NCBI RefSeq assembly: GCF_000008465.1
Contig: NC_006512.1
Coordinates: forward strand, 2,730,001 to 2,762,000
Direction of reading: 5' to 3'
Length of the DNA: 32,000 nt
DNA from: Idiomarina loihiensis L2TR
GTDB lineage: Bacteria; Pseudomonadota; Gammaproteobacteria; Enterobacterales; Alteromonadaceae
Part shown: piece after piece, positions 1 through 32,000 of the stretch
Layout of the letters: each line of letters begins with the position of its first letter
Position numbering within the stretch: the stretch's first letter is position 1
Made by a program: the position numbers and the translations under genes
The notes under the pieces: model-generated
Databases searched by the model: none
The model's input: the letters and a program-made list of their open reading frames with translations, nothing else
What the model was told of the DNA's origin: nothing

Positions 1-811
1 GCGACCATTCCCATATAAACCAACTAAGAGCCAGGATCAGGAGCTGGCTGATATACACCTTCAACTCCGCAGCAATGTCCGGTGAGTATGGTGTGAAGTA
101 AGTAATCCAGATACCACTGTGTGATAAAAGTGCGAGGGTAAAGGTTAATGTCAGACCGCCAAAGGAAATTAACAGGCGGCTACCGAACAACCGCGCTGAA
201 ACTGCCGCAGCTAAAGCCAACAGAATAAGAATACCGGCGTTAACCCCCAAAGCTGTTTGTTGCTGCTGCAGGCGCAGTTGTAGGTCGCCTGGCTGCCACA
301 GACCTATAGACGGCATTTGTTCCGGCCATTGCTGCACCGACACAGCCAACCAGACAATTTTGTTAGCGGGTAAGGTTACCGGCAGAATTTGCTCATGAGA
401 TAAATAATTTCGCTGTAATAGCGGGGTGGAAAACCGACTGATGTTACTGCTTTCTATTTGCCCATTTTTATCCAGTAAATAAACCCCAACTTGTTCCAGG
501 TAAGGGTCGGCGAAATGCAGGTGAAGAGTAAGCGGCGCGTTACTGCGATTAAACAAAGGAACCACGCCCCAGACATTGGGTCGTTCACCTGCGTAGTTAT
601 GAGCCTGCAACTGCTCCGGGCTTAACCATCGCTGCGGTTCATCAATAGCAATGCTCTCAACTTGCAGGTTGGCATTGACCACCCGGTAATTGAAGTGTTC
701 ATTCAGCATTAAGCGCGAGCTTTGCGGGGAGACGGTTAGAGGATCCTGAGCAAAAGCCGGTGGTATCAGAGTTAACGCTAACAGTAGTGCGGCAAACAAG
801 TAGTTAAACAT
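1..811 (-). CDS. N-terminal part of a membrane sensor protein (signal peptide, ~170-aa periplasmic domain, then TM helices; 7TMR-DISM-like architecture). The 3' end lies outside the window.
   Basis: My manual reverse translation from ATG 811..809 stays open to position 1: MFNYLFAALLLALTLIPPAFAQDPLTVS...NAGILILLALAAAVSARLFG...LTLTFTLALLSHSGIWITYF...LLILALSWFIWEWS. It has a cleavable-looking signal peptide followed by repeated hydrophobic helices. This ORF is absent from the ORF track because the window edge truncates it. The family call rests on architecture only. Confidence 0.45.
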   Translation of the reverse strand, partial: MFNYLFAALLLALTLIPPAFAQDPLTVSPQSSRLMLNEHFNYRVVNANLQVESIAIDEPQRWLSPEQLQAHNYAGERPNVWGVVPLFNRSNAPLTLHLHFADPYLEQVGVYLLDKNGQIESSNISRFSTPLLQRNYLSHEQILPVTLPANKIVWLAVSVQQWPEQMPSIGLWQPGDLQLRLQQQQTALGVNAGILILLALAAAVSARLFGSRLLISFGGLTLTFTLALLSHSGIWITYFTPYSPDIAAELKVYISQLLILALSWFIWEWS

Positions 812-1064
812 AACCATGCTCCACCAGGAGTGCTTTTACTGTAGCTTCGGGTTCTTCCAGAGCTTGTAACCAGACGGCATCACAAATTTCCGAGTAGAAC
901 AGCAGCCAGTGCCGCTGGTTAATACTCAAACGCCAGCAAAACTGGTCCGCAGCCCATTCTTTTTCACGGATGGTAGCACCAATACGCTCACAAAGTTCGT
1001 TCACCCAAAGCTCATGGTCAGCTTCCGGTGGCGTACTTTTTAGCGTAATGACGTTGTCTTCCAT
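804..1064 (-). CDS. Small acidic hypothetical protein (86 aa)
   Basis: ORF-track entry. It starts 10 nt after the recQ stop, and its stop overlaps the ATG of the downstream sensor gene (ATGTTTAA, 8-nt overlap). I recognise no family. Confidence 0.5.
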   Translation of the reverse strand: MEDNVITLKSTPPEADHELWVNELCERIGATIREKEWAADQFCWRLSINQRHWLLFYSEICDAVWLQALEEPEATVKALLVEHGYV

Positions 1065-1073
1065 TGTTACTCT

Positions 1074-2918
1074 TTACCCGTTAAATAATTGCCGCTCGCT
1101 GGCTCCGGACAAGAAAGCTTCCACGGCCTGCATAAACTCATTGCCATAACGTGCCAGTTTAACTTCTCCAACACCATTGATTTCTAACATATCTTTGGCT
1201 GTTGTGGGATAGTGTACGCACATTTCCACCAGTGCCGCATCACTGAACACCACAAAAGGCGGCACCTGATCACGGTCAGCAATGTCTTTACGCAACTTAC
1301 GCAAACGCCGGAACAAAATTTTATTATAGTCACCCCGGTCGGTAATTCGGGTTTTGGTTGCAGTTAATTCTATTCGCGGCTTAGCCAGTTCCAGCGGAAC
1401 TTCGCCTTTTAACACAGGGCGGGCTGCATCAGTGAGCTGAAGTGCTGCAAAACGCCGAATGTCCTGCAGAATAAGCCCTCGGTGAATGAGCTGCCGTAAC
1501 ACCGAAAACCAGTGCTCCTGAGTTTCCGACTTGCCTAAGCCGTACGTGCTCAACTGGTCGTGTCCCAGCTCGAGAACACGTTGGGCTTTTGAACCACGCA
1601 AAACCTCAACTACATGGTTAATACCAAACTGCTGACCGACTCGGTATACACAGCTCAGTGCTTTTTGAGCGTCTTCCAGACCGTCGTAGCGCTGGGGCGG
1701 ATCCAGACACAAATCGCAGTTTCCGCATTCCTTATCCGAGTATTCATTAAAATAATTCAACACCACCAGCCGCCGGCAGGTCTGCGCTTCTGCCATAGCC
1801 TGCATAGCTGAAAACTTTTGCGCCTCGACCAAGCGCCGCTGCTCATTCTCCTGATCTTCTATCATGCGTCGTATCCATTGCGCGTCGCGCGGGTCATAAA
1901 GCATGACAGCCTCGGCTGGCAGACCATCTCGGCCAGCACGCCCGGTTTCCTGATAGTAAGATTCAACGCTGCGGGGAATATCAAAATGAATGACAAAACG
2001 AATGTTGGGCTTATTAATACCCATACCAAAGGCCACCGTCGCAACAACAACATCTATGTCGTCACGCAGAAACTGGCGCAGGGTGCTTTCCTTTATCTGG
2101 TGCTCAATACCGGCATGGTAGGGTGCAGCGCGCACCCCGGCTTGCTGCAGACTTTCCGACAGCTCTTCGGTTTTTTTGCGGCTGCCGCAGTAAATAATTC
2201 CGGCGGCGCCTTTTTGCTTTTTAACGTAGTCACGAACCTGCTTCAGCGGCTTGTACTTTTCCTGCACCACGTAACGAATATTGGGACGGTCGAACGAGCT
2301 GCGATGCACCAGAGGTTCGCGCAGACACAGCCGTTCAATAATGTCGTGCTGGGTGGCAGAGTCTGCGGTTGCCGTTAATGCCATAAAAGGCACATTGGGC
2401 AGGTAATTACGCAGTACTCCGAGTTTGCCGTATTCAGGCCGGAAGTCATGTCCCCATTGGCTGATACAGTGGGCTTCATCCACCGCAATAAAATTCAGCT
2501 TTAAGGTTTGCAGGCGTTCAATAAAGGTTGGTTGTAAAACCCGCTCTGGACTTACATAAAGCAGCTTAATGTCACCGCTCTGAAGCCCTTGCATGGTTGC
2601 CATAGATTCTTGCGATGACACCCCGGAATGCAGCGTCGCCGCGGAAATATCCAGAGCTTTAAGTGCCTCGACCTGATCCTGCATTAACGACAGTAACGGT
2701 GAAATAACCAGGGTAAGGCCGTCACCACAAATAGCCGGCAACTGGTAGCACAGCGACTTACCGCCGCCGGTTGGCATCAGCACCAGAGAGTCACGCCCTT
2801 GCATAGCGGCCTGCATAATATCCTCTTGGCCATCACGAAACTGATGATAGCCAAAGGTAGATTCAAGCTGCTGCTTAAGCGGATCAAATTGTGCTTTTTC
2901 GGCGGTACTGCTGTGCAT
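1074..2918 (-). CDS. recQ: ATP-dependent DNA helicase RecQ
   Basis: 614 aa. Contains Walker A (MPTGGGKS), the DEAH box (AVDEAHCISQWGHDFRPEY), the RecQ zinc-binding Cys cluster (CGNCDLC) and a C-terminal HRDC-like region. Confidence 0.95.
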   Translation of the reverse strand: MHSSTAEKAQFDPLKQQLESTFGYHQFRDGQEDIMQAAMQGRDSLVLMPTGGGKSLCYQLPAICGDGLTLVISPLLSLMQDQVEALKALDISAATLHSGVSSQESMATMQGLQSGDIKLLYVSPERVLQPTFIERLQTLKLNFIAVDEAHCISQWGHDFRPEYGKLGVLRNYLPNVPFMALTATADSATQHDIIERLCLREPLVHRSSFDRPNIRYVVQEKYKPLKQVRDYVKKQKGAAGIIYCGSRKKTEELSESLQQAGVRAAPYHAGIEHQIKESTLRQFLRDDIDVVVATVAFGMGINKPNIRFVIHFDIPRSVESYYQETGRAGRDGLPAEAVMLYDPRDAQWIRRMIEDQENEQRRLVEAQKFSAMQAMAEAQTCRRLVVLNYFNEYSDKECGNCDLCLDPPQRYDGLEDAQKALSCVYRVGQQFGINHVVEVLRGSKAQRVLELGHDQLSTYGLGKSETQEHWFSVLRQLIHRGLILQDIRRFAALQLTDAARPVLKGEVPLELAKPRIELTATKTRITDRGDYNKILFRRLRKLRKDIADRDQVPPFVVFSDAALVEMCVHYPTTAKDMLEINGVGEVKLARYGNEFMQAVEAFLSGASERQLFNG

Positions 2919-2978
2919 GGTTATATTGACTTCCCGAGTAACATGCTCTTATTGTAAGCGTCCTGTCCGCTAATCACC

Positions 2979-3443
2979 ATGCCGAAAATGAATACACAAA
3001 CAATACTGACAAAAGTTTCCGAGTTTATGAACACTCAGGTTCCGTTCCAGGCACTGCTTGGCCTGGAAATTACGGAGTTTAACCCTGCGCGTGGTGAAAT
3101 TCGATTTAAATGGCAGGAACAACTTATGGGTAATGTGCCACAGCGTATGCTGCACGGCGGGGTTACCGCAACAGCCCTGGACACCGCCGGAGGACTGGTC
3201 GCTATTGCCGGCATGGTCGACAGACTGGAGTCTCCTACTGAAGCTTATTTAATGGAGCGTCTGAGCCGTTGTGGTACTATTGACCTTCGGGTTGATTATC
3301 TTCGTCCGGGACGCGGTACCGAGTTCATAGCCAGCGCAACCATTATCCGCTCAGGTAATAAAGTAGCGGTGGCACGGATGGAGTTGCACAACGAAGAAGG
3401 CACGCACATAGCGTTCGGAACCGGGACTTATCTGGTCGGCTAA
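2979..3443 (+). CDS. yigI: PaaI/YigI-type hotdog-fold acyl-CoA thioesterase
   Basis: 154 aa with a hotdog thioesterase pattern (MLHGGVTATALDTAGG). It sits between recQ and rarD, as yigI does in E. coli. Confidence 0.75.
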   Translation: MPKMNTQTILTKVSEFMNTQVPFQALLGLEITEFNPARGEIRFKWQEQLMGNVPQRMLHGGVTATALDTAGGLVAIAGMVDRLESPTEAYLMERLSRCGTIDLRVDYLRPGRGTEFIASATIIRSGNKVAVARMELHNEEGTHIAFGTGTYLVG

Positions 3444-3469
3444 CGCTGATAAAAAAGGATTCTATCGAC

Positions 3470-4405
3470 ATGTCCGATGACGCTGTTCGGGCGCGGCAAG
3501 GCGTTTTTTTCGCACTTGCAGCCTATACTTTTTGGGGCATAGCACCGGTTTACTTCAAGCTGGTGAAACAAGTACCTGCACTAGAAATACTCTCCCATAG
3601 AATTATCTGGGCATTTTTGATGGTGTTTGTGCTGATAGTTGCCATGAAGCGACTGGATCGCATTCGCCCTATTCTGAAAAGCCGCAAATTAGTACTACGC
3701 TTAACCCTGGCAACCTGCCTGCTGGGTGGTAACTGGTTTTTATTTATTTGGGCCGTCAACAGTAACCACATGTTAGATGCCAGCCTCGGCTACTACATTA
3801 ACCCATTATTGAATGTGGCTATCGGAATGGTGTTTTTTGCCGAACGTATGCGCCGCTTGCAGTTAGTTGCCATTGCTATGGCCGTGGTGGGCGTTACCAT
3901 CCAAATTGTTACCTTTGGCTCGGTACCCTGGGTGGCTCTGGCTTTAGCCTCTAGTTTTGCCATTTACGGCGCCATTCGCAAACGTCTGCCGGTCGATTCT
4001 ATTAGCGGACTTTGGCTTGAAACTGCGATTCTATTCCCGGTAATGCTTATTTATCTATTTGTGTTTGCCGAATCAGCCAGTAGTGATTTAACCGCTAACC
4101 CGTGGACGTTAAACCTGTTGCTCGTTGCCGCCGGGCTGGTCACAACCATTCCACTACTGTGTTTTACCGCAGCAGCACAGCGCCTGCGTTATGCGACACT
4201 GGGTTTTTTCCAGTATATAGCTCCAACATTAATGTTTGCTTTGGCGGTAGTGGTTTACGGTGAGCCTTTAGAAGAAAGTAAGCTGGTCACTTTCATTATT
4301 ATCTGGAGTGCGCTGGCACTGTACAGTTTCGATTCTATTATACAGCGCCAGCGTGATCGTAAAGCGAAGAAGAAGTTAGCTTCAGCTGAGGCTGGCATCC
4401 ATTGA
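3470..4405 (+). CDS. rarD: EamA/RarD family transporter
   Basis: 311 aa, about 10 TM helices, N-terminus typical of RarD (GVFFALAAYTFWGIAPVYFK). Synteny with yigI and recQ supports the call. Confidence 0.85.
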   Translation: MSDDAVRARQGVFFALAAYTFWGIAPVYFKLVKQVPALEILSHRIIWAFLMVFVLIVAMKRLDRIRPILKSRKLVLRLTLATCLLGGNWFLFIWAVNSNHMLDASLGYYINPLLNVAIGMVFFAERMRRLQLVAIAMAVVGVTIQIVTFGSVPWVALALASSFAIYGAIRKRLPVDSISGLWLETAILFPVMLIYLFVFAESASSDLTANPWTLNLLLVAAGLVTTIPLLCFTAAAQRLRYATLGFFQYIAPTLMFALAVVVYGEPLEESKLVTFIIIWSALALYSFDSIIQRQRDRKAKKKLASAEAGIH

Positions 4406-4804
4406 GATTTCAGCCTTCAGCACTTTGCTGACAGGACAGCCTTCTTTCGCTTTTTCAGCCAGTTTCTGGAATTTGTCTTCGTCAATATCCGGAATACTGG
4501 CTTTCACCTTCAGATGAATTTTAGCGATACTGAAGCCGTCACCATCTTCTTCTAACGACACTTCGGCTTTAGCATCAATACTGTCCGGCTCATAGCCAGA
4601 TTCACCCAGCATTAACGAAAACGCCATGGCATAACAGCCTGCGTGCGCCGCACCCAGAAGTTCTTCCGGGTTGGTGCCTTTGCCTTCTTCAAAGCGGCTC
4701 TTAAATGAGTACTGGGTACTGTCTAAAACACCACTTTGCGTTGAAACAACGCCTGAACCTTCTTTTATACTACCTTTCCACTGTGCATTTGCAGAGCGTT
4801 TCAT
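4382..4804 (-). CDS. osmC: OsmC/Ohr family peroxiredoxin-like protein
   Basis: 140 aa with OsmC-like motifs (NPEELLGAAHAGCY ... KEGCPVSK, two conserved Cys). The 3' end overlaps the rarD 3' end by 24 nt (convergent). Confidence 0.85.
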   Translation of the reverse strand: MKRSANAQWKGSIKEGSGVVSTQSGVLDSTQYSFKSRFEEGKGTNPEELLGAAHAGCYAMAFSLMLGESGYEPDSIDAKAEVSLEEDGDGFSIAKIHLKVKASIPDIDEDKFQKLAEKAKEGCPVSKVLKAEISMDASLS

Positions 4805-4879
4805 AAAATGCCTCCGACATTGTATGTATGTACCTTAAAGGTAGTCGAAGAATGCGGTTTTTGATCACCTCTTTACACT

Positions 4880-7051
4880 TTAGAAAACCGGATCCAGTCG
4901 TGCATAAGCAACAACCAGCCACTTGCTGCCGACATTGTCGAAGTTAATCTGAATTCTGGATTGCGGACCGGTACCTTCATAATTCAACACCGTACCTTCG
5001 CCAAACTTCGGGTGGCGCACGCGTTGGCCTAATGAATAACCCGTTTGCTCAAAGCTTTCGTGGCTGGCTGCGTTATTGAACCGGCCATAACTGGCGGGCT
5101 TTTCTACCCGGGTTTGCAGCCGAACTTCATGCAGAGTGTCCGCCGGTATTTCACTGATAAAGCGACTGACTTTATGAAACAGTTCCTGACCGTAAATACG
5201 GCGCTGTTCGGCATAAGTAAGCACTAACTTTTCCATTGCGCGGGTCATACCTACGTAGCAAAGGCGGCGCTCTTCTTCCAGCCTTCCGGGCTCATCCATC
5301 GATTGCTGAGACGGGAACAGGCCCTCTTCCACACCGGTCATAAATACTAATGGAAACTCCAGACCTTTCGCACTGTGCAGTGTCATGAGCTGTACGGCAT
5401 CCTGATATTCATCGGCCTGCTCTTCACCAGCTTCAAGCGAAGCGTGTGCTAAAAACGCATTCAGCGGTGTCATGTCTTCTTCGTCGTCATCCAGAGTGAA
5501 GTTTTCACAGGCAGTCACCAGCTCTTTTAAGTTCTCGACCCGGGTTTCCGCTTTTTCGCCTTTTTCGGCCTCGTACATGGCCATCAGACCGCTTTTCTTA
5601 ATGACTTCGTCACTCAGGCGGCCTAATGAAAACTCTTCGGTTTCGTCGTCTAAGTTCTCGATAAAATCCAGAAACGAACCCACCGCGTTACGCGCACGCC
5701 CGGCCAACTGCTTTTCATTGACCATATATTTTGCCGCCTGCCATAAAGACTCTTCACGTTCTCGGGCAGCCTGGCGGATCATATCCATAGTACGATTACC
5801 AATGCCCCGCGTCGGCGTATTGATCACCCGCTCGATAGCGGCGTCATCGTCGCGGTTGCCGAGAATTCGCAAGTACGCTAGTGCGTCTTTTATTTCCTGG
5901 CGGTCGAAGAAACGCAAGCCGCCATAAATACGATACGGGACGCGCGCATGCAGCAACGCTTCCTCTAAAATACGTGATTGTGCGTTACTTCGGTATAAAA
6001 TGGCGGAGTCTTGCAGCGAACCGCCCTGATCACGCCATTCTTCAATTCGTGCTACAATATAACGGGCTTCGTCCATTTCATTGAAGCCCGCATACAGGCT
6101 TATCGGCTCGCCGTCGTTACCGTCTGTCCATAAGTCTTTACCCAGACGCCCCGAGTTATTGGAAATAACCGAGTTTGCGGCGCGCAAAATGGTGCTTGTA
6201 GAGCGATAGTTCTGCTCCAGACGGATAGTCTCAGAGCCTTCAAAATCCGATAGAAACTGATGAATATTCTCGACTTTGGCACCACGCCAGCCATAAATGG
6301 ACTGGTCATCGTCACCAACAATGGTCACACTGTTCTGGCTGCCAGCCAATAAACGGATCCAGGCATACTGGATTGAGTTGGTGTCCTGAAACTCGTCGAC
6401 TAGAATATGGCGGAAGCGGTTTTGATAATGCTCGCGGACAATGCGGTTATTCCGCAGTAACTCGTGCGCACGCAGCAGCAATTCGGCAAAATCCACCAGG
6501 CCTGCACGGTCACAGCTTTCCTGATACAAAGTGTAGATTTCTTTTAAGGTTTGCTCTGTAGGATCGTAGGTTTCAATGTGCTGCGGGCGCAGACCTTCGT
6601 CTTTTTTACCATTGATGTACCACTGCGCCTGCTTTGCCGGCCAGCGTTTATCATCCAGGTTTAAGCTTTTAATTAAACGCTTAATTAACCGTTGCTGGTC
6701 ATCACTGTCAATTATCTGAAAGTTTTGCGGCAGACCAACGTCCATATAATGCGCACGCAATAAGCGATGCGCCAGACCATGGAAGGTACCAATCCACATA
6801 CCACGTACCGAGCTGCCTACCAGTTGCTCAACCCGTCCGCGCATTTCGGCTGCCGCTTTATTGGTAAAGGTAACAGCCAGAATACTAAAGGGCGAATACT
6901 GCCGCTCCTGAATAAGCCAGGCAATGCGGTGCACCAACACACGGGTTTTACCACTACCGGCTCCGGCCAGAACCAGCATGTGACCGTCGGTTGCAGATAC
7001 GGCCTGCTGCTGTCGTTCGTTTAAATCTGCCAGAAGCGGGTGTGTACTCAT
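4880..7051 (-). CDS. uvrD: DNA helicase II UvrD
   Basis: 723 aa. Has SF1 helicase motifs (AGAGSGKT, VDEFQDTN, GDDDQSIYGWRGA, TLHSAKGLEF, YVGMTRA) and a UvrD-type C-terminal tail. Lies in yigB-xerC synteny. Confidence 0.95.
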   Translation of the reverse strand: MSTHPLLADLNERQQQAVSATDGHMLVLAGAGSGKTRVLVHRIAWLIQERQYSPFSILAVTFTNKAAAEMRGRVEQLVGSSVRGMWIGTFHGLAHRLLRAHYMDVGLPQNFQIIDSDDQQRLIKRLIKSLNLDDKRWPAKQAQWYINGKKDEGLRPQHIETYDPTEQTLKEIYTLYQESCDRAGLVDFAELLLRAHELLRNNRIVREHYQNRFRHILVDEFQDTNSIQYAWIRLLAGSQNSVTIVGDDDQSIYGWRGAKVENIHQFLSDFEGSETIRLEQNYRSTSTILRAANSVISNNSGRLGKDLWTDGNDGEPISLYAGFNEMDEARYIVARIEEWRDQGGSLQDSAILYRSNAQSRILEEALLHARVPYRIYGGLRFFDRQEIKDALAYLRILGNRDDDAAIERVINTPTRGIGNRTMDMIRQAAREREESLWQAAKYMVNEKQLAGRARNAVGSFLDFIENLDDETEEFSLGRLSDEVIKKSGLMAMYEAEKGEKAETRVENLKELVTACENFTLDDDEEDMTPLNAFLAHASLEAGEEQADEYQDAVQLMTLHSAKGLEFPLVFMTGVEEGLFPSQQSMDEPGRLEEERRLCYVGMTRAMEKLVLTYAEQRRIYGQELFHKVSRFISEIPADTLHEVRLQTRVEKPASYGRFNNAASHESFEQTGYSLGQRVRHPKFGEGTVLNYEGTGPQSRIQINFDNVGSKWLVVAYARLDPVF

Positions 7052-7114
7052 TAGCGGTCACCTAAATCATTATTGAGAACTGTATTACGTTATGCCGTCA
7101 GTGTAATAGTGCAT

Positions 7115-7134
7115 CACTGTATAAGCAACCAGTA
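7115..7134. promoter_or_regulatory. Candidate LexA (SOS) box upstream of uvrD
   Basis: The sequence is caCTGTataagcaaCCAGta, i.e. CTGT-N8-CCAG. It lies 64-83 nt upstream of the uvrD ATG. The E. coli uvrD SOS box likewise has a CCAG second half-site. Confidence 0.4.
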
Positions 7135-7148
7135 GTTGTTCGCCGGCT

Positions 7149-7859
7149 TTAATCCAATAAAAGCCGTTGTAGCTGATTCAGGTTATGCAAAGTAACGGTT
7201 GGCAACACCGATAAGTGCGCAGTGGTTCCCAGCCCCGAGGTTAGCCAGGCCGACTGCCAACCATGACGCTGCGCGCCAAGAATATCGGAATATGGATGAT
7301 CTCCCACATGTAAGAACTCATGCGGTTGCAACTCAGGTAACTTTCGTTCAGCGGCGGCGAACATATCGGGCAGGGGTTTGCCGCGAATGCCGTCTCCGGG
7401 CTGAATCACCAGCTCGAAGTACTTAGCCAGACCAATTTTATCCGCATTAACATTGCCATTACTCAGCGCAATTAATTTGTAACGCTGCGACAGAGCCTCC
7501 AATAATTTTATACTGTCTTGTGGCACTTCAAAGTTACTGCGCTCGGACAGAAACACATCCATAATGGTATTCGCGGCCCGTGCCGAATCATCAACACCGA
7601 ACTTCTCTAACCCCAGCTCCAGGGTCTTCAGGCGCAGTTTGGTCATATCGCTGGCAAAAGTTTCGTCAGTACGGCTAACCTCATCACGGAAGCGGCGCCA
7701 GTGGTGCATGTCCCACTCAGCAGTTTGCGGGTATTGTTCCGCAATATAGCTGTGAGCGACTTCTTCCGTACGCTGCATAACCGGCACGTTGTCATAAAGC
7801 GTGTCATCTAAATCAAAACTGATAACTTTGGGTAAATGCCAACGGCGGTGGAACTGCAT
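7149..7859 (-). CDS. yigB: HAD-superfamily phosphatase, YigB-like
   Basis: 236 aa with HAD motif I (ISFDLDDTLYDN) and motif IV (HVGDHPYSDI). Positioned between xerC and uvrD as in enterobacteria. Confidence 0.75.
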   Translation of the reverse strand: MQFHRRWHLPKVISFDLDDTLYDNVPVMQRTEEVAHSYIAEQYPQTAEWDMHHWRRFRDEVSRTDETFASDMTKLRLKTLELGLEKFGVDDSARAANTIMDVFLSERSNFEVPQDSIKLLEALSQRYKLIALSNGNVNADKIGLAKYFELVIQPGDGIRGKPLPDMFAAAERKLPELQPHEFLHVGDHPYSDILGAQRHGWQSAWLTSGLGTTAHLSVLPTVTLHNLNQLQRLLLD

Positions 7860-7885
7860 AACGCGTTACTCTTATTTGATAAAAG

Positions 7886-8788
7886 TTAAGTCGATTTTTT
7901 CCGGGCGCGCGGGTGGGCGCTGTCATAAACACTGGCTAAACGTTTAAAGTCCAGATGAGTATACACCTGAGTTGTGGATAAGTTAGCGTGTCCAAGCATT
8001 TCCTGCACAGCGCGCAAATCACCACTGGATTCCAGCATATGAGAGGCAAACGAATGCCTTAACTTATGCGGGTGCAAGTCACCCACCACACCTTGTTGTT
8101 TGCCCCAGTAATTCAGCCGCTGCTGCACAGTACGGGGGCTAATACGCTGTAGCCTTTTGCTCACAAAGAGCGCCAGCTCAGGCTTTTGATTTAACCAGGC
8201 CTGACGCACTGACAACCATTTTTTTAAGGCTTTTTCAGCACAACGACCAAAGGGCACAATACGCGTTTTGCTGCCTTTACCGGTCACCCGTAATTGCATC
8301 ATACGGTGGTCAATGTGGTCTAGATCAAGACTCACCAGCTCCGCCAGACGAATACCACTGGCATAGAGCAGCTCCATCATGGCGGCGTCTCGAATGGCTA
8401 AGTCATCATCTGTGGGTAAATCCAGCAAATGAGAGATACTGTCCACATCGAGGTTTTTGGGTAAGCGTTTGGGAATTTTAGGTGCCGATACTGACATGGC
8501 CGGGTTGTCATCCATAGCGTTAGATTCCACCATGAACTGACAGAAAGTGCGCCATGCCGATAGTTTTAAAGCGATACTGCGTTCACCCAGCCCATTGCGC
8601 CGCCAACCGACTAAAAGCCGTTCAATAACAGGGACACGCAGCGCTTTAGGTTCCGTTATTTTTTGCAGTTCAAGAGCAGTCAGATCAGCGGCGATAAGGC
8701 GCTGGTAATTCTTTAGCGTTAGCTCCGCTAAGCCCCGCTCTCCCTGCAGTTGTTGCATCCATTTTTGCTGCCAGTCATGCAGCTTCAT
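7886..8788 (-). CDS. xerC: Tyrosine recombinase XerC
   Basis: 300 aa. Carries the catalytic signature R...HKLRHSFASHML...LGHANLSTTQVYTH. Lies in the dapF-yigA-xerC-yigB context. Confidence 0.9.
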   Translation of the reverse strand: MKLHDWQQKWMQQLQGERGLAELTLKNYQRLIAADLTALELQKITEPKALRVPVIERLLVGWRRNGLGERSIALKLSAWRTFCQFMVESNAMDDNPAMSVSAPKIPKRLPKNLDVDSISHLLDLPTDDDLAIRDAAMMELLYASGIRLAELVSLDLDHIDHRMMQLRVTGKGSKTRIVPFGRCAEKALKKWLSVRQAWLNQKPELALFVSKRLQRISPRTVQQRLNYWGKQQGVVGDLHPHKLRHSFASHMLESSGDLRAVQEMLGHANLSTTQVYTHLDFKRLASVYDSAHPRARKKST

Positions 8789-9470
8789 GGTTTTGCAGTA
8801 GCCCCGGTAACAATGCGCTGAGCAAGGCCTGTAGCTGATTGATCAGTAACTTGTCCATTGCCGGCTCAAAGTGACTGGCGTTAGTATTACCAACCGCCAG
8901 CATCCCCAGTTCGCCATTGTCACCCAACAACAGCAGTGCCACTGAGGCTATTTCTTCGTCTTGAAACAACAGCTTATGCTCTTGCTCCGTTAAGCGACCG
9001 AGATAAATAGAACTTTCATTGAAACGTTTGCTTAGTAGCTTTTTGTGAGTGTCGGAAGCAAAGCTGTATTGCTCGCCTAAATCGACCGGGCTGTCGAAAA
9101 ACTTCAAGGACAAGGCCGGCATTTCCAGCTCATTCTCAAAGGTGTTTTGCAGTTCATCCAGAACCTGACTCAGGCTCTGACAGCGCAACAGACTTACGTA
9201 TAAGTTGCTGTAAGCCGAGAAAATCGCTTCATTGCGGCGCGCGTTTATCATCAGCTCGGTAATTTCTTCTTCCAGCTGCTGTACGCGCAAACGCAGCTTT
9301 TGCTGCTGCCGTTCAATTAACGAGACGGCGCCTTTTTCACTGTGTTGAAACTGTAACTGAGCCAGTAAGTCATCGTTTCTCGTGAAAAAATCAGGGTTCT
9401 CTTGTAAGTATTCTCTTATAAGGCTGTCGTCTAAACGTTCATTTGCAATCATTTTCGATTCGCTACTCAT
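8775..9470 (-). CDS. yigA: DUF484 (YigA-like) protein
   Basis: The track ORF runs to 9539, but that would overlap dapF by 73 nt. ATG 9470..9468 ([13 protein letters not shown]...) overlaps the dapF TGA by 4 nt (ATGA). The N-terminus (YLQENPDFF) and a coiled-coil followed by a GAF-like region are typical of DUF484. Confidence 0.8.
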
Positions 9471-10294
9471 AACACCATTTGTCCATCGTAAACTAATTCT
9501 GCGGGGCCGGTCATTTTTACAGGCTGCCCCTGCTGCCAACGGATAATTAAGTCCCCGCCGGGCAAGCTGACTTTTACTCGCTCATTTAATAAGCCTTGCT
9601 GAATGCCGGCTACAGCTGCGGCGCAGGCGCCACTGCCGCACGCCCGAGTTTCACCAACACCACGCTCAAACACGCGCAGTTTAATTTCATCAGCCGATAC
9701 TTTCTGCATAAAACCTACATTCACGCTTTCGGGGAACCGCTCATGCGCTGCCAAAGCCGCTCCCAGAGTTTCCACGGGTGTCGTGTCGACGTTATCCACA
9801 GCGATAACACAATGCGGATTGCCCAGACCAAGAACACCACAAAGAACCGTTTCTTCTTTTACTCTCAAAACATAGGTCTGTTCTGCTTTTTGCGCTTTAA
9901 AAGGCACCGCCGCCGGTTCGAATAAGGGTTCGCCCATATCCACCGTCACCTGACCGTCTTTCTCTAAGTGCAGAACCATTTTTCCGGCCTTGGTACTGAC
10001 TTTAAGGTGATTCTTATTGCTTAAGTTTTTAGCTTTTACAAACTTCGCAAAGCAGCGGGCACCATTACCACATTGAGCAACTTCGCTGCCATCGGCATTA
10101 AAAATGCGGTAGTGAAAATCCAAATCAGGGTCATAGGGCGGCTCAACTAACAGCATCTGATCAAAACCAATGCCCGTGTGCCGGTCTGCCCAGCGACGTA
10201 TTTGGTCTGGGTTCACATATAAATTCTGAGTGACGTTATCCACCACCATAAAGTCGTTGCCGAGCCCGTGCATTTTTGAAAAATGTAATAACAT
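9467..10294 (-). CDS. dapF: Diaminopimelate epimerase
   Basis: 275 aa with [15 protein letters not shown], both catalytic Cys motifs (CGNGARC and ACGSGACA). Confidence 0.95.
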
Positions 10295-10296
10295 TT

Positions 10297-11559
10297 TTAT
10301 TGGCCTTCCTGGTGTAACAAGTGCTCGCCCCGGACGAGATCGTTAAAGCTTTCACGTTCGCGGATCAGTGTAGCATTATCACCTGAGACCAAAACCTCGG
10401 GCGGGCGGCCACGACTGTTATAGTTAGACGCCATAGTAAAACCATAGGCACCGGCATGTTTAATGGCCAGTACGTCGCCCTGTTGCACATTTAAATGCCG
10501 TGCGTGTCCGAAAAAGTCGCCGGTTTCACACACCGGGCCGACAATATCATTCAACTGGTCGCCGCCGCGCTTATTTTCGTGCGCGGGTAAAATGTCGTGC
10601 CAGGCCTGGTACAAAGACGGACGTATTAAATCGTTCATGCCGGCGTCAACCAACACAAAGTTCTTATCTTCTGAGGGTTTAATGTATTCCACTGTGGTCA
10701 GCAAAACACCCGCGTCTGCGGTAATAGCACGACCGGGTTCCAGTACCAAAGTAATTTGCGGGTAATTCTCGGCTAACTTGACCAGTTCCTTTAAATAAAA
10801 GGACTTATCCAACGGCTCTTCCGGCTGATACGCCACACCAAAACCGCCACCTAAATCCAGGTGTGTCAGCTGGACACCGTCTTTTTCCAGTTCCGAAACC
10901 AGGTTAAACATGCGCTGCGCGGCATCGAGGAAAGGCTCAGCTGTCATTATTTGTGAGCCAATATGGCAGTCCGCACCAATTAAATTAATATTAGGTAGGC
11001 TATGCGCCTTCAGAAAAACCGGCTTGGCCAGTGACATGCTAATGCCAAACTTGTTGGCTTTCATGCCTGTGGCAATGTACGGATGCGTTTTGGCATCAAC
11101 GTCGGGGTTCACTCTTAACGACACCGGAGCCTGTTTGTCCATGGCGGCAGCAATGTCCTGAATACGCTCAAGCTCCGCCTCAGACTCTACGTTAAAGCAG
11201 CCAATGCCCGCTTCCAGCGCCATAATGATTTCGTCTTTTGACTTCGCTACACCGGAAAAGACCACGTCGCCAGCTTTACCACCAGCCATGAGTACGCGCT
11301 GAAGCTCGCCACCGGAAACAATATCGAAACCTGCGCCATGCTCAGCCAGTAACTGCAAAATAGCTAAATTGCTATTGGCTTTTACTGCATAACACAGCTT
11401 ATGAGGTGCGGGCCAGTATTGCTGAAACTCACGCCAGTTTTTTAGAATCTGACCTTTGGAATAAACATACAAAGGCGAACTAAAACGCTCAATAAGACTC
11501 TCGACGTCGCAGTTTTCAATATGAAACTGACCATTTTTATAGTCAATTAATTCGCTCAT
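10297..11559 (-). CDS. lysA: Diaminopimelate decarboxylase
   Basis: 420 aa. Fold-III PLP decarboxylase pattern (YAVKANSN with the PLP lysine, GGGFGV, CETGD). Confidence 0.95.
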
Positions 11560-11702
11560 TTGGTGTCTTCCGCTGGCGGCTCTGCAGGTGTATTTTGCTC
11601 TGGCATAGGCTCAGGCGTCAGTGGTCCTTTCTGACCACAACCGACTAAAGTCATTAAAATGGCTGATAGCACCAGCGTCTTGATTACAATTCGACTAAAC
11701 AT
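11556..11702 (-). CDS. lptM: Small lipoprotein LptM (YifL)
   Basis: Not in the ORF track (48 aa). My manual translation is [48 protein letters not shown]. It has a lipobox (LVGC) followed by the conserved GxKGPL and a Pro-rich tail. Its TGA overlaps the lysA ATG (ATGA). The position upstream of lysA/dapF is canonical. Confidence 0.75.
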   Translation of the reverse strand: MFSRIVIKTLVLSAILMTLVGCGQKGPLTPEPMPEQNTPAEPPAEDTK

Positions 11703-11794
11703 CGCTAAACTATAGGTATTCCGTTTGGGTTTCTATGATGCCTATCATCGCACCAGATACCTAAAAAGTCATTAATCGTCGTAAAGGAAAACGA

Positions 11795-12736
11795 ATGACC
11801 CAACGCGTTAGAATTGCAACACGCAAAAGCAAGCTGGCTTTATGGCAGGCTGAACACATTCAACAACGCCTTGAAGAGCTGCATCCGGGCCTGTCGGTAG
11901 AGCTGGTTCCTATGTCTACCAAGGGCGATGTCATTCTGGATACCCCGCTGGCAAAAATTGGCGGTAAAGGCTTGTTCGTAAAAGAACTGGAAGTGGCGAT
12001 GCTGGAAGGCCGTGCTGATATTGCCGTACACAGCATGAAAGACTTACCGGTTGAGTTCCCGCCGGGGCTGGAGCTTCACACCATTTGCGAACGCGAAGAT
12101 CCGCGCGATGCTTTTGTATCCAACAACTACAAAAACCTTAATGAGCTGCCGGAAGGCGCAGTAGTCGGAACCTGTAGTTTACGTCGCCGCTGCCAGGTAA
12201 AAGAGCAGTTTCCACATTTAGTCATAAAAGATTTACGCGGCAACGTTCAAACACGTTTACGCAAACTGGATGAAGGTGAATTTGATGCCATTATCCTGGC
12301 GGCATCGGGTCTCATTCGACTGGAGCTGGGAGACCGCATTACCTCCTTTATTCCGGTGGAGCAGTCATTACCGGCTAATGGACAAGGCGCACTGGGTATT
12401 GAGTGCCGCAGCGATGACGACGAAATGAAAGCCTTACTTGCACCGCTGCAATGTCAGGAAACCCGTACCCGGGTGTTAGCTGAACGGGCAATGAACCGCG
12501 GGCTGGATGGCGGCTGTCAGGTGCCTATTGGTGCTTATGCAGAGCTGGAAGGTGATGAAGTCTATTTACGCGGCCTGGTTGGTGAACCTGATGGCGGAAA
12601 AGTGCTTCGTGATGAAGTGCGCGGCCCGGCGTCTAAAGCCGAAGAGTTAGGTTCAGAGCTTGCTGAGCGGTTACTTAAACAAGGTGCAGCTGAAATTCTG
12701 AGCGCAGTCTATGACAGTGAATCCAGTCACTCATAA
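11795..12736 (+). CDS. hemC: Porphobilinogen deaminase (hydroxymethylbilane synthase)
   Basis: 313 aa with [23 protein letters not shown] and the cofactor-binding Cys region ([11 protein letters not shown]). Confidence 0.95.
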
Positions 12737-13472
12737 AGCGGTTTTACTGCTGCGTCCGGGCAAGAGTCCGGACGACTTTACCCAACAGCTGCGCAAAACT
12801 GGCAGAGAATGCTTTGTTCACAGTTTTATTGAGATAGAGCCTTTACCTGTGAATAAAGAGCAGCTGACCCAGATTAAACAAAAGCATTGGGACGGCATTG
12901 TTATTGTCAGTAAAAATGCAGCTCATTATGCCTCCCGGGCTGGTTTTAGCGGGGTTCCTTCTAAATATTATGCAGTCGGTCCGGGAACCGCTTCTTTTGC
13001 GTGCAAACATTTAAACACTGCCGTGAGCTGTCCGGCCTTCATACATCAGTCGGAAGGGTTGCTGGAGTTGTCTGAATTACAAAAACTGCAGCAACAGAAC
13101 TGGTTGATCATTCGCGGAGAAGGCGGTCGTGAATTATTGGCGGATGCCATACGAGCTCGCGGAGCTTCTGTCGATTACTGGGAAGTGTATCGCCGAAAAC
13201 AACTCACATTGAACGACCCTGAACTGATTCAGCAGTGGATAAGCTCAGTTGGTACTATTGTTGTTACCAGCGCTGAACAACTGGGATACTTTTTGTCGTC
13301 TATGCCAAACTCTGCCCAAAGCTGGCTGGATAGCTGTCAGTGGATAGTTCCAAGTCATCGCCTGAAAGGTTTGATTCCTTTCGGACAATCAGACAATATC
13401 AAAGTGACAGGCAGTGCAGCGGACGCCATATTAATGAATGCGCTAATAGCGGATGGAAAAACTCATGACTGA
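12711..13472 (+). CDS. hemD: Uroporphyrinogen-III synthase
   Basis: 253 aa, immediately after hemC with a 26-nt overlap. Size and position fit HemD, but the start codon is uncertain (GTG 12717 is also possible). Confidence 0.8.
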
Positions 13473-14592
13473 AGAGAATAAAATTGAGAACGAAGAAGTT
13501 CAGAATAATGAACAAAGTAGCGAGAAGAGCACAGAAGAAGAAACCATAACCGCCGAGAAAAGTAGCGGGCGTTTCTTCAAACGCTTAGTCTGGCTTATTG
13601 TTTTAATCGCTATTGTCGCCGCCGCATACTGGGGCTATACGCGTTTCCCTGGTTTATTTAAGACAGACTCTGAACAGGTTAGTGAGCAACCGCAGGAAGA
13701 TCCGATTGAAACGCGCTTTAAACAACTGGAGCGCTCTGTTGGAAACCTGGAGCAGCAACTACAAAACACTGTTCAGGCTCGCGAGCTGGATAAGCTGAGT
13801 AACACCGATCAGCAGCTAGAGCGCGAGTTAACCAGTTTGCGTCAGAGCCTCGAAGATCTTCGTGACGACATGCGCAAAACGCCTGCCGAAAAAGCGGCTT
13901 ACTGGCGTCTACTGGAAATAAAACAAACCTTATCGGCGGCTGCACGAATGATGTGGAGCCAGGACGACTACAAAGCGGCGCTGCAACTTTTGAAATTAGC
14001 CGACCAACAGTTGGCGGGTATCGACAGTCGTAACGCAATTCGTACCCGCGAGAAGCTAGCGGGCGATATTGAGCGAGTGAATGCCGCAGTTAAAGCAGAC
14101 AATACTGACCTGGCAATGCAACTCGTGGGTCTGCAACAACGCGTGTCAGACCTGCCCGACGAAGTAAACAGTAATCAACAGCGCTTAAGTTCTGACACCC
14201 AGAATGTCAGTGGTGATGTTAATGACTGGCAAACGAACCTGAGTGCTAACTGGCAGTCCTTCCTTGATAACTTTATCCGCATTCAACCCGTAGACAGCGA
14301 TCCTAAACCTCTGCTGAGTGCGACCCAGCGCACAGCAATAAACGAACGCATTCAACTACTCTTTACTCTGGCTCAACAGGCGGCTGTAAAGAATAATGAT
14401 GAATTGTGGCAGAGCTACCTGGACCAATTATCTAAGCTAATTGCGCAGGTAAAAGGCGATGGTGCAGCTTCACAGGATATTATTTCGCGTATTCAGTCAC
14501 TAGGCCAGGAAGACTTTGAACAGCAGAGTATAGAGCAGCTTGAATCGCTGGACTTCATCGCTCAGGCTATTGAGCAGGGAGATGCCTCATGA
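13453..14592 (+). CDS. hemX: HemX-like membrane protein (uroporphyrinogen-III C-methyltransferase-annotated family)
   Basis: 379 aa with an acidic N-terminus, one TM helix (LVWLIVLIAIVAAAYWGY) and a long coiled-coil, in the hemCDXY order. The alternative start ATG 13465 overlaps the hemD stop. Confidence 0.75.
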   Translation: MEKLMTEENKIENEEVQNNEQSSEKSTEEETITAEKSSGRFFKRLVWLIVLIAIVAAAYWGYTRFPGLFKTDSEQVSEQPQEDPIETRFKQLERSVGNLEQQLQNTVQARELDKLSNTDQQLERELTSLRQSLEDLRDDMRKTPAEKAAYWRLLEIKQTLSAAARMMWSQDDYKAALQLLKLADQQLAGIDSRNAIRTREKLAGDIERVNAAVKADNTDLAMQLVGLQQRVSDLPDEVNSNQQRLSSDTQNVSGDVNDWQTNLSANWQSFLDNFIRIQPVDSDPKPLLSATQRTAINERIQLLFTLAQQAAVKNNDELWQSYLDQLSKLIAQVKGDGAASQDIISRIQSLGQEDFEQQSIEQLESLDFIAQAIEQGDAS

Positions 14593-15752
14593 AATGGATC
14601 ATAGCTCTGGTTGTCATCATTATATTGGGGGCCATTATTGGACCACTCGCGTCGGGTAACGCGGGCTATGTTTTAGTTCAGTTTGCCGGAGTAGCGATTG
14701 AGACAACCGTAGTCGGCCTGTTTGTCGTTACTATTGTGGCAATTGCCGTACTCAGTGTTGTGGTGTCGTTACTGCGCCGGCTGCTTAGCAAAACCCGCCA
14801 GGGTCGGAAGTGGTTGGCAAATCGAAGCGAACGTAAAGCTCAGAACATTTTTCAGCAGGGCATACGCGAGCTGCTCGATGACAATCCCGAAAAAGCAACT
14901 GAGAGCCTGTCTAAGGCTTACAAAAAATCTCCTGATAACAACATTGCCGCGTTAACTGCAATTGCCGCCTGCCTCAATAAAGACGCCGGAAAGGCAACTT
15001 ACTGGCACGATGAAGCAGGGGCATTTTATGATAATGCAGATACACTGCTTCAGCTTGTTTCTATTGAACAGTCAGTAAAAAAAGACCCGACAGAAGCGGA
15101 TAAAGAGATGCGAAGCTTATTAGAAGCTAAGCCACACTCTGCCAATGTACTTAAGTTAGCTTATCGGGTCTTTAAAGCGTCGGGAAACTGGCAGCAACTG
15201 AAAGAGCTATTACCTGAGTTGCGCCGTGTAACCGACCTTGCTCCAGCCGAATTTGACCGTCTTGAATATCAAGTCTATTTTGAACGCTTTGTTGCTGAGG
15301 GTCGCAAAAGTAACGAGATGCTGTACAACGAATGGCGCAGCCTTCCCAGTAAACAACGCAGCGACGCAACCATCAGGTTGAGTTATGCCGCCGCGTTAAA
15401 ACATTTAGGTGATTACGAAGTCTCTGCCAGAGTGGTTTTAAAAGGATTAAAAAGAGGGGAGTTGCAACCAGCTGCCGTTAACTCTTTGCATTTATTTAAT
15501 GCGAAATCGGAGAAGTTGCTGGAGTTTGTTCAAGCTCAGTTGAAACAAGATCCGGAAAATAGAGATTACCTCTATGCTCTTGCACAAATCGCTATGGATA
15601 ATCAGGATTTCTCGTTAGCGCAACGTGCTTTGAAAAAGTTAGCAGAAATTGAACCCAGCAGTCACGTCTACCGCTTATTGGGCAATGCTTATCATGCTCT
15701 TGGTGATAGTCAGCTAGCTGCTAACGCCTATAAAGAGGCGTTAGCTCACTAG
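14589..15752 (+). CDS. hemY: HemY-like TPR membrane protein
   Basis: 387 aa with two N-terminal TM helices and then TPR-like repeats. Its ATG overlaps the hemX TGA (ATGA). Confidence 0.8.
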   Translation: MKWIIALVVIIILGAIIGPLASGNAGYVLVQFAGVAIETTVVGLFVVTIVAIAVLSVVVSLLRRLLSKTRQGRKWLANRSERKAQNIFQQGIRELLDDNPEKATESLSKAYKKSPDNNIAALTAIAACLNKDAGKATYWHDEAGAFYDNADTLLQLVSIEQSVKKDPTEADKEMRSLLEAKPHSANVLKLAYRVFKASGNWQQLKELLPELRRVTDLAPAEFDRLEYQVYFERFVAEGRKSNEMLYNEWRSLPSKQRSDATIRLSYAAALKHLGDYEVSARVVLKGLKRGELQPAAVNSLHLFNAKSEKLLEFVQAQLKQDPENRDYLYALAQIAMDNQDFSLAQRALKKLAEIEPSSHVYRLLGNAYHALGDSQLAANAYKEALAH

Positions 15753-15771
15753 TTAAACGTTGGCGCTGTAA

Positions 15772-16353
15772 TTATTGACGTATACCTTCAATTGACAGCG
15801 TCAGCTCAACTTCTTTAGCCGTTGGGCCTAAGTTATAGTCAATTCCGTAATCGGCCAAGGTTAGGTCTACTTCACCTTCGAAGCCACGACGGAATCCGCC
15901 CCATGGATCTTTACCTGCACCAACATGCTCAACTTCGATAGCTATCTCTTTGGTTACACCATTAAGGGTGAATTCACCATACATAGTGCCTTCACCTTTA
16001 TCGTCATCGTCCGGAACATACTTAGTACTTTTGAACGTTGCAGTAGGGTGCTCAGAAACACTCAAGAAGTCATCGCCACGTAAGTGTTTGTCACGCTCAG
16101 CGTGGTTAGTATCAACGCTGGAGGTATCGATTGTGACGTTAACAGAGGCATTCTCCGGTGCATTCTCGTCATAGCTAAAGGAGCCTTCGAAGTCGTTAAA
16201 ACGGCCGTATAACCAACTGTAGCCTAAGTGACTAATTTTAAACTCAATAAAGGCGTGTTGACCTTCAGTATCAATTTTATAGTCTTCAGCTATAGCTGCC
16301 GACGTAAATAACGCACTACCCGCTACAGCGGCTGCAACTAATGTCTTTTTCAT
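15772..16353 (-). CDS. yceI: YceI-family periplasmic polyisoprenoid-binding protein
   Basis: 193 aa with a signal peptide and YceI motifs ([36 protein letters not shown]). Confidence 0.85.
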
Positions 16354-16904
16354 TATGATTTCCTCTTAGTTTTTCCAAACATTCGAATAAGTGTGCTGTC
16401 TCTATTAATAAAATGATGTTTCAGCGCTGCTAACCCATGCCCACCAGCCAGGATCACTAAAGACAACGCTGAATACCAATGTATGTCACCAGCAATATCT
16501 TCTTGCTTTGGTAAATCGGTTATTACTGCTGGTACCGAGAACCAGTCAAATACGCTGATAGAACTACCATCTGCTGTTGAAATCAAAAAACCGCTAATCA
16601 TTACTGTGAATAGCAGTAAATAAAGTAAAAAGTGGCCTGCTTTTGCTCCTAACCGCTCGAACTTGCTACCTAAAGGTTTAGGCTTAGTATTGGTTAAAGT
16701 CCAGAACACTCGTAAAACCGTTACAATAAGTAAGGTAATGCCAAACGATTTATGCCACCAGGGGCCAAGACGATACCACTCGTCGTAGTAGGTCAGAGTT
16801 AGCATCCACCAGCCTAAAGCAAATAAACCAAATATTATTAAGGCCGACAGCCAGTGAATTAATACTGCTGTCAAACCGTATTTATCTGATGTGTTTTTCC
16901 ACAT
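16353..16904 (-). CDS. Cytochrome b561 family protein
   Basis: 183 aa, 4 TM helices with conserved His residues (IHWLSAL ... GHFLLY ... HGLAALKHH). Its stop overlaps the yceI start by 1 nt, which is the usual cybB-yceI pairing. Confidence 0.85.
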
Positions 16905-16999
16905 AAAGTTTTCCTGATTTGTCTAAGTTTTATGTTAGTTCATATTTATAGAATGAAAATACGTATTATTAGTAGATTAACATCTAATTAATAGAATGT

Positions 17000-17026
17000 A
17001 GTAGCCTGATGCTTTTGCATCAGGTG
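17000..17026. repeat. REP-like hairpin, copy A (AGTAGCCTGATG-cttttg-CATCAGGTG)
   Basis: 8-bp stem cctgatgc/gcatcagg with a tttt loop. Both arms are identical to copies B and C, but the orientation is inverted. Confidence 0.7.
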
Positions 17027-17147
17027 GGGTGATTGTGGTGGACGCTCGGGATAGAGTAATCGAAAGGCCGGTTGGTGAGCTGGGTACCGGGGTAAATGCG
17101 CTGCGGCTTCAGCTTTAAAAGGAGTAAAGGAGTAAAGCCTCAGAGAG

Positions 17148-17162
17148 CTCACCTGACGTGAA
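17148..17162. repeat. REP-like hairpin, copy C, left half (ctcacctgacgtgaa), split by the IS
   Basis: 14/15 identical to 18947..18961 of the intact copy B. Confidence 0.75.
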
Positions 17163-17170
17163 TGTCATAT

Positions 17171-17183
17171 ATGGTCCCCTCCC
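17171..17183. repeat. Subterminal inverted repeat of the IS (atggtcccctccc), at the transposase 3' end
   Basis: Perfect reverse complement of 18530..18542. It is set 8 nt in from the deduced element end. Confidence 0.85.
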
Positions 17184-17429
17184 GTTTTGCAACGGCAACT
17201 CGTGGTAAATGTCGGGGCGCTCGCATATATACGGCCTGTTTATGGTGCGCGCTTTGCGCACCTGGCCTGGATGAACTCCGCACGACAACTGGCTTATCAG
17301 GCTAACGTACTTTATGTACGGACGTTCAACAGTCTCAGTTGTCGTCGGTTTACCCTATTTTACCATCCTGTTGACGTTTGCAACTCCCGGAAGGAATGAA
17401 CCTTCGCTGTGCTCTTTTACTGAATGCTG
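17171..17429 (-). ncRNA. Candidate IS110/IS1111 bridge (seek) guide RNA region
   Basis: This is 259 nt of noncoding DNA 3' of the transposase. A 9-bp stem (17283..17291 with 17336..17344) encloses a 44-nt loop containing a hairpin (17306..17320). The loop also holds a 9-nt string (17296..17304, atcaggcta) identical to the flank at 18546..18554. Segment 17201..17236 resembles an expanded copy of the junction at 17157..17177. Transcript ends and strand are not determined. Confidence 0.35.
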
Positions 17430-18461
17430 TTAAGCAGCAGTCATCCGGTAATCTTCTTTATTCTTTAACATCGCCCAGATTATCCGGGCGTGCTTGTTAG
17501 CCAGTGCCACCGCTGCAACGTTGTTGCCTCTGCGTTTAGCGACATCCTGTGCCCAGAGGCTCAGCCTGTCGTGGCGCTGTTGTGCCACCCGCAGTGCCGA
17601 GCGGGCGCCATGCACCAGCAGTGTCCTGAGTTTGGTGTTCCCTTTTTTGGTAATACCGCCTAAACGGTCTTTACCGCCACTGCTGTTTTGCCGTGGTACC
17701 AGTCCCAGGTATTCCGACAGGTTGCGGCCGCGTTTAAATTCACTCACATCACCTATCAGTGCCAGCAGCGAGGTCGCTGTTATCGGTCCGATACCCGGCA
17801 GGGTCATCAGCCGCTGACTGTCTTCATTCCTTTCGGCCTGTGTCGCTAAGTGCTTATCCAGCGCTTTAACTTCTTCATCCACCGCTCGCAGCATCTGATA
17901 GAGCCGGTTGATGAGGTCCCGTGACTGAAGCGTCAGCGCATTGCTGTCGTCTTCCAGTACCTCCGGTACTCTCTGTAATATCGTACCGACTCGCTTCGGT
18001 AAAAGAATGCCGTATTCGGCCAGTTGCCCCCGCAACCTATTCGAGAACTGCGTTCTCGTCTGCACGAAGCCTTCCCGCTGATTGACCATCAATGCTAAGT
18101 CCTGCTGCTCAATGCTTTTCAGCCTGACCGTCTGACGGTTGGGTCGTGATGCCGCCTCGGCTATTGCCCGGGCGTCATTCGCATCGTTCTTCTCACCCTG
18201 CAGGTACGCTTTGACGAAACGCGGTGGCAACGCCACCGTTTTATAACCCAGCTTTTCACATTCGCGGCGCCAGTAATGACTCATGCCGCAGGACTCAACC
18301 GCTACTTCACAGTCATCCGTACGGCTCAGCGTCGCCAGCTTCGCTAACACTTTATTGCTGCGCAGTTTTTTATTAAAAACTTCCTGCTCATTTTCATCCA
18401 GCGCCAAAACCTGAATAAAATCCTTTGCCAAATCCAGGGCAATTCTGTTTACAATAGCCAT
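17430..18461 (-). CDS. IS110-family DEDD transposase/recombinase
   Basis: The track ORF starts at 18542, inside the inverted repeat. ATG 18461 (MAIVNRIALDLAKDF...) follows a GGAGAGG Shine-Dalgarno sequence and gives the typical IS110 N-terminus. The C-terminal motif is PGIGPITATSLLALIGD...YLGLVPRQNSSGGK. Confidence 0.9.
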   Translation of the reverse strand: MAIVNRIALDLAKDFIQVLALDENEQEVFNKKLRSNKVLAKLATLSRTDDCEVAVESCGMSHYWRRECEKLGYKTVALPPRFVKAYLQGEKNDANDARAIAEAASRPNRQTVRLKSIEQQDLALMVNQREGFVQTRTQFSNRLRGQLAEYGILLPKRVGTILQRVPEVLEDDSNALTLQSRDLINRLYQMLRAVDEEVKALDKHLATQAERNEDSQRLMTLPGIGPITATSLLALIGDVSEFKRGRNLSEYLGLVPRQNSSGGKDRLGGITKKGNTKLRTLLVHGARSALRVAQQRHDRLSLWAQDVAKRRGNNVAAVALANKHARIIWAMLKNKEDYRMTAA

Positions 18462-18529
18462 TGGTCCTCTCCACTCTGTTCTATAGAAGCTTGAACCTCT
18501 ATATTGGCACATTGCGATGCCGCTTAGGA

Positions 18530-18542
18530 GGGAGGGGACCAT
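18530..18542. repeat. Subterminal inverted repeat of the IS (gggaggggaccat), at the transposase 5' end
   Basis: Perfect reverse complement of 17171..17183. It is set 2 nt in from the deduced element end. Confidence 0.85.
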
Positions 18543-18544
18543 CT

Positions 18545-18555
18545 CATCAGGCTAC
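18545..18555. repeat. REP-like hairpin, copy C, right half (catcaggctac)
   Basis: 11/11 identical to 18962..18972 of the intact copy B. Confidence 0.75.
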
Positions 18556-18566
18556 CCAGCAGACAT

Positions 18567-18594
18567 AAAAAAACCCCAGCCGGTTTGGCTGGGG
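18567..18594 (-). terminator. Rho-independent terminator (distal, second)
   Basis: On the minus strand: ccccagcc-aaacc-ggctgggg (8-bp GC-rich stem) followed by TTTTTTT. Confidence 0.8.
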
Positions 18595-18606
18595 TTATTT
18601 ATTTGT

Positions 18607-18715
18607 AGTCTGGACAAGGTTTCGAAGAGCTCAACCTGTTCAGCGGGGTAAAGCCAAATGGTTGGCTTTACCAGGGACCCGCTTCACCCTACTCTCGTCG
18701 TAGGTCACCACCAGA
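18607..18715 (-). other. 5S-flank-like structured module (degenerate second 5S gene or unknown small RNA)
   Basis: Its 5' end (tctggtgg) and 3' end (ccagactac) plus the following 14 nt and terminator mimic the ends of the real 5S. The interior is unrelated to 5S. It contains a perfect 10-bp hairpin (18647..18672) extended by a 5-bp outer stem. Confidence 0.3.
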
Positions 18716-18718
18716 AAT

Positions 18719-18747
18719 AAAAAAACCCCGGCGCGTTAGCACCGGGG
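18719..18747 (-). terminator. Rho-independent terminator of the rrn operon (proximal)
   Basis: On the minus strand: ccccgg-tgctaacgcg-ccgggg followed by TTTTTTT, 13 nt after the 5S 3' end. Confidence 0.8.
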
Positions 18748-18759
18748 TCTTCCTATTTG

Positions 18760-18879
18760 TAGTCTGGCGGTGACCTACTCTCGCATGGGGAGACCCCACA
18801 CTACCATCGGCGCTGGTGTGTTTCACTTCTGAGTTCGGAATGGATTCAGGTGGTGCCACACCGCTATGGCCGCCAGACA
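18760..18879 (-). rRNA. rrf: 5S ribosomal RNA
   Basis: The reverse complement reads tgtctggcggccatagcggtgtggcaccacctgaatccattccgaactcagaagtgaaac...ccccatgcgagagtaggtcaccgccagacta. It is 120 nt and collinear with E. coli 5S. Confidence 0.92.
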
Positions 18880-18946
18880 TAAACTGTCACAACATGTAAA
18901 AACTGACTGCTTTTTTAAGTAAAAGCCACTCTGTTGAATTCACTAT

Positions 18947-18973
18947 CTCACCTGATGTGAACATCAGGCTACT
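18947..18973. repeat. REP-like hairpin, copy B (intact), in the 23S-5S spacer
   Basis: ctcacctgatg-tgaa-catcaggctact, with a 7-bp stem and 4-nt loop. It serves as an empty-site reference for the IS insertion. Confidence 0.75.
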
Positions 18974-19027
18974 TATTCGGTAAAGTCGCTCGCTTGTGCG
19001 TAACGTCCCAAACACCTTGGGTGTTGT

Positions 19028-21918
<2,891 letters not shown>

Positions 21919-22057
21919 ATACAACCCGAAGGTGTCTGGCATACGTGACCAAGATTGTTTGTTCTCGCTGTACACAAGTTCGATACGCCTCTACCAAATC
22001 AGTTTGTTCAAGTAGAGTGGCATGTCTTACTTTTAATATTACAATCAGCTTTTCATG

Positions 22058-22070
22058 TTGTTAAAGAGCA
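22058..22070 (-). promoter_or_regulatory. boxA antitermination element (spacer copy)
   Basis: The reverse complement, tgctctttaacaa, equals the rrn boxA consensus. It lies between tRNA-Ala and 23S. Confidence 0.7.
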
Positions 22071-22140
22071 CGTAACACTAAGTTACCGGTAAATATTCTT
22101 GTTTAAGAACACTTAACGCTAACGGTTACAAGAGAAGAAA

Positions 22141-22216
22141 TGGTGGAGCCAAGCGGGATCGAACCGCTGACCTCCTGCGTGCAAGGCAGGCGCTCTCCCA
22201 GCTGAGCTATGGCCCC
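22141..22216 (-). tRNA. tRNA-Ala (anticodon UGC)
   Basis: The reverse complement is ggggccatagctcagctgggagagcgcctgccttgcacgcaggaggtcagcggttcgatcccgcttggctccacca. It folds as a cloverleaf with the G3:U70 identity pair. Confidence 0.95.
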
Positions 22217-22475
22217 AGAATGCTTGCCTGAAGTTTCGATAGCGGCGTTGCGCGATTCGTTCAATCAGTCACATACCATCGAGGTATGCTCCTTCAATCA
22301 CTCAACGTGCGCCTTGCTCTCAAAGCTTCATGCTGCGCGTGCTGACATCGGGGAAAACCTTCTTATCAACATCGCGGCAACCCTGACAAGGGAATTTCAA
22401 GGTTAGGCAAGGCGAGAGGGTTCGAAGCATACATCAGTATGCGAGTACCCGAACAACGCAGCATAACCGCAGAAA

Positions 22476-22552
<77 letters not shown>

Positions 22553-22566
22553 AGTTTCTTCTCTGT

Positions 22567-22597
22567 CTATATCAAGCCTGCAAACTGTGTGGACACT
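22567..22597 (-). other. 16S processing-stem arm (3' side)
   Basis: tatatcaagcctgcaaactgtgtggacactt is nearly the exact reverse complement of 24331..24362. The two would form the long RNase III-type stem that brackets 16S. Confidence 0.6.
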
Positions 22598-22671
22598 TAC
22601 TCACACGGATGTGAGGTAGACAAAAAATGCAGGACGCAATTTTTTGTGTACACAAAAGATAAGCTGTTTTG

Positions 22672-24214
<1,543 letters not shown>

Positions 24215-24330
24215 AAAAGTAGTTCAATCAACTCAATGAATTACGCGTTTTTGCTTGGCTTCTTTCGAAACCTTGCTGAACACTCATTCAAAAGTTGCAA
24301 TACAAATATTTCGTTTTGCTTAACTTCTGC

Positions 24331-24362
24331 AAGTGCCCACACAGTTTGCTTGGCTTGATATA
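24331..24362 (-). other. 16S processing-stem arm (5' side)
   Basis: Complementary to 22567..22597 in the transcript. Confidence 0.6.
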
Positions 24363-24363
24363 A

Positions 24364-24376
24364 TTGTTAAAGAGCG
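24364..24376 (-). promoter_or_regulatory. boxA antitermination element (leader copy)
   Basis: The reverse complement is cgctctttaacaa, matching 12 of 13 positions of the boxA consensus. It lies in the 16S leader. Confidence 0.6.
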
Positions 24377-24408
24377 TTTCTCAGCAACCTTGGCTGCGAG
24401 AGGTGCGT

Positions 24409-24436
24409 ATTCTACACACCGTGTGTTTTCCGTCAA
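24409..24436 (-). promoter_or_regulatory. rrn promoter P2
   Basis: On the minus strand: TTGACG, a 16-nt spacer, then TAGAAT followed by a GC-rich discriminator (acgcacctc). An A/T-rich UP-like tract lies just upstream (24437..24470). Confidence 0.6.
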
Positions 24437-24511
24437 TACTTTTTTGAAAAAAGATTTTTTAGAAAACTTAGGTTTTCGGCGGCTTCGTTGCCTGCCTTGA
24501 ACGTGGAGCGC

Positions 24512-24539
24512 ATTTTAGAGATTTAACTCGTCCCGTCAA
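24512..24539 (-). promoter_or_regulatory. rrn promoter P1
   Basis: On the minus strand: TTGACG, a 16-nt spacer, then TAAAAT followed by a GC-rich discriminator (gcgctccacg). Confidence 0.55.
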
Positions 24540-24689
24540 GCGCTTTTAGCACCTTTCTAACTGTTTTTTTACTGACTGCGTAAAGTTTCAGCAACACGCT
24601 GCTTTTCTCGCCAAACTTAGGCCAGACATGACCTATTTACCTCTATCTGCTATAAAGGTTGTAACAGCTTTTAACTCAGGAGCACACTT

Positions 24690-25238
24690 ATGGCAGATAT
24701 CCGTAGTTACTGTGAATATGAACCAGTTATCGGTGAACGCGTTTACCTGGACCCCAGTTCGGTCATTGTCGGTAATATTACAATAGGTGATGACAGCAGC
24801 GTATGGCCTATGGTCGCAGCAAGAGGCGATGTTAACCGTATTACTATTGGTAAGCGTAGCAACATTCAGGATGGAACCGTTCTTCATGTTACGCGTAAAT
24901 CCAAAGCCAACCCTGATGGGCATCCCTTAGTTATTGGGGACGAAGTTACCGTAGGCCACCATTGTATGTTGCATGGTTGCAAACTGGGTAACCGCATATT
25001 AGTAGGCATGTCAGCCGTTATAATGGATGATGTCGTCATAGAAGATGATGTCATTATTGGAGCCGGTAGTCTGGTTCCTCCGGGCAAACGCTTAGAAAGT
25101 GGCTACTTATATGTCGGCAGCCCAGTTGAAAAGAAAAGACGCCTTAATAGCGGTGAGGAGAACTTTTTAAGCCAATCGGCACAAAACTACGTCGATTTAA
25201 AAGACGACTACCTTTTACAGGTGAGTCCAGTTTCTTAA
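24690..25238 (+). CDS. yrdA: Gamma-carbonic-anhydrase-like hexapeptide-repeat protein (YrdA/PaaY family)
   Basis: 182 aa with left-handed beta-helix repeats and conserved His residues (GTVLHV ... VTVGHHCMLHGC). It lies next to an rrn operon, as yrdA lies next to rrnD in E. coli. Confidence 0.85.
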   Translation: MADIRSYCEYEPVIGERVYLDPSSVIVGNITIGDDSSVWPMVAARGDVNRITIGKRSNIQDGTVLHVTRKSKANPDGHPLVIGDEVTVGHHCMLHGCKLGNRILVGMSAVIMDDVVIEDDVIIGAGSLVPPGKRLESGYLYVGSPVEKKRRLNSGEENFLSQSAQNYVDLKDDYLLQVSPVS

Positions 25239-25250
25239 GTTAATGAAAGC

Positions 25251-28200
25251 TTAGTGGAAACGACGGCTTTCCAGTCGAGTGAAACTTAACAGGCCGGATA
25301 AATCCTTTAACCGGCCTGCAATAACATGCACCACACCATCGTGAATTTCGACAATGCCTTTTACCCAAAGCAGGTTGCTGGTCAGGAAGCATTGTCGAAA
25401 TTGGCGAGCGGTATTCGCCCAGACCACCACATTGCTGTTTCCGCTTTCATCTTCCAAAGTTAAAAAAGTGACGCCGCTACGGGTGCCAGGCCTTTGACGG
25501 CAGGTGACTAAGCCGGCCAGAGTCAGCACTTGTCCTGAGCGGCAGGTCATTAGGTCGCTGGCCAAGACACAGTTTTTTAACTCAGGGTTATTTCTCAGCA
25601 AAGCTAATGGGTGGCGGCCTAAGGTCAATCCGGTCGACTCATAATCCGCTTTTATATTGTCCGGCTCATCAGGCGCAGGCAGTTGGCGGGCAGGGCGATC
25701 CTTAACATTCTCAAACAACGGCATTTGCTGATCACTCATAGACAAGCTTTGCCAATGTGCCTGATGCCGGTGTCCAGCAATGCTCTTTAATGCGTCGGCG
25801 CGGGCGAGGGCGTTGATATCGGAGTCCCGCAATCCGCTTTTTCGCAATTCATGCATGCTGGTGAAACCGTCCTCCGGCCTTTGCATCAACGTATGTTTTA
25901 TTCTGCTTTCGGATAGGCCTTGAATTTGCCTTAAGCCCATGCGGACAGTCTCATCAGAGTTCGTATCTTCTTTAGGCAACCAGCAATAGTTCCAGTCGCT
26001 GGCGTTAATATCCGCAGCCAAAAACGCTACGCCGTGGCGTTGTGCGTCCTGTACCAACTGCGATGCCGAATAAAAACCCATAGGCAAACTGTTCAGTAAG
26101 CCGACATAAAAAGCAGCCGGGTGGTAGGTCTTAAACCAGGACGACACATAAGCTAAATTAGCAAAACTGGCAGAATGAGACTCAGGAAAACCATATTGTC
26201 CAAAGCCACAAATTTGCCGGAACAACCGTTCTGCAAACTCCTGCTTATAACCTCGCTCCAGCATGCCGTTAATAAGCTTGTCTTCAAAGCGGGTTAAATG
26301 CCCATTTTGCCCCCACGAAGCCATTGCCCGACGAAGCTGATCCGCTTCGCCACCGCTAAAGCCAGCCGCGACCATAGCCAGCTTAATTACCTGCTCCTGA
26401 AAAATAGGTACGCCCAGCGTTCTTTCTAATACCGACTTTACTTCATCGCTAGGGTAATCAACCTCTTCCAGACCTGCGCGGCGACGTAAAAAGGGATGCA
26501 CCATGTCGCCTTGTATGGGGCCGGGCCGCACTATCGCAATTTGAATGACCAGATCATAAAAAGTTTTAGGCTTTAATCGCGGCAACATATTCATTTGCGC
26601 ACGCGATTCTATCTGAAAAATCCCCATAGAATCGGCGGTTTGTAGCTGCTGATAAACTCGGCTGTCTTCCTGCGGAATGGTTGCCATGGTCAGTTGCTGG
26701 TCATAGCGCAAATTAATAAGCGCCAGCATTTTCCGCAAGGCCGTCAGCATGCCCAGCGCCAGCACGTCTACTTTTAATAAGCCCAGGCTTTCGAGGTCGG
26801 TTTTGTCCCACTGAATAACCGTTCGGTCCGTCATCGAGGCATTTTCTACCGGAACCAGCCGTGACAAGTCATCGGCAGCGATAACAAAACCGCCGACATG
26901 CTGCGACAAATGCCGGGGAGTACCCATCAATTGCTCAGTAAATTGTAAAAGGTGCTGGCCCCGTACTGAATTTGTGACTTCGGGGTGCTGTTGCACTAGC
27001 TGTTGCTGCCAGCTTTGCTCTTTGTCGCGTCGGTCTAAGTTGCGACGGAAATACTGCAGTTGCTGCTCACTAAAGCCCAGAGCTTTGCCAACATCACGAA
27101 AAGCACTTTTAAAACGGTAGGTAATAACCGTTGCAGCCAACGCTGCGCGCTGCCGACCATACTTGCGGTAAATATACTGAATGACTTCTTCGCGGCGCTC
27201 GTGCTCAAAGTCCACATCGATATCGGGAGGTTCGTTCCGTTCCTTAGAAATAAAACGTTCAAACAACACCTGAATTTGCGCCGGGTTAACCGCGGTAATG
27301 CCCAGACAATAACAAACCACCGAGTTTGCTGCCGAACCACGCCCTTGAAATAAGATTCCCTGCTCACGGGCAAAACGAACTAAGTCATGAATGGTTAAAA
27401 AGAAAGGCTCGTAGCTTTGCTCTTTTATCAGGCTTAGCTCTTTTAAATAAAGCGCTTTTATCGACTCGGGCACACCTTGCGGATAACGCCAGCGAGCGCC
27501 TTGTTCAGTTAACTGCTTTAAATAGCCGGAGGCACTCATACCTTCAGGAACCAGTTCGGCGGGGTATTCGTAACGAAGTTCGGACAGACAAAACTGACAC
27601 TGCTGCGCAATAACCAGTGTTTCGGCTAGCCACTTTTGCGGGTAGCACTGTTGCAACTCACTCAGGCTTCGCAGATGATGCTCCGCGTTGTTACTGGCTA
27701 ACCCCGGCTGATGCGCTAAAGAGCCACCATGTTGAATCGCGTTCAGAATGTCATACAGCGGCTGTTGTTCAATGGTTGCCATGCAAACGCCACCAGCGCA
27801 GGTGACTTTCACTTTAACGGCCTGTTGTAGCTCAACCATAGCCTGAAAAGCCCTTTCATCGTCAGCCTGGTAATGCCGCTCGTATAGTAGCCAAAAGCGC
27901 TGCTGCCATACCGATTTCAACTTTTCACCAATGGCCAGAAGCTGGGCCTGAGAAAAGTCCGGCTGCCACAATAAAAGACACTGAGAGAACCCGTCGAAAA
28001 AATCATCGATGTTGGCCTGATAATGGCCTTTTTCACTGCGACTACGGAACAGTGTAATTTTTTTACAAAGCTCCGCATAGGCTTCCCGGGTTGGCGCCAG
28101 AACAACCAGCGTACCCACTTCGGGCACCCTGAATTCACTACCCACAACGAGTTTAATATCCCGCGCCTTTGACTCTTGATAGGCTTTTACAATGCCAGCC

Positions 28201-28370
28201 ACCGAACATTCGTCGGTTATTGCTATGGCGGCATAACCCAGATCATCTGCGCGCCTCACCAGTTCCTCCGGCGAAGCGGCTGAGCGCAAAAAACTGTAAT
28301 GGCTTAAACTGTGTAGCTCAGCAAAGAGTTGTCCACTGCAGCCTTTAGATATATCAGCTGAACCAGCCAT
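25251..28370 (-). CDS. dnaE2: Error-prone DNA polymerase DnaE2 (ImuC)
   Basis: It has an N-terminal PHP domain (FAELHSLSHYSFLRSAASPEELV), a Pol III alpha core (GRGSAANSVVCYCLGIT, PDIDVDFEH) and an OB-fold C-terminus. The start is moved from 28433 to ATG 28370 (MAGSADISKG...), which overlaps the imuB end by 17 nt. Confidence 0.9.
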   Translation of the reverse strand: MAGSADISKGCSGQLFAELHSLSHYSFLRSAASPEELVRRADDLGYAAIAITDECSVAGIVKAYQESKARDIKLVVGSEFRVPEVGTLVVLAPTREAYAELCKKITLFRSRSEKGHYQANIDDFFDGFSQCLLLWQPDFSQAQLLAIGEKLKSVWQQRFWLLYERHYQADDERAFQAMVELQQAVKVKVTCAGGVCMATIEQQPLYDILNAIQHGGSLAHQPGLASNNAEHHLRSLSELQQCYPQKWLAETLVIAQQCQFCLSELRYEYPAELVPEGMSASGYLKQLTEQGARWRYPQGVPESIKALYLKELSLIKEQSYEPFFLTIHDLVRFAREQGILFQGRGSAANSVVCYCLGITAVNPAQIQVLFERFISKERNEPPDIDVDFEHERREEVIQYIYRKYGRQRAALAATVITYRFKSAFRDVGKALGFSEQQLQYFRRNLDRRDKEQSWQQQLVQQHPEVTNSVRGQHLLQFTEQLMGTPRHLSQHVGGFVIAADDLSRLVPVENASMTDRTVIQWDKTDLESLGLLKVDVLALGMLTALRKMLALINLRYDQQLTMATIPQEDSRVYQQLQTADSMGIFQIESRAQMNMLPRLKPKTFYDLVIQIAIVRPGPIQGDMVHPFLRRRAGLEEVDYPSDEVKSVLERTLGVPIFQEQVIKLAMVAAGFSGGEADQLRRAMASWGQNGHLTRFEDKLINGMLERGYKQEFAERLFRQICGFGQYGFPESHSASFANLAYVSSWFKTYHPAAFYVGLLNSLPMGFYSASQLVQDAQRHGVAFLAADINASDWNYCWLPKEDTNSDETVRMGLRQIQGLSESRIKHTLMQRPEDGFTSMHELRKSGLRDSDINALARADALKSIAGHRHQAHWQSLSMSDQQMPLFENVKDRPARQLPAPDEPDNIKADYESTGLTLGRHPLALLRNNPELKNCVLASDLMTCRSGQVLTLAGLVTCRQRPGTRSGVTFLTLEDESGNSNVVVWANTARQFRQCFLTSNLLWVKGIVEIHDGVVHVIAGRLKDLSGLLSFTRLESRRFH

Positions 28371-29757
28371 GCAAGTACCATTGTCCGGATTCAAAATAGA
28401 GCCAACCCACACGCTGAAACTTGTCCCGGGCAATCCAGTAATCGCGCGCTATGTCACCAGCGTCCCACCAGCCACAGACTTTGCGTTCCGGCCCGTGCCG
28501 TAGTTGCCATAAATCAATTGAAGTTAGCTGCGGAGGCTGTAATAGCCAAAGAGGCCGCTTAGGCGCCGGAGATAAAACCTGAGGTTTTTCCCCTGCCGGG
28601 CGTCGAAATTCGTTATTACCGGGGCGAGGGTCGTCATTCATGGCTGGCGAGAACACGGCATTGTTGCCAAGCTTAGCCTGTAACCGGCCAATAAGCTGCA
28701 GTGTTTCATGCCGGTGTTGCTGCACACCAAAAAAGTGACTGTTGTGCTGTTCAGACTGCAATAGCTCGTTAGCCACCAACGTAATTTCTATAACCGCTTC
28801 TGGCAAGGGTATAGATTCCATTTTTAACTGCAGTAACGACAAAAAACTCTGCCCCCGCCAGCCGGGTTCAGCTAAAGCGACGGGAACAACAGAAGGAGGT
28901 TCATATCGGTGATGCAGTTCAATACTAACCTGCTGGGTTACTTTTTGCCGCTGATAGAGAAAATCTTCCAGCTCACCGAACAGTCTTTTTAGCGGAAACA
29001 ACAACCCTTGCCAGTGGGGAATTTCAGTGACCAGATCCAGGCTTTGCCGGAAACTTTCCGGTGGAGTGAAAAAATTATAACTTTGCTGCTGGCGACCCTG
29101 AATTCGCTCCAGATATAACTGTGTTTCCAGGCCCAACTGCCGGCCGACTTCATCTCCCGATAACTGTATGAGCTCTCCCAGCTGACGAAAACCAGCGGCT
29201 TTACAATGCTTCTGTGTTTTTGTTCCTAAACCGGCAGCACCAATAGGTAGCTGAGCCAGCAGCTGTGCAGACTCTTTGCGGTTTAACGAAACCGGGCAGT
29301 CATATTCTGCTAATAATTGAGCGGCTAAAGGGTTATCCGCGACTGCCAGCTGAGCCTTAATCGGCAGCGCATCAACCTCTCGGGATAACGTGTTAAATAC
29401 CGCATCCATCCCGCCATACAACTGCGCCAGACTACTCAACTCAATTGCCAGACCTTTGGGTGGATACAAAACTAACTTAGCTGCCCACTGGTAAAGTCGG
29501 GTGGCTAATTGCTGTAAAACCTGCTGTTCACGCTCCGGAATATATTCAACAAGTTGCAGTTGCTCACAAAGCGATATTGCCATAACCGTCTGGATAGAGG
29601 GTTTGACCCCAGCCTCCCGCGCCAAGGTGTTGCACTGCACTATAACCGACTGGTTACCTTGTAACTGGTAAAGTGCCAGCGGCAGGGTGTTGCTGTCAGG
29701 CTGTAAGCGCACCCGATTATCCAGTAGTAGTTGGGGAAAATGACAATATAGCCACAT
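28354..29757 (-). CDS. imuB: ImuB, catalytically inactive Y-family polymerase-like protein
   Basis: Preferred start is ATG 29757 (MWLYCHFPQLLLD...), the typical ImuB N-terminus. It overlaps the imuA TAA by 1 nt (TAATG). Position between imuA and dnaE2 supports the call. Confidence 0.85.
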   Translation of the reverse strand: MWLYCHFPQLLLDNRVRLQPDSNTLPLALYQLQGNQSVIVQCNTLAREAGVKPSIQTVMAISLCEQLQLVEYIPEREQQVLQQLATRLYQWAAKLVLYPPKGLAIELSSLAQLYGGMDAVFNTLSREVDALPIKAQLAVADNPLAAQLLAEYDCPVSLNRKESAQLLAQLPIGAAGLGTKTQKHCKAAGFRQLGELIQLSGDEVGRQLGLETQLYLERIQGRQQQSYNFFTPPESFRQSLDLVTEIPHWQGLLFPLKRLFGELEDFLYQRQKVTQQVSIELHHRYEPPSVVPVALAEPGWRGQSFLSLLQLKMESIPLPEAVIEITLVANELLQSEQHNSHFFGVQQHRHETLQLIGRLQAKLGNNAVFSPAMNDDPRPGNNEFRRPAGEKPQVLSPAPKRPLWLLQPPQLTSIDLWQLRHGPERKVCGWWDAGDIARDYWIARDKFQRVGWLYFESGQWYLHGWFS

Positions 29758-30356
29758 TAGTTCAGAACAACGCCTTCCAGCGGCCAACCCACTTTACGTT
29801 TTAGTATGTCGAGCGTGACACCCGATTCACCAAGCTTTAACCGTACACGGTTAGAATAAGCCCGCGCCTCTTCATTTAAAGCGGGTTCGCTCAAGACCAC
29901 GCCCATCTGCCCGGTTTGGGCAGCTTTATACCAACGCCGAACAGATTGAGCTGTCGTCTCTTTTTGTGCAAACCAGCCTAAAGCCAGCGCATTTTTTGTC
30001 TGCAATATCTGCTCAAACGCCCAGGCAGCTTTCTCTGCACTGGTCTGAACAACCACCTGCATAGACTCATTAAGTCCATAATGATGTAGGCCAGCAGCCG
30101 ACAACCAGGCCGGAGGGTTTACCCAGAAAACCGACAGCTTTTGTTGCACCGCATGCTGTATTAATGGCAACAATAGTGCCTGTTCCGAAAACGGAGTTTG
30201 CAACTGCCACTCATGCAACCCCGGGTATTGCCAGCCACCGCCCAGCGCCGTATCTAACGACGAAAAACCGGAGCTTAAGGTTGCTGTCTGATTGTCGGTA
30301 ACCTGACCATGCCAAACAAGCCCTTGCTGAATAAGAGTCTGAAGCTTTGTCTGCAT
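29757..30356 (-). CDS. imuA: ImuA (SulA/RecA-fold SOS cassette protein)
   Basis: Preferred start is ATG 30356 (MQTKLQTLIQQGLVWHG...), preceded by GGAGG. The track start at 30392 would place the LexA box inside the CDS. The motif SSGFSSLDTALGGGW is typical of ImuA. Confidence 0.75.
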   Translation of the reverse strand: MQTKLQTLIQQGLVWHGQVTDNQTATLSSGFSSLDTALGGGWQYPGLHEWQLQTPFSEQALLLPLIQHAVQQKLSVFWVNPPAWLSAAGLHHYGLNESMQVVVQTSAEKAAWAFEQILQTKNALALGWFAQKETTAQSVRRWYKAAQTGQMGVVLSEPALNEEARAYSNRVRLKLGESGVTLDILKRKVGWPLEGVVLN

Positions 30357-30368
30357 AAAACCTCCGAA

Positions 30369-30388
30369 TACTGTACATATATACAGTA
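30369..30388. promoter_or_regulatory. LexA (SOS) box of the imuA-imuB-dnaE2 operon
   Basis: tactgtacatatatacagta matches the gammaproteobacterial consensus TACTGT(AT)4ACAGTA, with both CTGT and ACAG half-sites perfect. It lies 13 nt upstream of the imuA ATG. Confidence 0.85.
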
Positions 30389-30474
30389 TCATTAATTTTT
30401 ACTCGTTACCAACAGACATCATTACTGGCTTCAGTTATTATTTATCTCATTGTTTCTAATTAGGATAGGGCAGC

Positions 30475-31386
30475 ATGCTGACATCAATACTCATTCCCTT
30501 CAGAGTCGTTATTAACTTTTCATGGGGATTAATCACCACCGCTATTATTGGTGTTTCGATTATTAGTATTGGTATTTTTAAAGTGTTACTGCCTTTTAAA
30601 ACGCCTCAGCGCATTTGTTCTTTTCTGGGGAATGCTCTATTCAGAGTCTGGGCGTACTGTATGTCAATGATGTTCCAGCTGACTCAACGCATGGAATGGC
30701 ACATTGAAGGTGACCTCGATATCCACGAAAAAGGCTGGTACATGGTTATGGCTAACCACCGTAGCTGGGTCGATGTGCTGGTATTAATGCATTTGACTCG
30801 TCGCCACATGCCTATGCCCCGCTTCTTTTTAAAGTCACAACTTATGTGGATACCCATTATTGGCTGGGGCTGCTGGGTACTGGATATGCCTTTTATGAAA
30901 CGCTACTCAAAAGAGTTGCTGGAGAAAAAACCACACTTAAAAGGCAAAGACATTGCAACAACAACACGCTCCTGCGCCAAATTCCGCCACATTCCTACAA
31001 CTGTGGTGAATTTCTGTGAAGGCACGCGCTTTACCCCGGAAAAACACGAAAAGAAACAGAGCCCCTTTCGCAACCTGCTGCCACCTAAGGCCGGCGGTAC
31101 GGCTTTCTCTTTGCAAATTATGGGAGGTCAGTTTGAGGCCATTCTGGATATTACCATTGTCTATCCGGGAACCGATAAACGCCCGGTAGTCTGGCATTTA
31201 TTAAGCGGACAATTGAAAAACGTCTATGTTGATATAAAGACACGGCCCATTACCGCTGACTTAATCGGCGATTACGCCAGTGACGAAGTCTTCAGAGCCC
31301 ATTTTCAACAATGGTTGAATCAGCGCTGGCAGGAAAAAGATCAAACCATTGACGAAATGCGTAAGCAAATTCACAGCACCCGCTAA
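30475..31386 (+). CDS. PlsC-family acyltransferase (YihG-like)
   Basis: 303 aa with an N-terminal TM segment, the HX4D motif (ANHRSWVDVLV) and FCEGTRF. Confidence 0.8.
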   Translation: MLTSILIPFRVVINFSWGLITTAIIGVSIISIGIFKVLLPFKTPQRICSFLGNALFRVWAYCMSMMFQLTQRMEWHIEGDLDIHEKGWYMVMANHRSWVDVLVLMHLTRRHMPMPRFFLKSQLMWIPIIGWGCWVLDMPFMKRYSKELLEKKPHLKGKDIATTTRSCAKFRHIPTTVVNFCEGTRFTPEKHEKKQSPFRNLLPPKAGGTAFSLQIMGGQFEAILDITIVYPGTDKRPVVWHLLSGQLKNVYVDIKTRPITADLIGDYASDEVFRAHFQQWLNQRWQEKDQTIDEMRKQIHSTR

Positions 31387-31398
31387 GGGAGTTTTATA

Positions 31399-32000
31399 AT
31401 GGACTTCGAGTTTGTAAAAGAGTGGCTACAAAAATTCGGTCTTCAGAGCAACCTGGAGGAACTGAGTCTGGCTATCAGTTCGTTATTAGTTCTAATTGGT
31501 TGTTACATTACCTATGCCATAGCGCGTTGGCTTATCGATCATGCCATAGAGCACTTGTTAAAAAGGGCGCCCGAGCGGTGGTATAAATCGCTGGTTAACA
31601 GTGGCCTTTTTAAGCGTTGCGCAAACTTAGCCCCGGTTATCCTGATACACAGTTTCATACCAATTCTGTTTATCAATAACTTTGAAAGTTGGCAGTCCCC
31701 TCTGCGAACGGTTGTGGGTGTTTATCTGACCTGGGTTATTACCAGTATTCTGACAGCCCTGGCCAACGTCGTTTCCATTGCCTATGACTATACTTATAAA
31801 GCACGTGAGGTCCCCATTACCGGAGTCATTCAGGTCATAAAACTGATACTGGTACTCATGGCGATTCTCATCACTATTGCCATCATTATGAACAAGTCGC
31901 CTATGTACTTGCTAAGTGGTTTCGGCGCCATGACCGCCATTCTTATGGTGGTTTTCAGGGATACCCTAATGGGCTTTGTTGCCGGAGTGCAATTGGCGAC
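31399..32000 (+). CDS. Mechanosensitive (MscS-family, small/mini-conductance) channel, N-terminal part; continues beyond the window
   Basis: My manual translation from ATG 31399 is MDFEFVKEWLQKFG...LLSGFGAMTAILMVVFRDTLMGFVAGVQLA. It has several TM helices and then the conserved pore-helix motif of MscS-like channels. Confidence 0.65.
   Translation, partial: MDFEFVKEWLQKFGLQSNLEELSLAISSLLVLIGCYITYAIARWLIDHAIEHLLKRAPERWYKSLVNSGLFKRCANLAPVILIHSFIPILFINNFESWQSPLRTVVGVYLTWVITSILTALANVVSIAYDYTYKAREVPITGVIQVIKLILVLMAILITIAIIMNKSPMYLLSGFGAMTAILMVVFRDTLMGFVAGVQLA

Follow-up and report, generated by a model that had tools for sequence, protein, structure and literature searches.

An intact IS1111-group insertion sequence within a REP of Idiomarina loihiensis: revised ends, target site and a predicted guide RNA

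The locus analyzed here lies in a window of 32,000 nucleotides from the Idiomarina loihiensis L2TR chromosome and consists of an insertion sequence lodged in a REP-like hairpin, with a similar, uninterrupted hairpin about 400 bp away. It raises the question of where exactly the element starts and ends, and how it finds its target. A sequence-only reading had joined the flanks 17148..17162 (ctcacctgacgtgaa) and 18545..18555 (catcaggctac), noted that they match the hairpin at 18947..18972 (ctcacctgatgtgaacatcaggctac) at 25 of 26 positions, and concluded that the element spans exactly 17163..18544 and entered at the boundary between loop and stem. Direct reading confirms these stretches and the 25/26 match; the ends, in contrast, are off by 5 bp, with the length of 1382 bp unchanged. 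The features of the element and its surroundings are as follows.

17168..18549, minus strand: the 1382-bp insertion sequence as delimited by the revised ends (empty site in contig L067, 12-copy flank table)
17430..18461, minus strand: transposase gene, 343 aa plus stop (translation, Pfam, NCBIfam)
18543..18549, minus strand: left terminal extension TGATGAG, 7 bp (flank table, relatives, empty site)
18530..18542: subterminal inverted repeat of the left (transposase-proximal) end, 13 bp (direct reading, kept in relatives)
17171..17183: subterminal inverted repeat of the right (distal) end, 13 bp (perfect complement of 18530..18542)
17168..17170, minus strand: right terminal extension ATA, 3 bp (flank table, relatives, empty site)
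17148..17167, plus strand: larger part of the target REP, comprising the 5' arm, the tgaa loop and tgtca, the first 5 nt of the 3' arm (covariation, empty site)
18550..18555, plus strand: remainder of the target REP, ggctac, made up of the last part of the 3' arm and the tail (invariant flank in 11 of 12 copies)
18947..18972, plus strand: uninterrupted REP located in the 23S-5S spacer, with the TG/CA type of stem
17001..17024, plus strand: REP gtagcctgatgcttttgcatcagg in the opposite orientation, upstream of the occupied REP

The element is an intact copy of an IS1111-group (IS110 family) insertion sequence, one of 12 in the Idiomarina chromosome of 2.84 Mb. The 12 copies are at least 99.6% identical and all retain an intact ORF; the element is probably active. 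The family assignment made in the sequence-only reading is borne out by matches of the transposase to PF01548 (E = 9.5e-20) and PF02371 (E = 2e-26) and to the NCBIfam model 'IS110 family RNA-guided transposase' (NF033542; 326.8 bits, cut-off 140, spanning residues 7-336 of 343). In an alignment with IS621 (chain 8wt6_A), the DEDD residues D10, E56, D93 and D96 fall on the motifs IDTAK, IEATG and KTDTVDA, and the GL-P----SG motif G253..G262 (G253-L254-x-P256-xxxx-S261-G262) falls on TPRRYESG. At 343 aa, the protein has a length typical of the IS1111 subgroup (330-350 aa). In 400 genomes of the order, the closest transposase from outside the genus matches it at 46%. The transposase set in the supplement of PMC11187229 has no Idiomarina entry under the names looked up, and a distant DNA search of a plasmid collection returned just short pieces of unrelated IS110-family genes.

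Read on the transposase strand, the element has the organization TGATGAG-sTIR ... sTIR-ATA, and TGA (18547..18549), the first three bases of the left extension, is common to element and target. The non-coding region is 262 nt long downstream of the transposase gene (17168..17429) versus 88 nt upstream (18462..18549), in agreement with the longer downstream non-coding region of the IS1111 subgroup (PMC11187229). The inverted repeats of this subgroup are usually 11-13 bp, perfect or near-perfect, and subterminal, as is the 13-bp pair here, with extensions beyond the repeats of 7 (or 6) bp on the transposase-proximal side and of 3 bp on the distal side (PMC11187229). The perfect 13-bp repeats had been recognized from the sequence alone, with offsets of 8 and 2 nt; the offsets are instead 3 and 7 nt, and only the revised ends follow the family rule.

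The ends were assigned from an empty site and from the flanks of all copies. A metagenome pattern search yielded contig L067, collinear with the left flank of the window, which carries the empty site ctcacctgacgtgaaCGTCAggctac (orthologous empty-site reading tgaaCGTCAggctac). The five disputed bases are CGTCA in L067, whereas ends at 17163..18544 require CATCA, and the hairpin that those ends predict is not restored in this contig. A paralogous occupied site reads tgaaCGTCA directly before the element, and excision of this copy in silico at the revised ends reproduces the L067 empty site exactly. Position 17163 is T in the window copy and C in both the empty site and the paralog, so that the window copy, excised at the revised ends, agrees with the empty site in 25 of 26 positions. 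The occupied site equals the L067 empty site plus 1382 bp with zero added bases, and the absence of target duplication, claimed previously, is thereby upheld.

In 10 of the 11 element copies that lie in REPs, the five nucleotides following the loop are complementary to the left arm, and the same pairing with the other hairpin arm is found in 8 flanks from related species; given this pairing across the 12 copies and the relatives' flanks, 17163..17167 is target DNA. In the flank table these bases do not travel with the element, contrary to the termini first claimed; this, like the failure of the empty site to restore the predicted hairpin, is an outcome that the sequence-only reading had itself named as refuting it. 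The right flank ggctac is invariant in 11 of 12 copies. Eight of the 12 copies are identical across the full 1382 bp between the revised ends, versus just three end to end with 17163..18544, because 'base 1' then changes with the flank. The copies of related species have the same termini as the revised ends, and the orientation relative to GTAGCC...TGA is identical in all 12 copies and in all complete flanks of relatives. The crossover stretch is tca at 17165..17167 on the plus strand, that is, after YGTCA, five bases into the 3' stem arm, rather than at the loop-stem boundary.

An element spanning exactly 17163..18544, with entry between loop and 3' arm and with 18947..18972 as its uninterrupted target, would explain the 25/26 match of the joined flanks and would suit G006, the closest of the genomes searched, in which the 3' arm of a diverged site starts with 'cat'. 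At that site, despite 96% identity of the flanking gene, the intergenic region has diverged beyond alignment, so that there is no clean orthology, and its imperfect palindrome cctgacgttcacatccggggctac decides between neither model of the ends. The earlier ends would also leave the hairpin arms mismatched (CA/CA or CG/CA), a state seldom seen in intact REPs, and give extensions of 2 and 8 bp. Together with the CGTCA of the empty site, which refutes them, and the dependence of 17163..17167 on flank and left arm, this makes the 17163..18544 solution extremely improbable. The 18947 hairpin is not a copy of the target used: its stem is cctgaTG/CAtcagg, the left arm of the occupied hairpin is cctgaCG, and the TG/CA class is occupied at 0 of 8 sites in this genome. 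Its resemblance to the joined flanks is due to membership in the same REP family and to the left-end bases of the element (TGATGAG on the transposase strand), which mimic the target arm. With such mimicry and a palindromic target, a shifted solution looks equally good, and the locus illustrates clearly, against an actual empty site, that the ends of an IS110/IS1111 element are not readable from a similar nearby palindrome. At two other insertion sites (L003 and L010), the REP is absent altogether in 5 related genomes.

The target is a REP, a short imperfect palindrome with a conserved head and many extragenic copies. At least 73 intact REPs of this genome carry the CTAC tail; they are mostly intergenic, and their arms are almost always complementary. 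They comprise several types of loop and three stem variants, each complementary; one copy lies in the 23S-5S spacer of three of the four rrn operons. The targeting of REP-like hairpins suggested for this element holds for 11 of 12 genomic copies, all in one orientation. The remaining copy is inserted at a non-hairpin site inside a GGDEF-EAL gene, where the bases that match the guides described below are kept. Two of the copies are located downstream of rrn operons and possibly derive from a single insertion spread via recombination between rrn regions, in which case the independent events may number 11.

The non-coding region downstream of the transposase gene contains the following predicted elements.

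17278..17348, minus strand: predicted target-binding module, in which a central hairpin (17306..17320) and an internal loop are enclosed by an outer stem formed by 17331..17348 and 17278..17294
17321..17328, minus strand: 5' target guide UGAACGUC, identical to the target bottom strand, with its end on the proposed core
17297..17304, minus strand: 3' target guide UAGCCUGA, identical to the target top strand gTAGCCTGA
17224..17275, minus strand: candidate donor-binding module, with UUCAUC (17270..17275), AUAUAUG (17224..17230) and a GGCC-closed hairpin core (17244..17262)
17187..17192, minus strand: predicted -35 box TTGCAA of a promoter formed only in the circular element (simple hexamer scan of the in-silico junction)

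The predicted fold of the target-binding module has z = -3.9, and the consensus fold of 6 Idiomarina variants includes one compensatory pair, AU to GC. Both 8-nt guides lie on opposite sides of a single internal loop, 24 nt apart around the hairpin. The 5' guide, being identical to the target bottom strand, would pair with the top strand. Together the guides cover the REP sequence GTAGCCTGACGTTCA, overlapping by 2 bp on the dinucleotide GA, and both 8-mers occurred jointly in 0 of 5000 shuffles. Their order in the RNA, UGAACGUC followed by UAGCCUGA, agrees with IS1111 seekRNAs, in which the complement of the top strand lies 5' of the complement of the bottom strand and the two overlap (PMC11187229). 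In the second module, UUCAUC and AUAUAUG flank the hairpin and resemble, in short matches, the two sides of the joined ends; its scaffold is conserved in elements with ~41-45% transposase identity, with just one covarying position, and this segment may be the donor-binding module. No Rfam family matched the non-coding region at gathering thresholds, the matches in the window being rRNA and tRNA genes only.

By analogy with characterized relatives, the element would form a circular intermediate. Its junction on the transposase strand is predicted to be GGGGACCATATA joined to TGATGAGATGGTCCCC (...CCATATA/TGATGAG...), with the inverted repeats 10 bp apart; on the plus strand this is ...ccatctcatca/tatatgg..., in place of the junction tgaca/ag expected from the earlier ends. 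A predicted -10 box TATGAT, 17 nt after the -35 box, spans the joined ends (17169 and 17168, then 18549..18546), and the same simple hexamer scan found no equivalent promoter in the integrated copy.

The match between guide and target extends to relatives. Among Idiomarina species the 5' guide takes the forms TTGAACGTC, TTAAACGTC, GTGAATGTC, GATAGCGTC and GATAGCCTC, each tracking the loop and arm of its own element's target, and the 3' guide and the GTAGCC/TGA flank are invariant. The guide layout is reproduced in 3 elements of other families with ~41-45% transposase identity, whose guides match their own flanks; this comparison drew on elements from four other genomes, in which exact ends are ambiguous without empty sites and in one of which (G318) the copies lie within a larger shared repeat. 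Within the L2TR genome, occupancy falls with mismatches to the 5' guide, from 3/7 sites with none to 7/33 with one, 1/36 with two and 0/131 with at least three (207 TCAGGCTA sites of the genome; Fisher p = 2.5e-7, confounded with REP membership). A C-A mismatch to the 5' guide is present in 5-6 of the 12 targets and the wobble-compatible TGAACA class is unused, so complementarity alone predicts use incompletely.

The best explanation, to which we assign a probability of about 0.9, is an IS1111-group element whose 262-nt non-coding region encodes a guide RNA (seekRNA/bridge RNA) for the REP target. In an RNA-transposase complex, the two guides would recognize the target by pairing, a second loop would pair with the joined ends, and strands would be exchanged at the bases common to target and element. 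The circular element would consequently enter in a single orientation, at the GTAGCC/TGA boundary or inside TGA, and leave the target unduplicated.

The location of 11 of 12 copies in hairpins would also be expected if the REP were recognized by its hairpin structure or by direct protein-DNA contacts, as by IS200/IS605 TnpA or REP-associated tyrosine transposases, with the guide matches incidental, for example REP remnants; a palindromic target also eases chance matches to either strand. Against such recognition, one copy occupies a non-hairpin site in which only the bases matched by the guides are retained, the 5' guide shifts among species together with the loop and arm of the respective targets, and occupancy tracks guide mismatches. 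The guides also lie in unpaired strands of a conserved internal loop whose stem has a compensatory change, and for other members of the family the RNA has been shown experimentally to be both necessary and programmable (PMC11187229, PMC11208160), all of which renders this explanation very unlikely. The same element and mechanism with an exchanged core other than GA (TC on the plus strand), either left of TGA or on TG, is possible, though less likely. From sequence, the exchange could lie anywhere in the three shared bases, and in two relatives the 5' guide is one base longer (GUCA), giving a 3-bp overlap; the guides of the window element, however, overlap by exactly 2 bp, GA, and in the IS621 model every guide covers the 2-nt core (PMC11208160). 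The exact phosphodiester bonds exchanged would likewise be assigned by analogy.

For the guide-RNA reading, a close parallel is ISPa11 (IS1111 family) of Pseudomonas aeruginosa, which shares the short 5' end, the subterminal repeats and the long non-coding region after the gene, inserts in one orientation into the host REP beside a GTAG-type head (target GTAGG*GCG...), and has a seekRNA with the same guide order (PMC11187229). Its host REP and guide sequences differ from those of the Idiomarina element. ISEc11 and ISXne4 likewise have 7-bp left and 3-bp right extensions and no target duplication, and in ISEc11 a promoter is formed at the circle junction, as predicted here (PMC11187229); the ISEc11 target, however, is a short non-REP sequence, GTGAAAATACTG. 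IS621 of the IS110 group (Durrant et al. 2024, PMC11208160; 8wt6-8wt9) has the DEDD plus Ser recombinase to which the Idiomarina transposase was aligned, a bridge RNA with two loops and all guides over a shared core dinucleotide, and REP targets in E. coli. Unlike the Idiomarina element, IS621 encodes its RNA upstream of the gene, at the left end, and has subterminal repeats of just 2-3 bp and the reverse guide order (PMC11208160); its core is CT, and that of the Idiomarina element is probably GA. ISPpu9 and ISPpu10 of Pseudomonas putida are IS110-family elements in several copies, each within a host REP (PMC12288879); hosts, REPs and subgroup details differ.

REPs as general IS targets were reported by Tobes and Pareja (2006, as cited in PMC11208160), and REP-targeting IS1111-type elements with guide RNA were described in 2024 (Siddiquee et al., PMC11187229). 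The present element is thus an ordinary IS1111-type element that adds little to general biology, guide-RNA targeting of REPs being already known. It supplies correct ends, target, guide coordinates and natural guide variants for the annotation of Idiomarina and for collections of seekRNA-target pairs.

In the case of ISEc11 and ISXne4, a relative was naturally re-directed via changes in the guide segments only (PMC11187229). The re-direction in Idiomarina is finer, in that the 5' guide alone drifts, along the variants of one REP family. We give roughly even odds to the proposal that, in one Idiomarina IS1111-type lineage, several successive changes were confined to the 5' guide of the seekRNA, each following a loop or stem variant of the REP, with the 3' guide, donor ends and scaffold fixed, and that tolerance of mismatches is position-specific. 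In the one genome considered, occupancy hints at such tolerance, in that sites with a mismatch to guide position 2 or to position 5 are often used, and the core-adjacent change (TGAACA class) never is. If both hold, the lineage would document, on a small natural scale, how guides drift and at which positions a change matters.

The insertion sequence lies directly downstream of a minus-strand rrn operon and contains, between its flanks, a single long minus-strand ORF that encodes 343 aa from the ATG at 18461. The relevant features are:

17171..17183 and 18530..18542, perfect 13-bp inverted repeat, as previously claimed and here read directly
18762..18877, minus strand, 5S gene of the rrn operon
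19028..21918, minus strand, 23S gene of the rrn operon
22672..24215, minus strand, 16S gene of the rrn operon

The ORF product contains the Pfam domains PF01548 and PF02371, scores 326.8 bits against a cut-off of 140 with the NCBIfam model NF033542 ('IS110 family RNA-guided transposase'), and, when aligned to the solved IS621 transposase, shows catalytic positions D10, E56, D93 and D96 along with an S261-G262 motif, all in agreement with the IS110/IS1111-type assignment of the sequence-only reading. The window occupies 2730001-2762000 of a single 2,839,318-bp contig. The genome carries 12 copies of the element, each with at least 99.6% identity, and close relatives were found in named Idiomarina species. 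Among 400 genomes of the order, the nearest transposase from outside the genus is only 46% identical. Thus, this IS1111-type element targeting REPs (short palindromic repeats) is of a kind already known, but is itself a distinct member of the IS1111 subgroup. It shows all the features of the subgroup that could be tested, and its working can be likened to that of ISPa11 and ISEc11 and, more distantly, IS621.

The flanks ctcacctgacgtgaa (17148..17162) and catcaggctac (18545..18555), once joined, match the hairpin ctcacctgatgtgaacatcaggctac (18947..18972) at 25 of 26 positions; hence the earlier placement of the ends at 17163..18544, with insertion at the loop-stem boundary of a REP-like hairpin. 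The observation was partly confirmed, and the interpretation is partly supported: the element family and the target class hold, whereas the ends are off by 5 bp, at 17168..18549, and the insertion point and the supposed intact target are wrong. In window orientation, the left flank is cctgacRtgaa in 11 of the 12 copies. To the right, all 12 copies have catcagg, and the next four bases are ctac except in one copy, where they are ttac. At the position previously taken as the element's first base, the copies have either T or C, which in 10 of 11 cases is the pairing partner of R in the left arm. In the REP family as a whole, 73 intact copies carrying the CTAC tail were counted, with three stem variants (CA/TG, CG/CG and TG/CA) that are complementary in nearly all copies. 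The original ends imply mismatched hairpins as targets, whereas moving them by 5 bp turns each target into a perfect hairpin, cctgacR-loop-YGTCAGGCTAC. With the revised ends, 8 of the 12 copies are identical across the full 1382 bp, compared to 3 of 12 with the original ones, and the terminal extensions become 7 bp and 3 bp instead of 2 and 8 bp, which fits the rule for the IS1111 family (Siddiquee et al., PMC11187229). Two sequence-only readings of other copies in the same genome placed the flanks as GTAGCCTGA | C(R)TTCA..., consistent with the revised ends.

Relatives in I. abyssalis, I. zobellii and I. piscisalsi, with 89-92% DNA identity, agree with these ends. Read on the transposase strand, they have GTAGCC as the left flank, TGATGAG-ATGGTCCCC at their start, GGGGACCAT-ATA at their end, and to the right a full hairpin, in which the first five bases pair with the last five in all variants (tgacg...cgtca, tgatg...catca and tgaca...tgtca).

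Metagenome contigs were searched for both flanks separated by five unspecified bases, the length predicted by both end models, and a single match (contig L067) was obtained. This contig is collinear with 13000..17036 of the window at 93.7% identity and enters a 5S gene on the other side, and therefore comes from the orthologous locus in a close relative. Its empty site, ctcacctgacgtgaaCGTCAggctaccc, contains CGTCA, which gives a perfect hairpin, and not CATCA; like the copy flanks and the relatives, it contradicts the original ends, and it is an observation that the sequence-only reading itself had named as refuting them. Over the compared stretch, L067 does not differ from the product of revised in silico excision at genome position 2430981, where the paralogous copy lies. 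Compared to the excision product of the window copy, it shows one difference within the 26-nt target (17163, T in the window and C in L067) and a few more deeper in the right flank. At the position of 17163, C is present in both the empty site and the occupied paralogous site; the T of the window copy, which results in a G-T mismatch within the stem of the REP, is probably a post-insertion transition or a REP polymorphism.

In a third rrn operon of the same genome, the paralogous REP is unoccupied, and its 3' arm also starts with cgtca. This REP, located outside the window some 80-110 nt before 2023644 of the same contig, reads cctgacgttaacgtcaCAggctac and contains two extra bases precisely at the insertion point of the element elsewhere; it could be a REP variant escaping targeting or the footprint of an imprecise loss.

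The trinucleotide TCA is common to the target and both junctions (17165..17167 and 18547..18549), which places the crossover inside this trinucleotide, five bases deep in the 3' arm. There is no true target duplication, in agreement with the sequence-only reading. In the I. piscisalsi copy (locus L016, 2800..2817), the first flank base after the element (ata, then Cgatgctattgcatcagg) is C where hairpin symmetry predicts T; as the three shared bases begin here, the C might stem from resolution of a heteroduplex at the crossover, or from a mutation that came later.

The hairpin at 18947..18972, previously considered an intact target, is a different, TG/CA stem variant, a class occupied at 0 of 8 sites in this genome. 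It matches the joined flanks because the left extension of the element (TGATGAG; ctcatca on the plus strand) supplies 'cat' before 'cagg', reproducing the arm of the TG/CA variant. This REP resides in the 23S-5S spacer, and is therefore included in the rRNA precursor transcript; it is found in three of the four rrn operons and is missing in the fourth. Between the distal terminator hairpin (18571..18596) and the 5S gene, the window contains about 150 extra bases (18590..18745) that are bounded by repeated tatttgtagtctgg, include a second terminator-like hairpin (18717..18745), match no Rfam family at threshold, and are lacking in the paralogous operon at genome position 2432380.

The 262 nt following the stop codon fold more stably than shuffled sequences (z = -3.8), and 17278..17348 forms a long stem around an internal loop with a small central hairpin (z = -3.9). 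The predicted guides are:

17321..17328, loop strand, predicted 5' guide UGAACGUC, identical to the target bottom strand
17297..17304, loop strand, predicted 3' guide UAGCCUGA, identical to the target top strand

The two 8-mers occurred together in none of 5000 shuffles. The duplex positions that they match have 2 bp in common, GA on the transposase strand, which lies within the shared TGA and corresponds to the bridge RNA model's core dinucleotide, and the guide complementary to the top strand stands before the other guide in the non-coding region, the order reported for IS1111 seekRNAs. The target would be found by a guide RNA, two loop segments of which pair with the target strands. In a comparison of six Idiomarina variants, the 5' guide is where the sequence differences cluster; one compensatory change, AU to GC, is seen in the outer stem, and both guides remain in unpaired strands. 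The 5' guide of each element tracks its own target:

TTAAACGTC, target with a ttta loop
GTGAATGTC, target tgaca...tgtca
GATAGCGTC, targets with ...ttatt... loops
GATAGCCTC, target with a ctattg loop

Across these variants, the 3' guide is constant, as is the GTAGCC flank. In three distant families, the guides are laid out in the same way and match each family's own flanks, but without empty sites their exact ends are ambiguous, the same trap that affected the sequence-only reading. In another genome (G318, loci L068-L072), the transposase is only 44% identical, yet the same extensions, TGATGAG ... ATA, lie beside different inverted repeats; four of the five copies are embedded in a larger repeat that they share, several hundred bases long.

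Among the 207 genome sites containing TCAGGCTA, occupancy was 3/7, 7/33, 1/36 and 0/131 for 0, 1, 2 and at least 3 mismatches to the 5' guide, respectively (Fisher p = 2.5e-7; partly confounded with REP membership). Genome-wide, tgaa-loop REPs are a minority of the family but account for 8 of 11 REP insertions, whereas the commonest class (taaa loop and TG arm, 27 sites) has one insertion. The single copy outside any hairpin (L005, 1919450-1920831 of the same contig) occupies the site ctaagaaCGTCAGGTTAC, to which each guide has one mismatch; this argues for sequence over hairpin recognition. This copy interrupts a 760-aa GGDEF-EAL reading frame; in silico excision restores the open frame, with the GGDEF and EAL domains (cyclic-di-GMP signalling) in its C-terminal part.

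A second module (17224..17275), in which UUCAUC and AUAUAUG flank a GGCC-closed hairpin and resemble both sides of the joined ends, is a likely candidate for the donor loop that, judging from sequence, would pair with the joined ends. Elements with transposases about 41-45% identical share its scaffold, but covariation with their ends is seen at only one position. In the predicted circular form of the element, the joined ends would make a promoter, with predicted expression of the RNA. Joining the ends in silico yields TTGCAA-17 nt-TATGAT across the junction, and no comparable promoter was detected in the integrated copy; the predicted junction promoter fits that described for ISEc11 (PMC11187229).

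Follow-up and report, generated by a model that had tools for sequence, protein, structure and literature searches.

Insertion sequences of the IS1111 group have been described as carrying a long noncoding arm downstream of the transposase gene (PMC11187229; Durrant et al. 2024). For ISEc11, ISPa11, ISKpn4 and ISPst6 the transcription of a seekRNA, its co-purification with the transposase and its requirement for transposition have been shown (PMC11187229). In ISEc11 (Siddiquee et al. 2024, PMC11187229) the RNA is encoded 3' to the gene for the transposase and has a long form of 154 nt; an 82-nt short form, devoid of the donor region, was sufficient for transposition and the role of the long form was stated to be open. 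Nucleotides complementary to the donor have been reported in a multiloop in IS1111 orthologues (Durrant et al. 2024). Members of the IS110 family that target REP sequences, such as ISPa11 (IS1111-type), ISPpu9 and ISPpu10, insert in a specific orientation at a fixed position in the REP hairpin of their host, and in ISPa11 an RNA of the downstream arm co-purifies with the transposase and matches the REP. IS621, of the IS110 group, also targets a REP, and its bridge RNA (Durrant et al. 2024; Hiraizumi et al. 2024) is a two-part molecule with target- and donor-binding segments, each part reading both strands and overlapping the core dinucleotide.

The window analysed here, a stretch of 32,000 nucleotides from Idiomarina loihiensis L2TR (contig NC_006512.1, positions 2,730,001 to 2,762,000), contains an intact IS1111-group (IS110-family) insertion sequence. 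Its right-end noncoding arm (17168-17429) encodes, with a probability of roughly 0.88, a bridge RNA ('seekRNA' in the IS1111 literature) on the transposase strand, whose expression we infer. The guide RNA is a clear new example of an already described bridge/seek RNA system and not a new kind of system. A sequence-only reading of the window had suggested that the 3' arm of the IS1111-type element here holds such an RNA, its stem-closed loop bearing flank-matching arms, and this proposal is upheld by the covariation of the guides, by a fold maintained through compensatory changes and by the matches of a family covariance model to ISEc11 and IS4321. The features of the element and its target are listed below, in positions of the window.

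17168-18547, minus strand: IS1111-type insertion sequence of 1380 bp, ends from the comparison of more than 20 independent insertions
17430-18458, minus strand: transposase/recombinase gene, 342 aa, DEDD and Transposase_20 domains (Pfam PF01548 and PF02371)
18530-18542, no strand: subterminal inverted repeat of the left side, ATGGTCCCCTCCC (IS orientation), separated from the left end by 5 nt
17171-17183, no strand: subterminal inverted repeat of the right side, GGGAGGGGACCAT (IS orientation), separated from the right end by 3 nt
18548-18549, minus strand: core dinucleotide TG, left copy; its first position covaries between the two junctions and the guides for the left target and the right donor end
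17166-17167, minus strand: core dinucleotide TG, right copy, from the comparison of insertions and the same covariation
18550-18555, minus strand: left half of the target REP, GTAGCC, invariant beside the core in all Idiomarina copies, with unrelated sequence beyond
17146-17165, minus strand: target REP hairpin, right half (ACATTCACGTCAGGTGAG...); every right flank is a variant of AYRTT(N)ACRTCAGGTGAG

The insertions compared come from Idiomarina abyssalis, I. zobellii, I. piscisalsi and metagenomes, and share the arrangement GTAGCCTG-ATGAG-IR ... IR-ATA-TG-REP with otherwise unrelated flanks. The element thus reads ATGAG, inverted repeat ... inverted repeat, ATA in its own orientation, and the inverted repeats, a perfect pair of 13 bp, were ruled out as the true ends because the ATGAG and ATA extensions are conserved in all copies. 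In the IS1111 group the subterminal inverted repeats span 7-17 bp and the terminal extensions are short; here the repeats measure 13 bp and the extensions 5 nt (ATGAG) and 3 nt (ATA). The subterminal repeats of IS621, in contrast, measure 2-3 bp. With the corrected ends, the noncoding region is longer on the downstream side of the transposase gene, as in the IS1111 group (262 nt against 89 nt upstream), and the asymmetry noticed earlier as 259 against 81 nt is real. Insertion is specific for sequence and orientation, and the target duplication consists of the shared core only.

The transposase matches the NCBIfam model NF033542, 'IS110 family RNA-guided transposase', with 326.8 bits (cut-off 140) and is homologous to the solved recombinases IS621 (PDB 8wt6, E-value 2.7e-9) and ISCro4. 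An N-terminal DEDD (RuvC-like) domain is followed by a C-terminal Transposase_20 domain, and the stretch GLVPRQNSSG in the translation fits GL-P----SG, the IS1111 transposase motif being defined as GL-P----S(T)G (PMC11187229). A near-identity DNA search of the element against plasmid and E. coli collections gave no match, and the supplements of the key seekRNA and bridge RNA papers, in which the element name was sought, mention no Idiomarina IS.

The element lies in a REP-like hairpin immediately downstream of an rRNA operon. This target, GTAGCC-TG-ACGTTCACGTCAGGTGAG, is repeated in Idiomarina genomes, where intact REPs read GTAGCCTGAYG..CRTCAGG, which are exactly the joined flanks of the IS. 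Every copy occupies one position in one orientation within the REP, and beyond GTAGCC-TG upstream and the REP downstream the sequence differs in every copy. Insertion at a fixed position and in a fixed orientation within a host REP hairpin is shared with ISPa11, ISPpu9 and ISPpu10, which differ in their Pseudomonas host and REP sequences and whose RNAs were compared by description. ISEc11 does not insert into the Idiomarina REP, and the target of IS4321 is a transposon end.

A covariance model (R1) built from the IS clade of the window has its sole match in the window at the RNA core, 17216-17370. It recognises 70 of 80 distant metagenomic relatives, whose proteins are 36-47% identical, and every one of these matches follows the transposase gene on the same strand. 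ISEc11 (35.4 bits, E-value 1.2e-8) and IS4321 (43.3 bits, E-value 1e-10) are both matched over the full length of the model, directly downstream of their transposase genes. The transposase is 38% identical to that of ISEc11, and the protein identity to IS4321, which shares the subterminal inverted repeats, the short terminal extensions and the RNA family, is 35%. The arm thus carries a conserved structured RNA on the transposase strand, homologous in sequence and structure to an experimentally validated member (ISEc11); the ISEc11 RNA has been shown by experiment, whereas that of the window is predicted from sequence. With its 155 nt, the region modelled here agrees in size with the long ISEc11 form of 154 nt. 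Rfam 15, searched in E-value mode on the region and in gathering mode on the whole window, placed no family over the arm. The parts of the RNA are as follows.

17216-17370, minus strand: bridge/long-seek RNA core of 155 nt with target- and donor-binding parts (R1, 135.7 bits)
17380-17388, minus strand: long-range helix P0, 5' strand (GGGAGUUGC), partner GCGAGCGCCCC at 17214-17224, from duplex predictions in 69 sequences
17363-17368, minus strand: helix P1, 5' strand GGAUGG, partner UCAUCC at 17269-17274; 93.7% paired, 5 of 6 pairs changed on both sides
17336-17348, minus strand: stem closing the target-binding loop, 5' strand (CCGACGACAACUG); 9 of 9 inner pairs compensatory (59 distinct sequences)
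17278-17291, minus strand: the same stem, 3' strand (CAGUUGUCGUGCGG), with compensatory changes
17306-17320, minus strand: central hairpin between the two target guides, 5 bp, 4 of 5 pairs compensatory
17244-17262, minus strand: hairpin of the donor-binding multiloop, GGUGCGC AAAGC GCGCACC, 7 bp, 4 of 4 modelled pairs compensatory
17233-17236, minus strand: GGCC stem, 3' strand, partner at 17264-17267; 99.6% paired, 3 of 4 pairs compensatory

Compared with shuffled sequences, the minus-strand RNA has the better fold (z = -3.8), and it consists of a stem-closed internal, target-binding loop followed by a second, multi-branched region. The stem, its ccg/cgg extension (17278-17280 with 17346-17348) and the enclosed loop of 44 nt are present where the sequence-only reading had placed them, as are the 5-bp and 7-bp hairpins, except that the perfect part of the stem comprises 10 bp (17282-17291 with 17336-17345) rather than 9. 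The closing stem as a whole has compensatory changes in 9 of 12 pairs among 10 seeds. A hand alignment showed 96.4% of the cells paired and 15 compensatory pairs; in the R1 alignment of relatives, where alignment by a covariance model is biased towards the modelled structure, the corresponding values were 90.7%, against 30-44% in slid controls, and 28 of 31 modelled base pairs. The fold belongs to the transposase-sense strand, as G-U pairs (57) are more numerous than A-C pairs (16). RNAalifold did not recover the main stems from the raw MAFFT alignment, a consequence of the wrong register given there to the divergent clade.

In the multi-branched region the GGCC stem brackets the hairpin between the two donor guides described below, and P0 closes the multiloop immediately 3' of the right-end donor guide, the first G of GCGAGCGCCCC (17224) doubling as the last base of that guide. 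Variants of P0 read by eye across the 69 sequences include GAUUGC/GCAAUC, GGUUGC/GCAACC and AAUUGC/GCAAUU; duplex energies between cross-partners were uninformative because the motif is conserved. The donor guides of IS621 lie in a simple internal loop, whereas those of the window RNA flank a branched multiloop closed by long-range helices, and IS621 encodes its RNA in the left end, on the 5' side of the gene. The stem-closed loop of the window RNA carries two target guides.

17321-17328, minus strand: right-target guide UGAACGUC, complementary to the right target GACGTTCA; 5' arm of the loop
17298-17304, minus strand: left-target guide UAGCCUG, identical to TAGCC of the left target (top strand) followed by the core TG; 3' arm of the loop

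The roles of the arms can now be assigned. The 5' arm would pair with the top strand as the right-target guide, the site in the window (GACATTCA at 17160-17167) having one mismatch to it, and UAGCCUG, being identical to the top strand left of the crossover, would pair with the bottom strand as the left-target guide. The two overlap at the core G, with UGAACGUC 5' and UAGCCUG 3'; a top-strand match 5' of a bottom-strand match is the order reported for IS1111 seekRNAs, ISEc11 among them with its stem-closed loop (PMC11187229), and is reversed in IS621, where the bottom-strand guide is on the 5' side.

The loop arms were compared with the flanking targets in homologous copies, as the sequence-only reading had suggested, and covariation was found. 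Identity of the left-target guide to its own target is 88.7% against 30.3% for cross comparisons (41 distinct guides; none of 10000 permutations reach it), and the corresponding values for the right-target guide are 64.1% and 35.9% (41 distinct guides, family-wide; 0 of 10000). At least six variants of the right-target guide occur in Idiomarina copies and track the loop variants of the REP. Elements with a 100% identical transposase (the P0003 group) carry the guides UAGGUCG, UAGCUUG and UAACUUG beside GTAGGTCG, GTAGCTTG and GTAACTTG, respectively, and in the CG-core variant of this group the donor guide is also changed, to AUAUACG. The guides thus covary with targets across orthologues in the manner of natural reprogramming. 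The same alignment columns hold the guides of the two named homologues, where ACAGUAUU stands with the flank AATACTGT and GUGAAAA with GTGAAAA in ISEc11, and AAAACGGAA with TTCCGTTTT and UAUUUU with TATTTT in IS4321.

These relations modify some of the matches read earlier by eye. The identity of atcaggcta at 17296-17304 and 18546-18554 stands, within a 12-nt direct repeat with one mismatch, and its register does not: the true match is UAGCCUG, 5 nt of target plus the core, and since the IS ends lie at 18547 and 17168 with subterminal inverted repeats, the last two bases (AU) of the 9-nt match overlie the first two bases of the IS. The likeness seen in the other arm between gacgttcaacagtc and gacgtgaatgtcat was compared in the wrong orientation and discarded, the real relation being the complementarity of UGAACGUC to the right target. 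In the segment 17201-17236, taken to resemble the junction, catatat (17224-17230) is the right-end donor guide, and 'gtaaatgtc' ('gacauuuac' in the RNA) is no guide because it is unchanged in relatives with quite different targets. The candidate 'GACAUUUAC' (17205-17213) was rejected as a right-target guide because the P0003 clade, with a right target of CGCC..., keeps it unaltered; this segment resembles the 3' side of a helix, long-range or pseudoknotted, formed with GGUAAA.

The 9-mer match was found by chance in 21 of 5000 dinucleotide shuffles (one 15-nt flank), which is modestly unlikely when taken alone. REPs are moreover abundant and partly palindromic, so that short matches come easily, and it might be argued that the arm is a DNA-level structure, or belongs to the transposase mRNA as an ordinary 3'-UTR or terminator element, its flank matches being captured REP remnants. 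Such an origin is very improbable. The match is more than chance because of the comparative evidence, namely the covariation and the fold across relatives: the arms change with the target (IS4321 uses the Tn21 inverted repeat and the P0003 group GC-rich REPs) while compensatory changes preserve the stem. A captured REP copy would not consist of a sense and an antisense arm that meet at the crossover; no terminator-like T-run follows the stems, and in the homologous ISEc11, ISPa11 and ISKpn4 the co-purifying partner of the transposase is an RNA (PMC11187229).

The guide-RNA reading may extend to the ends of the element itself, through two segments of the multi-branched region.

17224-17230, minus strand: right-end donor guide AUAUAUG, a copy of AT-ATA at the IS right end together with the core TG (17166-17172)
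17270-17275, minus strand: candidate guide for the left donor end, UUCAUC, complementary with one G-U pair to G+ATGAG (IS left end preceded by the second core base)

For the right-end donor guide, agreement with its own end is 93.7% against 70.9% in cross comparisons, and for the candidate left-end donor guide 85% against 66% (0 of 10000 permutations in each case), these statistics comprising 12 distinct guide classes because the IS ends vary little. The right-end guide mirrors all five terminal triplets of the family (ATA, GTA, CTA, ACA and AGA), and the left-end variants ATGA*, ATGG* and ATGTA are matched by U, C and A changes in the candidate left-end guide. The latter assignment is less certain than that of the right-end guide because its segment overlaps helix P1, itself supported by covariation; pairing in P1 and binding to DNA are mutually exclusive for this segment.

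These matches have to be weighed against a narrower role, in which a seekRNA guides the choice of target only, 17216-17277 (the 'long' form) does not read the donor and the protein recognises the ends through the subterminal inverted repeats; the donor-like matches would then reflect helix P1, RNA processing or promoter elements. The sufficiency of the short ISEc11 form, which leaves RNA-guided donor recognition in IS1111 elements a proposal, speaks for it, as do the coincidence of the left-end candidate with the 3' strand of P1 and the small number of guide classes. We nevertheless consider a target-only role unlikely. AUAUAUG mirrors every terminal triplet together with the first core base, and its orientation is that of the right end itself, so that the likeness cannot come from pairing between the two within the molecule. 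At the two variable left-end positions the RNA-DNA pairing is kept and that with the P1 partner is not (pair 8-138, with 8 unpaired cells), and the donor-complementary multiloop nucleotides of IS1111 orthologues (Durrant et al. 2024) agree with a donor-reading function.

A more specific proposal is that the 'long' form in IS1111-type elements is a true donor-reading module, its left-end guide sequestered in P1 so as to gate donor capture. This is put forward tentatively, as a possibility with the odds against it. The 5' strand of P1 (xGAUGG) may mimic the top strand of the IS left end (core plus ATGxG) and so act as an RNA decoy. If so, the donor DNA would have to displace the decoy, providing a conformational gate that couples donor capture to the activity of the target loop. 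The natural variants, with an identical protein and a first core base that changes together in target and donor guides, constitute an allelic series for this proposal.

On the model of IS621, ISEc11 and ISPa11 in the literature, the element would excise as a circle, whose junction would create a promoter driving the transposase and the downstream RNA as a single transcript. The junction is predicted to read ...CCATATA-TG-ATGAGATGG..., and joined in silico it contains the following element.

17187-17192, minus strand: TTGCAA, -35 half of the predicted circle-junction promoter, conserved in relatives

A 17-nt spacer separates it from a -10 sequence TATGAT, formed by TA, the core TG and AT of the left end; no promoter-like site was found in the integrated copy. 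The RNA would be processed and then bound by the DEDD/serine recombinase, the target loop would pair with both strands of the REP and the donor region with the circle junction, and strand exchange at the core TG would result in insertion in one orientation, free of duplication beyond the shared core.

RNA guidance in the IS1111 branch, less studied than IS621, gains independent support from the comparison of the family, and the case indicates that a bridge/seek RNA can be spotted by a reader from the sequence alone. A natural example is dissected here with its exact ends, core, target and guide segments, the left-end donor guide being a candidate. A donor-side segment covaries with the IS ends, which bears on the role of the long form left open in the seekRNA paper. 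The target guides diverge fast, following the variants of the REP, while the protein remains identical; the clade thus comprises many naturally reprogrammed pairs of guide and target, which could inform the rules for designing IS1111-type recombinases as genome-insertion tools.

The IS1111-type element of the window and its surroundings comprise the following features.

17168..18547, minus strand: IS1111-type insertion sequence (IS), 1380 bp, ends taken from the junction comparison
18458->17430, minus strand: transposase ORF, 342 aa, with PF01548 and PF02371, both of the IS110-family domains
17171-17183 and 18530-18542: perfect 13-bp inverted repeat bracketing the IS
18572-18596, minus strand: strong intrinsic terminator after the 5S rRNA gene
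18762-18877: 5S rRNA gene

The transposase matches the NCBIfam model NF033542 'IS110 family RNA-guided transposase' with 326.8 bits, has the solved IS621 and ISCro4 recombinases as distant but significant relatives, and contains GLVPRQNSSG, in agreement with the GL-P----SG motif of IS1111 transposases (PMC11187229). An rRNA operon in the order 16S, two tRNAs, 23S, 5S lies directly upstream of the IS, whose left end is 25 nt downstream of the terminator.

A search for IS copies in one genome per species gave 14 loci, 13 of which (Idiomarina abyssalis, I. zobellii, I. piscisalsi) hold copies with 95-100% protein identity and the remaining one a distant relative; the identical IS occupies a different site in the metagenome contig L047. 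In IS orientation, all left junctions read ...GTAGCC TG ATGAG|ATGGTCCCC and all right junctions GGGGACCAT|ATA TG AYRTT..ACRTCAGGTGAG, and in the aligned junctions the sequence outside these shared motifs is unrelated between copies. The joined sequence GTAGCCTGAYG...CRTCAGG is intact in the window at 17001-17024 (plus strand) and 18951-18972 (minus strand), as well as in the loci. Together, the junction alignment and the intact joined sequences therefore define the ends of the IS, the core TG (the dinucleotide at both junctions) and a REP-like target, REP being the repeated hairpin that serves as target. The inverted repeats, taken for the IS ends in the sequence-only reading, are subterminal with extensions of 5 nt and 3 nt, and the REP-like hairpin is cut within its 5' arm. 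The layout is that of the IS1111 group.

The minus-strand RNA of the arm downstream of the transposase is more stable than shuffles (z = -3.8), and the stems and hairpins named from the sequence alone are all present in their places. In A5, an alignment of 10 representatives that is free of model-fit bias but was hand-fitted to the proposed structure, 96.4% of the cells are paired, 15 of the 31 pairs are changed on both sides and slid controls give 30-43%. R1, the covariance model built from A5, has a single match in the window (17216-17370, minus strand, 135.7 bits) and full-length matches in 70 of the 80 metagenomic relatives (36-47% protein identity), located downstream of the transposase and on its strand. 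In the R1-fitted alignment, 90.7% of the cells pair, with compensatory changes in 28 of the 31 pairs, to which the loop-closing stem contributes all nine of its inner pairs; being fitted to R1, this alignment is biased towards the modelled structure. With three weak pairs set aside, G-U pairs outnumber A-C pairs by 57 to 16, which places the fold on the transposase-sense strand.

A 9-mer noted earlier as common to the loop and the left flank is real, but alone it is only moderately unlikely, since a match of at least 9 nt to one 15-nt flank arises in 21 of 5000 dinucleotide-shuffled arms; related copies therefore had to be compared to decide the case. The decisive close-range evidence came from contigs that encode homologous transposases, including loci whose proteins are exactly alike (P0003, 83% identical to the window transposase).

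Left flank, loop 3' arm and donor segment at loci encoding P0003
L015, L018, L024: GTAGGT-CG; UAGGUCG; AUAUACG
L016: GTAGCT-TG; UAGCUUG; AUAUAUG
L017, L019, L021, L023: GTAACT-TG; UAACUUG; AUAUAUG

At these loci the donor segment, which lies downstream of the loop, is AUAUACG instead of AUAUAUG only in the CG-core variant, and the 5' arm carries AAGGCGC, complementary to the right flank GCGCCTT. The 52% relative L027 has the guide UAGCCCG with the left flank GTAGCC-CG. The Idiomarina copies have at least six different 5' arms (UGAACGUC, UAAACGUC, UGAAUGUC, AUAACGUC, AUAGCGUC, AUAGCCUC), every one closest to the loop variant of its own REP. Ten contigs in all (L015-L024) encode exactly P0003 with three target-guide sets among them, and in L020 and L022 the occupied site has one mismatch to the guide, which indicates that the guides change more rapidly in evolution than the protein does and that one mismatch can be tolerated.

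From this covariation of arms and flanks, the 3' arm (17298-17304) is assigned as the left-target guide, in top-strand sense and hence predicted to pair with the bottom strand, and the 5' arm (17321-17328) as the right-target guide, predicted to pair with the top strand, both arms meeting at the core. The second arm had previously been matched in the wrong orientation, the 5' arm being complementary to the right target. In the window RNA the top-strand match precedes the bottom-strand match in the 5' to 3' direction, the order reported for IS1111 seekRNAs and the reverse of that in IS621. The two intact REPs of the window are perfect for the left-target guide and core, yet unoccupied; one of them sits in the 23S-5S rRNA spacer.

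Family-wide, the guide columns were set against the junctions of the same element and against those found in other elements, at loci with placeable subterminal repeats only.

Identity of guides to own and to other elements' junctions (0 of 10000 permutations reach the observed value in each row)
Left-target guide: 41 distinct; own 88.7%, cross 30.3%
Right-target guide: 41 distinct; own 64.1%, cross 35.9%
Right-end donor guide AUAUAUG: 12 distinct; own 93.7%, cross 70.9%
Left-end donor candidate UUCAUC: 12 distinct; own 85%, cross 66%

The covariation of loop and flanking targets expected in homologous copies is seen at the P0003 loci, within Idiomarina and across the family. All five family terminal triplets (ATA, GTA, CTA, ACA, AGA) are mirrored by the right-end donor guide, and both junctions share their first core base (T, C, G or A) with the left-target and right-end donor guides.

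Unequal first core bases were observed in L004 (Idiomarina piscisalsi; TG left, CG right), and L046 has CA at the left and TG at the right junction, and in L073 the right junction contains an additional CG; recombination into imperfect cores could have left such footprints. In most of the distant relatives (L028-L046, most of L049-L126) the second core base is A on the left (xA-ATGGG) and G on the right (ATA-xG), and the left-target and right-end donor guides, both same-sense, encode G. The left-end guide candidate has U opposite A only in some asymmetric elements (the P0019, P0100 and P0013 transposase clades and a few others), C being kept opposite A in many other xA-left relatives; the window's clade has G at both junctions. 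An A as the second core base would turn the predicted junction -10 from TACGAT into TACAAT, which might explain the retention of A.

A search for promoter-type sites found no sigma-70-like site in the integrated IS copy. Joining the ends in silico creates TTGCAA, 17 nt, TATGAT spanning the junction, and this predicted promoter would fit the published view that a circle-junction promoter co-transcribes the transposase mRNA and a long RNA, followed by processing (PMC11187229). When the IS is integrated, read-through from the very highly transcribed rRNA operon could conceivably feed transcription of transposase and RNA.

On the less certain donor side, helix P1 (17363-17368 with 17269-17274) shares most of its 3' strand with the left-end guide candidate (17270-17275), and five of the six P1 pairs are changed on both sides. 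At the two variable left-end positions (ATGAG, ATGGG, ATGTA, ATGAC, others), RNA changes keep the pairing with DNA but do not always keep that with the P1 partner, and our view is therefore that each of the two pairings is real and that they alternate. The P1 5' strand GGAUGG (UGAUGG in relatives) resembles the IS left-end DNA and P1 sequesters the candidate guide, which suggests that P1 may act as an RNA decoy or as a switch between conformations. After the right-end guide comes the 3' strand of a long-range helix.

17380-17388 with 17214-17224, minus strand: helix P0, 17224 being also the last base of the right-end guide

P0 varies as GAUUGC/GCAAUC, GGUUGC/GCAACC and AAUUGC/GCAAUU, and its position beyond the right-end guide places the donor guides within a P0-closed multiloop, an arrangement that Durrant et al. 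describe in many IS1111 orthologues. In ISEc11, the short seekRNA (82 nt) was sufficient to support transposition, and what the long form does was left open (PMC11187229); thus, RNA-guided donor reading in the IS1111 branch is something we infer rather than take as proven.

A further long-range pairing, GGUAAA/UUUACC (17349-17354 with 17204-17209; GGUCGA/UCG-U-ACC and GGUAAG/CUUACC in relatives), crosses P0 and would therefore represent either a pseudoknot or another fold; the stability of own duplexes slightly exceeds that of cross duplexes (p = 0.0008). The segment 'gacauuuac', wrongly read as a guide in the sequence-only reading, is invariant among relatives with other targets and was dropped as such; its more likely role is in a tertiary helix with GGUAAA (17349-17354).

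R1 also matches ISEc11 (35.4 bits, E 1.2e-8), IS4321 (43.3 bits), a Klebsiella plasmid IS (60.2 bits) and IS5708 (28.8 bits). The guide columns of ISEc11 (ACAGUAUU and GUGAAAA) fit its flanks (AATACTGT and GTGAAAA), and those of IS4321 (AAAACGGAA and UAUUUU) fit TTCCGTTTT and TATTTT, the Tn21-type inverted repeat. From these matches and fits, the window RNA belongs to the seekRNA/bridge RNA family that experiments have defined. In IS5708 (Enterobacter hormaechei plasmid NZ_CP156944.1, L130 1732-2402), a 241-bp unit containing the seek/bridge RNA region occurs in at least 2.8 tandem copies with 100% identity, downstream of the transposase and up to the end of the stretch examined, with three full R1 matches.

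The supplementary texts of the two key papers name no Idiomarina element. The proposal of a programmable bridge/seek RNA in an IS1111-type arm is supported, with its arms now assignable; the system is well resolved and is of some further use for understanding how IS1111-type elements recognise their donor.
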